The notes below the pieces were generated by a model that saw only the letters and a list, made by a program, of their open reading frames with translations, had not been told where the DNA came from and ran no database searches. A DNA stretch of 64,000 nt, taken from IMG/VR virus record IMGVR_UViG_3300037502_002993, positions 156,599 through 220,598 of that record. One strand, written 5' to 3'. Below are positions 1 to 64,000 of this stretch, in pieces; the first letter of the stretch is position 1, and each line of letters begins with the position of its first letter. Made by a program: the position numbers and the translations under genes.

Positions 1-3000
1 CCCCAAACAGTGCCCCAAACTCTTCAAAGAAGTGGCGTGGGGAAACGCTGTAGGTCGCCTTTCCATCCTCCCAAGTAAAACGTGAGTAGAGTTCGTCTTC
101 GATGGTGAGGATCGCCCGGGTCAAACTACTTTCCAGGTTTTCCACCCCGTAGGTCCGAAGTCTCAACTGCTGTAGACGGGTATACCCCGTATCCCGCGTT
201 GGGAGCGCTACCCCACCACGTCCTTGGACGGTGAGAAGATCCCGTGGGTTAATCGCTCGTGATGCTTCAATGGTTGCAGTTGATACCGTGGGGGTATCGC
301 GTCTTGATGCAGCGCGCTGGCGCTGTTCCCGTTCACGTTCCTCCTGTGTCAGTCCAGCCTGTGCAGCCACCACGGGACTCATTGCCGCTGCCTGATGACG
401 ACGACGTTCCTCTCGCAGATTGCCCCGAATGCGCTCAAGGTAAGTCTGGACAAGATCCCTACCGGTAAGGTCATTTCCCCCTCCAAAGGGATCGACTGTG
501 AAGGTGTACGGCTCCTCCCCAACGGCTCTTACCATGTCGTCCAGATAGTCCCGCATGGTCTCATCGTCCAATTGGGTATCTAGCTCATGGAAATCACTAT
601 TGGGGGAGTGGGTCTTCCAGGCATTGAGGTGGGCAAGCAGTACGGGATTGAAGCGGTTAATGGCCCAGGTATTCCATTGCTCAAAGTGGGCCTCATCCTC
701 ACTATCCACTGAGAGACCAAATGGCTCCAGCAGGTGTTGGGGGTTAATCGCTCCCGTATTGATGGTAACCTCTCCATCAACTACCCGGACGTGCTCAAGT
801 AGGGCAGCCTCCATGCTCAGGGCAGCCTTGACTTGAGAGTGGCTGTCGGGATCAAAACCGTACTGCACCATTCTCAGCTGCTGCAGATCCCCTTTAGTGC
901 TTTGATAACGCCGCCAAAGATGACGCCCCAGAAAGAAGGCCCCAGTGGCAGCCGCTGCCCCCAATACCACAGGCCAGCCTAAGGTCGCCACTAATCCCTT
1001 ACCGGCGATCAATCCCCCCTTAAGAGCCCAGCCCGCAGGACGCATCAGTAGGTTCCTTGCCCCCCACTTAGCCCCTCGTCCTAGTGCTCTCGCCCCACGC
1101 CCCAGGAGTGACCCACCCGCGGCACCTGCCGCTGCACCCGCAGCCGCACCCCCAGGACCAGTGAAGAGCTCCTTGATCCGGTTCAGGATGCTCCCACCGG
1201 GGATCAGTCCCATTAAATCCTCAAGGAAACTGGTGGTTTTCTCCTTCTCTTGCGGGGCGCCCTCTTTATCGCCTTCCTCCTTATCTCCCTTCTCACGTGA
1301 GAACAGATCCTGCCAAGATCCCCTACGATGCGCCTCAGGTGGGAGTCGACGATCTAGCTTATCCAACATCCGTGACAACAGGCCTTCAGTTGGATTGGAA
1401 AAACTCTCCTCATCGATCTCCTTCTTCGGGTCTCTTAACCACCGCATCGTTCTTGGTAGTACGCCCTCTTTCTTTGGTTCCTTATCGCGGTCAATATTGA
1501 AGAAGGTCTTGGCCGCCCCCAATGCCTTACCGCCCAACCAACCATAGTAACGTTTCGTCAGGTTCCAATACCCACGCGCCGCGCGGCGACTCCACCGGGA
1601 GAGGAAACTGCGATTCTTACGGATGGGGTGTGGGGTACCTTCCGCGGTAATGGTTTTCTCAATCTCCTCAAAGGAGAGGACTTCATTGCCCTCTTCCGTG
1701 ACCAGAGACCCCTTAATGTCCTCGGGGTTGGTGACAGGCTCCCCCGACTCCCGATCAAAAAATCGTCCTTTAAGGAGATCTGCCATCCTGACACGCGGTC
1801 TTTCTTCCCCTTCAACAAAGATATCCTTTCTCAGGTTATTGAAGGTGTCAACGACCTTATTCTTCACCCGAGTGGCCAGCGGAGCAATGCGCGCTTTCAC
1901 AGCCGTAACTTGAGGCGTTTCAGCAAACTGCTCGATATGACGACGAAGTGAACTTACCGTACGGCCTTCATTATCGACCAATCCGTCCTTCCACTCTTGT
2001 GCGGTGATGACGGTATTACCAAACCGGTCTACCACCCGTCCTTTGATATCACCAAACGACTCAATGAGTTTTCCTGTCTCGGCATCAAAATAATGCCCTT
2101 CCTTGAGACGGTGATAGAGGAGTCGGGGATTGCGCAGGTTGTCCTTGGTGAAAAGGTCAGTCTTAAGACGCTCCCACTCCTCACGTCGCTTAGCCCGATC
2201 GGCCCGCCGTTGCATCTCCTGCATGATGCGCTCACGCGCATCATCACTACGGTCTCCCGCTAAATGACCCAAATGGTCAGAGGTACGGTCTGTCCATTTC
2301 TCTTTGAGTCGATCAATTTGAGATTCAGCCTGCTCACGCACTTCTGCCAGCTGCGACTTGACGCCGGATCTTTCCAGCTCGTCATTAATGCGTGCTTTGG
2401 TTTCGTTGACGCGTTGCTGGGCCTTCTCCTTAAACGCGTTGAACCGCTCGACATCCTGAGGACGGTTTTCTTTAAACCATGTCTTAAGGCGATCAGTTTC
2501 TTCCTTGATGTAGTCACTCGTGGTGGGACCCACCTCTTCCGCGTCCTGCTGTGGCGCCCGGTCACCTGCCCCACGGTACATTTCCCAGATGGAGGGGTGG
2601 TTAACAAAGTCCTGACCAATTTCATCACGCACCAAGCCGAGCCCGCGCAGAAGCTCTTGACTGCCAGTTCCGTAGATGCGCTGAATGGCTGCCCTGGAAT
2701 CAGGCACCACATCACGCAAACGCAAGAACTCTGAGGAGCTCTCCTGAAGACGACGCATGTTGTCCACATTACGGACCAGCTTGTCCCCTTCATCGAACTC
2801 AAAGCGTTCACGGAAGAACTGCTCCAGTTCATTGAGCGTGTCATCGGGGGTGTCTTTATCGTAACCCCCCCACTGCAGGTACTGCTCAGGATCAAAGCGT
2901 CCACCCGTGGCACTGTCGCGCATCAAGCGCTCACGCAGGGCGGTACGGGCTTCATCGGAAAGGACGTTCTCAGGATCGTACTGCTGGACAACCCGATCCA

Positions 3001-4645
3001 GTTCCCGTCCTACGTTCTCACGCATAGCAGGAGAGAACAGGGTATCTCTCAAGGCATTGCGGGCAGCCCCCTCCCCGGTAAAGCGTCCTGAGGTGATGTC
3101 ATATACCTCACGCTCCACCGATACATCCCCAGTACGCAGGATGCGCATCTCATGAAGAATGCGTGAGAGGTACCCAGGGATGATCTCCACGATACTGCGT
3201 TGGGTCAGGTGATTAAAAGCACTCTCTTGATCAATCGTGTGGAAGCCCCCATCGGTCAGTTTGCCTTCCAGACCGAAGGTGGGGAATATGTTACGCGCGG
3301 CATTCTGCAGGATACCCCGCCAGCCATAGCTCTGTTCAGGATCATTGACGTAGTCCTGAATCAGTGAGGGGGCATTGGCAAGGCCGTACGCCAGGAGGTG
3401 GTTACGTCCCCCTAGGCGCTCATTGAGGCGATCAGTATGGGGACGTAGACGATCTCCAAGCTTAGGTGCCAGACGTGACATCGCCCAACTGCTGGCGCCG
3501 CTCCCAGCGAGCATCCCAGCGGTGTTGACCCTATCGCCCATTCCTGCCATGTCTGCCATCATTTCGGCAGAGCTGGCGGAGCTGTCCAGGCCCTGCAGGC
3601 CGCGGGTCATGGCATCGACTAGATTACGGCGTACCTGGGGCCCATAGGTCCTTAAATGGGAGTGCAGGCTCTCACTGGCCATCTGCGAGGCCTGGAGTGT
3701 TAAGGCATGCCCCAAGTGCTCTCTCTTAAAGATCGCATTGCGTCCCGCATTCGGGTCAAAACCACTGCTGCCGATCAGGTCATTAAACTGCTGGGAATCC
3801 AGCACGGTAACGGCATGCTTGCGCTTGGCATGTTCTGGCAGTGATGAGTTATGAATCAGTGATTCAAACGCATTGCGACTCAGTGCTAGTTGAGCGCCGG
3901 CTAGACGACGCATATCCCGCAACATAAACAGGGAGCGGAACTGAAGCTCCAACCCCTTCTTGCCGATCTGGTGACCTACGGTATCCTGATAGGCCACCTG
4001 ACGGTGTTGTGCATTGCGAATGTCGGTAAGGATCTCATGGGTCAGCTCAAAACGACCCGCCTCTACCCGGTCACGAATTCCCTCTTCGACCTTCTCCTGG
4101 CTATCGCGCTCTTCTTCACGTCTCTCCTGTTGCACTGACGAAGAGGCATGGAGACTCGCCATCATCTCCGCGAGTTCACTGTTCTCGCGATCTCGCTCTG
4201 ATCCGGTTTGACTGCGGTTGCGATCAATCTGGTACTGGAGGCTCTCCTTACGCCGAGCAATGGCCTGTTCCAACTGGTCATAACGCTTACTGGAGAGTCG
4301 ATCCTTTAGACGGGGAAGCTGGCGTTCAGCCTGCTCTGTGATATTGAGTAAGGATGATGCATTCTCCCGAACGACCTGATCACGAGCCTCTCGCGCAAAG
4401 CTAATGCCCCGACGCCCTTCATCGATTAGGGCATTATACCCATCGGGCAAGGCGCGATCCAGTACCAGGTTCAGAGAGGTCTGTGATTTCACCCCACCTA
4501 AGAATCCACGCTTGAACCCAGCAGTAAACCGCTTCAGTTTAGATTGTTGGGTTTCCCCTCCATCAATATCGAACAGGGCATCGAGATCATCCAGTTCAGG
4601 AAGATCCCAATCATCATTATCCAGCTTATGGTGTTTCTTTGCCAT
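1..4645 (-). CDS. Large tail tape-measure-like virion protein (phiKZ gp181-like), running off the left window edge
   Basis: ATG at 4645 with GAGGT SD; N-terminus MAKKHHKLDNDDWDLPELDD. Frame is open where spot-checked (1081-1140 reads GAAAGAAGGSLLGRGARAL; 1-60 open), not checked codon by codon. Divergent from the vRNAP beta' gene. Absent from the ORF track because it has no stop in the window. Confidence 0.75.
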   Translation of the reverse strand, partial: MAKKHHKLDNDDWDLPELDDLDALFDIDGGETQQSKLKRFTAGFKRGFLGGVKSQTSLNLVLDRALPDGYNALIDEGRRGISFAREARDQVVRENASSLLNITEQAERQLPRLKDRLSSKRYDQLEQAIARRKESLQYQIDRNRSQTGSERDRENSELAEMMASLHASSSVQQERREEERDSQEKVEEGIRDRVEAGRFELTHEILTDIRNAQHRQVAYQDTVGHQIGKKGLELQFRSLFMLRDMRRLAGAQLALSRNAFESLIHNSSLPEHAKRKHAVTVLDSQQFNDLIGSSGFDPNAGRNAIFKREHLGHALTLQASQMASESLHSHLRTYGPQVRRNLVDAMTRGLQGLDSSASSAEMMADMAGMGDRVNTAGMLAGSGASSWAMSRLAPKLGDRLRPHTDRLNERLGGRNHLLAYGLANAPSLIQDYVNDPEQSYGWRGILQNAARNIFPTFGLEGKLTDGGFHTIDQESAFNHLTQRSIVEIIPGYLSRILHEMRILRTGDVSVEREVYDITSGRFTGEGAARNALRDTLFSPAMRENVGRELDRVVQQYDPENVLSDEARTALRERLMRDSATGGRFDPEQYLQWGGYDKDTPDDTLNELEQFFRERFEFDEGDKLVRNVDNMRRLQESSSEFLRLRDVVPDSRAAIQRIYGTGSQELLRGLGLVRDEIGQDFVNHPSIWEMYRGAGDRAPQQDAEEVGPTTSDYIKEETDRLKTWFKENRPQDVERFNAFKEKAQQRVNETKARINDELERSGVKSQLAEVREQAESQIDRLKEKWTDRTSDHLGHLAGDRSDDARERIMQEMQRRADRAKRREEWERLKTDLFTKDNLRNPRLLYHRLKEGHYFDAETGKLIESFGDIKGRVVDRFGNTVITAQEWKDGLVDNEGRTVSSLRRHIEQFAETPQVTAVKARIAPLATRVKNKVVDTFNNLRKDIFVEGEERPRVRMADLLKGRFFDRESGEPVTNPEDIKGSLVTEEGNEVLSFEEIEKTITAEGTPHPIRKNRSFLSRWSRRAARGYWNLTKRYYGWLGGKALGAAKTFFNIDRDKEPKKEGVLPRTMRWLRDPKKEIDEESFSNPTEGLLSRMLDKLDRRLPPEAHRRGSWQDLFSREKGDKEEGDKEGAPQEKEKTTSFLEDLMGLIPGGSILNRIKELFTGPGGAAAGAAAGAAGGSLLGRGARALGRGAKWGARNLLMRPAGWALKGGLIAGKGLVATLGWPVVLGAAAATGAFFLGRHLWRRYQSTKGDLQQLRMVQYGFDPDSHSQVKAALSMEAALLEHVRVVDGEVTINTGAINPQHLLEPFGLSVDSEDEAHFEQWNTWAINRFNPVLLAHLNAWKTHSPNSDFHELDTQLDDETMRDYLDDMVRAVGEEPYTFTVDPFGGGNDLTGRDLVQTYLERIRGNLREERRRHQAAAMSPVVAAQAGLTQEEREREQRQRAASRRDTPTVSTATIEASRAINPRDLLTVQGRGGVALPTRDTGYTRLQQLRLRTYGVENLESSLTRAILTIEDELYSRFTWEDGKATYSVSPRHFFEEFGALFG

Positions 4646-4724
4646 CACACACCTCGTTATCTCACATCGGGGCTTGGTCGGAAACCCCTGAAATCATAGC
4701 ATCCAGCGAATCCGGAGTCACCTT

Positions 4725-6395
4725 ATGTCGTCGGTACTTCCTAAGCGAGCAGAAATCCCCTTAAACCTCTCTCTGTTGATCCCCACAAAGGAGCAGCTTC
4801 GAACCATTCGTGAAGTGAAAGTGACGGATGTCTTTGATGGCCCTGGAGGGAACTTTCACGACGAGGGTCTCTACTCTACCCTAATCTTCGGTAAGGTGGG
4901 GGATGACCTTCGTGATAAACGCTTTGGGTATATCCGCTTAAAGCTGCCCATTCTTCATCCGGTGATCTATTCTCAATTGATCAAGCTCAGGGGCTTCTAC
5001 AAGGAGATCCTCTCGGGAACCGGCTACGCCACCTGGGATGAAAAACAAAAGGACTTCGTCTTAAGTGATGCCCTCTCTGGCCAGACGGGCTATCACTTCT
5101 TTATGTCTCACTGGAAGGATCTGGTGTTTAAGCGTTCAGGCTCTGATATTCGGGATGTGCGTATTAAGTCCATTGAGACCTATCGGGATCGAGCTCAGTT
5201 GACGGAACTGCTGGTATTGCCAGCCGGACTTCGTGACATTGATCTTGAAGCGGATGGTCGGGCTAAAAGTGATGCGATTAATGAGCTCTACCATTCCGTA
5301 CTGTCCCTGGCACGAACCATTCCCGACCCCCCACCGAGAGGGAACGATGTTGAGATCTACGATCGGGTACGGTTTAACCTTACTCTGAAGGTGGGTGAGA
5401 TCTACACCTACATCGAGAATCTGGTCAGTGGTAAGCGGGGACTGATTCAGAACTACTGGGCCAGTCGGCGTGTGTTCAATGGCACCCGGAATGTCATCTC
5501 CTCACTCAACACCGCAGCCAACGACCTAGGGGCGCCCAATCGTCCTTCCTTTAAGGACGTGGTCATCGGGACCTATCAAGCCGCCAAGTGTGTGCTCCCC
5601 CATACCAAGTTCTTTATGACTCAGTGGTTACTTGGGGATGTCTTTGACACTACCTCCAATCGGGTTCAGTTGGTAGACCCCAAGACCAAGAAGTTGGTCT
5701 GGGTAGAGGTAGGTAATGAGGAGGTGGATCGTTTTACTACATCAGAAGGCCTTGAAGGTCTGATCAATGAACTCTCGGTAGTGGAGAAGCGCCATCGTCC
5801 GATCGTGGTTAAAGGTCACTATCTGGCTCTGATGTATCTGGATGAGGCTCAGGGATTTAAACTGATCCGTGATATTGACGAGCTCCCCGATGGGGCAGAC
5901 CCGGATAGAGCACAGCCGTTAACCTATATCGAGTTGGTTTACCTCTCAGGTATACATCGCTGGCGGGACTTCCCTTGTTTTGTAACGCGTTATCCCGTGG
6001 AGAATTTTAACTCCTCCATTCCGATGATGATGTACGTCAAAACCACCACTCGGGGAGAGTTACGTTATCCCATCAATGACGATTGGACAGGATACGACGA
6101 AGGACCCATTGCCTTGGAATACCCGAAGCTCCGTGACGGGAGAGTGCCAGACTACCATGACAGCACCAGCGTGAGTCCCTCTACCCTGGATGCCTTCGGA
6201 GGGGACTTTGATGGCGACATGGTAAGTGTTATTGCAGCTTATGCTGATAACAGTATCGAAGAGGCAAAGGCGTATTTCAAGCGACGTGAAGCGCACATTC
6301 AAGCAGGGGGTGGGTTGGCGTTCTCAACCAATATCCACACCTTGAAACTGACCATGGCTTTCTTAACAGGCGAGCCGGTGGACGAGGTCACTTAA
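4725..6395 (+). CDS. Virion RNA polymerase beta'-like catalytic subunit (phiKZ gp180-like)
   Basis: GLYSTLIFG...FGYIRL..PILHP, RRVFNGTRNVIS, and catalytic Mg-binding motif GGDFDGD. Confidence 0.93.
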   Translation: MSSVLPKRAEIPLNLSLLIPTKEQLRTIREVKVTDVFDGPGGNFHDEGLYSTLIFGKVGDDLRDKRFGYIRLKLPILHPVIYSQLIKLRGFYKEILSGTGYATWDEKQKDFVLSDALSGQTGYHFFMSHWKDLVFKRSGSDIRDVRIKSIETYRDRAQLTELLVLPAGLRDIDLEADGRAKSDAINELYHSVLSLARTIPDPPPRGNDVEIYDRVRFNLTLKVGEIYTYIENLVSGKRGLIQNYWASRRVFNGTRNVISSLNTAANDLGAPNRPSFKDVVIGTYQAAKCVLPHTKFFMTQWLLGDVFDTTSNRVQLVDPKTKKLVWVEVGNEEVDRFTTSEGLEGLINELSVVEKRHRPIVVKGHYLALMYLDEAQGFKLIRDIDELPDGADPDRAQPLTYIELVYLSGIHRWRDFPCFVTRYPVENFNSSIPMMMYVKTTTRGELRYPINDDWTGYDEGPIALEYPKLRDGRVPDYHDSTSVSPSTLDAFGGDFDGDMVSVIAAYADNSIEEAKAYFKRREAHIQAGGGLAFSTNIHTLKLTMAFLTGEPVDEVT

Positions 6396-6397
6396 TC

Positions 6398-9300
6398 ATG
6401 GCACAGCAGAAGTTTGATATCTTTTTTCGACGTGTGGGGATTCGTGATCGGGCCCACCTTGCCCGACCGCGTCTGTTCCCATTTGGGGAGTTCGCCTTCC
6501 CGTTTGAGAGTATCTATCACTTTAACCAGAGCAATGTGCACAATGGACCGACCCGAAACGACCCTGTACTGCAGAGCGTGGCCGGTCGTGTGTTCATTGA
6601 ACACGTCACTGAACTCTCCGCTACCGAGGGGAACCCCCGTAAGACTTCGATCAACGTTAGAATGTTGGAGAATGACTTCCGGCGCCGTAGTCGGGGCCTT
6701 CGCCCCTTGCGTCGTGATGAGGCACTGGCGATCAACCCCCGTAATCTGCTTGTTGTGAACTATGCCATGCTTTATCCGACCTACCGCTATACGGTGTCGT
6801 TTAAGGCGGAGTACTATCGCTGGGTTAACATCGCCAGTACCTTCTGGCAGCGGGTAGCGGATCTCCATCAGCGTTTCCGCTGGCATCAGTTCGTGGAGGT
6901 GGGTGTCCCTGAGCGGGTGCCTGGGTATGAGGATTTTCTTCGTATCAGTAATGGCATCACGGCAAAGTCGCTCGATGCCTTTGCCGAACCCGGTGCCTTA
7001 GACCTAGTGGATCTGTGGCAGTGGATGGGGGAGTCCCGTGAGGCGTCAAACCTCGCCAAGGTGAAAGACCCCAGTCTGGTGAACCTGATCTTCCGGGTAC
7101 GGGGTCATTTCTGTCTCATGAACCTGGGACTGATCGACCAGTGGCGCAAAGCCCCAGAGGGGGAGTTGGCCCTTGAAGGGTTTGGATTGGAAGAGTGGGA
7201 GGAGGTTGGTCAGGAGATCGCCTCACTGGAGAGTGTGCAAAGTGATATCTTAGCGCCCACTCAACTGCAACGGCTGTTTCTCGCCCTGCTAAGGCGTCTT
7301 GGGAAGGTACAGAGTGGAGAAGAGGGGGTAGCGGACCCTGAAGAGGAAGCGCCCGTAGAGCGCGCCCAGGAGGCACCTAAGCGCATTACCGTCGATCAGG
7401 GGGATGACGATCCTGAAGGTGCAACTTCATCAAGCGGTACTGTAGGGGAGGTCAGTTCGAAAAAAGAGGACGATGTTCTCTCACTGCCACCTTTAGACGA
7501 TGCGCTTAAGTTCCCTGATTTCGATCAGGAACCCGAACCCCCTGCTGAGCCTGACCCGAAAAGTGTGACCTACCGACCAGAGCGAGTCACACCCCCGCGA
7601 GAAGAGCGCCCGGTAGTGGAGAGTGATGACACTGAGGGCGATTACAGTACGGCACTTAAGGCGTATGCCGATCAGCAACTAGAAGCGGGACTGATCACGG
7701 CAGGTGCGCATAAACGGATACTGGCCGAGGCAGAACACTACAAGACGCTACCCAACCCATACGGGGATGAAGGGACCTTAGGGGAGAGTCTTGAGATCAC
7801 TCAAGAAGACCTCTCACTTGAGGATCGTGAGACCTTCCCTGACCGCGATACCATCATTGACAAATCCATGCTGAAGAGCTCTCCACGGGAAATGACCCGG
7901 AAGTACGTGGAAAAGACCCTTAAGAAAGACGTCATGAATGCCGTGTTGGCAGCGACTCAGCACCAACAGGTGGTGATCAAGCGGTATAACGTGGAAGTGG
8001 TTCATGACAACATGAATCACTTTGAGGTCCACACGCTAACCTTGAAGCCCATTCATGGTCGGCAGTCCACTGTGCGGTTTCGTCTCCCCGTGGTAGATAA
8101 AGACGGGCGTTTCATGGCAAATGGCCAGCGAAATCGGCTTCGTTTCCAGCGTGCGGATTAAAACTCTACCCTACTGTATAGTTTTTTCAGTAGAGGTAAG
8201 TGATAATGGGACAACCACTTAAGTATACAACTGAAGATTTTATTGACACAGCTACCATGATGTTCGGTGACCACCTTAGCTACGAGAAAGCCGTTTATAG
8301 GGGTAAACGTCAGCGCCTTATTGTAACATGTACGCACCACGGGGAGTTCGATGTAAACCCACTGGTGTTTCTGATGAGTACCCACGGCTGCGCCAATTGT
8401 GCTAGGGATGAAACAAAAGAACGCTTCATACGTCGTTCTTTGGAACTTCATGGTGATCGTTACGACTATAGTCTCGTTGAAGTGGACGGATATACAGACC
8501 CTGTTACGGTTGTCTGTAAAACCCACGGTGCATTCGAAACATCTATTTACGGACATTCTGTAAGGGGCAATCAGTGTCCTAAATGTTCACGAGAACGCGA
8601 CCGTACCTGCCCTAACGAGTGGATTAAAAAAGTTAAGAAGATCCACAAGGGTAAGTACGACTATAGTAAGGCAGTCTACATTCACGGTAAGTTGCCAGTT
8701 ACGATTATCTGTCCGCACCACGGGGAGTTCACCCAGCCAGCACGCTCCCACTACGCGGGACATGGATGTAAGCAGTGTCATATTCAGTTTGTTGCTAGGT
8801 CGAATAAAGAGAGATTTGTTAGGCAGGCCAAAGAAAAACATGGTGTTCAGTATGATTACAGCCGCGTAGTGTTTTTGACGACAAAGGAAAAGGTTGAGAT
8901 ACTCTGTCGTAAACACGGACCGTTCTGGGTAACCCCGAACGCGCACGCATCTAGTGGCGCGGGCTGTCCACGCTGCATTGAGTCAAAGGGTGAACGAAGA
9001 ATTAGATTATTCCTAGGGAACCATAAAGTTCGGTTTATTCAGGAATATCGGATCGAACCCTTCAGGTATAGATACGATTTCTTCTTACCTGATTACAACT
9101 GCGTAATAGAACACCATGGTGGTCAGCACTACATGCCTGTTAAACGTTTTGGAGGGGAAAAAGCCTTTAAGCAATGTGTGCAGCGAGATAAGAACAAAAA
9201 ACACATCGCAAAAAGGAAAGGGATTACTTATCGAGTCACTAACTACAAAATGATGAACAACAGCAAACTCGAAAAGAATTTAACCCGCATCCTTCTAGAA

Positions 9301-12300
9301 CTCGGTCACTCTCTCGACCACTAACCCATTATTACCTATGGTCCGCTTAAAACCCCCCTAACTGCGGGAACCTGCTAATGATGCTGTTACTACCACTTGT
9401 CGGGGGAAACCCACGGCAACACCCACTCCAGTAATGGAAGTAGTGGGCAGGGTAAAAACGTAACAGCTAGGCACAACCGACGCAACGAAGTCCCTACGTT
9501 GGTCAATCGACCAATATGGGATGTGTTCAGAGGCCATCGAAAACTACAGCTTGTTTAATGCAAGCCTAATGACACAGGTATAGAACCCTGTGGTCTCCAC
9601 GGAGATTAAAGTGAGTAGAGTAGCTGATTTCTATATCGGCGAAACGGGGGGCTTCTGTTTGCTATTCACGAACCAGAAGAAGATATGGTCCAATTTGAAT
9701 TGATTGCTTCCAATTCGTAAGATCTCTCCAAGCAGGGTTGCTCTCACCTCTTACTATAATAAAACGTTTGTCGACCGCTCTTCTCGCTCTACGAATAACT
9801 TTGCTCAATGGGTCACACGCCAAATGACCCAGATCGGACTTGATCCGGATAACGACCAGATCACTAACCTGAAGTTAGGTAATGCGTTTGATCAGTCCAT
9901 TGAAGTGCCAAGGGTTTACTCCTTGCTCTCAGCGCGCTTTACGCAATTTGCCGTAGGGCCACTACAGTTCTACTTGAGCTACCATAAACGAGCTGCTCAT
10001 TTTGAACAACATGGGATACGGGTAGAACAGGTAGAGAAAGAAGGGCGAACGGTAATCGGGATGGATCGTGAGTCATTAAGTCCCATCACGGTAGATGCCA
10101 GTGACACTTTCTATCTGGGCGATGAGCCCTTAGGTACTCTGTGTCAGGTAGTGGGACTTCCCGAAGCCAAAGCACCGCTGGATATCGCGGAGGTAGGGGT
10201 TTCCAATAAGGTCATCCCGGTGGGGTTGGTGCTGGCTTACCAGATGGGGCTGTCTAAACTCATCGAGAAACTTAATTGTGATGTGGCCAGACACCGACGG
10301 GGCAGTCGGTTTGAAATGGCCGATGATGAGTACAGTGTGGTCTTTCAGGATGAGGTGCTTGTCTTCTCGCGGTTGGATCGACGGGCCTCACTGGTGTTGG
10401 CGGGACTGAATCGCTATCACCGCGCCCTACGGCAATTCAGTGTCTGGGACTTTGATCGTAAAGACGTCTACCACAACGTCCTTCTGGATCAGGGCCTTGG
10501 GGTGCGCTACCTGCGGGAAATCGATACCCTCTTTAATGTCTGGGTTGATCCCATCACAAAAGGACTCCTGGAGGAGATGGGGGAACCCACTGACTTTGGA
10601 GGACTGCTCCTCAGAAGTGCTGACCTACTGCTACACGACCACGCTCCCAATGAGGTAGAAGGGGAGTACATGCGCTATCGGGGGTATGAGCGCATGGCAG
10701 GGATGGTCTATGGGGAGCTGGCGAGGGCCTGCAAAGCCTATCACGCGCGCAGTCACTACGGTGATGCTGCAGTGGATCTAAATCCCCACCAGGTGTGGCA
10801 GCGCATTGTGGGTGACCCCTCATCCATGATCGTGGAGGAAGCCAACCCCTTTACGGTGGTCAATGAACAGGAAATCATGACCTATCGTGGAGATGGCGGT
10901 CGTAGTGGTAAGTCCATGGTGAAGCGGACGCGTATCTACTCTGACACTGATGTCGGGGTAGTGAGTGAATCCACCCTAGATTCGGGAGATGTCGGGGTAG
11001 TGGCGTACCTGGCCCCTGATGCGAACTTCACCTCCACTCGGGGATTGACCCGACGTTACGATAAAAGTAAGGATGGCGCAGCAACCCTCCTATCCACTGC
11101 TGCACTCAATGCCCCTTGTGCGGACAGAGATGACGCCAAGAGAATCCGATAAGTTGGTTCCCCCAGCAGGTAACTGTTGGGTAAACACTCCTCTAATTGC
11201 TGGGACCTCTCGTAAGACCTTAGGTACGATCCCGTTCCGAAAGGAAGCCATGGATAGCCGGGCCTGTAAGAATCCTAAGGATAGAGACAACCATGCAGCG
11301 AAGTCCCTAAGCCTACTCAACGAGTAGGGATGGGATGTGTTCATCGACTATCGAAAGGCGCCCATTAGGGCGAACTGAGTAGAGTAGGGCCAAGCGGTAG
11401 GCCGCTAACGTGGAATGGCGTTAGTTATAAGTCCTTTAAACCGAAACGGGGAGCTTCCTACTTGTTAAGAGAGGAAGAAGATATAGTCAGTCCTTTAGCG
11501 AGAGTTAAAGGTAACCATGGAGTGGTTAGCTCGATCTAGCGAATCGGGTTTGGAAAGGGAAGGAGGATTTCACCCAATTAGGGTGATCTTCATCTGTGTA
11601 CAGCGCAACTTTATCTCAGTGCAAGCAAGACAGGGCATTTGGGCGGAAGGGTATACGGTCACGCCACTAAGGACGGGGTATGAACAGGTACTGGCCTCAC
11701 GGGTAACAGATCTGTTCGCGACCATGGCACAGCAAGATGGGAAGGTTACGTCAGTGGAAGAGAATTCCATTGTGGTGACCTATAAGGATGGGACGCAGGA
11801 GAAGGTCCTTCTTGGGAAGCGCTACGGTAAAGCCGCTGGGTATACCTACCCACAGACCTTGGTAACGGATCTAAAGGTAGGGGATAAGGTTAAGTCAGGT
11901 GGGGTGATTGCGTATAATCGTAACTATTTCATGCCTGATACCTTTAATCCCGGTCATGTGGTATTGAAAGCGGGGGTAATGTGTAAGGTGGCCCTGATGG
12001 ACCCCATCGATGCTTTGGAAGATGGGTCTGTTATCTCTGAGGAGATCGCCAAGCAGTTCACCACGCAAACCAGTGAGGTCAGGACCCTGCAAGCGCGTTT
12101 TGATCAGTCTGTCAGGGACCTAGTGAAAGTCGGCGATCATGTGGACTTGGATTCCATTCTATGCATTATTGAAGACCCGGAGATCCGCGATAATCCCCTG
12201 TTCAATGACATTGCCATGGATACCTTAAGAAAGCTCTCTTCCCACACCCCACGAGCAAAAGTGACAGGGGTGGTGAGCCGAGTTGAGGTGTTCTATCATG

Positions 12301-12734
12301 GTGAGTTTGAGGACATGTCAGAGTCCCTTCAAGGTGTGGCGGGTCAATCCAATCGTCGTCGCCGTCAAGAGGCCAAGGCCTCAGGGCAGCCCGCTTTCGA
12401 TGGTCAGGTGGATACGGGCTTTCGTATCCGTGGGGCCGCCCTTGATCCGGATAGCGTGGCCATTCAGGTGACCATTGATCATGACGTGGGGGTAACTGCG
12501 GGGGATAAGTTGGTGTACGCCAGCCAGCTGAAGTCCGTCATTTCTCGTGTCATGACGGGTCGTAATGAAACCGAAAGCGGTGAAGCCATCGATGCCCTCT
12601 TTGGTAACACCTCTGTGGAGGATCGGATGGTGTTGTCCCCCAAACTCATGGGCACCACCAATACCCTACTCCGGGTCCTTTCCCAACATATCGCATCTGT
12701 CTATCGAGGACGTAGTGATGTCAAGAGACCGTAA
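6398..12734 (+). CDS. Virion RNA polymerase beta-like subunit (phiKZ gp178-like), three exons: 6398-8158, 9707-11145, 11606-12734 (~1442 aa spliced)
   Basis: Splicing restores RFQRAD|LPIRKISPSRVALTSYY and DDAKRI|NFISVQ in frame; beta motifs EDG, GDK...QLKSVIS, DALFG in exon 3. Confidence 0.9.
8159..9706 (+). mobile_element. Group I intron 1 (1548 nt) with homing endonuclease ORF
   Basis: 5' exon ends in U (GCGGAT), intron ends in G9706; IGS GTCCGC at 9341-9346; core elements CTAACTGCGGGAA, GTTCAGAGGCCA, GAAACGGGGG, AAGATATGGTCC in 9350-9695. Confidence 0.9.
8206..9324 (+). CDS. Intron-encoded homing endonuclease: four zinc-ribbon (DUF723-like) repeats plus C-terminal Vsr/EDxHD-like nuclease
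   Basis: Four repeats of Y(D/S)Y...C..HG.F...C..C; C-terminal ESKGE...YDFFLP..N..IEHHGGQHY...RD..K; GAGGT SD; visibly more A/T-rich than the flanking exons. Confidence 0.85.
   Translation: MGQPLKYTTEDFIDTATMMFGDHLSYEKAVYRGKRQRLIVTCTHHGEFDVNPLVFLMSTHGCANCARDETKERFIRRSLELHGDRYDYSLVEVDGYTDPVTVVCKTHGAFETSIYGHSVRGNQCPKCSRERDRTCPNEWIKKVKKIHKGKYDYSKAVYIHGKLPVTIICPHHGEFTQPARSHYAGHGCKQCHIQFVARSNKERFVRQAKEKHGVQYDYSRVVFLTTKEKVEILCRKHGPFWVTPNAHASSGAGCPRCIESKGERRIRLFLGNHKVRFIQEYRIEPFRYRYDFFLPDYNCVIEHHGGQHYMPVKRFGGEKAFKQCVQRDKNKKHIAKRKGITYRVTNYKMMNNSKLEKNLTRILLELGHSLDH
11146..11605 (+). mobile_element. Group I intron 2 (460 nt, ORF-less)
   Basis: Exon GAAU pairs with GUUC (11157-11160, U.G at the splice site); P10 AAGTTG (11151-11156) is complementary to 3' exon CAACTT; core CTAATTGCTGG, GTTCATCGACTA, AAGATATAGTC; terminal G11605. 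Confidence 0.92.
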
Positions 12735-12927
12735 GAAGATCAGTCCCGATCTCCTCTACACGCAAAACCTGGCCGTGGTCAGTGCCGCCCTTGAATTGGG
12801 CGGCTGTGTCCTGTGTGAGGTCGCCGGTGGCGAAGAGCTCTCCAATCGCCTCAATGATAAAACCCATGAGAAGAAGGACTTCCAGGAACTCCTGGCAGCC
12901 CGCCTGATGGTCAAACTGGGAGTCTGA
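12718..12927 (+). CDS. Small hypothetical protein (69 aa)
   Basis: ATG 12718 with GAGGA SD, overlapping the end of the RNAP gene and abutting the next gene. Confidence 0.6.
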   Translation: MSRDRKKISPDLLYTQNLAVVSAALELGGCVLCEVAGGEELSNRLNDKTHEKKDFQELLAARLMVKLGV

Positions 12928-12930
12928 ATC

Positions 12931-14403
12931 ATGCTGTCACCCTGTACTATCCATAATGCCCGTCAGGTAGCCACCTCACTGACGGAAGCCAAACGTGAAG
13001 CCCGCGCTAAATCCAGCCACTACCCACTAGGGCAGTTGACCGACCGCCTTGAAGTCGGGGCCCCGATGCTCAAGCGCAGTGTGAACTATGAGGGGTATGA
13101 AAAACTCACCCAGCGTTTTAAAGAAGTCAATGAGGTGACCAGTGCGCAGAGCGAAGAGTTCTTTCGTGATCTGGTGAAGGTGACCAGTGACGGGGTGAAC
13201 AACATGCTCCACCTGTCGCGTAATGTGGTGGTTCCGCTGATCAAGCGCTGCGCGCAAGATGTTCAGTACTACTTTGAGGACCGCCATCCGGAACTCAAAA
13301 TCCAGCCGGTCTCACTGACCCCCTTGTTGCAGTCTGACGTCCTGCTGCAGCACCTTCAGGATTATCCAAAACAATACGGGGTTAAGGAAGAGTACAAGAC
13401 CTTTATCCTGGCACCCCCCACCATTGAGCAACTGCGCGAATGGGCCGCCCAGACCCCGCACATTGAGAGTGATCTCATCAAGCGCTGGCTTGGGAAGGTG
13501 GAGGATGAGGATCTGCTTGGGGTATTCAGTACCCTCTTCAATGACAAACGCGTACTGAATGTGGACGACCTTTACTTTGCGCGTCCCCACACTCTGGTAT
13601 GGCATGCCGATCTCCTGCTCTTTGCCTACTTCCTGACCAGCTACCTGCGGGATAACCCCCAGGACACCGTTGATGATGGAGCCAGTCTTGCAGAGTGGGA
13701 AACCGCACTGGGAGACCTTCACGGTTATATGGGTCTGCGCCTGATTGAGCTTAATGAGCGCCGGGCTCGTCTGAAACGCGAAGGGCGCCTGGTCCTGAAT
13801 TATGATGATCGGGTAGCGGGTGATGGCATGCATGTGTACATCAACCCCGATCTGGTGGATGAGTGGCAGGCCAAAGGGGGCACCGCTGGCATGTTGCTGG
13901 CGGCGGGTTACGTCGACCCCATGCTGACCCGCATCGATGCACTCATGGCAGAGAAGGACGCCCTGGAGGCCTTTTGGGCACGCAAACACAAAGCCCTGAA
14001 GATGCATTCCAACGCCGCCAATAAAGCCAATCGTCGTGGTCACTATCGCATGATCATGGAAACCACGTCAGGTGATGGGGAAGACGGTCTCCCTAAGGTG
14101 GGGCATGACGTGTGGAAGGAGCGTCTTAACGACTCCCTGGCAGCGCTCTCTGAAGATGACATGGAGAAGCCCTATTACGCCATCACGGAGTTGGTGTGTG
14201 ACTGCTACTTTCCTGGAACGGCCATTAAGGACTTCCTGAGGACCATGGAACGTTGTGGGGTGGATATCCATGCCCGTGAAGCAGCTACATTCGCTACCGT
14301 TGAGGTACTCGCCTCCTGGATGGCAGAGCAGATCAAGGTGGAGGCGGTTGAGCTTGACCTTGCAGGGGAAGAGAACGGCAAGCAAGTGCTCGCCAACGCT
14401 TAA
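12931..14403 (+). CDS. Hypothetical, probably virion-associated protein (phiKZ gp177 position)
   Basis: 490-aa ORF with GGGAG SD in the operon; assignment by synteny only. Confidence 0.6.
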   Translation: MLSPCTIHNARQVATSLTEAKREARAKSSHYPLGQLTDRLEVGAPMLKRSVNYEGYEKLTQRFKEVNEVTSAQSEEFFRDLVKVTSDGVNNMLHLSRNVVVPLIKRCAQDVQYYFEDRHPELKIQPVSLTPLLQSDVLLQHLQDYPKQYGVKEEYKTFILAPPTIEQLREWAAQTPHIESDLIKRWLGKVEDEDLLGVFSTLFNDKRVLNVDDLYFARPHTLVWHADLLLFAYFLTSYLRDNPQDTVDDGASLAEWETALGDLHGYMGLRLIELNERRARLKREGRLVLNYDDRVAGDGMHVYINPDLVDEWQAKGGTAGMLLAAGYVDPMLTRIDALMAEKDALEAFWARKHKALKMHSNAANKANRRGHYRMIMETTSGDGEDGLPKVGHDVWKERLNDSLAALSEDDMEKPYYAITELVCDCYFPGTAIKDFLRTMERCGVDIHAREAATFATVEVLASWMAEQIKVEAVELDLAGEENGKQVLANA

Positions 14404-14417
14404 TGGGAGTGTGACCG

Positions 14418-15140
14418 ATGGATGTGACCACCCTAGTGCGTGATCCGGATTATATCACACGCCACCTGGTCGTAACTGATGGGGGTGGGGTGGTCACTCG
14501 CCGCCCCACCAAGATCATGATTCCTGAACGCTACGCTGAACGCCATCTCGCCTCCCTAGGGGGCGAGACGTATATTCTCGGACTGTTTGGGATCATTATG
14601 GATGAGAAGTACTATGGGGTTTCCTTTGTGAACGCCATGGTGCGCATTACCCCAAGCTCCACCACCACAGTAGATGTTGGCGGAGATGCCTATTTGGAGT
14701 TTTCATTTGAACCAGGGGACCAGGTCATCTATAGTTTAGACCTGGTGAAGAACGACATTCTGACCTTTTACATCTACGATGAACATGTGGCGAAGGGCAG
14801 AATCCCTTGGTACATGAATTACCTAGATCTGGCCTATCTGTTTGACAGCGCCAAAGAGCATGCTGGGATGAACTTGGGTAACCGTGCTGTATTGGAGCTG
14901 ATGCTCTCCACCATTGCCCGCGACTCCAATAATGTCGGGGCGTTGTATCGCCACATCATGCAGGGTCTCACTTACGTTTACCAAATCCCCCCGAAATGGA
15001 TACCATTTAGAAGCGTGATCTGGAACACCAGTGATACCACGAGTAAATTGATCGGGGGGTATTTCAGTGATGCCGTAACGTCAGCCCTGGTCAACCCTAG
15101 TGAGCGGGTAGAGCGGATTGAGGGACTTTTGAGGACGTGA
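14418..15140 (+). CDS. Conserved phiKZ-like protein (gp176-like)
   Basis: 240-aa ORF ending ...SALVNPSERVERIEGLLRT; lies between RNAP and protease genes. Confidence 0.6.
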   Translation: MDVTTLVRDPDYITRHLVVTDGGGVVTRRPTKIMIPERYAERHLASLGGETYILGLFGIIMDEKYYGVSFVNAMVRITPSSTTTVDVGGDAYLEFSFEPGDQVIYSLDLVKNDILTFYIYDEHVAKGRIPWYMNYLDLAYLFDSAKEHAGMNLGNRAVLELMLSTIARDSNNVGALYRHIMQGLTYVYQIPPKWIPFRSVIWNTSDTTSKLIGGYFSDAVTSALVNPSERVERIEGLLRT

Positions 15141-15141
15141 T

Positions 15142-15963
15142 ATGAAAACACGCTATTTGAGGGGCACTCGTGCACAGTTAAATGCCCTAAATCTCCCTGA
15201 GGGGAATTTAGCTATTGATGTAGAAACCAAGGCTTTACGGTTCTTTGATGGAGAAACCCAAGGCGGCTTTGAGGTCCTGGGAACACGGGCCTATGAGCCC
15301 TCACCTCCTGGACCCACTGAGTTAATTGCGGGTGATTTAACCACTGGTTTTTATGGCGAGGTGGGGCCTGAGGAGTTCATCACCTACGGTGCCCTGAGTA
15401 CCTTGGTTGGGTTGAGTGCGGGGACCCTCCAGCATGATGCTGAATCCCTCTGGCTGAAGTTCTCCCTCGATGGGTCCCCGCTGTACGTCATGAAGAAGCC
15501 TGCACGACACACGGTGTCGTGGGATCAGCTGCACGCAGCGGGCCTGGTCTTTGGGACCAACACGGTGGAGGTCCAAGGACTCACCTACCAGGTCCGCCTG
15601 CTGCGCGGTGCTGCCTCCGACCCCACCACCGATGACATCGGCTTCGACATCCCCACCAGTCATGGGTCGGAGTGGAACCGGTTACTGTACCCCATCCACA
15701 GTGGGGTCCACACCAACACCAATAACCCCACGGTGCACACTGACCCCACTGCTGCGCCTTTTGGGAGCTGGGCACAGTACAGTGACAGTGATTTGGTATT
15801 ACGTGATACCGACAATGGTCGCCTCACCTGGTGTCAAGAAACCGCCGCCACCAGCACCCAGCGCGTGTATCGTGGTAATCCTGGTGTTACGACCTTGTTT
15901 CGCAATACCTCTTCGACTACGCGTTCGGATGTCGGTTGGAGAGCAGTCCTCGTGCCGGTATAA
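15142..15963 (+). CDS. Mtd-like putative receptor-binding protein (Mtd N-terminal-like domain plus C-type-lectin-like C-terminus)
   Basis: N-terminus LRGTRAQ...LAIDVETKALRFFDGETQGGF resembles the Mtd N-terminal domain; C-terminus TWCQE...RVYRG...GWRAVL resembles a CLec/FGE-fold end. Confidence 0.65.
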   Translation: MKTRYLRGTRAQLNALNLPEGNLAIDVETKALRFFDGETQGGFEVLGTRAYEPSPPGPTELIAGDLTTGFYGEVGPEEFITYGALSTLVGLSAGTLQHDAESLWLKFSLDGSPLYVMKKPARHTVSWDQLHAAGLVFGTNTVEVQGLTYQVRLLRGAASDPTTDDIGFDIPTSHGSEWNRLLYPIHSGVHTNTNNPTVHTDPTAAPFGSWAQYSDSDLVLRDTDNGRLTWCQETAATSTQRVYRGNPGVTTLFRNTSSTTRSDVGWRAVLVPV

Positions 15964-16200
15964 CGTCACCGTCACACGGACCACTCACCAGTCCGGGAGA
16001 GCGGCGTGAGTGCCCATCAGTTATCTAAGATGGGGACGAGTGCCGCTCACCAGTGGGGGCGTGCCGCATCGGGTCACTGGCGTGCCCCGCGTAAGCGTGG
16101 GGTCCCTGTGACCTGTTAACATCAACAACCACCGTAGGGGGTGGTCGAGGACTCAAGTGACGCCTTGATCCGGCCACCCTGCTCTTTGGGAGACTTGGTA

Positions 16201-16968
16201 ATGTCTATTCAGAAAAGCCCAGTGATGGGCTGTACGATGTTAGTGGGGACGACCAAGAAAGGTATCCTCGCTCCAGATGCCGACGGTTATTACCGTGTGG
16301 TACTCGGCGCTTATGGTGCGTATAACAGCGTTAACATGTTTTACGATCTCGATTCCGCCAAGCTTCTTTTCCAGTCCGGTTCCCCTTTGATGCGGATGTT
16401 GGAGAAAGGGGTATTGCGTGGAGAGTACAAGCACCCCGAGATGGAACGGGGGATGACAGAAGCTGAGTACATTCGCCGCATTCGTCAGATCGATGCGGAT
16501 CGTGTCTCCCACCATATCCGTAAGGTGTGGTTGGAGGGGGGACATAGCGATGAGAAGGGTCGTCCGGTGACGCTGGTCATGGGAGAGGTCAAACCCGATA
16601 CCGAGTGCGAACACGGACGTAGACTGAAGGCCGCACTGGACAACCCCCATGAGAACGTCTACTTCTCAGTGCGTTCACTGACTATGGACGACATGATGCG
16701 GGGAATTAAGTACACCCGTGAGATTGTCACTTGGGACTACGTCAACGAGGGGGGTATCTACAGTGCCAACAAGTACAACAGTCCGTCACTGGAAAGCTTC
16801 ACTGAAGTCCGTCTGACGCAAGAGATGGTTTATCAAGCAGTGGCGATGGAACCCAAGGCCGTTGGTATGGAGAGCGCTGACACCACCTGGAGGGGGTTGA
16901 TCCAGGAGATGGGGTGGGAGTTATCTCCCTGTAATGCCCCTGAGGTGCCGAACTATACGCAATGGTAA
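16201..16968 (+). CDS. Prohead (head maturation) serine protease (phiKZ gp175-like)
   Basis: GEYKHP (His) and FSVRS (Ser) motifs, TWDYVNEGG; C-terminal SLE/GME candidate self-cleavage sites; GGGAG SD. Confidence 0.88.
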   Translation: MSIQKSPVMGCTMLVGTTKKGILAPDADGYYRVVLGAYGAYNSVNMFYDLDSAKLLFQSGSPLMRMLEKGVLRGEYKHPEMERGMTEAEYIRRIRQIDADRVSHHIRKVWLEGGHSDEKGRPVTLVMGEVKPDTECEHGRRLKAALDNPHENVYFSVRSLTMDDMMRGIKYTREIVTWDYVNEGGIYSANKYNSPSLESFTEVRLTQEMVYQAVAMEPKAVGMESADTTWRGLIQEMGWELSPCNAPEVPNYTQW

Positions 16969-16981
16969 ACAAAAAAGAAAG

Positions 16982-17022
16982 CGACATAGTTGCCCTCCCG
17001 TAATGGGAGGGCGGTTATGCCG
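16982..17022. terminator. Bidirectional hairpin flanked by CGACATA / TTATGCCG
   Basis: GCCCTCCC-GTAAT-GGGAGGGC between convergent genes. Confidence 0.75.
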
Positions 17023-17032
17023 GAGTTTGCAG

Positions 17033-17503
17033 TTAATGGAAGGTAAAGGTCCACTCACCACGGTTAGAGTTCACATCCACTTCCAAGATGTCCGTAGGAC
17101 GACACCCGGTATTGACTCCCACCTTCTGGCCGAAGTTAAGAGAGATACCGCCGTTGATGGGGACTGTTTCACAGTTACCGCGATTAACCACCACGCCAGT
17201 AACGACCAGATCATCCGTGGCGGATTGGATGTTCACCGTAGCAAAGTTCATGGAGACGGGGTGGTGGGTCAGTTCTATCCGAAACCCAGGGGAGTCGTAA
17301 ACCTGTGGGATGGGCTCAGCTCCTCCCAGTTCCGCCTCACACTCTTCTTGGGTCATGCGCCAATCCATCATGGCAGCGGTATCGGGGTCAATGCCCCGGG
17401 CATCAAACTTATCGGCCACACAGTCCATCACGGTGGAGGCGTGGGTGGTAACTGAGAACAGCGAGAGCAGAGCCACAGATGCGAGCGTAATGAATGTTTT
17501 CAT
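17033..17503 (-). CDS. Secreted/periplasmic hypothetical protein
   Basis: Signal peptide MKTFITLASVALLSLFSVTTHA; beta-rich C-terminal domain with paired Cys (VNRGNC...GC). Confidence 0.7.
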   Translation of the reverse strand: MKTFITLASVALLSLFSVTTHASTVMDCVADKFDARGIDPDTAAMMDWRMTQEECEAELGGAEPIPQVYDSPGFRIELTHHPVSMNFATVNIQSATDDLVVTGVVVNRGNCETVPINGGISLNFGQKVGVNTGCRPTDILEVDVNSNRGEWTFTFH

Positions 17504-17623
17504 AAGAGGATATCCTTTAAATGCACGTGGTGGTTAAAACGCCTTATAGACCTCTGTAAGCGCTTTTGTGTAGTGGGGGTAGGGCTATGTACCCCCTAAC
17601 GTTTTAAAAAGCGTAGAAGTGCC

Positions 17624-18193
17624 TTACAGGCTCTTCTCGGTACGGAGTTTCAGCAGGAACTCCTTTAGTCGATCACGATCCTCCTCTACGGCGATATTGT
17701 AGCACGGTACACTGTTTTGCTTGGCGAGTTGCCAGGCAGTATTGGTTCCCCCTTTTACCGAACCATCGGCATTAGGAGGGGCATAACAAACCAGTAAGTC
17801 AGACGGTCGGTCTAATGCCGATCCAAGTACCTGATAGGCGTTTCGGGTGTGGGCCCTTAACGCGAAATCACTCCTGCTGTTAACCACTGCGTTCCAGTTG
17901 GGATGAACACTCGCTGCTAGGGCCTGTGCCTCTGGCCAGTTGGGAAACTGGGTGGCGTCAAAGAACTCTACTTCATCAGCGAGCTGTTCGTTGAGGAACA
18001 CCCCAGGAAGAAAGCTTTCGATACGCCCCCCGCCTCGTTTTGTTCCTTGTTCAAAGGCACAGTCGCTGTTCGGGGCGTGCCCACTGCGACAGGTGGCCCC
18101 CAACTGCCCGAAGCGCACGCCGATTTGATAGCAGTCTTTTAAGTAGTGGTGTGGAATATCACGACTTCCTACTCCAGTAAAAATGAGGTCCAT
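17624..18193 (-). CDS. SLOG/DprA-like Rossmann-fold protein
   Basis: FTGVGSRDIP, RSGHAPNSDCAFE, HTRNAYQVLG, GGTNTAW; ATG 18193 with AAGGA SD. Confidence 0.75.
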   Translation of the reverse strand: MDLIFTGVGSRDIPHHYLKDCYQIGVRFGQLGATCRSGHAPNSDCAFEQGTKRGGGRIESFLPGVFLNEQLADEVEFFDATQFPNWPEAQALAASVHPNWNAVVNSRSDFALRAHTRNAYQVLGSALDRPSDLLVCYAPPNADGSVKGGTNTAWQLAKQNSVPCYNIAVEEDRDRLKEFLLKLRTEKSL

Positions 18194-18206
18194 GGTTGGG
18201 TCCTTA

Positions 18207-18235
18207 CGGCATAAAAGGCCCTCCCGAAGGAGGGC
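18207..18235 (-). terminator. Hairpin plus TTTTATGCCG
   Basis: GCCCTCC-CGAA-GGAGGGC downstream of 18271-20295. Confidence 0.75.
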
Positions 18236-18270
18236 AAGGCAACACACCAGCCTGGTGTTGGGGGTGCGGA

Positions 18271-20295
18271 TCAGGCCCGCTTGATCAAAAGGGCGTTGTC
18301 GACAAGCCACCCTTTGAAGATCTCATAGTAGACGCCGTCAAGACTGATCAGACGAACGTTACGCCCCTCCAGGGTACCGGCATCCTGATGACGATCCAGC
18401 AGACCGCGCACCAACTTGTGGAGTTTCGGGTGGTAGGTCTGACTGATCAGTACTGGCTCTTCATCCATGACCACGGATTCGAGCTGCTCACTGCGCCAAT
18501 TCACCTGTACGTTGAGGAACACATCAACGAGGTCACACGCCTCGATCACAGTGTTGTCTTCGTTCCACTCCACCTCCATCATGAAGGGGCGCTTTAGGAT
18601 CTGGTGGCTGCGGGACTTGATCACCGTCACCACGTCCGCTTTCCCTTTCCCCTGTAAGTAAGTGTACAACTCCTTGATGTCTTCGCAGAAGTCATCAACC
18701 TGCACTGACATGGAGAGGTTGTCCTTCAAGATGCGGTTAAGCTCTCGCGTCAGGCGCTGATTGAGGACCCGGTAATGCCGCAGTGACAAGATGCCATCAC
18801 TCAGGGCTTCTTTCAGTCCTCGGGCAACCGCTGGGAGACTATCGGCCGTGGCCAGCATCTCAATGCGCTCCACGCACTCCTTGTTGGTGCAGAACGGATA
18901 CGCTTTGACGCTCTGGTACTCATGAGCGGGTAGGGGGGCATCAGCCGACAAGGTCAGGGCTTCACGGATCAACTCCCGAGCACGCTCCTCATTTTCCTCA
19001 TCTGTACTTCCCAGTAGGATCTCCTCGATCAATACCGGAGTCTCATCACTGAGCTTACCGTCTTTACTCAGGTCGATGACCTCCCCCAACCCCACTGTCT
19101 CATCGGCGTCGTAGTTGAGCACTTTGATATTATTTGCCACTAACTTATCTGTGGACTTCAGTTTCACACGACGCAGCTTCTCATCGATTTCATGTTTCAG
19201 GTAATCCATCCCCAGACTCCAGGCAACGGGGTGTTCTTCCACCCAACCATCGGGCCATTTGACGTGGTACAGGCAATACTGCATCGGGTCATAAGACTCA
19301 CTCCACGGGTGTTCGTCATTACGCACGCTCTTCCACCCGGACAGATGGGCAGGTCTGCACTCCACACCGCCCGGTGCATAGATCACATCCCAAGGCCGCT
19401 CCTCGTTGATCTCTACCCCAAACGGCTGGAAGTGATCCGGATCAAACTCGATGTCCTCGATACTGCGTGGGGTGTTCTCATCGTACGTGGGTTGAGTCGC
19501 CATGTGAGCACTCTCCTGTCCCTGTTGAACGGGTTGTGTGTGGGTGGAGTGTTGTGTGCTCCAACTCTCCTGGTGGGGCGGCTCTTCAGCGGGGGTCTCA
19601 TGATATCGACCCGAAGAGCCCTGGAAAGAACCACCGCCTCCAGGGGCTGACTGACCACCCATGGACGGTTGAGCTACCTGAGCCTGACCGTGGACATTAT
19701 ACCCGTGGAAGCTCTGATTAACTACGGTGTTCTGGGGCTGCTGCTGGAACTGCGGCGGGTTGCGGCCATTGCGCAGAAAGGCCTCCACGTCAATGTGAAT
19801 GGCTTCGAGGTCTTGACTGGCTTTCACCAAGCCCTGCATCAGTTGTTGATTACCGGATACCATCTGAGCCACAGCGGGGTATTGGGCGGCCATAGAGGCC
19901 ACCAGTCCGGCATAGCACATCCCAACGGCTTTATCCGCTGCAACCTGAGGTGGGTTGCTGTTGCCCTGACAGACCACTAGGTAATCTGCAAAATCCACCG
20001 CCAGCTGTACCCACTGGGTAAAGAGCGGGTTGGCAAACCAGTTATTGGAGACCAGGTTATAGGTGAATATGTGCAGCGGTGATCCTGGACGCTCTGCCCG
20101 GTCCTGGAGCAGTTGACGAAACGTGGTGGTGATGTAGTCGGTCAGATTCCCCGGCAGTCCCCGCGGGGGGGTGAGGCGTGGCCAGACGTTGTTCTGACCG
20201 GGGGCCATGAACGTGGAGCGCTCCGGCACATCCGTCCGTGCGGGAAGTGGCTGGCCGTACCCACCATGTGGCTGGCCTTGCTGGTAGTGTTGCAT
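18271..20295 (-). CDS. Conserved phiKZ-like protein with Q/G/P-rich regions (gp124 position)
   Basis: 674-aa ORF immediately downstream of the nvRNAP subunit. Confidence 0.65.
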   Translation of the reverse strand: MQHYQQGQPHGGYGQPLPARTDVPERSTFMAPGQNNVWPRLTPPRGLPGNLTDYITTTFRQLLQDRAERPGSPLHIFTYNLVSNNWFANPLFTQWVQLAVDFADYLVVCQGNSNPPQVAADKAVGMCYAGLVASMAAQYPAVAQMVSGNQQLMQGLVKASQDLEAIHIDVEAFLRNGRNPPQFQQQPQNTVVNQSFHGYNVHGQAQVAQPSMGGQSAPGGGGSFQGSSGRYHETPAEEPPHQESWSTQHSTHTQPVQQGQESAHMATQPTYDENTPRSIEDIEFDPDHFQPFGVEINEERPWDVIYAPGGVECRPAHLSGWKSVRNDEHPWSESYDPMQYCLYHVKWPDGWVEEHPVAWSLGMDYLKHEIDEKLRRVKLKSTDKLVANNIKVLNYDADETVGLGEVIDLSKDGKLSDETPVLIEEILLGSTDEENEERARELIREALTLSADAPLPAHEYQSVKAYPFCTNKECVERIEMLATADSLPAVARGLKEALSDGILSLRHYRVLNQRLTRELNRILKDNLSMSVQVDDFCEDIKELYTYLQGKGKADVVTVIKSRSHQILKRPFMMEVEWNEDNTVIEACDLVDVFLNVQVNWRSEQLESVVMDEEPVLISQTYHPKLHKLVRGLLDRHQDAGTLEGRNVRLISLDGVYYEIFKGWLVDNALLIKRA

Positions 20296-20322
20296 GGTGC
20301 AGTTCCTATTGTAGCGGGGTGA

Positions 20323-21948
20323 TTAGTCGATCAACTCTTGAACGCCATCAATGAGTTCTTGTAGTTCTGGACGACGCTCTACCACGCCGTTGGCTTTCAA
20401 GCGCAAATAGGGATTCACGCGTGTCCGTCCATCGGGATGGGTCTTGGGTTGATTGTTAAACTGGCCAACTTCTGCAATGCTGGCATGCAGGCGTTTGGTG
20501 GGGTCGGTGATAAACCCTTTGTCGCTGTTGGGACTCTTCTTGGACTTCTCCTGGGGCACCGCCATGCAAGTGATGCGAAAGCACTTGTTATCCCCAGGGT
20601 AGGCGACGGTGTTGATCTCCCCGTGTTTACGAGTGAGATAACGCATCGCCGTTTTGGGTTTGATGTGTTTATTGAGCTCTTTATTGAGCTCCTCAAGCGT
20701 CCACTGTTTATCCCTTTGCGATTGAAACCGAAACGCAAAGTAGTTGATTGCGGCATTGAGCTCCTCTAGGACATAGCGCAGCACCGTATAGCGCTTGTTG
20801 TACATGGAGGCCTCTTCGCTGGACCGATGGAAGAAGTGCGGGGCCAGATCCGTCATGATCTTAAACAGCAACTCCCAGAAGTCCTTCACGTCGACATTAG
20901 CGTCCCGGAGCTCCTTACGAGTCAGGGAGTCCAGCATGTGCGACACACTGTCCAGGTGAACCGCAACGTTCTCAAGTGCTCGACCGCGGTGTTCAAAGTC
21001 ACCGGAGATCAAACGCCCAAGGAGCCACTGCCACAGTTCCACATTGTCAACGTCTTGCGGGTGACGAAAGTCACTGGGGAAGGTATCCACCACGTAGAAG
21101 AAACCTGCCACGAAACGTCGCACGGCTTCTGAATCGTCATCGCGCTTTACCATCAACACGATATCGCCCGTGGGGTGTTTCCCACTCAATACCAGGGATT
21201 CGTAAACCACCCAGCGTTCCCTAGGATATTTCTTACTGTCGAAGTCCTTGGCATAGCCCACCTTGACGTCGACCTTCAACCACTCCTTAAAGGTCTTCTT
21301 CACTCCCGACATGCAGTAGAAGTAATGCGGCAGGCAGGAGTTGATCTTACGTCGATTGTCAATTTGTGAGCTCTTGACATTTTTCATCTGGTAGTGGATA
21401 AGACTCCAGAAGACGTGTGAGATCTCGCGCTTGCCGTTGACAAAGAAGTGGTAGTCCTCTCGACGGAAGGTGAGTTTGGTGCGCTGGAAGCGTACGAACA
21501 AACTTCCCTGTGCCACAGAGTACCCCACATCGGCCATTACGGGAGCGATGTTGTACAGTGCCCCATTCAGCCAAAGTATACCCCCTGGTCTGACAAACGG
21601 CAAGATGATGCGCTTGTCATAAAGGTCTTGTCCCTTATAGCGAAACCGCAGCTTGATCATAAACTCATCACTTTGAGCGATGTTGGCTTTGCGTTTGGAC
21701 TTGTACTCCTTGGTGACTTCTTCAAACTGTTCCTGGGGACTGCAGGGTGCTGACCCCACATACTCAAATCCTTCAGGAAAGAAGTCGGTGTTGATACGAA
21801 CCAGTTCATCAATGTACTTGATCATCGAGAGGGTAAAGTCATCGTCAGATGCCTTTCCCATCATGTGCTCGACAGCGAGGCCATTGGTGATTGTCCGGTT
21901 AAAGTCTGGGGTAAGTCGATCGATCTGTTCGAGTAGATAGCGATCCAC
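20323..21948 (-). CDS. Non-virion RNA polymerase beta N-terminal subunit (phiKZ gp123-like), 541 aa
   Basis: GTG start with AGGAG SD; LPFVRPGG...NGALY, LHASIAEVGQF...PDGRTRVNPY; size and position match. Confidence 0.8.
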   Translation of the reverse strand: MDRYLLEQIDRLTPDFNRTITNGLAVEHMMGKASDDDFTLSMIKYIDELVRINTDFFPEGFEYVGSAPCSPQEQFEEVTKEYKSKRKANIAQSDEFMIKLRFRYKGQDLYDKRIILPFVRPGGILWLNGALYNIAPVMADVGYSVAQGSLFVRFQRTKLTFRREDYHFFVNGKREISHVFWSLIHYQMKNVKSSQIDNRRKINSCLPHYFYCMSGVKKTFKEWLKVDVKVGYAKDFDSKKYPRERWVVYESLVLSGKHPTGDIVLMVKRDDDSEAVRRFVAGFFYVVDTFPSDFRHPQDVDNVELWQWLLGRLISGDFEHRGRALENVAVHLDSVSHMLDSLTRKELRDANVDVKDFWELLFKIMTDLAPHFFHRSSEEASMYNKRYTVLRYVLEELNAAINYFAFRFQSQRDKQWTLEELNKELNKHIKPKTAMRYLTRKHGEINTVAYPGDNKCFRITCMAVPQEKSKKSPNSDKGFITDPTKRLHASIAEVGQFNNQPKTHPDGRTRVNPYLRLKANGVVERRPELQELIDGVQELID

Positions 21949-21971
21949 GAAGCTCTCCTGCGATTCTTGGG

Positions 21972-23219
21972 TTACGCCTGTCGTCCCCGTAGGTATTTGA
22001 TGGCACTGGCGACCAGTCCACTGACGATGATGATGCCTGCAATCAACTCCTTGGAGTTTTTCAGGAACTCCCCGACCTGACGCCATCTGGCATTGCGTTG
22101 GTCGCGTTCCATTTGTAATAATCGAAACTGACGATCCTTCTCTTTCAATTCCTCTTCCTTCTCCCGCATGCGCTCTTTGAACTCGCGTTCGCGCTCCTTC
22201 TCCTGGTATTCACTTTCCCGCCGCTTGTCTTCAAGATCCCGTCGCTCTAACTCCCACTCCCGCTTGTCTTTCTCATACTGGATTTTTCGTTCCAGTTCTT
22301 CGCGTTCCAAGCGTTTGAGGCGCTGTTTCAGCTCAAGCTCTTCAATCTTCTCGCGGCGTTTCATCACCTCATCGGGACTGCCCAGGGTCTCCGCTTGTGC
22401 CTTGGTGGCATAGAACCCGTTATCAGGTGTGATCTCACGAAAGTGTACCGTGTGGTTACGTTTCGGGTTAACCCCGCCATCTGTTACCGTACGGTATACC
22501 CCATCCTCAAGAGTGGGGTCTGCCGTGGGGATGAGTTCTCGCACCTCTCGACCATCATGCAGCCACACACTGCCGCACATACCACGATTGTCCACGTAGT
22601 AGTACTGTGTCGTGACTTCATTGTAGCGTTTGGTGATATCCAGAAGTCGTTTTGCCTGACCCTCACGTGAATAGGGATGCGGTACCTCATGGAGGAGCTC
22701 AGAAACCCCCACGATCAAGTCCAGGTCTTTCAGATAGATCACGCCATCGGCTTCCAGTATCATGGCCAGTGGGACAAAGAGTTCGTACTCAAATCCCGCT
22801 GACGCACTCACCCTCCGGGCATTGGGGTGATTGGGGTACCCCCCGTACTCGCTTGGGGCTCCGATGGTGTATACCGTTCCAATGATGCGATTGATCTCTG
22901 ACTTGAGGCGTTTGTTCTCCTCATTGGTTCTGAAGTGTTTAGTGCGGTCTATCTCATTCAGTAGTCCCTCAGGGTGAACTACCGCATGGGAGGCGAAGCT
23001 ATAGCTGACTCGAATGACGATTCCCTCGTCACCAAAACAGCCTGCGACGCCGTCCATCATAACGGCCATACCTAAAGCATTCTTCCAGAACAGCTGTCGT
23101 CTTGCGGTGCTCCAGATAGAAAGGGTGTGTCCGCATTGGTTCCAAGTTCCCCTTGCCGTCTCCCCCCCAATGCGGGGGGGGACCGATACCGTCGGGAAGC
23201 GATGGTTGATGTTACGCAT
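21972..23219 (-). CDS. Conserved protein with C-terminal charged coiled coil and hydrophobic tail (gp122 position)
   Basis: E/K/R-rich helical stretch followed by LIAGIIIVSGLVASAI; AGGAG SD. Confidence 0.65.
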   Translation of the reverse strand: MRNINHRFPTVSVPPRIGGETARGTWNQCGHTLSIWSTARRQLFWKNALGMAVMMDGVAGCFGDEGIVIRVSYSFASHAVVHPEGLLNEIDRTKHFRTNEENKRLKSEINRIIGTVYTIGAPSEYGGYPNHPNARRVSASAGFEYELFVPLAMILEADGVIYLKDLDLIVGVSELLHEVPHPYSREGQAKRLLDITKRYNEVTTQYYYVDNRGMCGSVWLHDGREVRELIPTADPTLEDGVYRTVTDGGVNPKRNHTVHFREITPDNGFYATKAQAETLGSPDEVMKRREKIEELELKQRLKRLEREELERKIQYEKDKREWELERRDLEDKRRESEYQEKEREREFKERMREKEEELKEKDRQFRLLQMERDQRNARWRQVGEFLKNSKELIAGIIIVSGLVASAIKYLRGRQA

Positions 23220-23240
23220 GACGTCGCTCCTGACGGTCAG

Positions 23241-24194
23241 TTAGTAAAAGAGACTCTCTCCGTTATAGCGGACATTGAGGAGGTGGAGTTCGTCGAGGCC
23301 AACCGTTTGAATCGCCCGGCGTTTCTTCTTGCGCTTTTGGCTTTTTGAAACTGGCGACTGAACACCGCCTTTGGAGTGTCCTCCAGCCGGTCCGACCTTG
23401 GGTCGAGTGGGGCGGCTGGTATTATCCCCTCCCGACCGGGGGCTTTTTTGCTGATCTTCCCCGGACGGAGATACGGGGCTTGACTGCGTTCCGCTCTCCA
23501 GCGCATGCACGTCTCCGGTAGTAACTGGCTGGGGGGAGGGTTGGCTCTCCTGGGAGTCGGTCCGCACACTGTGGATGGTAGCGTGGGACCGATCGACAAA
23601 AGGGCCAACATCGTCCGTGTAGACGATCTCAGGGGTGATCTCGGCCACCTTGGCGTGAGCACAGTAGGCCCAGGTGGCGTAGTGGACCTTAAGGGTCTCT
23701 CCAGTAGCCAAGCTGCGGCACTTGCGCTTCCATTCCTTGATGACGACCTTAGGGATACCAAAGGCCTTACCTAACTCGTCCCCCAGTACCGCAATGTCAC
23801 GCCGGGTGGTCTTTGCTTTGGTAGTGAGTGTCCAGGTAACCCCTTTAAGGATGGTGATGGAGCGGCGGGCATCATCCACCTTACGGAAAGGCTCTCGCTG
23901 GATGTGCCAATCCAAATGGGCCAGAAGCTCCTCATCCCGCACCGCTTTCTTTTCACACTCCTGCGCCTGCGGGACTTCCTCTTCCTTAGGGGACTCTTCA
24001 GCCGGTGTCACCTCCCCATCACCCGCCGTTGGGGTAGATGGAGGTGGCGTAGGGCCCTGACCTCCATCCTCGTTGTCATCCCGACGGTAGGTGCCAATGG
24101 CAATGCCATCCGGTCCCTGGGGGCGTTTTATATACCCCACTGCCAGGGTACCCAGCGCTACTGCACCTAATGCGAGTTTTGCATAGAGGTTCAT
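23241..24194 (-). CDS. Hypothetical membrane-anchored protein
   Basis: N-terminal hydrophobic segment, low-complexity linkers, GGAG SD, upstream promoter-like motif. Confidence 0.65.
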   Translation of the reverse strand: MNLYAKLALGAVALGTLAVGYIKRPQGPDGIAIGTYRRDDNEDGGQGPTPPPSTPTAGDGEVTPAEESPKEEEVPQAQECEKKAVRDEELLAHLDWHIQREPFRKVDDARRSITILKGVTWTLTTKAKTTRRDIAVLGDELGKAFGIPKVVIKEWKRKCRSLATGETLKVHYATWAYCAHAKVAEITPEIVYTDDVGPFVDRSHATIHSVRTDSQESQPSPQPVTTGDVHALESGTQSSPVSPSGEDQQKSPRSGGDNTSRPTRPKVGPAGGHSKGGVQSPVSKSQKRKKKRRAIQTVGLDELHLLNVRYNGESLFY

Positions 24195-24301
24195 GGTCTA
24201 CATCTCCAAGACATATTGATTGACACTCCCCCTACTTTAGGAGGGGGTTTTACGGCCACAACTGATAAAGGGAACTGATCAGGTTCCCATAGCTCCTGGA
24301 T

Positions 24302-24316
24302 GATGTAGATGTGAAA
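24302..24316 (-). promoter_or_regulatory. Putative early promoter (variant copy)
   Basis: TTTCACATCTACATC on the minus strand, similar to the copies at 25516 and 35327. Confidence 0.45.
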
Positions 24317-24781
24317 TCTGTTTCCATGCATAGGGCATAATACCAGCCCTTTAGAGGCTGGCTTCTATTGGTTTGCTTCTATTCAGTAAAATACTGCTAT
24401 GTTTCCATCATAAGAGGGGGGTTTATTTATAAAAGAATAAAAGGGGGCCCTCCAGGCCCCCCGAAACAGGGCTCTCCTTCGCTTTCGCTCAGTCGGCTTT
24501 TATCCAAATTATAAATATTTTCAGTATTTTTCTACATCAAAAGAAAAACGAATAAGGAGGATTGAGCATAAAGCTCAATCGAATCTAGAAGGTCAAAAGC
24601 CTGTACGGTGTCTTCAACAACGGATTGTCCTCAAAGATGGGATCAACCCAATGAGGACAATCCGATTGTTTATTCATCGAAACCCCTTAGTTGTGCTAAC
24701 GCACCTTACCAAGGGCTGGGAGTGACGCCGCGGCCCGGCGCGCGGATTTTCAGGCTAAAGTAAGGACAGTGCTATAGTCCA

Positions 24782-24895
24782 ATGATATCCCCCCTGACTG
24801 ATAAGGATTATGTTGTTATGAATGAGAGCGGGTTGACGTTTGCCACTATTGAAGATCTGGCTAAGGCACTCGATGAGGCCTTACGGGAGTATTAA
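24782..24895 (+). CDS. Possible 37-aa acidic peptide MISPLTDKDYVVMNESGLTFATIEDLAKALDEALREY
   Basis: Open frame with AAGGA upstream and a plus-strand hairpin+TTTATGTCG at 24948-24979. Confidence 0.35.
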   Translation: MISPLTDKDYVVMNESGLTFATIEDLAKALDEALREY

Positions 24896-24947
24896 GACAC
24901 TGTTGGCTCAGTAGCTGTTATAGTAAACAAAAAAGAATAGCAAGCAT

Positions 24948-24979
24948 CAGGGGACCCCGAAGGGTCCCTGTTTATGTCG
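24948..24979. terminator. Hairpin plus TTTATGTCG, with an A-tract on the other side
   Basis: GGGACCC-CGAA-GGGTCCC. Confidence 0.7.
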
Positions 24980-24988
24980 TCGATGTGA

Positions 24989-25207
24989 TCACTCTTCTGA
25001 CTGGATTGCCTCGCTAAAACAGACGCCAGCTAAGGCTACACCCACCACCCCACTTACCCCTGTCAGGACATAACCTTTAATCGCTTCTGTGCGAGTGATG
25101 AGGCCAGCCTTTTGCATTTTGTGGATGCGCTTGGCAGCCATGCCGGACATACCAACCAAACCCAGGCTACCGATACCGGTTGCCGCATTCGTGATACGAT
25201 TCAACAT
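24989..25207 (-). CDS. Small two-helix membrane protein, paralog A
   Basis: AGGAG SD; KMQKAGLITRTE between two hydrophobic segments. Confidence 0.7.
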   Translation of the reverse strand: MLNRITNAATGIGSLGLVGMSGMAAKRIHKMQKAGLITRTEAIKGYVLTGVSGVVGVALAGVCFSEAIQSEE

Positions 25208-25253
25208 GATACTCTCCTTCCTTTTGATTTTTCGAAAGTGTTCAGGGGATGGA

Positions 25254-25469
25254 TCAATCCCCGTTCACCATGTCCTTAATGGACACCACCACACCTGTCG
25301 CATTGGCCACGGTCAGTGAGCCAAAGGTGGCGTAGAGAAGGACCCCCTCCGTCCGACTGATCACGCCTGCTTTACGCAACTTGCGGGTGCGGCGTACACC
25401 GTCGACAGACAGTGCAGTGCAGACAGAACCGATGGTGATGCCGATGGCATTTCCGATGACGTTGTTCAT
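25254..25469 (-). CDS. Small two-helix membrane protein, paralog B
   Basis: GGAG SD; KLRKAGVISRTE between two hydrophobic segments. Confidence 0.7.
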   Translation of the reverse strand: MNNVIGNAIGITIGSVCTALSVDGVRRTRKLRKAGVISRTEGVLLYATFGSLTVANATGVVVSIKDMVNGD

Positions 25470-25515
25470 GGTAACTCTCCAGGACTTTTTGATTTTTCGT
25501 GGTGGGATTTCACAT

Positions 25516-25534
25516 TCAGGATATAGATGTGAAA
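25516..25534 (-). promoter_or_regulatory. Putative early (virion RNAP) promoter
   Basis: TTTCACATCTATATCCTGA upstream of small accessory genes; near-identical copy at 35327-35345. Confidence 0.55.
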
Positions 25535-25766
25535 AACGTTTGGATTAAGCTAATAAAGGGAAATGTATCCTACACTACCCTCTATATCGCTCTATACGCC
25601 GTTTTGAGACGTTTTAATGGGGTTACCTGAACCAAGGTACTGGGTTGGGTAAATGAAGGCTTAGGAGCGAGTATACGAGGTATTTGATAAGTACGGCATA
25701 AAAGCCCCCAGAGGGGGCTAACTTGGGTTGTATAGCGACTTTAACAGATTATAGTGTCATGAGATC

Positions 25767-26210
25767 TCACTGCGAAGCTTTCTCTTCATGTCGTCCACCT
25801 GTTCCTGTGACGTTGGGTGTCCTCACCCGCTCGACAATACCTTCCACTACCCCACCGCCAAAGTACAGTGACAGCACAAGAATGGCAGGCCACTCTAAGG
25901 TATCGCGGTTGAGGTTTGCAATCTCAACAGCCACCTCACGAATAGTGTCACCAAGCTCACTCCCCATAAAGAAAACAGAGCTCACCATCAACATGGCACA
26001 GATAGCCCACACCCCTACATAGGTGAGGCTTACCAGCAGTGCGAGGAAACGTTGGATGAGCTTAAAGGGTTCATAGCTTCTAAACAAAGCTCTGGCACTT
26101 TCGGCCCTTTCGGTGGTCGTAAAGTGTTCTGCTTTACTGCCCGCGAGTTTCTCATACACCTCACGCACTATCTCTTCATGACCGAAGAGACGTTTTAGTA
26201 ACGTCCTCAT
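25767..26210 (-). CDS. Putative holin-like membrane protein
   Basis: FTTTERAE...YEPFKLIQRFLALL followed by two transmembrane segments. Confidence 0.5.
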   Translation of the reverse strand: MRTLLKRLFGHEEIVREVYEKLAGSKAEHFTTTERAESARALFRSYEPFKLIQRFLALLVSLTYVGVWAICAMLMVSSVFFMGSELGDTIREVAVEIANLNRDTLEWPAILVLSLYFGGGVVEGIVERVRTPNVTGTGGRHEEKASQ

Positions 26211-26212
26211 AT

Positions 26213-26611
26213 CTACCACTCCACCCAATTGGGGTTAGAATAACCCTCCTTACCGGTAGTGGGCTGACGAAGTCCCCGAACGTAGGTGTCTTTAATGTTC
26301 TTGGATTGCGTTTCCCACTTGAGGTTACTCTTGGCATTATTCAACCGATCGTCATCTTGATGACATCCTACCTCGCCCGCTTTAGGGGGACCATAGAACG
26401 CACGACAGACTAAATCATGCACATAGCAGAGTTTCCTTCCTTCCCCTACCTTCACACTCACACGACGATACTGCCCCGCAACTCCCCCCAATGTAATCTT
26501 CTCACTCTCCTTAAGAAACACCTCTCCCTTTTTATTGACCAGTACCTGGGGATAGCCCGGCACTGTGTAAAACCCTTTGGGCTTCTCTACCGCCTTGGGT
26601 GTGAAGGCCAT
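26213..26611 (-). CDS. Free-standing HNH endonuclease
   Basis: VHDLVCRAFYGP...CHQDDDRLNNAKSNLKWETQSKN. Confidence 0.85.
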   Translation of the reverse strand: MAFTPKAVEKPKGFYTVPGYPQVLVNKKGEVFLKESEKITLGGVAGQYRRVSVKVGEGRKLCYVHDLVCRAFYGPPKAGEVGCHQDDDRLNNAKSNLKWETQSKNIKDTYVRGLRQPTTGKEGYSNPNWVEW

Positions 26612-26679
26612 GTCTCCCCCTTGTTCTTAACGGCAGAATGGCCGCCCCGGAGGGCGGCCATTCCATGGCACCACTCATC

Positions 26680-26967
26680 TTAGAGTTCCGAATACCGAGG
26701 AGTGCCGTCTTCCGTTGTTCGCATCTCCCCGTCTTCGGTTAACCGAAGCTCTACCACAGTCACCTCGGCTTCCAGTCCAGCCACCCGCAGCGTAACACTA
26801 CCAGGCGCCAGTGCAGTGACCACCCCACTGGAGTCGACAATGGCGGTACCATCATCAGGTTCCAACATCCAAGTAACATCACTCGGAGTGTTTCCCACCT
26901 CATCGGTAAGGGAGAACGCTTGGCTCTCCCCAACGGTCAATGTTACTGCTGTGGGCTCTAAGGTGAG
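26680..26967 (-). CDS. Ig-like (Big_2) domain in frame with the major capsid protein, directly after its TAA
   Basis: LTLEPTAVTLTVGESQAF...VTW...AIVDSSGVVTALAPGSVTLRV; no SD before the TTG at 26940. Confidence 0.75.
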   Translation of the reverse strand, partial: LTLEPTAVTLTVGESQAFSLTDEVGNTPSDVTWMLEPDDGTAIVDSSGVVTALAPGSVTLRVAGLEAEVTVVELRLTEDGEMRTTEDGTPRYSEL

Positions 26968-29229
26968 TTAACCCGCAGGCGGCTCTTCTACCGGCTCTTC
27001 CGGAGTGGTCGGAGCTGCGCTGCCACCGCCGATACGGGCGTTGAACTGCGACAGGCTCATGACCTCTTCCAGACCTTCCACGTCGATCTCCAGCGCGAAC
27101 GGGATGTTGTTGACGTGCAGGTTGAAGGGCACGGCGGCGATCTCACGAGAGATCTGACCATGACGAGAGATCGGCAGGTCGGCCACGATGGTCGGCACGT
27201 AGTAGAAGGTACCCCAGTTCAGGATATCGTTCTCCACGGGCTTCTCACGGGTCAGGATGACCACGATCTTACCGTCCATCCGCTCGTTGTTGGTGGCAAC
27301 GATGTCGTACTTCAGGTAGGCACCGAGGGCACGGTCGTCACCAGAGTGCATCAGGTAGTTGGCGATATCAGAAGAGGTCAGGATGACCGCCTTCGGACGC
27401 TCGTCAGCATTGCCGGTGATGGTCTGGAACGCCGCCTGGATGTTCGAGTCGCGATAAGCGGTGAACATCATGGAGCGGATCACGTTCAGGATGGACTCAC
27501 AGACATCCTTGAAGCGGTCTTGGCTCTTGATGGAGTCGACTGCATCACGCAGATCCAGAGACGCATGACGGTAGGTCGGACGCATCACGGCGGACAGAGC
27601 CCCTTCCACCTGACCGAACTTCGGACGGGTGAAACCAGCACCTACGTACTCACGCAGCTGGGCACAGTAGTTCAGCAGGCGAGTCACGGCGTTGGCGGAG
27701 TTGCGCACGTTGGTGGCGGCGGTCAGGAACTTGACCACATCGCCCGGACCGGCTTCGTCCATGGTGGACATCGGCAGGGTGATCGGCGCATGCATCGGGA
27801 TCGGGTAGCGGAACTGCAGGGCACGGGTCTGCAGCAGCTGACCGCGGTTACGACGGTTGGTGTTGGTGAAACGGGCGTCGAGCTCGTAGCCCACCACAGC
27901 CATGTCACCGAGGGCAGTGATCATAGCGGCAACCGCACCGCCGGTCAGGGCCAGAGAGGTACCTTCCTCGTCGTACACGCGGCTGACTTCCACCGGGCTC
28001 GGGGAGAGGTACAGGCTGCCCTTGGACAGGGACACAGTACCGGACATCTGCACGGACACACGAACGCTCCAACCAGCCGGAACGTTTGCCAGGGCAGTGC
28101 CTTCCACGGTGGTGGTGTCGGCAGTGATCAGCAGGTCGTCTGACATGAACGCCAGGTTGGCGTTACGGGTATCAGACTGCAGGGCCGGTTGGAAGACAGC
28201 GGTCGGCATACGGCGCACGTTGAAGCGCACCACGCCATCGCCAGTCTGCACATACAGGCTCTTCAGCCACATGGCGCTGTCCAGGGTATCGGAGATATCC
28301 AGGTAGTGGCCATTCAGCAGCTGCTGCTGGTTGGAGATACCGATCAGGTTCAGCTTGGTGTTCGGACGCAGCGGAGCAGTGCGCACCGGGCCGGTGTTGG
28401 GGTGCTCGACTTCGATCGGCGCGACCAGGCCTGCCGGGATGAAGTACTGGGTGTTGTCATCCTGCTCGTTGACCACCGGGATACAGGCAGTGCTGAAGTC
28501 TTCCAGAATGGACGGATCACGGAAGGCTTCGACCAGGTTGACTTCCTGGGTGTCGAACAGCGCGCCAGTGGTCTGGTGATAGACATCACGCATCACGGCG
28601 ACGTAGGTCAGGTTCTGGGTCACACCACCTTCGGTCGGGTTCACGACCACGGTCGGGTAGGCGGCTTCACCGAAGGCATCCTGACGGGCGGCGGTCAGGC
28701 TGTAGCCGACAGAGACCACACGGAAGTCACGCTGGGACTTCTCGTTGTAGTTCTCCATGGCGGCTTTGGCATCGGAAACGGTCATCAGAGAACCAGCCGG
28801 GCCATCCAGCATCGGACGCACGTTGATCACGTTCGGATCAGCGGATTCCACAGCCACGGCCATCTTGGCCATGTTGTTGCGCCACTGGCGGGCGTTGGTC
28901 AGCGCCGCTTGGGTCAGCAGGGCGGCAGTGATCTGGTTGGAGGCCACGCGATCGGCATCAGCACCACGACCCTGGTTGTAGTGCTCAAAGCCCACGCTCG
29001 GATCACCGAGGATGTCTTCCAGCGCACGGTACATACCCTGGATCTCTTCACCCAGGTGACCATCGACGTCGCCGAAACCTTCCAGGGCGGCGGAGAAGTG
29101 CTCAGCGCCAACGCTCAGTTGACCGGCTTGGGTGCCGTCGATCTGCTCGTAGGACTTGGCGAAGGCGCTCAGGTTAAAGTGGGCAGACGTGCGATCCCGC
29201 TTGCCCATCAGGAAGTTCTTGATGCTCAT
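26968..29229 (-). CDS. Major capsid protein (phiKZ gp120-like)
   Basis: 753 aa, strong codon bias, ARQDAFGEAAYPTVVV, PFNLHVNNIPFAL; N-terminal ALE/AVE/AME candidate protease sites. Confidence 0.9.
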   Translation of the reverse strand: MSIKNFLMGKRDRTSAHFNLSAFAKSYEQIDGTQAGQLSVGAEHFSAALEGFGDVDGHLGEEIQGMYRALEDILGDPSVGFEHYNQGRGADADRVASNQITAALLTQAALTNARQWRNNMAKMAVAVESADPNVINVRPMLDGPAGSLMTVSDAKAAMENYNEKSQRDFRVVSVGYSLTAARQDAFGEAAYPTVVVNPTEGGVTQNLTYVAVMRDVYHQTTGALFDTQEVNLVEAFRDPSILEDFSTACIPVVNEQDDNTQYFIPAGLVAPIEVEHPNTGPVRTAPLRPNTKLNLIGISNQQQLLNGHYLDISDTLDSAMWLKSLYVQTGDGVVRFNVRRMPTAVFQPALQSDTRNANLAFMSDDLLITADTTTVEGTALANVPAGWSVRVSVQMSGTVSLSKGSLYLSPSPVEVSRVYDEEGTSLALTGGAVAAMITALGDMAVVGYELDARFTNTNRRNRGQLLQTRALQFRYPIPMHAPITLPMSTMDEAGPGDVVKFLTAATNVRNSANAVTRLLNYCAQLREYVGAGFTRPKFGQVEGALSAVMRPTYRHASLDLRDAVDSIKSQDRFKDVCESILNVIRSMMFTAYRDSNIQAAFQTITGNADERPKAVILTSSDIANYLMHSGDDRALGAYLKYDIVATNNERMDGKIVVILTREKPVENDILNWGTFYYVPTIVADLPISRHGQISREIAAVPFNLHVNNIPFALEIDVEGLEEVMSLSQFNARIGGGSAAPTTPEEPVEEPPAG

Positions 29230-29331
29230 GTGGTATACCTTTTGCAAAAGGATTGGTATGTTGAAGAAACGTTTGAGTTTGCTTACCGTTCTCTGTAATC
29301 ACCACCTTTATGTCAGTATCAAGGAATGACC

Positions 29332-29871
29332 TCAATCCAACGGCAGGGATTTCAGATAATAGGAAAACAAATTGGTCTTGCTCATTCGTTCAAAGGAGAA
29401 CGTGTGCAGGACCTGAGCGATCATCGCATCGAAGAACGCTCGATTGTACGAGAGCTGCATGCTGTCAGGATCGCCTTCTTCATGGCGTGACCTCTGCCAC
29501 ACCACGACCCAGAACGTCTCGTCTACCACATCCAGGGAGTATACAGGAATGGTTACCGCATCTCCCATTTGGAAATCTGTTTCATACCGTAGTTGCAGGG
29601 TTTCTACCCGCTGTTGAACACGATCCTTAAGCGGCTCGTCATCCAGCAGTTGTTTCAGTGGTGAGGGCACCAACTGAATGTCCAGTTCTCGATCAAACGA
29701 GAAGGGGAAGTAACGCATCCCGAGTTCAATATCCGCTAGATCATCCGCACTGAGGACCTTGGTCATGCGGTTGATGGAGCGGAGTTCTTGGAGTGACACC
29801 CCTTCGTCTTTAAGACTTCGGTAGGTGTCATCAGAAATCACCAAGACCTGTGGCATGGCCAAGACTCCCAT
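29332..29871 (-). CDS. Virion protein upstream of capsid (gp119 position); start uncertain
   Basis: ORF between DnaB and capsid genes; synteny only. Confidence 0.6.
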   Translation of the reverse strand: MGVLAMPQVLVISDDTYRSLKDEGVSLQELRSINRMTKVLSADDLADIELGMRYFPFSFDRELDIQLVPSPLKQLLDDEPLKDRVQQRVETLQLRYETDFQMGDAVTIPVYSLDVVDETFWVVVWQRSRHEEGDPDSMQLSYNRAFFDAMIAQVLHTFSFERMSKTNLFSYYLKSLPLD

Positions 29872-30019
29872 CGGGGCACCTGCCCCAGTGCATGAAAAAC
29901 AACAGTTGTCATCATACAGTAAGGATTTCACCCATGGTAGTTTCCTGCGCTTTGGATAAAATACGCTCTGCTGTGATAGTCTGCTAAAGGGGTCCGTCTA
30001 TTGCATAAGGAGAGTCCAC

Positions 30020-31558
30020 TTGATGTTTTCCCCCAAACAATTGCTGGTTCACTGCATTACACTGGCATGCTTTGAACACCGGGAAGGGGTATCGACCTCT
30101 CCCTCGAAAGAACTCGTTGAAAATGTGATTGCCTCACTCCCCATTCCTGAGGCCACCGTAGACCACGATCATGGACGCCAGACCTTTTTGGAGCTACGTG
30201 GGTATGTAATGTGGCTAAACGCGAGAGGGAAAGGGGACTTCCCCACTGAACAGGAGGTGTTACAAAACGTTCAGATTGCCTGTCGTGAAGAGACCTACCT
30301 GTACGAGGCCATTGCCTCTCCGTTGCTTGAGAAACACAAGAACGTCAAAGAAACCGTTAAGATCATCCAGAGTTACCGTAATAAGCTTAGCCAATACCTG
30401 AATGAAGAGAAGATCCGTCAACTGATCAAAGAGTACCAAGGGAAGCTGCTCTTTAAACGCGACCAGTATGACGTAACAGAAACCGTCAGAGAACTCCAAG
30501 AGAAGCTAGAGCCACTGATTGCCATTCGCGGTAAGCAGTCTCACCCCTCACTGATGGGGGAGATCGACTTTGGGAACGGAGAGTCTCTTACAGAAGGGTT
30601 TAATGAAGTCAAGGTCGCGGTATCCCCTGAAGGCGCCTTTAAGACCGGGTGGAAAGCACTCAATCGGATGCTGGGGCCCACTGGCGCAATCAAGCGGGGT
30701 GAGTGTGTGGTAGTGGGGGCGCTACAGCACAACTTCAAGTCCGGCTTTATGATGCTAATGTTCATCTTCTTTGCGATGTTCAATAAACCCTACATGCGCG
30801 ATAAGACCAAAAAACCCCTGTTATACTTTATTTCCTTTGAGAACTCGATCTCTGAGAACCTGTTAACCATCTATAAGTACCTCAAAGAGAATGAGACAGG
30901 GGTGGCGGTGGTGGATAGCCAAGTCAACCCCGATGAAGCAGCAAAGTACGTAGCGGAACAGTTGCGTAAGACGGGGTATGAGCTACGCATGGATCGGTTT
31001 GATCCCACTGAGTTTACCTGCAGTTCATTGATCGCGACACTGGATGGTCTGTCGGCTGATGGGTATGAGATCCACGCGCTCTTTATTGATTACTTGAACA
31101 TGATCAATAAGGCAGGCCTTGAAGCCAAAACCATCGGGGAAGATATCCGTCTGGCATTTCGTCGCGTCAGAAACTTTTGTGCGCCTAGAGGCATCACCTT
31201 TATTTCTCCTCACCAGCTCAGTACAGAGGCACTTCAGCTCACCCGTGAGAATGTGGAAGACTTCGTTAAGGTGGTAGCCAACAAGGGGTATTACGACGGC
31301 TCTAAACGCTTGACACAGGAACCAGATCTGGAGATTTTCCTCCACATCGTCGAAGTCAACGGAGAGAAGTTCTTAACCGTTGCACGGGGTAAACACCGTG
31401 GGACGTCTATCACACCGATGAAAGACCTTTATTTCGTTCTTCCATTCCGTCCCATCGGCACCATCCCTTGGGATGTGGATAAGGAAGATGAAATCACCCT
31501 CAGCGTACCGGGGGGAGGTCCTGTCGGTAGTGGGCAGGAAGAACCCTGGTGGATGTAA
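30020..31558 (+). CDS. dnaB: DnaB-like replicative helicase (phiKZ gp118-like)
   Basis: FKTGWKALNRMLG, variant Walker A GALQHNFKSG, ISFEN, FIDYL, SPHQL, ARGKHRG. Confidence 0.88.
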   Translation: MMFSPKQLLVHCITLACFEHREGVSTSPSKELVENVIASLPIPEATVDHDHGRQTFLELRGYVMWLNARGKGDFPTEQEVLQNVQIACREETYLYEAIASPLLEKHKNVKETVKIIQSYRNKLSQYLNEEKIRQLIKEYQGKLLFKRDQYDVTETVRELQEKLEPLIAIRGKQSHPSLMGEIDFGNGESLTEGFNEVKVAVSPEGAFKTGWKALNRMLGPTGAIKRGECVVVGALQHNFKSGFMMLMFIFFAMFNKPYMRDKTKKPLLYFISFENSISENLLTIYKYLKENETGVAVVDSQVNPDEAAKYVAEQLRKTGYELRMDRFDPTEFTCSSLIATLDGLSADGYEIHALFIDYLNMINKAGLEAKTIGEDIRLAFRRVRNFCAPRGITFISPHQLSTEALQLTRENVEDFVKVVANKGYYDGSKRLTQEPDLEIFLHIVEVNGEKFLTVARGKHRGTSITPMKDLYFVLPFRPIGTIPWDVDKEDEITLSVPGGGPVGSGQEEPWWM

Positions 31559-31585
31559 TCCCTCCTTTTGTAAGAGGATCGAATA

Positions 31586-31954
31586 ATGAAGACCCATCAA
31601 GAACCCCTAGTGATCATGGCAGAAAGCCGAGTGACTATGGTGCGAGATATCGTCTCTCGTGTCATGCAGGTTCCGTCTCAGGACCCGCCTCAGCATATTG
31701 AGATATTCACCTCAGGAGACTACAGCTACTTGCTGATGCTGTTGGTGTTTGAACTGGAGATTGCGCTTCAGGTGGAAACACCCACCAATGGGTTCAATAA
31801 TGCGGCTGAAGCCATGGCGCAACTACAACACCTCATCCAACATCACCACGGTGGTATCACCATTGATATCGCGGAGAAGGAACTACTGACCGTGAACCGC
31901 CGTTATCGGACGTTCCACACCGTAGGGCCTACTCTACTCTTTGTTGAACAGTAA
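31586..31954 (+). CDS. Hypothetical protein
   Basis: GAGGA SD, followed by a terminator-like hairpin. Confidence 0.6.
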   Translation: MKTHQEPLVIMAESRVTMVRDIVSRVMQVPSQDPPQHIEIFTSGDYSYLLMLLVFELEIALQVETPTNGFNNAAEAMAQLQHLIQHHHGGITIDIAEKELLTVNRRYRTFHTVGPTLLFVEQ

Positions 31955-31970
31955 GGCATGCACCATACTA

Positions 31971-32056
31971 CCGGGGGCCTTTGGGTCCCCGGTTATGCCC
32001 TCGGCAACAAAAAAAAAGAAGACAGCGGCATAAAAGGCCCTCCCCGAAGGGAGGGC
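31971..32056. terminator. Back-to-back hairpins, each ending in TTATGCC
   Basis: Plus-strand hairpin 31971-31999 and minus-strand hairpin 32026-32056 between convergent genes. Confidence 0.7.
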
Positions 32057-32146
32057 AAAACGAGTCACCACCCAAGAAGAAGGGAGACGTGCTTGCGATG
32101 AAGGTGTAACAACCTGCCAAAGGTGAAGCAAACACGCTCCATACTA

Positions 32147-32452
32147 TCATTTCTTGCCAAGTAGTGAGGTTTCGATAAAGGCCCTTAAGTTATACTCCCT
32201 TAAGGTGGGGTTTTGGTACATGGGGTCGAACAGTTCTGCTTGATGGAGATAACTGGCTACAGCATGGAGTTGTCGGTCAGTGAGTCGGTACTCACTCACC
32301 ACACGCTGGGCGGTATCACTGCTGGATTCTGCAGGACTTGGCCAGATCAGCCAACTCACAGCAATTGCGAGGAAGAAGATCAAATAGCACGCCATCAACT
32401 CCTTGCGAATGGCTTTACGTTCCAGGGCATTCTGGTAGTTAGTTTTTCTCAT
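32147..32452 (-). CDS. Small membrane-anchored protein
   Basis: One transmembrane segment; AAGGA SD. Confidence 0.6.
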   Translation of the reverse strand: MRKTNYQNALERKAIRKELMACYLIFFLAIAVSWLIWPSPAESSSDTAQRVVSEYRLTDRQLHAVASYLHQAELFDPMYQNPTLREYNLRAFIETSLLGKK

Positions 32453-32466
32453 GAGGAAGTTCCTTA

Positions 32467-33030
32467 TTAGCTAACAGCGTGATGATTGCGCCGACTCTGG
32501 CGCAGGTACTTGGTTTTATTGCGAGTGGTGGATGCTTTGAACTTCAGGCTTTTTGTGGTGATCTGGTTCGTTGCGGTATCAATCTGTAGGAACTCATCAG
32601 AGAATCCCCGTTGATGGAGCGCCATGGCGATTTTGTACCAGGCTTCTTTTCCAGCATCAGTGATGATTACCTCACCGAGCTGGTAGGGAGTGGCATCACC
32701 ATAGCGGTAACGAAACCCCCCCTCTAGCAAAGGGACATGGATATCGGCACCTTGAAAATCCGTCAGGGTGTAGGAGACCTCCAAACGTTCAGGTTTATGG
32801 CGATAAGCCACCTCCAGAACATGCAGAGAATCATCCGGGATAAAGTCCGTGGTAATAGTGCCCATCCCCCCACAATACCGAGAGACGTCACTAGACGACC
32901 CTCTCGCAATGCGAAAGATATCCCGCTTGGGGCAGTAACCCGCACCAATAGAAAGGTTCGGTTGGCGAGGTTGGGCCACCGTAACGTGGAATGGCGTAAT
33001 GGTGATATTATCGAAGTGGTGCAGTTCCAT
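32467..33030 (-). CDS. Hypothetical protein
   Basis: AAAAATCAAAA leader plus AGGA SD. Confidence 0.65.
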   Translation of the reverse strand: MELHHFDNITITPFHVTVAQPRQPNLSIGAGYCPKRDIFRIARGSSSDVSRYCGGMGTITTDFIPDDSLHVLEVAYRHKPERLEVSYTLTDFQGADIHVPLLEGGFRYRYGDATPYQLGEVIITDAGKEAWYKIAMALHQRGFSDEFLQIDTATNQITTKSLKFKASTTRNKTKYLRQSRRNHHAVS

Positions 33031-33052
33031 AAGGACGGTCCTTTTTTGATTT

Positions 33053-33553
33053 TTAACGAGTCGGGCTGTAGTGGAAGGGAATGGCGTAGTCCGGTGTCAA
33101 CAGCACGTAGGGATTAGTTAGTTCCCAATCCCTTTTCAACGCTTCGGCCCACTTTTTATCGGGATAGCGCACTCGCAGGCGATAATGGTGGAGGCGATAC
33201 AGATCCCCACTGCGGTTGATCAGGACTCCTACCATTTCTGACAGCAGTCGATCTTCCACACGGGTAAGCTTGTCTTCTGGGCGGTTTACCGCCCCCATCA
33301 TGCCGTTTGCCGAGAGAAAGCGGACTAATTCCTCCAGGTGTTCATCCTTAATGGACTCAGATGGCTCTGTAAGCTCGTCTGAGGAACGTTCGGTGGCGTC
33401 CCTGGGGGTATGTACCGGGGTGGGGTCATAAAGGCGCTCAGCGCCAATACAGGGGGATTTACGGGACAGGGTGCGCTTGGCCGTGGTGTTGACCGCAGTG
33501 ATACCCGCCCAACCAATAACCAGCAAGACAAAGAAAGCGATTAAGAAAGGCAT
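33053..33553 (-). CDS. Hypothetical membrane-anchored protein
   Basis: N-terminal transmembrane segment; AAAAATCAAAA leader plus AGGAG SD. Confidence 0.65.
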   Translation of the reverse strand: MPFLIAFFVLLVIGWAGITAVNTTAKRTLSRKSPCIGAERLYDPTPVHTPRDATERSSDELTEPSESIKDEHLEELVRFLSANGMMGAVNRPEDKLTRVEDRLLSEMVGVLINRSGDLYRLHHYRLRVRYPDKKWAEALKRDWELTNPYVLLTPDYAIPFHYSPTR

Positions 33554-33601
33554 GGGAAAACTCCTTTTTGATTTTTAGTGAGGTACTACCACCTTTAGGA
33601 T

Positions 33602-33735
33602 TTGACACTCCCCTAACTTCAGGGATTCCTGCTTCATCGAGCTGACTTACTCCCACTATTGCTGGAAGCAGAGGTCAATCTCCCCACAAGCATTTTAAGA
33701 GTCCGTATGCCCTACGGCCTCTGCTAAAGCCACTG
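33602..33735 (-). ncRNA. TnpB omegaRNA scaffold; predicted guide begins at 33601 (ATCCTAAAGGTGGTAGTACC)
   Basis: CCGTAGGGCATACGG...ATGCTTGTGGGGAG...CTCGATGAAGCAGGAATCCC...TCAA resembles right-end RNAs of this family. Confidence 0.75.
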
Positions 33736-33736
33736 T

Positions 33737-34954
33737 TCAAGCAGTGATGTGGTGTTCTTGGATGAACACCGCAGTCAGTGTGTTCCTCAGATGACTCGCT
33801 GGTGGGAGCATGTCGAGCGCCATGTTCCGCAGGTTGATGGCGGCATTGTGGTCTCGATCATGCTGAGTCCCACAACTGGGGCACACCCACCAACGTTGGT
33901 GTAGCTTGAGCTTGTGTTCTTTCTCTAGTCTGTGGTTACACACACTGCATGTTTGACTGCTCGGGAAGAATCTCTCTGCGATGACCACCTTGCAGTGCTG
34001 CGACTCATCGGCCTTGTAGAGCAACATGGACAGGAACTGTCGCCATCCACAGTCAGCAATGTGTTTAGCGAGTCTCCTGTTCCTGACCATGCCCTCAATA
34101 TTGAGGTCCTCAATAGCAATAGTCATGCACTGGTCTACAAGGCTTCTAGAAAGCTTGTGCTGAAAGTCCATTCGACACTGCTTGGTTTTCGCGTATGTCT
34201 TAGCGACTTTCAGCTTTTGCTTTCTGTAGTTAACACTACCTTTCTTTTTCCTAGAAAGAGAGCGTTGCGCCCTCGCCAGTCTCCTGGCATACTGCTCTTG
34301 GTATTTGGGATTGGCATACTCCTTCCCTTCTGAGTCTACCGCAAAGGTCTTGATCCCTAAGTCCAACCCCAAATGTATCTGTCCATTCGTGAGTCGGGGT
34401 TCTACTTCACAAATGAAACAAGCATAATACTTACCATCAGACTCACGAATGATACTACAGGAAGAAGGTTGGGTGGGGAGCACCCCACCCCACTTTTCGT
34501 TCTTGTAACTCCATTTAGTTTTGATAGGGGAATGCATGACTTTAGCCATGCGGAATTCCCCACTCTCCAAATCTAAGGAAAAGGCATCACCTACTAACCG
34601 AATGGATTGACGACTCTGTTTCTTTTTGAATTTAGGAAACCCAACTCTTCCTTTTCCTTTGAAAAAGGATTGGAAAGCTACCCCGAGGTCTCGTAGGGAC
34701 TGTTGCAGTGCGACCGCTGAAACATCATAGAGAAACCCATGTTCTTTCTTTAACTCGGGGAGTCTTACGACGAGTGAATTCGCACTCAGTTTGGGTTTCT
34801 CTAATGTTGGGTTTGTCTGGTAGGCTTTGTATTCCTCTTGTACCCTGTTGAGAACCTGATTCCAGACAAACCGTTTACAACCAAACGACCTCACCAGGAG
34901 GTCTTTCTGCACGACATTCGGATAGATCCGAAAACGAAATGTTTTCGTCGCCAT
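33737..34954 (-). CDS. tnpB: RNA-guided endonuclease TnpB
   Basis: FRFRIYP...GCKRFVWN, RuvC GLDLG / IEDL / DRDHNAA intact, CSVC...CPSC zinc finger; AGGAGG SD. Confidence 0.95.
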   Translation of the reverse strand: MATKTFRFRIYPNVVQKDLLVRSFGCKRFVWNQVLNRVQEEYKAYQTNPTLEKPKLSANSLVVRLPELKKEHGFLYDVSAVALQQSLRDLGVAFQSFFKGKGRVGFPKFKKKQSRQSIRLVGDAFSLDLESGEFRMAKVMHSPIKTKWSYKNEKWGGVLPTQPSSCSIIRESDGKYYACFICEVEPRLTNGQIHLGLDLGIKTFAVDSEGKEYANPKYQEQYARRLARAQRSLSRKKKGSVNYRKQKLKVAKTYAKTKQCRMDFQHKLSRSLVDQCMTIAIEDLNIEGMVRNRRLAKHIADCGWRQFLSMLLYKADESQHCKVVIAERFFPSSQTCSVCNHRLEKEHKLKLHQRWWVCPSCGTQHDRDHNAAINLRNMALDMLPPASHLRNTLTAVFIQEHHITA

Positions 34955-35064
34955 GGCTGGCCTCCTGGGGAAATGAGTTAGTCTATACATGTGGAGTCTG
35001 GCGATGCAAATCATCCTCTACCTGAAGGAGGAGGCTTTATGACCACTCCTGAACAAAGACCATG

Positions 35065-35283
35065 TCACTTACTCCGCGTTGGACAGGTGGGTAACCGTTG
35101 AACCTCGTTATAGGCCATCATGAAGTCACCGACACTCTGCGGGATACGTGTATTGAGGACGCGCTCACAGAGCCTGCGAACGCGGAGAATGTCTTCCGCC
35201 AGCTGCGGGGATGTGAGGTTTCCAGGCTTACCCACCTGATCGGTAGCCTCCATAAACTCACCAATAGTCATATCACGATTCAT
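35065..35283 (-). CDS. Small hypothetical early protein
   Basis: GGGAG SD, downstream of the promoter-like motif. Confidence 0.6.
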   Translation of the reverse strand: MNRDMTIGEFMEATDQVGKPGNLTSPQLAEDILRVRRLCERVLNTRIPQSVGDFMMAYNEVQRLPTCPTRSK

Positions 35284-35326
35284 GTTTACTCTCCCAGAAT
35301 AGTCCGATGGTGTACCGGATTCACTC

Positions 35327-35345
35327 TCAGGATATAGGTGTCAAG
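35327..35345 (-). promoter_or_regulatory. Putative early promoter
   Basis: CTTGACACCTATATCCTGA, similar to 25516-25534. Confidence 0.55.
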
Positions 35346-35434
35346 ACCTGTGGATTGAACGACTCTGTTATATCGCGAGGTACGACATAACACCCCTCCC
35401 CAAAGGGAGGGAGTTACTCGGTTCCTTAAGAAAG

Positions 35435-36793
35435 TCACGTAGTTAGGTGCTCAGGGTCCTCTCGGGTGAGGAACACCTTCAATGTGGTTGATGCGGGAAA
35501 GTTCTGTGTAACAACACCGGGGGTATCGGGCGTGCGATCTTCTTTCACCCCTAGAAGCACCCCATCGTACTGTTGTAACTCATCGTCCCCCGCGACATAA
35601 TATTTTACCGGCATTCCTGGGTAGAGCAGATTGATGTCTCCACGCTGCCATTCAATGGCCAGGTATCTCCCCCGTTTTCGGGCAAGGTCACTGTAGTGCT
35701 TAAAGGGATTTGACGTAGCGCGCTCGCGACTCCAACGCGCGTGGGTCTTCTCAGACTTCAATTGATCGCCTTCAAACTCATACAAATTCTCCTGGCGATT
35801 CAAACGCGTGCGGTTTCCTTCGCTCTTACCAAAAGACATCATGCCATCGGCATTGGTGAAGCGTCTGGCGTTACCTTCATTCAACTGCTGGTACAGTGCC
35901 CCTTCATCCACTTGGACGTCACTGTTTGCCACCACGATGATTTGCTGATCGGTAACGCGATAGGTCCTCTCTGCTCCGTAATACCGATTGGGGGGAACGC
36001 GGATAATGGTGAGAGTCCTTGGTTCTTCTCGGGTACGGGTGGGGTTGTATAGAGGGTAGACGTACCAGAGACCTCCCTGTAGGAAACAGCCAAGTCCCGC
36101 GCTGTAGATTCCCCCTTCCTCGTTCTGTAGGTAATGGGGTACGTCCTCCAGTGGCGTGCCATGGGGAATGACAATCTGCTCTTTGACTGTCTGGGAGAAC
36201 CCTCCGATCACATCCACCCCTGTGATGCGCTCTTCTTCACTTAGCGTGAGTGTCCCGGATGCTTCCGTTAATATCCCCCTCAATACATCCATGGGGGTAT
36301 TACGGCGAAAGATATCTCCCACCGACACCATCCGACACTGATAGAGGGCCTCATCGAGGAGTTGGAACTGCACGGTTTTCATGCCCGTCTTGTTCATGTC
36401 TTCTCGATTTGAGGAGTGTGGACTTAAGGCCTCCATGTTGGGCTGATCCTGGGTGAGGAGGACTGCTCGATAGCGCCGTTGGCGAATCTCCCCGTCTTCA
36501 TTCACCTCACGGCTCTCCCGCAGGGGCTCAATGAACAGGTCGATCAAAAGATTCTCTCGATGTGGTAGGATCAGATAGGTGTAGTCTCCGTTCCCCATCA
36601 GGCAGCTCAGCTGACTGTTCTCCCCAAACCCTACCTCGTAGTCCCGCTCAATCCCCACGTAGTCTAGTTTGACCGGAGAGAACCACTGACCCCCTGCCTT
36701 GATCATGCAGGAGAGGCGGTAGTGCCCAATCCCCTCCCCACTCTCAATGATGGCACCGACCTCCTCTAACAGGAGGGTTGCATCAACGGCCAT
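35435..36793 (-). CDS. Virion structural protein, possibly baseplate hub (gp101 position)
   Basis: 452 aa; LQNEEGGIYSAGLGCF, LLYPGMPV; synteny. Confidence 0.6.
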   Translation of the reverse strand: MAVDATLLLEEVGAIIESGEGIGHYRLSCMIKAGGQWFSPVKLDYVGIERDYEVGFGENSQLSCLMGNGDYTYLILPHRENLLIDLFIEPLRESREVNEDGEIRQRRYRAVLLTQDQPNMEALSPHSSNREDMNKTGMKTVQFQLLDEALYQCRMVSVGDIFRRNTPMDVLRGILTEASGTLTLSEEERITGVDVIGGFSQTVKEQIVIPHGTPLEDVPHYLQNEEGGIYSAGLGCFLQGGLWYVYPLYNPTRTREEPRTLTIIRVPPNRYYGAERTYRVTDQQIIVVANSDVQVDEGALYQQLNEGNARRFTNADGMMSFGKSEGNRTRLNRQENLYEFEGDQLKSEKTHARWSRERATSNPFKHYSDLARKRGRYLAIEWQRGDINLLYPGMPVKYYVAGDDELQQYDGVLLGVKEDRTPDTPGVVTQNFPASTTLKVFLTREDPEHLTT

Positions 36794-36799
36794 GAGACA

Positions 36800-37363
36800 T
36801 CACTCCTGTAGACGACGTTCAATTCGATCCACGATGGACACGTAGGGTTTCTCGTGGGCTTTCTCTTCCTTCTGCTTAGCAGTGATGTAACTGCTCACAC
36901 TACTGCGCCGCATGTTCATGGCGTGAATGCGTTCACGCACCAAGTTGCGACTCGTTTCTCGTGGTTGAAAATACTTCGCTATGGAGTGAATGGCAATGGC
37001 CACATCCTCCAGCATACGAAACTCCTCAATAGGCGGGACGTCGTCGATATGACACCCCGCGACCACCATCGCTTCCCAGTCCCGTAGGTGCTCTTGGATG
37101 TCTTCATAAACATCGACCGTATCGCGGGGATTAACGAAGTCCACCACTGCCCCCTGGGCATGTAGCATGGCAAGGCCTGCAGGGGTCTGACGCATAACCT
37201 CAACGGTCGATAGGCGCTCACGGTCAAGCTTCCCATCTCCCGTGACGGGATACCCCACTTTCTCAATGTACTTTTCCCCGTACATGAAGATAGGGGGTAG
37301 GCGCACCGGGTAGCGAAAGTGAAACAAGCGATATGCTGCCGTTTTGATCTTAGGACGACTCAT
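36800..37363 (-). CDS. Conserved hypothetical protein (gp100 position)
   Basis: GAGGT SD, within the operon. Confidence 0.6.
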   Translation of the reverse strand: MSRPKIKTAAYRLFHFRYPVRLPPIFMYGEKYIEKVGYPVTGDGKLDRERLSTVEVMRQTPAGLAMLHAQGAVVDFVNPRDTVDVYEDIQEHLRDWEAMVVAGCHIDDVPPIEEFRMLEDVAIAIHSIAKYFQPRETSRNLVRERIHAMNMRRSSVSSYITAKQKEEKAHEKPYVSIVDRIERRLQE

Positions 37364-37372
37364 GGCAATACC

Positions 37373-38791
37373 TCACGCACTGCGAGTGCCGACATGGAGG
37401 AGGGCCCAGACCAGCGGATAGAAATAGAACCGCTCCAGGTTATCCCAGTCCCAAAGGGAGTCTAATAAGGCATCGAGCTGTTCCATGTTCAGGGCCTTGG
37501 CTTGAACCATCTGCCATACCAGTAGCTCCAGCTTTGACATCCCAGCGGGGTCCTCCTGATAAAACGCCTCACTGAGAACGTAGTAATCATCCTTGACCAC
37601 GGGGTGGATATCCGCCGGTACCTTCCAGGGGGGGATCTCCTCGACCTCGTCACGGCGCATAAAGAACAGATGGCCACGTTCCATTTGCGGGGGCAGGGGA
37701 TAGTTGGGCAACCGCCTTGGCTTCCCTTCGGTGTAGTTCATCCCGATGATGCTGCGTTGGGCCTTGCCGTTGTACCACGCATCAATGTCGGTCGGCGCAT
37801 CACTTGGAAAGACCACACAACGAATGCCGGTAAACCCAAGCGCCTGCAGGGTCACACGTCCTTTGAATGCCGTTGTGGTGAATAGCTGAACTCGCTGTGT
37901 GCACCCATAGAGCTTACTTACGTCGCGCCTGACGATAGCGTCCCACAGGGTGGGTTGTTTCATCACCGGTTCTGCACTGACATTAAGCTCTCGCACCTTA
38001 CGTACATCAGGGTGGTCGGCATGGCTGACCATCTTCAGAAAAGCCTTGACCACAAAGTGATCGTAGGTAGTGACCCCCTGATCAGGCACCAGTAACGTCT
38101 GGAACTGATTGGAGTAGAAATCCGTCAGGTAACGACTGAGCAGTTCTCGCTGGATACCCCTGTAGCGTTCGGCTCGTGTGTATTGGGTTTCGGTAACAAA
38201 GGGACCACACCCCCGCACTAAGCTGTTACGGGAGTAGCGATACTCCTTGATGGTCTTGCGCTCCAGGTCAGTCAATCGCTCAGGACTTAACCGAGAGACC
38301 ATCAGGTAGTCGATGTTGTACACGCTATCGCGTAGGATGGTTGCGCGCTCTGCACGCGTGATGGTGAACACCCCTGCGGTTCCATCCCCCACATCCGCAA
38401 TGAACATATCCCCTTTGTTCGGTACCAAAAAGGGATAGGCGATACCACTGCCGGTAGCGGACATGGTTAACACCTCTTCGTTCTGACTGAACGAGAGGGG
38501 GGTGGTCACCTTAAGGTCCATGCCCCGGATTCGGCGGTACTGTTGATAGATCGGATCGCGGTCCAAGTTCTGTGGCGTGGGTTCGTTATCCTGATGGAGC
38601 ACTTGACTGAAATAGTCAACTGTCCAGTTGGACCCTGCAATCCAGATCAGTAGAGCAGAGCTCGGTGTATACTGGGTGTCAATGGTGATACCACGAAACC
38701 CCTTGTCCTCAATACGTGAAGGAGGAGCCTTCACCTTAATGGGATTCTCCGGTGGAGGCATTGATTCCTGCTCTTCGTCAAAGAGTGCCAT
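37373..38791 (-). CDS. Virion structural protein, possibly neck/head completion (gp99 position)
   Basis: GSNWTVDYFSQ, PNKGDMFIADVGDG; synteny. Confidence 0.6.
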   Translation of the reverse strand: MALFDEEQESMPPPENPIKVKAPPSRIEDKGFRGITIDTQYTPSSALLIWIAGSNWTVDYFSQVLHQDNEPTPQNLDRDPIYQQYRRIRGMDLKVTTPLSFSQNEEVLTMSATGSGIAYPFLVPNKGDMFIADVGDGTAGVFTITRAERATILRDSVYNIDYLMVSRLSPERLTDLERKTIKEYRYSRNSLVRGCGPFVTETQYTRAERYRGIQRELLSRYLTDFYSNQFQTLLVPDQGVTTYDHFVVKAFLKMVSHADHPDVRKVRELNVSAEPVMKQPTLWDAIVRRDVSKLYGCTQRVQLFTTTAFKGRVTLQALGFTGIRCVVFPSDAPTDIDAWYNGKAQRSIIGMNYTEGKPRRLPNYPLPPQMERGHLFFMRRDEVEEIPPWKVPADIHPVVKDDYYVLSEAFYQEDPAGMSKLELLVWQMVQAKALNMEQLDALLDSLWDWDNLERFYFYPLVWALLHVGTRSA

Positions 38792-38802
38792 AACACCCTC
38801 CC

Positions 38803-40563
38803 TTAGGGTTTATAGGTCAGTATGCTGAGATACAGCACCCGTGGATTGATACGCTCGGGCTGTCGGCTATTACGCATTGTCTCATCCACCGCGTCCTTAA
38901 TGTCCCGGTCTCGGATGATACCTTCTTCGTTGGGATTTCCACCACACCGCGTGTACCAGGCGGGAAGTGTAGGGACTAGCTCCGGTTGAAGATTCCCTGG
39001 CCACCCCGGACCTTCCCAGCCGCAACCAGGCCAAGGCGTCATGTCCCACTCTTCCCCAAGCCATGGCCATGGCCACGTGCCGCCATGTTCAGGAGGACCG
39101 ATCAAACTCCCCTCCCCCGGACACTGCTCGGTAGTGAGGCGAGTACTGCCCACCCCAAGGCGCTTCAGGTCTTCCAGACTACCTCCACCCAGATACACCC
39201 CAAGAGCAAGCAGTGCTGTGTAAGCCACTGTGGGGTAGCGTCTGAGGCACTGGATGGTTTCCTGATCGATAAAGCTCCAGTCCCGAATCAGTGAGATCTG
39301 GATATGGTAATACTTGGTCAGGTCTAAATCTCGCTGTGCCTCGATAGTGACGGTCCCCGACTCGAAACCTAACTGGATGTCGTTTGCCAGTCGATTGTTC
39401 TCATACAGCCGGAATTCAAAGATTGATTTTCCGGGCGTGAAGAACCGCTCCCCTTGCTGGAAGGCATACTCCAGAAAATACGGCGTAAAGGCAAACGGTC
39501 CCATGTCAGCAAGGTTTAGCAGACGGCGTGGATTGTCGGGATTGATTACCAGCAGTCCAGTGAAGAATGTCAAGCGTCCTTGGGGAATGTCCTTGGGTGA
39601 CCAATCATCGATCTCAGGGTGGTGGATGTAAGGGAGTCCTTGGAACGTAAAGTCATCCAGGAACTTTTCAAAGTTTCCTTTTGTTAAACTCACCTTCCTA
39701 GGGAGTCGCTTAAAGGTCGAGTAGGCTTCGGTGGGTCGAAAGACGCGATCGATAGTGCGGTTGTGGATGAGCATGGGCCACCGACACCAAAGTTGTGTAG
39801 GCCTGGCGTAATGAAGGGTGTAGGAGAAAGAGGCCAGATAAGTACCTGCCTCATTACCTTCCTTCTCCGGTTGGTCAGGGCTATCGGTGAAGTCAAACCA
39901 CCCCAACACTTCATGCTGGTGCTCCTTTACCACACGGCGCCCTTCCGTTCCAATCAACGTAGTGGCGGTGGTAGTGGGTTGTAAGCTGTAGCGGTCCAGG
40001 TACTCCTCGAACGTCTCACCCACAGGAACGGTTGAATCCTCTTTCAATGCGTGAAGGTGTGAGAGAAGTGCCATGATGGGTTCTGGTACAGCGTAATGGT
40101 ACTCCACGTCGTGGTAGAGTTCAGCACGAAGTGCGGAGATTCGGTTTCGCATCTCATCAACCCATCGCTGGGCCTGGGTTTTATTCTCCACTTTGTAATC
40201 AAACGACATCACCATGCGTACCCGACGATACACGGGGGTGAGGAGGATATCACGGCCCGAGTCATGGAAGATCGGGTTGTGCTCTGCCCGATTGACGATG
40301 GTCGTGAGGGTGTCCTGTTCATCAGTCTCTTCAGTAAACCGTACTGTTAACCGCCCTGAGGTGCCTGGAAAGATAATACCGGTATTGTCACAAGGACCAA
40401 AGGTCCCGTTATTCATGGGAATGGTACCGGTGTCCCCAGGTAAGCGAATGGGAGTGTCGACGGGCAGACGCATGGCCTCACCGAGTTGACGCGTCATGGC
40501 AATGGCCACGCGACGAATAACCGACTCGTAGACATCAGGCAGTGGAACAAGGGCATGTGGCAT
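38803..40563 (-). CDS. Virion structural protein (gp98 position)
   Basis: 586 aa; synteny; W/P/G-rich C-terminal segment. Confidence 0.6.
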   Translation of the reverse strand: MPHALVPLPDVYESVIRRVAIAMTRQLGEAMRLPVDTPIRLPGDTGTIPMNNGTFGPCDNTGIIFPGTSGRLTVRFTEETDEQDTLTTIVNRAEHNPIFHDSGRDILLTPVYRRVRMVMSFDYKVENKTQAQRWVDEMRNRISALRAELYHDVEYHYAVPEPIMALLSHLHALKEDSTVPVGETFEEYLDRYSLQPTTTATTLIGTEGRRVVKEHQHEVLGWFDFTDSPDQPEKEGNEAGTYLASFSYTLHYARPTQLWCRWPMLIHNRTIDRVFRPTEAYSTFKRLPRKVSLTKGNFEKFLDDFTFQGLPYIHHPEIDDWSPKDIPQGRLTFFTGLLVINPDNPRRLLNLADMGPFAFTPYFLEYAFQQGERFFTPGKSIFEFRLYENNRLANDIQLGFESGTVTIEAQRDLDLTKYYHIQISLIRDWSFIDQETIQCLRRYPTVAYTALLALGVYLGGGSLEDLKRLGVGSTRLTTEQCPGEGSLIGPPEHGGTWPWPWLGEEWDMTPWPGCGWEGPGWPGNLQPELVPTLPAWYTRCGGNPNEEGIIRDRDIKDAVDETMRNSRQPERINPRVLYLSILTYKP

Positions 40564-40679
40564 GGGAGACTCCCTAAGGGGGCGGTGGTAATTGTCATTG
40601 GATTAGCCCAACGCGTCTCCCTGAGACGGCATATTGGCACTCCCAAGCGGGAGTGCCAATAACAGCTGCGACGAAGACG

Positions 40680-42023
40680 TTAGCTTTCCTGCTTCTTCAG
40701 TTGAGTGACGCCCTTCTTGGCGAACTTCACCAGACTCTTCTGAGAGGAGAGGCTACGGATGGCCATCTCGTTGACAAACGGGATAAATACCCAGGCGTAG
40801 GTGTGGGCCCAGTTCAGCAGACGAGCTCGCTGGCGAGCCGCCAGGAAGAACCACCCCACATTACCGCCGCGTTGAACCTCAGGACGGGAGTTGACGATGA
40901 CGGTGTTCAGCTCCTTGCCGGTTTTCTTGGTTTGCTCGGCCATGAAGATGGCATTGCTCTTCACCTCCTGGAGCAACTTCACCAGCATGCCTTTATCGAC
41001 CTTGACCGCCTTCTCACCTCCCTTGACCTCTACCTTCTCACGCACTGGCAGATGGGCCAGGACGGCGCCAGTGGGATCAAGTACATCTACACGCGGATCG
41101 GAATCGGTCCGCACCTTGTACTTGACGTTACCGAACAGACCCGTACCTTTGAGGATGGTGTCGCCCATCGCGGCTTCGGGAGTCTTGGCCGGTATCTTCT
41201 GATGAATCAACTTCTTGAGTTCATCTACCGAAGAGATCTTACGGGACTCTTCGATGGTATTGAAGATAGCCGTGTGATAGCTGACCGCCGACTTCAGGTA
41301 GGTACCGAATACCCAGTTCATGGTGGCGCGTTCTTTCTTGACGCCATCGACCAGGTTCGAGGGGATATCACCCCCCATTGAGAGCGCTTTGCGCATACCG
41401 CCGCTCAGTTTGACCTCAACACTGCCCGACGGAAGGGCGTTGAGCTCACTGATCATGACGTCGCACTGCGTGACTACGGCTTGGAACTTCTTCACGCGAG
41501 AATTGTCTACCAGCTTCCCAACAAACTCACTGAGTTTACGGGAAACCACACCTGACTGACGGTTGGTGGTGTCGCTTACGTAATCCTCAAGTGCTGCGAC
41601 CACCTTACCGTAGTACACCTCCAGGTCATCACTGGAATAGTCCTCGAACGACGGTACCTCTTGAGCACCCAGTACCTCGCCGTACTGTTTGATGGCCTGG
41701 TCAGCAAATGCAGCCAGTTGCGGGGAGAACTGATGATTCTCCAGGCCAAACCGGAAGACAGCGAGCATGCGGTCAAAACTCTCAACCGCAACGCCCACCT
41801 CCTCGTTGAAGCGCTCTACCTCCTCAACGGCGCGCTCTTGCTCAACCTCACTGGTGTTGAGGTCCTCAAGAAGTTCTTCGGCTTCCTCCAGTTCGTCTTC
41901 GGTCACATCCCGCACTTCCGGGACTTCCACTTCCGGTACAGGAAGCTCATCAGGAGAAACGTCATTGCTGGTTACGGACTCGTGGTAATCTTCCAGTGAA
42001 AGGTAGCGTTCGAGCAGGCTCAT
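40680..42023 (-). CDS. Internal head protein with acidic propeptide
   Basis: E/D-rich N-terminus with SLE, AVE, GLE, SFE, ALE sites; basic mature region. Confidence 0.7.
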   Translation of the reverse strand: MSLLERYLSLEDYHESVTSNDVSPDELPVPEVEVPEVRDVTEDELEEAEELLEDLNTSEVEQERAVEEVERFNEEVGVAVESFDRMLAVFRFGLENHQFSPQLAAFADQAIKQYGEVLGAQEVPSFEDYSSDDLEVYYGKVVAALEDYVSDTTNRQSGVVSRKLSEFVGKLVDNSRVKKFQAVVTQCDVMISELNALPSGSVEVKLSGGMRKALSMGGDIPSNLVDGVKKERATMNWVFGTYLKSAVSYHTAIFNTIEESRKISSVDELKKLIHQKIPAKTPEAAMGDTILKGTGLFGNVKYKVRTDSDPRVDVLDPTGAVLAHLPVREKVEVKGGEKAVKVDKGMLVKLLQEVKSNAIFMAEQTKKTGKELNTVIVNSRPEVQRGGNVGWFFLAARQRARLLNWAHTYAWVFIPFVNEMAIRSLSSQKSLVKFAKKGVTQLKKQES

Positions 42024-42095
42024 TGTCACATTCCTTTTAACGATAGACAGTCATGGGGATTTTCATGGCCATGAAAACCATACGATTATCAGATA

Positions 42096-43286
42096 TCACC
42101 GACGCCAGTTTTCAAGACACAGTCGCACACAGCCTCGGTTCATGGTCAGAAGACTACCGTAGAAACCATGGTAGGGGGTACTGATCCAATTGACCGCCGT
42201 ACGTACTACTGACGCAATCTCCGTCAGGTGCTTCTCCTCATCAGGCGCTACACTCACCGTAGCAAGTTGTTGCGCGACCTTCTCAAGAGCCTTAATGAGA
42301 TCTTCAACTTCGCTGTTCTTGGTGTTACCGGCAAGCTTTGCGGTATTGTCGCAGAAGCTCCCCACGTCTTTCAGTAACCGCTCTGCGGTGGTGAAACCAA
42401 ACCGATTGAAATTGACCTGACTTGGGATTTTACTGAATCGCTGGGTTTCTCTTACCATCTTCACCCGAGTATGGGAGAAGGAGGCCAGTTCACCCGTCTC
42501 ACGGGTGGTAAGCTGTAACGTAAGGCTTGACAGGAGGGGATCTGAGGTGTAGGTGGTCTCACTGCCCTGTGTGCCCTTCAGGATGGATCGGTTCAGCTGA
42601 GCGGGGGTGGCGGCCGCTAGGATACTACTCACCCGTTCCACTTGAGTGGGCTGTCGCACAACGGCCTGTAGGACTGACACCAAGCGTCTCATCTCAGGAA
42701 GCAGCGTCTTGTAATAATACTCAAAGAATTTATGGGCAACGGAACTGGTCAGTTGGTAGTGATTGATCAGAATGGGAAGGTCGGTGATCGGACGGTTTCG
42801 GTGGGACAGAGCACGAACATGGGTCTTCAGCAGGAACGTATTGCCCTCAGGGGGTGGGACCCCCCGCAGCGAGGCGCGCACGCGGTTGGCCTCAAACGAA
42901 AGGACCTGAAGTTGACGCATGCTTTGAGATTCAAAGACCTGGTAGAGCCATTTCAATACCTTAGCCACCCAGGAGGCCAGTCCTTTTACCCCACTCCATG
43001 CCACGCTGCCGATGCCCTCACTGCCAATGGCGGGAAAGGTCTGATCAGGAAGATCAAACGCCGGCATGGGAGGGTAAGTCTCTAGCGTGATATCATCAAA
43101 CAATGAGGCCAATCCTACACCCCTGGGCTCGCGAGGTTGAAGGGCAATCGGCTCTCCGTGTTGATCTTTCTCCACCTTAACGGACCACGGGTCCAGCTTC
43201 GGGATGTAAAAGGCATCCAACTCTTCCTGCTTGGGAATCCGCAACTCCCCGTTCTCATCCTCAAGCCAGTGCTTAATTCGGGACAT
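42096..43286 (-). CDS. Internal head protein paralog
   Basis: ATG 43286 with AGGAGG SD; IGSEG site followed by an amphipathic helix. Confidence 0.65.
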   Translation of the reverse strand: MSRIKHWLEDENGELRIPKQEELDAFYIPKLDPWSVKVEKDQHGEPIALQPREPRGVGLASLFDDITLETYPPMPAFDLPDQTFPAIGSEGIGSVAWSGVKGLASWVAKVLKWLYQVFESQSMRQLQVLSFEANRVRASLRGVPPPEGNTFLLKTHVRALSHRNRPITDLPILINHYQLTSSVAHKFFEYYYKTLLPEMRRLVSVLQAVVRQPTQVERVSSILAAATPAQLNRSILKGTQGSETTYTSDPLLSSLTLQLTTRETGELASFSHTRVKMVRETQRFSKIPSQVNFNRFGFTTAERLLKDVGSFCDNTAKLAGNTKNSEVEDLIKALEKVAQQLATVSVAPDEEKHLTEIASVVRTAVNWISTPYHGFYGSLLTMNRGCVRLCLENWRR

Positions 43287-43374
43287 GGTATCCCTCCTTG
43301 TGACAAAAGCGGAATAACAGTCGCCCCGAAGGGCGACTGCCAGTACTGACACGTACTGCCGTAAATACGGAAGA

Positions 43375-44769
43375 TTATGCCTGAGGAGCCGGAAGGGCGC
43401 CAGCTGTACCCTCTTCCTTCTTCTCGCCGTCACCGCCTTTACCGTAGGCAGCAAGCTGTTGCTCGACCAGACGCAGTTGAGCCGCCATGGTGGAGGTGGC
43501 CAGTGCCAGACCCTTGTGGGACGGACCGTGCAGGATCTTCTTGGTGTGGGTCAGGGCCTTGATGACCAGGGACGCTGCACTGTTGGCGGCGGTGTCTTCA
43601 CCGGCACCACGGCTGGTGATGGCCTCGCCTGCGGTCTTGAGAGCACCCAGGGCTTCTTTCATGTCCGCCTTGTTGGACATGTCAGAGATCTGCTTGGAGA
43701 AGTTGGCGATCTTACTGGCGGTGCTGGCCAGTGCGGTGGGTGCCTGAATGCCCACGGGCTTCTTACCGCTCTCCACGGCCTTGGCACCGGTTACCGGATA
43801 GACACCGGTGTGGACCTTACCGATCACCCCCAGGATGGACTTGCCCTTCTCGTCCTTTTGGATCAGGGCCTTGGAGGGCAGCACCACATAGAAGGCTTTG
43901 TTGCCCGGCATGATTTGCTTGGTGCGGTAAGCCACGCTGTCTTTCCAGCGCTTACCAACTTCGTCACCAGAGACGGATTCGAACTGAGCACCCGGAGAGT
44001 AGTTGCCCAGACGCTCCACCACCTTGGCCAGGCCGTCGTAGAAAGACTCGGACTTGGGATCGAGACCGGCAGCCGCTTGTGCCAGCTCCTTGACGTAGGC
44101 GTTAGTGGCACGCACCTGATCCTGACCCACCGCGCGGGCAAAGTTCATGGCATCATCGATATCGACACCCTTGCCATCTGCGGTAATGCCGGCGGTGTCC
44201 ACCTCGATGCTGTTCTTGCTGGCAGTGCCTTTGGTTGCAGCGGCTTTCGCGGCGACTTTGGTGGCACGCTGGTGCAGGCGGAAGGCACCGTCAGTGATGG
44301 TCTTGGCAATCTCTTTGGCCTTCTCGGCGATAAAGGCGAGCAGACGCTTGAGTCCTTCCCACAGTTTGGTCAGGGTATTGCCGCCCTCTTCGAGGGACAC
44401 CTGAGTGGCGTGCAGCTGAGAAGAGGTACCGCCGAAGGATTCGACAGAGGCGACGATGGGCTTCTCCAGACCGAGCTTCTGCTCCCAGGACTCGATACCC
44501 ACTCGGATGGCAGCAGCGGTCATCGGGGTGATGCCGCCGTTCTCGGCACCCAGCTGCATCAGCTCAACGTAGCCTTCGATGGCGGCGTGGGCTTCCACCA
44601 GGTCGTTGTAGTCACGATCGGCCTCGTCCAGAGACTCGACGGCGGCATGGATCGGCGCCATGATGTCGCCAATGTTCTCAGACTCAATGGAGACGTTCTC
44701 CAGGTCAGCGTCGGTGAAACCCTCAAGAGAGCCGGTTTCGAGGTACTTGCGAGTTGCTTGGGTCAGCAT
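43375..44769 (-). CDS. Abundant internal head (inner body) protein, gp93 family
   Basis: Many S/A/G-x-E sites in the first ~130 aa; strong codon bias. Confidence 0.75.
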   Translation of the reverse strand: MLTQATRKYLETGSLEGFTDADLENVSIESENIGDIMAPIHAAVESLDEADRDYNDLVEAHAAIEGYVELMQLGAENGGITPMTAAAIRVGIESWEQKLGLEKPIVASVESFGGTSSQLHATQVSLEEGGNTLTKLWEGLKRLLAFIAEKAKEIAKTITDGAFRLHQRATKVAAKAAATKGTASKNSIEVDTAGITADGKGVDIDDAMNFARAVGQDQVRATNAYVKELAQAAAGLDPKSESFYDGLAKVVERLGNYSPGAQFESVSGDEVGKRWKDSVAYRTKQIMPGNKAFYVVLPSKALIQKDEKGKSILGVIGKVHTGVYPVTGAKAVESGKKPVGIQAPTALASTASKIANFSKQISDMSNKADMKEALGALKTAGEAITSRGAGEDTAANSAASLVIKALTHTKKILHGPSHKGLALATSTMAAQLRLVEQQLAAYGKGGDGEKKEEGTAGALPAPQA

Positions 44770-44818
44770 GGAATATACTCCAGTTCAGTTTTGCAAAACG
44801 AGGTCGCGCTCTCCGGAG

Positions 44819-45331
44819 CTACCGGACAGTTTTTGTGACGTCCCCAAAGATAACGTTGAGACTAACCATCATATCGTCAACCCCGCCGGGATGACTGCAC
44901 CACTTTTGGATCATCTCATCAAACGACATGTCCAGAAGATCGTGTTGCTTCAGATAATCGCGAATGCCAGAGCGCTCTGAAACATCCATAGCTTTCGCGG
45001 GTTGGTGGTTCACCAGCTGCAGCCAGGAAAACACCCCAATATGACGACGCCCTTCCACGATAAAACGTAAGGTATCAATCAGGAAATCGTAGTTATAATC
45101 CTGAAGCTCTTCATTACGATCTTGCTTCAGGAAAAACCCCCGCATGTACTTACGCGCAACCGCTAACACCTTACGACGAAATACCCAGGTTTGAGAACGG
45201 ATCTCTTGACCGGTGTACTCGCTCCAAAGAGCCACCACCTCAGGAACCCCCTCGACTACCTGGGTGTCATATTGAGTGGGGGATTGTCCCCCGCTGTACT
45301 CTCGGGGAAACTGCTTCACTACATTCGGCAT
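44819..45331 (-). CDS. Conserved hypothetical protein (gp91 position)
   Basis: Operon position; WCSHPGGVDDM. Confidence 0.6.
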   Translation of the reverse strand: MPNVVKQFPREYSGGQSPTQYDTQVVEGVPEVVALWSEYTGQEIRSQTWVFRRKVLAVARKYMRGFFLKQDRNEELQDYNYDFLIDTLRFIVEGRRHIGVFSWLQLVNHQPAKAMDVSERSGIRDYLKQHDLLDMSFDEMIQKWCSHPGGVDDMMVSLNVIFGDVTKTVR

Positions 45332-45348
45332 CATAACACCAGTCTCCC

Positions 45349-46284
45349 TTAGTAAGCGTAGTCGTCGTCAGAATAGGCATTCTCTTCTTCGAACTTAAGA
45401 ATCTGGTAATCCAGTTTCTCAATACGCTTTTCGGTGTGGTCGATCAGCTTCTGCAGTCGGGGAGAGGCCTTACCGGTGTCGTTCAGTTCTCTCCACTCCT
45501 GAAGGCGCAGCTGGAGCGCTTCAAGCGTCTCCTTACGCTCCTTATGCTTCTTCACCTGGCGCTCCGCCGCTACACGCCCAAGCGCGTAGATGGGATTACG
45601 CAGCCGGATGGTCGCGGAGTGCTCAAGGCCCACCGCACCAAAGAGCTCAGCTGGATCGGTTCCAGCACGCCCGAGGGACTTCACTGCCACGTCGTAGGTA
45701 TCTTCCGACACCTCGGCACTGCTTATCCCACTGAGGACCTTCTGGAACTCATTAACCGTAAGCGACATGACCCGATACAGGCGGATGTAGTCTGCCTGGT
45801 TCTCCTGGAGCCAGCTGACCTGCCCTTTGGAGAAGCCATTCGGCGCGGCATTGCCCTTAGCGGCATTCTCACTGTAGAGCAGAAAGTGAAGGAGCTTGAA
45901 GGAGTAGTCGGCATAGAACTCAGCCGCTTCCACGAAACGCAGCAGTGCCGCTCGGTCAAAGGTTACCGTGCGGTTGGTGATCTGCATACCGAACTTGCGC
46001 TTGATCTCCTTCTCTGCGGTATTAAGATGGCCCTCCAGGTGCTCCAGGGATTCCAGGATCAACTGGACTGGACTGCCGTCATAACGCACATGGCGATCAA
46101 ACGCCTTGGCGATGGCATTGCCATAGTCAGAGGCGAAGGGTCGGTAGTTCAGCACCGAGGCAATCAGTCTGACATTCTCAAGGCCGCCGCCCTGAAGGCC
46201 CTCACGCACCTGATACAGTACGGAGAGAACCTCCCGGCGCTCAAACACCGCCGGGAGTCGTTTGGTGTACTGAAAGATCTTCAT
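45349..46284 (-). CDS. Head protein (gp90 position)
   Basis: GGGAG SD, C-terminal coiled coil; synteny. Confidence 0.65.
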   Translation of the reverse strand: MKIFQYTKRLPAVFERREVLSVLYQVREGLQGGGLENVRLIASVLNYRPFASDYGNAIAKAFDRHVRYDGSPVQLILESLEHLEGHLNTAEKEIKRKFGMQITNRTVTFDRAALLRFVEAAEFYADYSFKLLHFLLYSENAAKGNAAPNGFSKGQVSWLQENQADYIRLYRVMSLTVNEFQKVLSGISSAEVSEDTYDVAVKSLGRAGTDPAELFGAVGLEHSATIRLRNPIYALGRVAAERQVKKHKERKETLEALQLRLQEWRELNDTGKASPRLQKLIDHTEKRIEKLDYQILKFEEENAYSDDDYAY

Positions 46285-46297
46285 TGAAAACTCCCGG

Positions 46298-47497
46298 TTA
46301 GATGGAAACTGAAGCGCCCTGCATGTACGCTTTCAGAAACTCGGTAATGTCCGGACCTTTGCCCTTTTCCGAGACCTTCAGTTCACGGAAGGAAGCTTCG
46401 GTGGGTTGTTCCAGACCGCGGTGATAAATGGTCACCCGCTCCCAACGCTCGTCGACCACCACCATCAGCAGAAGGTAGGACTCATCGAACAGGCGCTTGC
46501 GCGTACGACTGGAGGAGAGTTTACCGCCCATCTCACGCTCGACAGCACGAGCGGTCTCGGTGGAGATCACCGCCACATTAGAGGCATCTGCCATGGAAGG
46601 GGTACCTGAGGCATAAGCACTGCTCAGGTTGCGCTTACGGCGCTCCGTCATGGTCAGGTAAACGTTGGAGGTGTCATTGACCAGAGCCTTACGGTGCTGA
46701 TCGATCAGATCAGAGGCAAAGATCAGGTCTTTGACAAACGAGATCTGCCCGGCACGCCACAGGTGGTAGCGCTCCTTTACTCCTTGATTCTTGGCGGTTG
46801 CCGTCAAGATATGAACCAGGGTGGGGGAAGGAATGCGGGTCGGCAGTAGCCGGAACTGCACCGGAATGCGTCCTTTATTTTTTCCATCAGTTAGTTCGAC
46901 AGAGATCAGCTTTCCAAGCGTAAGACTTGGAATCTCATAGAACTTACTGACGTCCCCACTGTCCACACCCACGGATGTGCCCTTAGGGGCCTCTTCCTCA
47001 CTCTCCTGCGACACTACCTCACCACCCACTTCCACGACGAGGTTGTGTTCCATGGGTTGGTTAAAGCTTTCAAGGGACGGAAGACCGAAAGCATAACTCT
47101 CTTTTGAGAACACCGCATCCTTGACGTTACTGCCGACCGTATTACTGCGATTCGGATTCAGAGCATCCAGAAGTCGCAGGGTGTCCAGACGGCCGACATT
47201 GGTGCCCAGCATAGTCGCTGCTTGCATCCAATAGCCGATAAAGATCGACAGGGTGGTTTTCATGACATCCGTCATGTGTTCCGGGGTCGGCCCGGGCGGC
47301 ACCAGTGATTGATCCACCAATACCAGGGGTTCGACACGAGCTGGACGACCGACATCAGCCAGTGAGCTTACGCTCTGTCCGCTCAGTATCAGAGATGCCG
47401 CTTTGGCAAGCGTCGGCATGGCGGCGGTTTTGGCATCGCCTCCCATTTCCTTCGCCAGCCCTTTGGCGTCTGTATACACAGCAGCACTTAGGGACAT
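46298..47497 (-). CDS. Head/inner-body protein (gp89 position)
   Basis: PARVEPLVLVD, SLE/SQE sites, KGKGPDITEFLKAY. Confidence 0.7.
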   Translation of the reverse strand: MSLSAAVYTDAKGLAKEMGGDAKTAAMPTLAKAASLILSGQSVSSLADVGRPARVEPLVLVDQSLVPPGPTPEHMTDVMKTTLSIFIGYWMQAATMLGTNVGRLDTLRLLDALNPNRSNTVGSNVKDAVFSKESYAFGLPSLESFNQPMEHNLVVEVGGEVVSQESEEEAPKGTSVGVDSGDVSKFYEIPSLTLGKLISVELTDGKNKGRIPVQFRLLPTRIPSPTLVHILTATAKNQGVKERYHLWRAGQISFVKDLIFASDLIDQHRKALVNDTSNVYLTMTERRKRNLSSAYASGTPSMADASNVAVISTETARAVEREMGGKLSSSRTRKRLFDESYLLLMVVVDERWERVTIYHRGLEQPTEASFRELKVSEKGKGPDITEFLKAYMQGASVSI

Positions 47498-47534
47498 AAT
47501 TAAGTTTCCTTTTTAACCGTTCAGGAGTTGTTCA

Positions 47535-48602
47535 ATGGACACACCCAGAGACGTCGATGCGTATCTCAACGCGATTCGGCGCAATGTCGGTCAGGCCAAT
47601 CTCAATAAGCAAGCCTCGGATACCCTCTTTGGGCTTAACATCACCCAGCGAAATGCATCACTACCCGCCAATACCGAGAACCACGGGTATACCTTCTTTA
47701 CCCGGCCATTGATGAATATGTCATACGATAACCTGGCCGTAGATCGCGTGCTATCGAGTTTGCTGGCCAGTGAAGAAGACAGTATCCAACGTACCATCCG
47801 GGGGTACTTCGATCCACGTCATGTAAAATCGCAATACAGCAACTTCACTACCAAAGGGGTGGACAACAAACTGGCCTTTATTCCCTTACTGTCGAACAAC
47901 CTCATCAGTCTATCCGGTTGGCCGGATTTCACCCTGAACACTAAGACCGACTCCCCTGGGATTTATCGTGAAGCGTACTCGTACGTTGATGACATTCCTT
48001 ACAACTACGAGACCAATGACGTTGTCGCAACCTTTCGTAATTTAACAGGGGACCCCATCTCATTTATGATGTTGATGTGGGGATGGTACATTGGCCTGGC
48101 TTATGAAGGGCGGATTATGCCCTATCCTGACCTTGTGATGCTCAACGAGATTGACTATCACACCCGTATTTACCGGTTGGTCATGGACCGAACCCGTACC
48201 TACGTTTCGCGCATTGCGGCCTGCGGGGCCGCCTTCCCGATCACTGCCCCGATTGGGAACATCTTTAACTTTGAAGGCGATGGGTCACAATCCCCGTTCG
48301 GTACCGTGGATGATCAGATCAGCGTCAACTTCCGCTATATGGGCTTTACCTATTACGATAACATTCTGATCCATGAATTCAATACCACGGTGTCTAATTT
48401 TAATCCCGACATGCGAGACTCATTGCGCAGTGGGAACATGGTAAAACTCAAGCACTTTGAAAAGAACTATTTCCAACGCTACGCCTATCCGCATATCAAC
48501 GAAGAGACCCTTGAACTGGAGTGGTGGGTCGATAAAGACTATTATACCTTCCAGATCCAAGGACTTACCCGAGACACCGTCACTGGGGAGCCGATGTCAT
48601 GA
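47535..48602 (+). CDS. Tail/baseplate structural protein (gp88 position)
   Basis: GYTFFTRP..N, FIPLLSN...SGWPD, EIDYHTRIYRLVMD. Confidence 0.65.
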   Translation: MDTPRDVDAYLNAIRRNVGQANLNKQASDTLFGLNITQRNASLPANTENHGYTFFTRPLMNMSYDNLAVDRVLSSLLASEEDSIQRTIRGYFDPRHVKSQYSNFTTKGVDNKLAFIPLLSNNLISLSGWPDFTLNTKTDSPGIYREAYSYVDDIPYNYETNDVVATFRNLTGDPISFMMLMWGWYIGLAYEGRIMPYPDLVMLNEIDYHTRIYRLVMDRTRTYVSRIAACGAAFPITAPIGNIFNFEGDGSQSPFGTVDDQISVNFRYMGFTYYDNILIHEFNTTVSNFNPDMRDSLRSGNMVKLKHFEKNYFQRYAYPHINEETLELEWWVDKDYYTFQIQGLTRDTVTGEPMS

Positions 48603-51490
48603 GTACCTTTAAAGACCGCATGGACGCCGTTCGTTTCAATCCGGGCCTGATGCAGCAACTTGCACTGGAAGAGCTGCGAGAGCAGTTGAGCCAGCGGGGA
48701 AACTTTGATGTCCCTGACCCAACTAACCCCTTCGTCTATATGTTAGAGTGTGCCACCACCATGTCCGCCCACGCCATGGGGGAGGGGGAGAGCCTACTGG
48801 GTAAGGTCTACCCGAGTCTTGCCGTAGAGCGTGAAGACCTCTATCGCCATATGTCGGACTGGGATTACCTAGGTCGGTTTGCTGCACCCGCCTGGACGAC
48901 TTTCGACCTATACCTGAGTCGTGATGAGGTCATGGCCAAGACCAGACCCGTTGGTAATGAGGGGGTGCGTCAGCTGACCATTCCCCGATTAACGGAGTTT
49001 ACGGTGGCCGATACCACCTTTACCATGCAGTTCCCCATCCACATTCGCTTAATGGCACATGGGGGCCTTCAGGTAGTGTATGACAGTGACGTCACCTCTC
49101 CGATCCAGCAACTGACCACGAACCTGGTGGATTGGGACAGTGTGCGCCTTGGGGGTGAGGAGTTATTGGTTCTCCATATCCCGGTTGGTCAATTTAAGAT
49201 CAGAACCTTCACTGAAACCCTAAACCAAGCGGCTGGGTATCGTAACGCTTACGGTTTCTCCGACAGCTTCTACACCGCCCGGGTATTTGTGTCGCGTAAT
49301 GGTCAATGGGAAGAGATTCTGACCACCCATTCTGAGTGGGTCTTTGATCCCACTCGTTTGACGGCGGTATTGAAGGTACTTGAGGGGCAGGTGGAAGTTA
49401 GGATTCCACAGATCTACTTCAGTCAGGGCATGGTACCAGGTGAGGTGAGGGTAGACGTGTACAGCACCAAAGGTGAGCTTGAGCTCGACCTTGGGTCTTA
49501 CGCCCCCGATCAATTCGAATACCGCTTAAATGCCATTGATGACGACCCAACCTATACCGCTCCCTTCAAGGCCTTCCAGCGCCTGCAGGCGATCAGTCCC
49601 CTGCGGGTCAGTGGCGGCAGTGACGCCATGCCTTTTGTGGACCTGCGTGATCAGGTGATTCAAAATGCACTGGGGTCCTCTACGGTGCCGATTACCAGTG
49701 CCCAGGTGAGTGCAGAGTTGCAGCGTCGTGGCTACAGCATTGTTACCAATATCGACAATATCACCAACCGTCAGTTCCTGGCCACTCGACAACTCCCCTC
49801 TCCAGGACGGGGGATGACATCAGCAGGGCTTGGTTGTCTGATGGGTGAGTTGATGGCAACTTTTGATGAGTTGGCCGCATCAACCCACGCAGTGCACCAC
49901 GGAGAGCACATTACGCTTCTTCCCTCGATGCTCTACGAGTACCGTAACGGTCGAGTGGTGCCCCTACTGGATGGGGAGATTGAGCGCATCATTGGACTCA
50001 ATAATGACGGTAAGGTCACTGAGGTGAACAATCGTCAACTCCTGTACACCCCGCTTCACTATGTGCTCGATGGACGCAATCAGCGTTTCTCCGTAAGGCC
50101 CTACTACCTGGATCAGCCGGAAATCATCCGTAAGACCCTAGTGGGGGATAACAACAGCACGCAGATGCTAATCTCTGTCGATCAGTACCAGATCGAACGT
50201 ACGCCCTGGGGGTATCAAATCACCGTGTCATTGGTTACCGATGAACGGGTGGATGAGCTCGATGAAGAGGACGTTCATGTACAACTCTCCTATCAGCCAG
50301 TAGGAGAACGCACCTACGCCTCAGTGATGGGTACGCTTATCGAGCATGAGGGGGATGAGCGTATCTACCGGTTTGAGATTCGCACCAACTACGACATTGA
50401 TGCTAATCATCGACTGAGAACTACCAACCTCTCGATGTTCGATGAATTCCAGGTTAACCATTTTGTTCCGTTGGAGCATGACTTTGATCTGAGCTTTATT
50501 GTCACCGGCCAGGACATGTTGTTCTATCGGCGTACTGAGCTTGATGACATGGTCAGCCAACACTTCTTTGATGGGGAGGTAATGGTGGTGGGTCGTGAGC
50601 GACTGCGTATTCGTCTTGGGAGTGCCCTAACAGGACTCTGGGATCGAAGTCGTACGGTCGTCACGGAACTCTCCTATAAGCGCTATCCAGCTAATGTGCC
50701 CTATATCCATGAACGCACGGTGCTTAGGACTGACGAAGATGGTCAAACCATCATCACCATGGACGATGAAGGTAATGTTCAGTATGAGGTACTCTTTGAG
50801 GCGGGAGAGCCCGTCCTTGATGAAGAAGGGAATGTCAGGATTCGTCACTTCCAAGGAGACGCCATCCTAGATGCCAATGGGGAGCCTGAGTTAGTGGAAC
50901 CGCGAAAGCTACTGCGTGAATTCACCATGCTCTTCTTTGACGGAGTCTACTATGTCGTTGATAACCAGGACGCTCTGAACTACCGTCAGGAGATCCCGAG
51001 CAATCTGGTCAGGTGGTTGGAGAATGACATTGGACAGATGCAAGAGCAACTCCTTGAACAGTCAGAGATTAAACTCCACCCCACAAAAACCCTTGGAGAG
51101 ACCAATGCGGTAGTTGCACAAGGACTGCGCAGTACGCTACAGATCAACCAGCATCTCTTTGTGAACTACTATCTGACCAACACGGCTTATGAGGACATGG
51201 GACTGCGTCAGTCATTGCTAAGTGCCACACGGCGTACGGTCGCTGAAATGGTATCCCGGCGTACGGTATCGATTTCAGATATCACGACACGCCTGAAGGC
51301 ACTGGGGGGCGATAGTGTTATCAACCTGGATGTCGGGGGATTGGGAGGGGATAACAATTTCTCAATCGTCAGTGTGGATGACGATGTGGTTAGGCTCTCA
51401 CTTGGTGCGCGAGCTGCCCTACTCCCCGACCAAACTATCACCGTTCAGGATGACATTGATATCAACTTCCTGAAACATCAGGTATCTTAA
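48599..51490 (+). CDS. Baseplate wedge-like protein (gp87 position)
   Basis: 963 aa; DPTNPFVYMLE, LYRHMSDWDY, VSGGSDA...LR. Confidence 0.65.
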   Translation: MSTFKDRMDAVRFNPGLMQQLALEELREQLSQRGNFDVPDPTNPFVYMLECATTMSAHAMGEGESLLGKVYPSLAVEREDLYRHMSDWDYLGRFAAPAWTTFDLYLSRDEVMAKTRPVGNEGVRQLTIPRLTEFTVADTTFTMQFPIHIRLMAHGGLQVVYDSDVTSPIQQLTTNLVDWDSVRLGGEELLVLHIPVGQFKIRTFTETLNQAAGYRNAYGFSDSFYTARVFVSRNGQWEEILTTHSEWVFDPTRLTAVLKVLEGQVEVRIPQIYFSQGMVPGEVRVDVYSTKGELELDLGSYAPDQFEYRLNAIDDDPTYTAPFKAFQRLQAISPLRVSGGSDAMPFVDLRDQVIQNALGSSTVPITSAQVSAELQRRGYSIVTNIDNITNRQFLATRQLPSPGRGMTSAGLGCLMGELMATFDELAASTHAVHHGEHITLLPSMLYEYRNGRVVPLLDGEIERIIGLNNDGKVTEVNNRQLLYTPLHYVLDGRNQRFSVRPYYLDQPEIIRKTLVGDNNSTQMLISVDQYQIERTPWGYQITVSLVTDERVDELDEEDVHVQLSYQPVGERTYASVMGTLIEHEGDERIYRFEIRTNYDIDANHRLRTTNLSMFDEFQVNHFVPLEHDFDLSFIVTGQDMLFYRRTELDDMVSQHFFDGEVMVVGRERLRIRLGSALTGLWDRSRTVVTELSYKRYPANVPYIHERTVLRTDEDGQTIITMDDEGNVQYEVLFEAGEPVLDEEGNVRIRHFQGDAILDANGEPELVEPRKLLREFTMLFFDGVYYVVDNQDALNYRQEIPSNLVRWLENDIGQMQEQLLEQSEIKLHPTKTLGETNAVVAQGLRSTLQINQHLFVNYYLTNTAYEDMGLRQSLLSATRRTVAEMVSRRTVSISDITTRLKALGGDSVINLDVGGLGGDNNFSIVSVDDDVVRLSLGARAALLPDQTITVQDDIDINFLKHQVS

Positions 51491-51495
51491 CCTAA

Positions 51496-51536
51496 GGACA
51501 TAACGCCCTCCCCACTTGGGGAGGGCACTTATGCCG
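51496..51536. terminator. Bidirectional hairpin flanked by GGACATAA / TTATGCCG
   Basis: GCCCTCCCC...GGGGAGGGC between convergent genes. Confidence 0.75.
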
Positions 51537-51537
51537 G

Positions 51538-52893
51538 TTACCGCATGGTACGAAGCTTTTCAATGGTAGTTTTCACCAGACTTTCTGCTTTTTCCTTCGT
51601 ACGCTCACTGGCGGCCGTTTCCATGACCCCCTTGTAATGGTACTGCATGGCCTGCTCAAGCAGACCGTAATAGTACTTCATGAAGTGAAGACGTAACTGA
51701 CAGGCTTTCTCTAATGCCTTACAGACCGACACCAGGGCATGAATGGATTGGTTATACCCCCTCAACGCATCCACGATGGCATCGGCATCCGCTTGAGTGG
51801 AAGCAGTGGATAGGTGTTTAATCCCGCGTTCAAACCCTGCCAGGTTCTTCTCTACCCGAGAGAGCAGTTTCAGTGGGGTCTCGTAAGCATACCCACTTGA
51901 CAGAAGCTTACTCGGACGCGTGGTAAGCAGATTGGTCTTGACATTATCCGTCAGGAATGTAGAGGCTTGAGACACGTCCAGTAGCAGGACAATCGTCTCA
52001 TTGGCTTGGCGCAGTTTCTCCATCGGTCGCTTAAGTGCCGCAAACGCCGACATGCCATCGCCCCCCTCCACCAGGATGTCAATGGCGGTCTCTGACTCCC
52101 GCAGCAGATGCTCCACGGTGGGAGTCAAATCCTCAGTGAGCGTCTGTAGCGTGGTGGCGTGCTTCCCCTCCCCCATGACCACCAACGTAAGTTCCGTCTG
52201 AGGTAACTGCTTGAGCATGGCCTCTTGATGGCGCTTTGACCAGTCAGGAAAACCAGCACCACCCATGTGATTAAGGCGCACCATCTCCATGTAAGCATCA
52301 AACACCAGTGTGAGCTTACGGTAATAGAGATCGATTTGGTGGTTGACCTGAAGCTGAGGTAGAAGGTGTTTCTTCAAGAACCGATAAGAGCTCTTGATAA
52401 ACTCCATAATCTTCTTGAACCACGCCTTGATGGTATCGAGTACCGTACGGGTGAAGGATTCCTGGGCAATATCCAGTGACAGAGAAGAGCGCTCTTGTGT
52501 GAAGAAGCCGAAACCTTCAACACCAAGATCCAGTTGGCTCAGGTGGCGTTCACGAATGGCCATCAGGGTCGCCATATCGGCCTCAGAGACGCCCTCACGC
52601 GACACCGTGCGGTGAAGCTGATGTAGGATACCCAGATCACGCTCAAAGCCCTCTAAGGACAGCTGTAGGGCCTTCAGAGACTCCTGACTGACTGTTTCAT
52701 CGTCATCTTCTCCTGACGTCTCTCTGTCCTCCGCTTCAACTTCCTCGGATTGCGCTTCTTCGGGCGAGTCTTCACCTTCTCCGTCACCAGCATCCTGACC
52801 TCCTTCATCGAGTACGGCGTCTACCTCGTCGAAATGGGCTTCTTCCTGCTGATTATCGTTTTCCAGTGCTGGAGTCCCGTCTAGATTAAACAT
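51538..52893 (-). CDS. Internal head protein with acidic propeptide
   Basis: ALE, SQE, SLE, GVE, AQE sites; GAGGT SD. Confidence 0.7.
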   Translation of the reverse strand: MFNLDGTPALENDNQQEEAHFDEVDAVLDEGGQDAGDGEGEDSPEEAQSEEVEAEDRETSGEDDDETVSQESLKALQLSLEGFERDLGILHQLHRTVSREGVSEADMATLMAIRERHLSQLDLGVEGFGFFTQERSSLSLDIAQESFTRTVLDTIKAWFKKIMEFIKSSYRFLKKHLLPQLQVNHQIDLYYRKLTLVFDAYMEMVRLNHMGGAGFPDWSKRHQEAMLKQLPQTELTLVVMGEGKHATTLQTLTEDLTPTVEHLLRESETAIDILVEGGDGMSAFAALKRPMEKLRQANETIVLLLDVSQASTFLTDNVKTNLLTTRPSKLLSSGYAYETPLKLLSRVEKNLAGFERGIKHLSTASTQADADAIVDALRGYNQSIHALVSVCKALEKACQLRLHFMKYYYGLLEQAMQYHYKGVMETAASERTKEKAESLVKTTIEKLRTMR

Positions 52894-52901
52894 GGCTAAC
52901 C

Positions 52902-53411
52902 TCACTGCTCGTCAGGGAGGGTGTCGGAAACAGCCTCATCACCCGCCTCTTGGGGCGGTGTTTCCTTTTGAGCCTTACCCAGTACCCCTGAGGTTATCGC
53001 CGCGACATCACGCTGATAGTTGGCAAAGCCACGATCTGAGACGAATGACTTGAACAGCTGTGCTTCGTCGTCGGTCAGGTGTTCGGCCTGAAGCTCGGAT
53101 TTGATCAGGAACTTGATCAGGGTAGCATTCTCCACCCCCGTCAGAAGCTCGTAGCGGACAGACACCAGGTTGTGGAAGTAGGAGCGGCACAGACGCAGGT
53201 CCAGCGGGGTGCGTTCGTTAATGGCGCCGACCAATTCCTTCAGATCGCGACTGTACTGGTCGCACAGTTCCTCGCAGGTGAGCTCTGGGTCAATAGGGAT
53301 CGAATAGGCCAGGGCCTGCGCCACAGCCAGGGCCTTCACCTCCCGTTGGTGGGAGGGGGGGAAGTTGAGGTGTTGAAAAGCGTCAACCAGTTCGTATGCC
53401 ATGCGTTTCAT
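52902..53411 (-). CDS. Hypothetical protein
   Basis: GGAG SD, within the operon. Confidence 0.6.
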   Translation of the reverse strand: MKRMAYELVDAFQHLNFPPSHQREVKALAVAQALAYSIPIDPELTCEELCDQYSRDLKELVGAINERTPLDLRLCRSYFHNLVSVRYELLTGVENATLIKFLIKSELQAEHLTDDEAQLFKSFVSDRGFANYQRDVAAITSGVLGKAQKETPPQEAGDEAVSDTLPDEQ

Positions 53412-53414
53412 GGG

Positions 53415-54746
53415 TTAGCTCCGGGCGGTGGTTTTCAGGCGTTCGGCATGAGCGAAGAGATCACTTCTGAACAACCGCTCTAACAGTTGCTCGGCTTGAA
53501 CGCGATGGTAGGTACGGCGTACCAAGGGATTGGTGAGAATACCGATAGACTCGATCAGGGTCAGCTCATCGGTCATCTTATCAAGAATGGCTTTTACTTG
53601 GGCGATCTCAGCAAGGACCATTTCCTTGCCCACGTTATCGGTTGCGCGAAGAACTGAGATCAACTCGCGGTGGATCTTTTCAAACCGCTCTTTCGGGTTA
53701 TCGTAGGGACTGTGTTCAGTATTAACTCCCCACATATTGGTAAGGAGAACAGCAGATACCACGATTCCGAGTACGGGGGCAGTAACCAGAAGACCAACGG
53801 TGGCGGGGAGTGCCAGCAGAGAGAGGAGGTTATGGAACGCTCTCGCTGACCGGGTGTGGTAGAAGCGACCCCCGCCAAAGAGAGCACTCATCTTGTTAAG
53901 GCTTGTGGTGACGTGAACTCCATAGCCCATACGGGTGGCGAACATATCAGCGAGCTGCTCTGAGCGCAACTCCCCCGTCATGGTACCCTTACTCCACAAG
54001 TGGTTTCGGTTACTCGTTGCTGCAGTTAACAGCACGGCTTTACGAACGTTCGCCTCGTTATCAGGGGACTGGATCAGTTCCTCCCGAACGGTCTTATTCG
54101 GTACGTTCTTCTCAAGCCAGGTACGGGAGAGCAGTTCGATCCGGTATGTATTGGGTTTCTTCCCCAGAACCACATCGATTCCATCGGTCAGGAAGTAGTT
54201 CATCCACACCATCTCACCGATGGTAGCGAGGTTGAAGAACGCGTGGCCGATTTCATGAAGGATGATGGCAGTGAGTTCTTCATCAGTGAAGAAATCCTGC
54301 TGTCCTTTAAGAAAATGTGCTGGGGGGAGCATCAAGTCGAAGGGGATCTCTTGGAAACTTCCTGTTACCGTTACTTTCTTAAGATCAATGGTGGATTTCA
54401 TGTGGTGTTTGGTGTACTCCTTGTGGAGTACCTCCTCCATCCACTTAGAAAACGCACCTAGCTTTCCAGCATCCCCCTGATACCCAATAACGGGGGCGGT
54501 CATGATGGCAAAGTCAAAAGGGTTGTCCATTAACGTTACGGTGAGTTTAAGCCCAGTCAGCTTGGTGATACCTCCGATAAGTGTGGAGAAATCTGCCTTT
54601 TTGAGCTTTTTGGCGTTCAGTGCTCGAATGCGTTTGACCTCGCCAAGGACCAACTCCGCCAGGTTAGACGTGTGATTCAGGTTAATAAACTCTTGAGAGA
54701 CGTTGTGCTGAAACGCCTTATCGGTGTACTTAGCAATACGTGACAT
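53415..54746 (-). CDS. Virion zinc metallopeptidase-like protein (M48-like)
   Basis: AIILHEIGH and EQLADMFATRMGY motifs, hydrophobic hairpin, SQE site near the N-terminus. Confidence 0.7.
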   Translation of the reverse strand: MSRIAKYTDKAFQHNVSQEFINLNHTSNLAELVLGEVKRIRALNAKKLKKADFSTLIGGITKLTGLKLTVTLMDNPFDFAIMTAPVIGYQGDAGKLGAFSKWMEEVLHKEYTKHHMKSTIDLKKVTVTGSFQEIPFDLMLPPAHFLKGQQDFFTDEELTAIILHEIGHAFFNLATIGEMVWMNYFLTDGIDVVLGKKPNTYRIELLSRTWLEKNVPNKTVREELIQSPDNEANVRKAVLLTAATSNRNHLWSKGTMTGELRSEQLADMFATRMGYGVHVTTSLNKMSALFGGGRFYHTRSARAFHNLLSLLALPATVGLLVTAPVLGIVVSAVLLTNMWGVNTEHSPYDNPKERFEKIHRELISVLRATDNVGKEMVLAEIAQVKAILDKMTDELTLIESIGILTNPLVRRTYHRVQAEQLLERLFRSDLFAHAERLKTTARS

Positions 54747-54848
54747 GTGGTTTCCTCAGCGGGTGGGTGAAAGCTCATACCTTTTCCAATTCAAGAAATG
54801 GTCCAATACTCACTGCAAGCATCCTGTAGGCAAACAGGAGAGGTTGTC

Positions 54849-57146
54849 ATGCAAAAAATCGATCCCGAGCAGGTGTTGGGTCGCGAAGCCAAACACATCA
54901 CGTATGTCCGTGATCAATTCGGTAAGTCCCATGATGCGCTCTTCGTCAAGGAGTGGATTCACCTAAAGGATGGCACCCGCATACCGAGACTCCATTGTGT
55001 CGAAGACTACCGCCGGCCGTTTTGGCTAGTGCACGAAGGACAGCGGACCTATAAGGACCGCAAAGATTTCATGCCGCTCAACAAGCTCCAGAAATACCAT
55101 TCTACCCAGATTGATCTATCCCGTAACATCGCTACCCTCTTACGGGACTTTAGTTTTGGTCCTAACCCACCCCTGAAAAAACTTGCCCGTAATCCTTACC
55201 TCTTTGGGACTGACGTCACCACCCCTTGCCTACTTAAGGCACAGTACCGCAAACGTTATCCTGACTTATCGTCACCGAACCTGGTTGCAGGGGGTGACGT
55301 TGAGACTGATGTGGTCCATCACACCAATGACATTATCTGCATGTCAGTGACCTGTAAGCAAAACGCCATCTTGGTCTACTTAAAGCGTTGGATCGAGGAC
55401 ATTCCCAACATCATCGAAGAAACCAAAGAGGCTGCCGATAAGTACATTGGAGAGGACCTTAAGAAGCGTGGCATCACGCTTGAGGTGGTCGTATGCGATA
55501 CCCCAGGTCAAATCGTCATGACGTGTCTCAATAAGCTCCATGAGTGGAAACCGGACTTCTTCTCGTTCTGGAACATGGACTTCGATATGGGGCGGATGCT
55601 AAAAGCCCTAGAGGATGATGGTATCGACCCTAAGGATATCTTCTCTGATCCCTCCGTCCCACCGAACTATCGCTACTTTGACTGGCGTGAAGGACAAGCG
55701 CAAAAAGTCACCGCCTCAGGAAAGGTCATCTCTATCAACATCGAAGACCGCTGGCCTTGGGTTACCCACCCCGCCACCTGGCAGGTGATCGATGCCATGC
55801 CTGTGTATCGAGGACTAAGACGGGTAGATGGAAAAGACCCTTCTTACAAGCTGGGATATATCCTAGAGAAGGAGAAGGCAGGGAACAAGCTCCAGTTTGA
55901 TGACATGCGACACTTAACCGGACTGCGCTGGCACCAAGAGATGCAAAAGCATCACAAGGTAAAGTATGGGGTGTACAACCTATACGACTCCCTTGATCTG
56001 GAAATCCTTGATGAGAAGACGGAAGATCTATCACGTAAGATCACCATGTTCTCCGTCAACTCCGATTACAAGAACTTCAACTCCAACCCAAAACGACTGT
56101 GTGATGCCTTGCACTTCTGGCACTTGGAAAAAGGGGAGGTCATTGGGGCGTCTTCTGATGAGGCGGATCATGAGTTAGATGTTCACGTCATTGGGGCGGA
56201 TTCCTGGATCGTTACCCTACCTACGTACATGGCCGGGCCGGAGGGGGCTAAGGTCATGGAGGAGCTGCCTGACTACAAAACCCTTTACTTTAACCATGTT
56301 GCGGATCAACACTAAATCAAGGTCCCCTCGGGGCGAAATCCCCGTGTGAAACCTCTCTAATTGCTGGAATGCCCTGAAGAGCTGACCTACCACAATGCTG
56401 CCCGAAAGGGCCGGTTAAAAAGCATGACCCCGAAGGGGCTTCGTCTACGGATGAAGGGTTTGACAACAGGTCGGATGTGAATGCGCTATCACAAGGGGTA
56501 ACCGTGGGACCTAAGGTCCCCTTTAGCAGCCAAGGGCCTACCGGTCCCTCCTTGGAGGGACCCATGGTCAAGGTTCATCGACTATCCAAAGGCGCCCATC
56601 AGGGCGAACCGAGTAGAGTAGGGCCAGTGGTCTGGTGGGTTGTCAGTGTGGAATGGCACTGGCGGTAAGTCCCTTAAACCGAAACGGGAGGCACCTTACC
56701 AGGTAAGGCTGGAGGTGAAGATATAGTCAGTCCAGTAAAGAAATTTACTGCAAGTACCTAATCCTAATAACATGTAGTGGTTAATAAACCAGACTACATG
56801 AGGTACCGAGCTTGACCTAGTTAGCGCTTATCCCAGTGCCAGTATGATGCTCAACATTGGGCGTGATACGTGCATTATGGAGTTTTCTCAAATACAGGGA
56901 CTCTCCGAGCACCGTCGTAGAGAGTTGGGAGTGAACTTGACAGGGGGGAGCACAAATGCCCTTGAGATCACTGAAAAGATCTTTGGCATGCCGCCTGTGG
57001 ATCAGGTGTTAAAGGACTTCTGTGAGAAGCACGGCTATCCCCTTCCTGAAGAACTGATAGGGGACGATACCGTGTACGTAGAAACCGATGGGACTTATGT
57101 ACCCCTAGATGAGGAAGCCGTCGATAATGCCATCCCTGATTGGTAA
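54849..57146 (+). CDS. Split family-B DNA polymerase, exonuclease plus motif A part (phiKZ gp82-like); exons 54849-56306 and 56811-57146 (~597 aa)
   Basis: Exo motifs DVET, WNMDFD, YNLYD; splicing restores HVAD|LDLVSAYPS (PolB motif A-like). Confidence 0.88.
56307..56810 (+). mobile_element. Group I intron 3 (504 nt, ORF-less)
   Basis: Exon GGAU pairs with GUCC (56322-56325); P10 TCAAG (56317-56321) is complementary to 3' exon CTTGA; core CTAATTGCTGG, GTTCATCGACTA, AAGATATAGTC; terminal G56810. Confidence 0.92.
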
Positions 57147-57636
57147 GTACAAGAATCTGAAACTCCCTTTGGACACTCATCAACGTGTGATTAGCGGCTT
57201 CCCCGGTGTGGGGAAGTCAACCGCATTTAAATCCCTCAAGGAGCACGGGATTAAAGTGTTGGATTCCGATAGCTCAACTTTTGACAAAGCGCACTTTCCT
57301 GATAACTACCTAAAGCACATCGAAGACCGACTGAATGAAGGATATGTACTGTTGATATCCAGTCACGAGGAGGTGCGCAAAGGGCTGGAAAAACGTGGTA
57401 TTGATTACACGTTGGTCTATCCAGAGGCCGAGGCGAAGGAGGAGTATCTCCAGAGATATCGTGAACGCGGTAGTCCTGACGCCTTTGTAGAGATGATGGA
57501 CAAAAAATGGGAGGAGTTCATCATGTCCTGTGAGGAAAGTGGCGCTAAGACCCATGTACGGCTTTATGAGGGGGTATATCTCGATACCGCACTAGGGTCA
57601 ATGAACTGGTATCCGAAAACAATAAATCAGGATTGA
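57127..57636 (+). CDS. Small P-loop NTPase / nucleotide kinase-like protein; start uncertain
   Basis: ISGFPGVGKS, LDSDSS..DK..FP.NY. Confidence 0.75.
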   Translation: MPSLIGKYKNLKLPLDTHQRVISGFPGVGKSTAFKSLKEHGIKVLDSDSSTFDKAHFPDNYLKHIEDRLNEGYVLLISSHEEVRKGLEKRGIDYTLVYPEAEAKEEYLQRYRERGSPDAFVEMMDKKWEEFIMSCEESGAKTHVRLYEGVYLDTALGSMNWYPKTINQD

Positions 57637-57637
57637 T

Positions 57638-57676
57638 GGCATAAGCCCCTCCCGTAATTGGGAGGGGGGTATGTCG
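57638..57676. terminator. Bidirectional hairpin flanked by GGCATAA / TATGTCG
   Basis: CCCCTCCC-GTAATT-GGGAGGGG between convergent genes. Confidence 0.75.
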
Positions 57677-57682
57677 TTGGTC

Positions 57683-58195
57683 TCACTGATCCTCTAAGTC
57701 TAGCTGAAGTTGGCGCTCTAAATTGCGGTGTTCTTTTTCTCCACCAATGGTGTCATACTGGACGATGTCGTACAGCAGATCGCACACGTGGGGTGGTAGG
57801 TCTAAGAACTCGGGAAGACTGACTCCAAAGTGCTTGTGCATTCGATAATGGAAGAACTTTCGAATGTGGGCATAGAGAGCGCTTCCTTCAACGACGTCCT
57901 CCTTATCGTGCTGCTTGACCAGTGCCAGTGGTTGGTCAGGAAACGATTCATGGTCGAAGATACCATATTCCGTCTCATACGCCATCTGTAGGACTTGATC
58001 GGCCACCGTTGATCGCATTGCGGGAAACTCATCCAAGAGCTCATCAATACGCGTTCGGTGGGTCGCATCCACCGTCGACCCAAAACTGGCAAAGCCCACG
58101 TGCCCGTTAGAAGAGTTCAGATCTAGACTGAGTCTCGAATAACGGGCATCCTCGTTCTTCTGTGGACTTAGCTGAGCTTCCGGTCGACTAGGATA
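57683..58195 (-). CDS. -1 frame extension of 58168-59706 (tail assembly chaperone GT-like part)
   Basis: Frame is open from the slippery site at 58201-58195 to TGA 57683; no evident SD before GTG 58099. Confidence 0.65.
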   Translation of the reverse strand, partial: YPSRPEAQLSPQKNEDARYSRLSLDLNSSNGHVGFASFGSTVDATHRTRIDELLDEFPAMRSTVADQVLQMAYETEYGIFDHESFPDQPLALVKQHDKEDVVEGSALYAHIRKFFHYRMHKHFGVSLPEFLDLPPHVCDLLYDIVQYDTIGGEKEHRNLERQLQLDLEDQ

Positions 58196-59706
58196 AAAAA
58201 AGTCGACAGGACATCAATGGGTACCAGGTGGTCAAAGCGTTCCTTGAACTTCTTAGCGATAGGGGTATGGCATTTCTCACAGTTGAAGGACGGAATCGCA
58301 ATCATGGCAATCAGCGAGTCGTCCATGAAGGTGTGGACGGCTTTCAGGAAGCGTTCAATAAACTCATTACTTGAGAAGACGTTCTCAAGCAGCGCATCGA
58401 TAACCTCCTGGTCCTCTGACAGCAGTTGCTCTCCCCCCTCCTCATCGTGCTCATAGACACCCGTTACCCAATGAGAGTATTGCCGAGCTGAGGTACTGTA
58501 AGCCAGTGAGGTGATAAAGTCCCGACGATTGGCCCCGTTAGGGGGTTCGTTAAAGGCCCCTTGGGTAAGGGAGATGATGTTATCGATCCAGGCCTTACCC
58601 GCTTCCTCATACTGCTGCATATTAGGGAGACGGAGCTCAAGACCGATGTCATCAAACCACACCTTGCGGTTGGCACCATAGACATGCTCCTCACGGTACG
58701 TCTTAAAGGCCTCAGGGCCCTGTTTGACAAACCCAGTGGCCAGGTGCTTCTTCTGGACCTTAGTGAGGGCATTGTGATCCACCCGGTAAAGCCGGTTGAC
58801 GTTAATGGTCTCACGGGTAATGTGTTGACACGTTTCGATATCAGCCACACAGGGGTGAGCGTAGGGGAACCCTTGAGGGTAGATCGTGTAGGCAAGGCCC
58901 CATAGCAGGATCGGAAAATCAAGGACGTTGAGGTGCTCCTTAAGATCCGAAGGGGACTGGAAGTGTACGTTGGCGTCGATTACAAACCGCAGGGCGAAGT
59001 CTACCGCAAGTGAGGTAGCTGTCTGTGACAGATTGGAGTAGGCCTGTCCCTTGGTTGCACTGCCAATACTCACCTTCATCTGCAGGATCTGAAACTGCAA
59101 GGACGTCAGATCCGCAAGAGACGGACTCTTCAGGCGTACCCAAAGACCGGAATGGGGAAGGGGAACGTCATTGGTGGTTCCCACACCGGACTTCTTGGAG
59201 AGATAAGCAAGTACGTCATCGGCTGACCCACCTGGTGTCATGCGCTGCTTACGTGACCCAGGACGGATCTTACTGCCCTCATGATCGATAACCTGCACCC
59301 ACTCAGATCCGTCACGGGAGAGAGTGGCCTCTCCGTGCCCATTGACCTGAGCGGTTTCACTGGCCTCTCCCAGTGTTCTGACCCAGGGGTTTCCCTCTTC
59401 CGCCGTAGGGCGCGCGCGTCCTTTCTCTCTGAGTTCGCGAAGGAGCTTATCCTCACGTGCCGTCAGGGCTTTCATCAACGTCTCTTGACGCGTCATGATC
59501 TCAGTGACGGTGGAGTAGGACTCACGCAGGATGGCCACTACGTCATCGATTGAGGCTCCCTCAGCCAGCGGGGTGGTAGAAGGGAACTCTTCTGTGAAGT
59601 GATGTTTGGCTTGATTCGGGGTATACCCAACATCCTCATGTTCTTCCCACTCATCCTCTACCGGTGGGAGGGGCTTCTTGTCGTCCGGCTGGTTGGGTTC
59701 ACTCAC
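58168..59706 (-). CDS. Conserved protein (gp77 position), putative baseplate/tail assembly chaperone
   Basis: VPLPHSGLWVRLKSP, C-terminal CEKC...IDVLSTFF. Confidence 0.6.
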   Translation of the reverse strand: MSEPNQPDDKKPLPPVEDEWEEHEDVGYTPNQAKHHFTEEFPSTTPLAEGASIDDVVAILRESYSTVTEIMTRQETLMKALTAREDKLLRELREKGRARPTAEEGNPWVRTLGEASETAQVNGHGEATLSRDGSEWVQVIDHEGSKIRPGSRKQRMTPGGSADDVLAYLSKKSGVGTTNDVPLPHSGLWVRLKSPSLADLTSLQFQILQMKVSIGSATKGQAYSNLSQTATSLAVDFALRFVIDANVHFQSPSDLKEHLNVLDFPILLWGLAYTIYPQGFPYAHPCVADIETCQHITRETINVNRLYRVDHNALTKVQKKHLATGFVKQGPEAFKTYREEHVYGANRKVWFDDIGLELRLPNMQQYEEAGKAWIDNIISLTQGAFNEPPNGANRRDFITSLAYSTSARQYSHWVTGVYEHDEEGGEQLLSEDQEVIDALLENVFSSNEFIERFLKAVHTFMDDSLIAMIAIPSFNCEKCHTPIAKKFKERFDHLVPIDVLSTFFILVDRKLS

Positions 59707-60224
59707 GAGTCGCTCTCCTGCATCGGTTGGGTAAAAAGCACGCCGTCGGTTTCCTGCTCAATCGTAGTGAGCATCTGCACCCAGAGGGGGCGTACAGCCA
59801 TTTCAAAATAATCCATAATCTTGGAGTAACTCAAGGACAACTCCATCACCAATGGCAGTTCGTCTTGAGTGGGCTGGCCGGTCTTTCCAGCGTGCTGCTT
59901 GTGGGTGTCCATGATGATGGCATGAAACTCCCCCAGGTCTTTGAGAAAGGTGTGGAAGGTCTTTCTAAAGGCCTTGGGGTCTGTGAGTTCTGCATCGAGT
60001 TTTGGCAGGGAGTTCAACACACTGGTCGTAAAGCCTCGAGTTGAGAGGTGTAGGTCCACACACTGCTTGGCGAGGTCATTGATTACCTCCCATCCAAGTT
60101 CTGATTTCAGAACCGCCTCAGAAACCTGCTCCTGGGCATGGAGGACCTCTTCACGGAGTTTCTCTTCCTGCTCCGGAGTGGCTTCTCCATCGTGTTGCTC
60201 TGCTTGCTTCTCATCTGCCGACAT
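59703..60224 (-). CDS. Conserved hypothetical protein
   Basis: AAGGA SD; overlaps the next gene's start. Confidence 0.6.
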   Translation of the reverse strand: MSADEKQAEQHDGEATPEQEEKLREEVLHAQEQVSEAVLKSELGWEVINDLAKQCVDLHLSTRGFTTSVLNSLPKLDAELTDPKAFRKTFHTFLKDLGEFHAIIMDTHKQHAGKTGQPTQDELPLVMELSLSYSKIMDYFEMAVRPLWVQMLTTIEQETDGVLFTQPMQESDS

Positions 60225-60362
60225 CGTCAATATCCTTTACACAACAATAGTGGGTACGTTACACCTTTCCATAGTTTTACACGTATGAGTGTTTTGCCAA
60301 CCGCCGAGAAAACACCCAGACGTCAAATCCTGTGTTACTTACTGTCCTTCAAGGGGTTGGTT

Positions 60363-61223
60363 ATGCGACATGAACTTGAAATCACACTGCGTGATGTAGT
60401 GAACGAACTGCGACTGCGTCACCTCTTGGAGGCGTATGACCTACTGAATGAGATCGGACTTTCCAGTCATGATAGTGAACTGCAGAACATCTTTGGTCTC
60501 CAGGATGGGGTTTCTGATAACGCGCTCTATGTGGACCGCGTGGAGACGGTTCTTATCCTAGCACTCGGGATGGTGGCTCAGCAGTACAGCGTGACCTTGA
60601 GAGAAGATACCCCACTCGACCTAATGACCAAGCTCATCAAAGCCCTGGCCCTGTTTGAGCGTTATATCCAAACTGAGTTCTTTGAGGGTATCCTTACGTC
60701 TGATGAACTTGACGATATCGAGAAGGTCGCAGAGCTCATCCCCCTTGTTGCTGTTGAAATCGACTATCAAGATATCCTCGATTATGTCACTGAGGTAAAG
60801 CCTACAGTGATTGCGCGCATGCTTGAGATCACCCGAGAGAACGCCCTCATGGTCGAGGAGGAAGAAGTTGAGGTGCAGTCCAAGCGTTACCGTACCCAGT
60901 TGATCAACCGCCTCCAGGGGCTGTTTGAGGCCCCCCTATTGATCTACCGCCTGGCCAAGAGCGGGTATCAGCTCGGCACTCCCCTGCACCAGCTGGTGGA
61001 GCCGGTACTGGATGAGCTCGGTGACATCAGTCAAGAAGGACCGGACCGCTATGTGGGAGAGCTGCTAGGCCTTTATCTCTACAGCAACACGCCGGTGGAT
61101 GGGTTGGAGCTCACCCGTAAGCTTTATGAAGACCTGAACGAATTCGATGCCCTCTTCTCCCGTAAGGGGAAAGAAGAGGTAGACACCTTGATGGATGCCT
61201 TAGGGATTACCGTCGATGAATAA
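60363..61223 (+). CDS. Conserved hypothetical protein (gp79 position)
   Basis: Acidic helical ORF overlapping the start of the RNAP subunit gene. Confidence 0.6.
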   Translation: MRHELEITLRDVVNELRLRHLLEAYDLLNEIGLSSHDSELQNIFGLQDGVSDNALYVDRVETVLILALGMVAQQYSVTLREDTPLDLMTKLIKALALFERYIQTEFFEGILTSDELDDIEKVAELIPLVAVEIDYQDILDYVTEVKPTVIARMLEITRENALMVEEEEVEVQSKRYRTQLINRLQGLFEAPLLIYRLAKSGYQLGTPLHQLVEPVLDELGDISQEGPDRYVGELLGLYLYSNTPVDGLELTRKLYEDLNEFDALFSRKGKEEVDTLMDALGITVDE

Positions 61224-62526
61224 ACGAGACTTTTTCCTGCGTGCTTTGATGGAGGGGCAGCGGGACCTACAAAAAGCATGGGTGGACAATCTCTTCTTTA
61301 TCGTTTTCGATCAAGATGAACCCACTCGACCTTTTGATACCATTCGCAAGGAAGAAGGGTATTACGCACTCCTCCCAGAGAGTGGCCTTACTCTGATCGA
61401 GGGCAGTCGTGGGGACAAGCCCCTCTTTCGCTGGAGAGAGCGCTTTGATCTAGCGCCGGGAGAACTGCCCAACTATTCAGGAAGCGATACCCTGATCACC
61501 ACCTACGGGAACGTGCTGATCAACCACCTCTGTCTGGTGATTCCCTTCGGTAGTGAGATTCCCTTTCAGTCGGGGGTGATTAATATCAAGAAGATCGAGG
61601 CGATGATTGAGGAACGGCTTGCTGATGATCCCGACCACGATGACCCTCCCCCACCAGGTACCCTCTACGTACGGCAGCGGGTCCAGTTCTGTGATCACAT
61701 GCTGTCCTTGGTGGGGTATAATGCCGGTACGGTGCAAAGTGTCACACGCAAGTCGCTCTCAGGTCCCCCAGGGTGGAAAGAGAGACGAGCCCAACTTCTT
61801 GAGCAGTACAAGGATCAATTGACTGATCCTGCCATCATTGCAAAGATCGGCGATGAGTATGAGAAGATGGATCGTGAGTGGTTAGCGGGAGACCCCTCTC
61901 TTGAGTTCTACTCTGTCCATGGGAAGTACTTCTCAAAAGTCAGAAAGAAGCTCTTTGGAATGTTTGGAGGAGAAGCGCCATTCAGTGATGCCGTGGTGAT
62001 GACCCTGATAGAGCGTTCATTGGAGGAGGGGATTGATCCGGAAGACCTACCACTGATGATCAACTCCCTACGCGAGGGGACCTTTAACCGAGGAGCCCAG
62101 ACCCAGCTGGGCGGTGAATCCACCAAGACCATCTACCGCATGGTGGGAACTTCACGGATTGTGGAGGAGGACTGTGGGGTACGGTATGGAGTTCCTTTTA
62201 ACGTGACGGAACTCAACCACAAGGACTTCATCAAGTACTATGCCATTGTCGAGGGTAAGGACATCTTACTCACGGATACCTCCATTAAACCGTTTGTCGG
62301 TAAGACGGTAGAGATCCGCTCTCCCCTTACCTGTCAATCAGGAAAGTCCGATGGGGGACGCAATGTCTGTGAACGGTGTTCAGGTCTTGACCTCTCTGAG
62401 ATCAAAGATGGTATTCCCGCAACAGCCGCACAGATCGGTGGGCGTTTCTTGTCTGCCTTCTTGGCTGCCATGCATGGCAAGTCCCTCAGTACGCATGAGC
62501 TTGATCTCAAACTGAGAATCCGTTAA
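61216..62526 (+). CDS. Virion RNA polymerase beta' C-terminal subunit (phiKZ gp80-like)
   Basis: SLEEG, RGAQTQLGG, EEDCG, IRSPLTC...C..C.G, trigger-loop-like FLAAMHG. Confidence 0.88.
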   Translation: MNKRDFFLRALMEGQRDLQKAWVDNLFFIVFDQDEPTRPFDTIRKEEGYYALLPESGLTLIEGSRGDKPLFRWRERFDLAPGELPNYSGSDTLITTYGNVLINHLCLVIPFGSEIPFQSGVINIKKIEAMIEERLADDPDHDDPPPPGTLYVRQRVQFCDHMLSLVGYNAGTVQSVTRKSLSGPPGWKERRAQLLEQYKDQLTDPAIIAKIGDEYEKMDREWLAGDPSLEFYSVHGKYFSKVRKKLFGMFGGEAPFSDAVVMTLIERSLEEGIDPEDLPLMINSLREGTFNRGAQTQLGGESTKTIYRMVGTSRIVEEDCGVRYGVPFNVTELNHKDFIKYYAIVEGKDILLTDTSIKPFVGKTVEIRSPLTCQSGKSDGGRNVCERCSGLDLSEIKDGIPATAAQIGGRFLSAFLAAMHGKSLSTHELDLKLRIR

Positions 62527-62547
62527 ACTACACAGGAGTGTTTGAGC

Positions 62548-63756
62548 ATGTCGGATGATACCCAAAAGCCGGTCGATGAGCAGGATGTATCACACGAGAC
62601 AGTAGAAGAGGAGCAACCCACCCAGGAGGAGGCACCCACCCAGCAGAGTGATGCAGTAGGTGAAGGGGAGACTAATGAAGAAGAGGACGTCGGTGATGCA
62701 GTTGACGGGGATGCGGAAGAGGAAAACCCCATCACTGCCGCGAAGGCTGCCTTTACCTTTCTGAGGGGATGGAAGGATGCGCAGATCGAGGACTGGCTGA
62801 GGCGGTGTCAGAATGACCGCTCGCCTTTTATCTCCACCAACAGTGATGTTCTTGCCTATGACCCCACCAGGCCCAAGCGCAAGCCCAAGGATTGGGGCAC
62901 CGAAGAGATCAAGGCCCTGATCAAAGGTCAGCTCAAGCACATCAACCTCCAGGCCCATCAACTACATCCCTTTGTGGATGAGCTGCGCCGTCGCGTGCCC
63001 ATCGAGAAAGCGTGGTCCACCCAACAGGTACTGGATCACTACACCAAGAACCTCACGCCCCCGAAGACCAGCACAGGTGTTTGGGTCACGGATCGTACCC
63101 GACGTGAGCGCCCGGCCTCCTCCTGGAGCAATGCCGAGCTCGAAGCCTGGGCGATGGGGGAGATCAAACCCGAAGGCAAGGCCAGTAGCGTGCAATTGGC
63201 CCAAACCCTGCGCGAGCGCCTGTCGCTGCCCACTGAAGGCACTGAGGTCGAAGAGATCCTGGCCTCCTACCGCGTCAATCGCAGTCGTGACACCGCCATT
63301 GCCACTGCCAGAGCTGCCCAACCGAGTGGAGAACTCACCAAAATGAACGAGGCGTACATCAGCGATACCCTCCAGCGTTACGTAGAAGCCGTCAAACCCG
63401 GAAAGATGGTCAGTGAGACTTCCGGTGGAAAGGCCCAACGCATCCTGGATGCGGTCTTCGCCTATACCCTGCGCCTGGAGGGTCCTAAGCTCAAAGCGGG
63501 TTTGGATCTGATCAAGCGCACGGTTGCTGAGAACCGCCATGGTGCCTTCTCCCCCTCCTACGCCTTCCGTTTCGTCCATCAGCTGAAAGGGGATACCCGT
63601 CAGCGTCGTCGCCACACCAATTTCATTCGGCTGTTTCAGATCTGCACCGATGAAGACAAGAGTGTGAAGAAGCAAACTGACATCCCCTCCATGCTGGCTG
63701 ATCATCCGGAAACCCTTCGCCCGATGCTGATCGACTACTTCCAGAACCACTGCTGA
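62548..63756 (+). CDS. Hypothetical protein with acidic N-terminus and internal repeat
   Basis: AGGAG SD; repeat DPTRPKRKPKDWGTEEIKA / DRTRRERPASSWSNAELEA. Confidence 0.65.
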   Translation: MSDDTQKPVDEQDVSHETVEEEQPTQEEAPTQQSDAVGEGETNEEEDVGDAVDGDAEEENPITAAKAAFTFLRGWKDAQIEDWLRRCQNDRSPFISTNSDVLAYDPTRPKRKPKDWGTEEIKALIKGQLKHINLQAHQLHPFVDELRRRVPIEKAWSTQQVLDHYTKNLTPPKTSTGVWVTDRTRRERPASSWSNAELEAWAMGEIKPEGKASSVQLAQTLRERLSLPTEGTEVEEILASYRVNRSRDTAIATARAAQPSGELTKMNEAYISDTLQRYVEAVKPGKMVSETSGGKAQRILDAVFAYTLRLEGPKLKAGLDLIKRTVAENRHGAFSPSYAFRFVHQLKGDTRQRRRHTNFIRLFQICTDEDKSVKKQTDIPSMLADHPETLRPMLIDYFQNHC

Positions 63757-64000
63757 TCGTATGGCGAAGATTCACGGCTCTCTCTTTTCTCATGCCTTGT
63801 CAGTAACCCCTCTTTTAAAAGGAGTCCCTCTTAGGGAATGCTGACCAGACTCTGCCCTACCTTAGGGTGGGGTTCCGTTCATTAGGTGATCTTACCCAGG
63901 GGTGGCCGAACCAGCCCCTGGCTCTAAGGTGCGTCGTTAAAAGTCCTGTGAGGTAGGGGCGGTGCGGCGTGCATGACAAGCCTTTTGAACATTGTCGAGG

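Follow-up and report, generated by a model that had tools for sequence, protein, structure and literature searches.

A conserved candidate -1 frameshift site in a gp77-like gene of phiKZ-related jumbo phages

Does a run of seven T's near the end of a phiKZ-gp77-like gene cause some ribosomes to slip back one base and append a long C-terminal tail, and if so, what might the two products do? The question arose at a locus in a 64-kb stretch of DNA (hereafter the window, meaning the whole stretch analysed), which comes from a phiKZ-like (Chimalliviridae-type) jumbo phage in a subsurface metagenome. An earlier note, made from the sequence alone, proposed a -1 frameshift fusing the protein at the gp77 position to the downstream ORF, pointed to a 9-bp stem downstream of the site, and read the products as the tail assembly chaperone pair of this phage group. 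We show that the observation itself is correct. We infer from sequence that the slip very probably occurs, and the same unannotated arrangement was found in every related giant phage examined, including the model phages phiKZ, PhiPA3, Goslar and SPN3US. The features of the locus are as follows.

58168..59706, minus strand: 0-frame ORF of 512 aa, homolog of phiKZ gp77, PhiPA3 gp074, Goslar_00081 and SPN3US gp39, with a GTG start and an AGGAG-like Shine-Dalgarno sequence, overlapping the upstream gp78-like gene by 4 nt.
58195..58201, minus strand: slippery heptamer T TTT TTT (X XXY YYZ in the 0 frame), followed by A.
57683..58195, minus strand: -1-frame extension of 170 codons plus TGA, of the phrog_12109 family, equivalent to phiKZ 'gp76.4', PhiPA3 gp073 and Noxifer gp72; its first 48 residues are extended and the rest is helical.
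58168..58194, minus strand: dual-coding overlap, in which the 0 frame encodes ILVDRKLS*, the end of the short form's last helix, and the -1 frame encodes YPSRPEAQL; both frames are conserved in relatives.
58067..58194, minus strand: long irregular RNA hairpin (-56.6 kcal/mol), a candidate frameshift stimulator.
58101..58148, minus strand: apical 9-bp stem (UGCCCGUUA / UAACGGGCA), part of the hairpin above.
57646..57667, minus strand: GC-rich hairpin CCCCUCCC-(6 nt)-GGGAGGGG just after the stop of the extension, between convergent genes, likely the transcript end.

The 0-frame protein matched phrog_4585 over nearly its full length (E = 1.3e-123, residues 11-511 on profile positions 32-538 of 551), tblastn found homologs in 206 phage records, and its AF2 model had a pLDDT of 84. 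For structure prediction, two rows that came from annotated-record loci were left out. A DNA-level search of the phage collection found nothing, and only protein-level searches worked for this locus. On the minus strand, the 0 frame reads ...CTG TCG ACT TTT TTT ATC CTA GTC GAC CGG AAG CTC AGC TAA, with the T7 run at 58201..58195, and reaches its TAA stop at 58170-58168. The -1 frame has a TGA six codons upstream of the site and is then open from 58195 to the TGA at 57685-57683 (YPSRPEAQLSPQKNED...), and this extension matched phrog_12109 at E = 6e-37. The fused product would be 504 + 170 = 674 aa with the junction ...STFF/YPSRPEAQ, as the earlier note had stated. The window in which a shift could occur is narrow, because the -1 frame opens 6 codons before the site and the 0 frame closes 8 codons after it, and it holds no other slippery motif. 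Beyond the extension, a hairpin analogous to the one at 57646..57667 follows the phiKZ ORF, and a phiKZ-type cDNA contig ends there with a poly(A) loose end.

A run of seven T's is not by itself rarer than chance, as T7 occurs at 4 overlapping positions in the window against 4.9 expected. The other long T-run, a T9 at 32009-32017, was considered as a second frameshift site and rejected, as it is intergenic and follows a GC hairpin. The significance of the site comes from conservation, which we examined in 56 loci comprising 28 lineages below 45% identity and about 20 phage genera. Using tblastn, the extension homolog was placed in the -1 frame of the gp77 homolog in 34 of 34 loci, and the annotated downstream gene was in the -1 frame in 16 of 16 further genera. 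In all 56 loci a 150-179-codon ORF follows in the -1 frame, and in a set of 40 sequences all have such a -1 ORF starting at the site. Homopolymer runs are error-prone, which raises the possibility of a sequencing or assembly error, or of a recent frameshift mutation in what is really one 674-aa gene. However, contigs from three other metagenomes cross the run with 0-54 substitutions and no indel, with the listed substitutions in both ORFs falling at third codon positions, and the same two-frame layout is present in isolate genomes of about 20 genera. Furthermore, none of the 150 best of 453 extension homologs is an in-frame fusion, all being 93-191 aa, as expected if both isoforms are needed. 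The comparative data thus already refute the error or pseudogene reading.

The heptamer is N TTT TTY in 55 of 56 loci, the exception being C GTT TTT at a locus designated L009. The first Phe codon is always TTT (P about 1e-13 over 28 lineages), and in genomes that otherwise use only or almost only TTC (0/14, 0/12, 1/17 and 2/19 TTT/TTC) the site is still TTT TTT. The preceding codon encodes T, I, L, V, A, S, G, Y or N, yet it ends in T in 25 of 28 lineages (P about 1e-10). Five lineage groups nonetheless have weaker heptamers, namely G or A TTT TTC, and C GTT TTT in L009; in these groups the P-site tRNA would mispair at the first position after the slip.

Could the downstream protein instead be a separate gene, starting at a non-canonical codon or by reinitiation after the 0-frame stop, with the T-run present only because Phe-Phe is conserved? 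All 20 GenBank records examined annotate two CDSs, the window has a GTG at codon 33 of the -1 frame, and conservation inside the 8-16-codon overlap could stem from the 0 frame alone. In contrast, the GTG (58099), the first ATG/GTG/TTG in that frame, has no Shine-Dalgarno match, and no start codon is conserved in position among relatives, the first NTG falling anywhere from codon 13 to codon 102. In phiKZ it is at codon 86, where the -1 ORF has 165 codons but the annotated PHIKZ076.4 has only 80 aa, and gene callers chose scattered starts. The nearly invariant F38 and G39 and the GHV motif lie upstream of these starts, and conserved residues, which begin right after the slip site, precede every candidate start in many lineages. 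The -1 frame relation holds in 56 of 56 loci, against one in three expected for unlinked genes, and the synonymous constraint on TTT and on the preceding third base cannot be explained by protein conservation. We therefore consider two independent genes very unlikely. The earlier note had named loss of the slippery site together with a conserved downstream start in homologues as grounds for rejecting its reading, and the outcome was the opposite on both counts.

The 9-bp arms singled out by the earlier note, TGCCCGTTA (58148-58140) and TAACGGGCA (58109-58101), are present, but they lie 46 nt from the heptamer, which is too far to act alone. They form the apical part of a predicted hairpin of roughly 128 nt whose main lower stem, GUCGACC (58188-58182) pairing with GGUCGAC (58080-74), begins 6 nt after the heptamer. 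Folding energy was lower than in 200 shuffles (z = -4.9 in the window, and -2.4 to -5.7 in its clade). Among relatives, 64% of cells were paired against 33-45% in slid controls, with a covariation score of 0.216 against at most 0.105 in those controls, and pair 32-128 is GC in 6, CG in 5 and UA in 1 sequence, although the structure tested was derived from the window's own fold, which biases this comparison in its favour. In helix 3, the apical stem, 69% of cells are paired, and L009 carries GCGCG/CGCGC where the window has GCCCG/CGGGC. Across 45 loci, the downstream region was more structured than control windows (mean z -1.9 against -0.5, P = 2e-7). The signal is strong in the window's clade and in PhiPA3, but near zero in several genera, including phiKZ (z about -0.9), Kwan, Haymo and AH04. 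RNAalifold on a 16-sequence alignment returned essentially no consensus structure, and Rfam gave no match, such that the support for the structure rests on per-sequence z-scores and on pair counts.

Transcriptional slippage, in which the phage or host RNA polymerase occasionally adds one extra U on the T-run, would yield the same 674-aa fusion by normal translation. Most lineages have T7-T8 runs, and because the protein product would be identical, comparative data cannot separate the two mechanisms; nothing we found addresses slippage by the Chimalliviridae RNA polymerases. Nevertheless, several lineages (the Noxifer clade with G TTT TTC, PA1C and L009) have only T5, which is short for polymerase slippage, and a predicted structured element begins 6 nt downstream, which is typical of ribosomal frameshifting. 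Consensus RNA-seq contigs of phiKZ-type infections from four studies show an unaltered T7, although contigs hide rare variants such as low-level U insertion. Transcriptional slippage is thus possible but unlikely.

Taken together, the explanation that we consider likely is a programmed -1 ribosomal frameshift. In this view, most ribosomes translating the gp77-like gene would stop at the TAA at 58168 and make the 512-aa protein, whereas a fraction would slip back one base on U UUU UUU, where both tRNA-Phe can re-pair, and read on in the -1 frame. This would give a 674-aa isoform in which the last 8 residues are replaced by a conserved 170-residue domain, with the long hairpin probably pausing the ribosome and promoting the slip. 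The downstream 'gene' would accordingly be the recoded C-terminus of the gp77-like protein and not an independent gene. Our analysis establishes the anatomy of the locus, its conservation, the codon-level constraint on the heptamer and the RNA structure signal, whereas the ribosomal nature of the shift, its efficiency, the production of the trans-frame protein and the function of the isoforms are inferred.

As to function, the interpretation given in the earlier note, a tail assembly chaperone pair, is only partly supported, and the protein is not a lambda G/GT-type chaperone. The Pfam search gave no tail-assembly-chaperone match, nor any other hit for the window's two proteins, and Foldseek hits to siphophage chaperones were weak (E 0.2-0.6, covering about 130 residues). 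At 512 aa, the protein is also 3-4 times too large. The gene is not next to tube or tape-measure genes; its neighbours are DNA polymerase, an AAA-like protein, a gp78-like protein and RNA polymerase beta, a block also seen in relatives. A sequence search of the PDB, Foldseek against the PDB and VIA-align (best Z 6.3, on helical fragments) gave no usable fold match for the body, and BFVD hits for the extension were all members of its own family, without names. However, Foldseek against BFVD and AFDB returned several 'baseplate hub assembly protein/chaperone/subunit' models, T4-like, at E 1e-4 to 1e-3, probability 1.0 and TM by target 0.45-0.59, all of them predicted models. PF12322 (T4_baseplate) covers both T4 gp26 and gp51; family member L034 scores 25.3 bits against its gathering cut-off of 24.5, L035 has E = 0.004, and phrog_150 matches at E = 1.2e-6 and 0.004, while hhalign of the family profile against single T4 gp26 and gp51 sequences returned only 14-22-column matches at probability 2-4%. 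For the further traits of a lambda G/GT-type chaperone, binding of the tape measure by the body and of the tube protein by the extension and absence from virions, the only indirect hint is that gp81 and gp82, the numbers matching locus tags Goslar_00081/82, are not mentioned in the main text of the Goslar virion structure paper.

It is about as likely as not that the body is a distant relative of the T4 gp26/gp51 baseplate-hub assembly proteins and that the two isoforms act like lambda G/GT, with a common body holding one assembly partner and the extension in the minor isoform docking a second one. A broader and more tentative reading is that every nucleus-forming (phiKZ-like) jumbo phage encodes, in a core gene block, a recoded two-isoform protein misannotated as two genes for over 20 years, whose body is a much enlarged relative of gp26/gp51. 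The 'short plus frameshift-extended chaperone' logic would then have arisen, or been kept, in a protein family and genome position unrelated to canonical tail assembly chaperones. This would identify the missing tail or baseplate assembly chaperone of Chimalliviridae and hint at what T4 gp26/gp51 do.

phiKZ, PhiPA3, 201phi2-1, Goslar and SPN3US are the working models for phage-nucleus biology and for jumbo-phage therapy. If the frameshift is real, one conserved 'hypothetical gene' disappears from every annotation, and a roughly 75-kDa isoform appears that proteomics, knock-outs, Tn-seq and interaction screens have so far scored against wrong gene models. The family would also offer a natural series of U-rich heptamers, from T5 to T8, with and without a long hairpin, useful for studying -1 frameshifting in Gram-negative hosts, as well as a testable lead on tail and baseplate assembly in these phages and on the poorly understood gp26/gp51 family.

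While -1 frameshifting in phage genes is itself established, no GenBank record examined describes it here, and literature searches on phiKZ gp77 and its homologs, and on frameshifting and tail assembly chaperones in jumbo phages, found no report of this frameshift and no functional study of the family; hits for 'gp77' referred to the Goslar capsid decorator, the PhiPA3 virion RNA polymerase subunit and the PCH45 small terminase. The annotated pairs phiKZ gp77/PHIKZ076.4, PhiPA3 gp074/073, Goslar_00081/82 and SPN3US gp39/40 are direct homologs with the same layout, but their records list two hypothetical proteins, the second truncated to an arbitrary internal start, without annotated ribosomal slippage. 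Compared with the classic -1 sites of E. coli dnaX (tau/gamma) and HIV-1 gag-pol (U UUU UUA), the locus shares a U-rich X XXY YYZ heptamer followed, after a spacer of about 6 nt, by a hairpin that is predicted to be stable, yet the predicted hairpin here is unusually long (about 128 nt), irregular and entirely within coding sequence, and no upstream Shine-Dalgarno-like stimulator was seen. With T4 gp26 and gp51, remote homology or a shared predicted fold extends over roughly residues 190-505, although the T4 proteins are 208-249 aa and lack the N-terminal about 190 residues and the extension. T4 gene 26 also yields two products, annotated as 26 and 26', but the latter is annotated as an internal C-terminal product (the last 95 codons of gene 26), not as a frameshift product. 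Finally, the lambda gpG/gpGT chaperones, whose myovirus counterpart P2 gpE/gpE+E' shifts on a T-rich heptameric slippery sequence, have a body of about 100-140 aa and are encoded between the tube and tape-measure genes. What the present locus shares with them, at the sequence level, is an inferred -1 frameshift near the end of a phage morphogenesis-type gene that would give a major short form and a minor C-terminally extended form, an extension without a start of its own, and an arrangement that is conserved although the sequences diverge.

We first examined whether the arrangement proposed from the sequence alone is present at the locus, using the following minus-strand features.

58168-59706 (-), the 512-aa ORF
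58201-58195 (-), the run of seven T's (T7), read as T TTT TTT
57685-57683 (-), the TGA that closes the -1 frame

The 512-aa ORF ends ...CTG TCG ACT TTT TTT ATC CTA GTC GAC CGG AAG CTC AGC TAA. The -1 frame has a stop six codons upstream of the run and then stays open for 170 codons, and the first ATG/GTG/TTG in that frame is a GTG at codon 33, with no Shine-Dalgarno match. A -1 slip on T TTT TTT would give a 674-aa protein with the junction ...STFF/YPSRPEAQ. The earlier note had described a slippery T run, an open -1 frame and a downstream ORF lacking a Shine-Dalgarno sequence, and this observation is confirmed. A T7 run by itself is not unusual, as there are 4 overlapping matches in the window against 4.9 expected by chance. 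The heptamer and one other run account for all T7 matches.

32009-32017 (-), an intergenic T9 that follows a GC-rich hairpin GCCCTCCC..GGGAGGGC

This second run looks like an intrinsic terminator, not a recoding site.

The 512-aa protein matches phrog_4585 at E = 1e-123, and the -1 ORF matches phrog_12109 at E = 6e-37. A tblastn search found the first protein in 206 phage genomes, all of them phiKZ-like jumbo phages, and it corresponds to phiKZ gp77, PhiPA3 gp074, Goslar_00081 and SPN3US gp39. The window itself comes from a subsurface metagenome, and near-identical contigs from three other samples cross the T run without any indel. The listed substitutions fall on third codon positions of both reading frames. 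Together, these contigs rule out an assembly error and show purifying selection on both ORFs.

To test the frameshift comparatively, we collected 36 IMG/VR loci, four isolate genomes and 16 further genera, including Goslar, SPN3US, PCH45, Vibrio, Ralstonia, Burkholderia, Klebsiella, Serratia, Xanthomonas and four Erwinia genera. One locus was truncated; together with the window this gives 56 sequences in 28 clusters below 45% identity. Wherever tblastn detected the extension homolog, it lay in the -1 frame of the gp77 homolog (34 of 34 loci), and in the additional genera the annotated downstream gene is in the -1 frame in 16 of 16. All 40 sequences examined for ORF length have a -1 ORF of 150-179 codons starting at the site. 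In PCH45, Centimanus, Haymo and Ea277G, the 0-frame tail after the slip site is 37-45 aa, compared with 8-16 aa elsewhere, and the short isoform would therefore have a longer private C-terminus and the dual-coding overlap is much longer.

We found no conserved start codon for the downstream ORF. The first NTG in the -1 frame falls anywhere between codon 13 and codon 102; in phiKZ it is codon 86, and the annotated PHIKZ076.4 has 80 aa although the open, conserved frame has 165 codons. The extension alignment is conserved from its first residues, with a YP start, a GHV motif and nearly invariant F38 and G39, which are upstream of the possible starts in many lineages. Public annotations start the downstream gene at arbitrary internal codons, giving 80 aa in phiKZ (locus L004, 1543-1785), 134 aa in PhiPA3 (L002, 1903-2307) and 68 aa in the Erwinia phage AH06 (L041, 4120-4326), where the conserved -1 frame is about 155-168 codons, and some phiKZ-like records annotate nothing there. 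None of the 20 GenBank records examined annotates ribosomal slippage, and our literature search found no paper describing it.

The heptamer is N TTT TTY in 55 of 56 sequences, the exception being locus L009, which has C GTT TTT. The first Phe codon is always TTT, even in genomes whose other Phe codons are 0/14, 0/12, 1/17 or 2/19 TTT/TTC; over the 28 clusters the probability of this is about 1e-13. The codon before it encodes nine different amino acids but ends in T in 25 of 28 clusters (P about 1e-10), and the second Phe codon is TTT in 20 of 28 (P = 2e-4). This is nucleotide-level selection for a slippery run, not protein conservation. Furthermore, an exhaustive HMMER search with the extension found 453 homologs, of which the best 150 are all 93-191 aa with scattered called N-termini, so none of these is an in-frame fusion with a gp77-like body. 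Keeping the two-frame layout everywhere is what is expected if both isoforms are required.

We next examined RNA structure downstream of the heptamer, where the earlier note had pointed to a 9-bp stem.

58148-58140 with 58109-58101, the 9-bp stem
58194-58067, a long irregular hairpin of which that stem is the tip

The 9-bp stem lies 46 nt from the heptamer, too far to act as a classical stimulator. Folding of the 130 nt after the heptamer placed it in the longer hairpin, at -56.6 kcal/mol, and none of 200 dinucleotide shuffles folds as well (z = -4.9). The main lower stem, GUCGACC with GGUCGAC, begins 6 nt after the heptamer, which is the canonical spacing. The closest relatives of the window give z from -2.4 to -5.7, PhiPA3 gives -4.2, and phiKZ only -0.9. 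When the structure of the window was mapped onto a 16-sequence alignment, 64% of cells paired, against 33-45% when partners were slid by 1-3 columns, with a covariation score of 0.216 against at most 0.105 and 57 cells with changes on both sides against 20-30 in the slid controls. Pair 32-128 alternates between GC (6 sequences), CG (5) and UA (1), linking the Pro-Glu-Ala/Ser codons to the Ser/Thr-Phe-Gly codons about 100 nt away. These values should be considered under the constraint that the tested structure came from one of the aligned sequences; RNAalifold found no consensus on its own, and Rfam returned no match. Across 45 loci, the downstream 130 nt are more structured than control windows inside the same genes (mean z -1.9 against -0.5, P = 2e-7), although several genera show no signal.

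One extra U inserted by an RNA polymerase, through transcriptional slippage, would give the same protein. Three points argue against it as the main route: some lineages have only T5, a hairpin lies at the spacing typical of ribosomal frameshifting, and consensus RNA-seq contigs from four phiKZ-type infection studies cross the junction with an unaltered T7. Contigs cannot exclude rare variants, and transcriptional slippage thus remains possible but unlikely. One cDNA contig also ends, with a poly(A) loose end, just after the stop of the extension, consistent with a terminator-like hairpin there. An analogous hairpin follows the phiKZ ORF, and the window carries its own.

57646-57667, a GC-rich hairpin CCCCTCCC-(6 nt)-GGGAGGGG between the convergent extension ORF and the AAA-like ORF

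This hairpin has no T run, and a terminator scan consequently missed it. Overall, the comparative evidence strongly supports the frameshift interpretation, with ribosomal -1 frameshifting probable and recoding of either kind very likely. Recoding of this kind is already known; what is new is a family-wide form of it that appears to be unannotated in all model Chimalliviridae genomes.

The gene neighbourhood is not a tail module, holding DNA polymerase, an AAA-like protein, a gp78-like protein and RNA polymerase beta.

59703-60230 (-), the upstream gp78-like gene (phrog_14050)
57109-57636 (+), the convergent neighbour, a small P-loop (AAA_18/AAA_33-like) protein of phrog_4182
54798-56315 (+) and 56844-57146 (+), two ORFs matching consecutive parts of the same DNA polymerase profile (phrog_3011 positions 2-494 and 507-569 of 576)

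The gp78-like gene overlaps the gp77-like start by 4 nt (GTGA), which suggests translational coupling. The two polymerase ORFs are separated by about 530 bp and look like a split polymerase gene, possibly interrupted by an intron or another insertion.

AlphaFold2 models are confident for the body (pLDDT 84) and for the extension (pLDDT 83), in which the first 48 residues are predicted to be extended and the rest helical. Searches of the PDB gave nothing usable. Against predicted-structure libraries, the body matched its own family first and then a series of roughly 250-aa proteins named 'baseplate hub assembly protein, T4-like', 'baseplate hub assembly chaperone' and 'baseplate hub subunit', with E 1e-4 to 1e-3, probability 1.0 and TM by target 0.45-0.59, covering residues about 190-505. 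Pfam PF12322 (T4_baseplate) covers both T4 gp26 and T4 gp51; one distant gp77-family member passes its gathering threshold and also hits phrog_150, the gp51 family, at E = 1.2e-6. The GenBank record of Erwinia phage AH06 already calls its homolog 'baseplate protein'. Four nearly invariant cysteines in the gp77-like body (58168-59706, -), C286, C293, C476 and C479, form two pairs (CxxxxxxC and CxxC) and suggest a zinc site; the only hhalign match to T4 gp51 aligns the CxxC motif with CPKC of gp51, at very low probability. The numbers gp81 and gp82, which correspond to locus tags Goslar_00081/82, are not mentioned in the main text of the Goslar virion structure paper.

The interpretation offered in the earlier note, a tail assembly chaperone pair, is only partly supported: the label is plausible by analogy and remote homology, but siphophage tail assembly chaperones appear only as weak structural hits (E 0.2-0.6), and the family fails two of the four defining G/GT features tested. 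Whereas the locus arrangement was observed directly and the frameshift rests on comparative evidence, the functional assignment is an inference that we consider about as likely as not. In our reading, the family is a much enlarged remote relative of the T4 hub-assembly proteins gp26/gp51, to which the frameshift would give a G/GT-like pair of isoforms, and it is not a member of the G/GT chaperone family.
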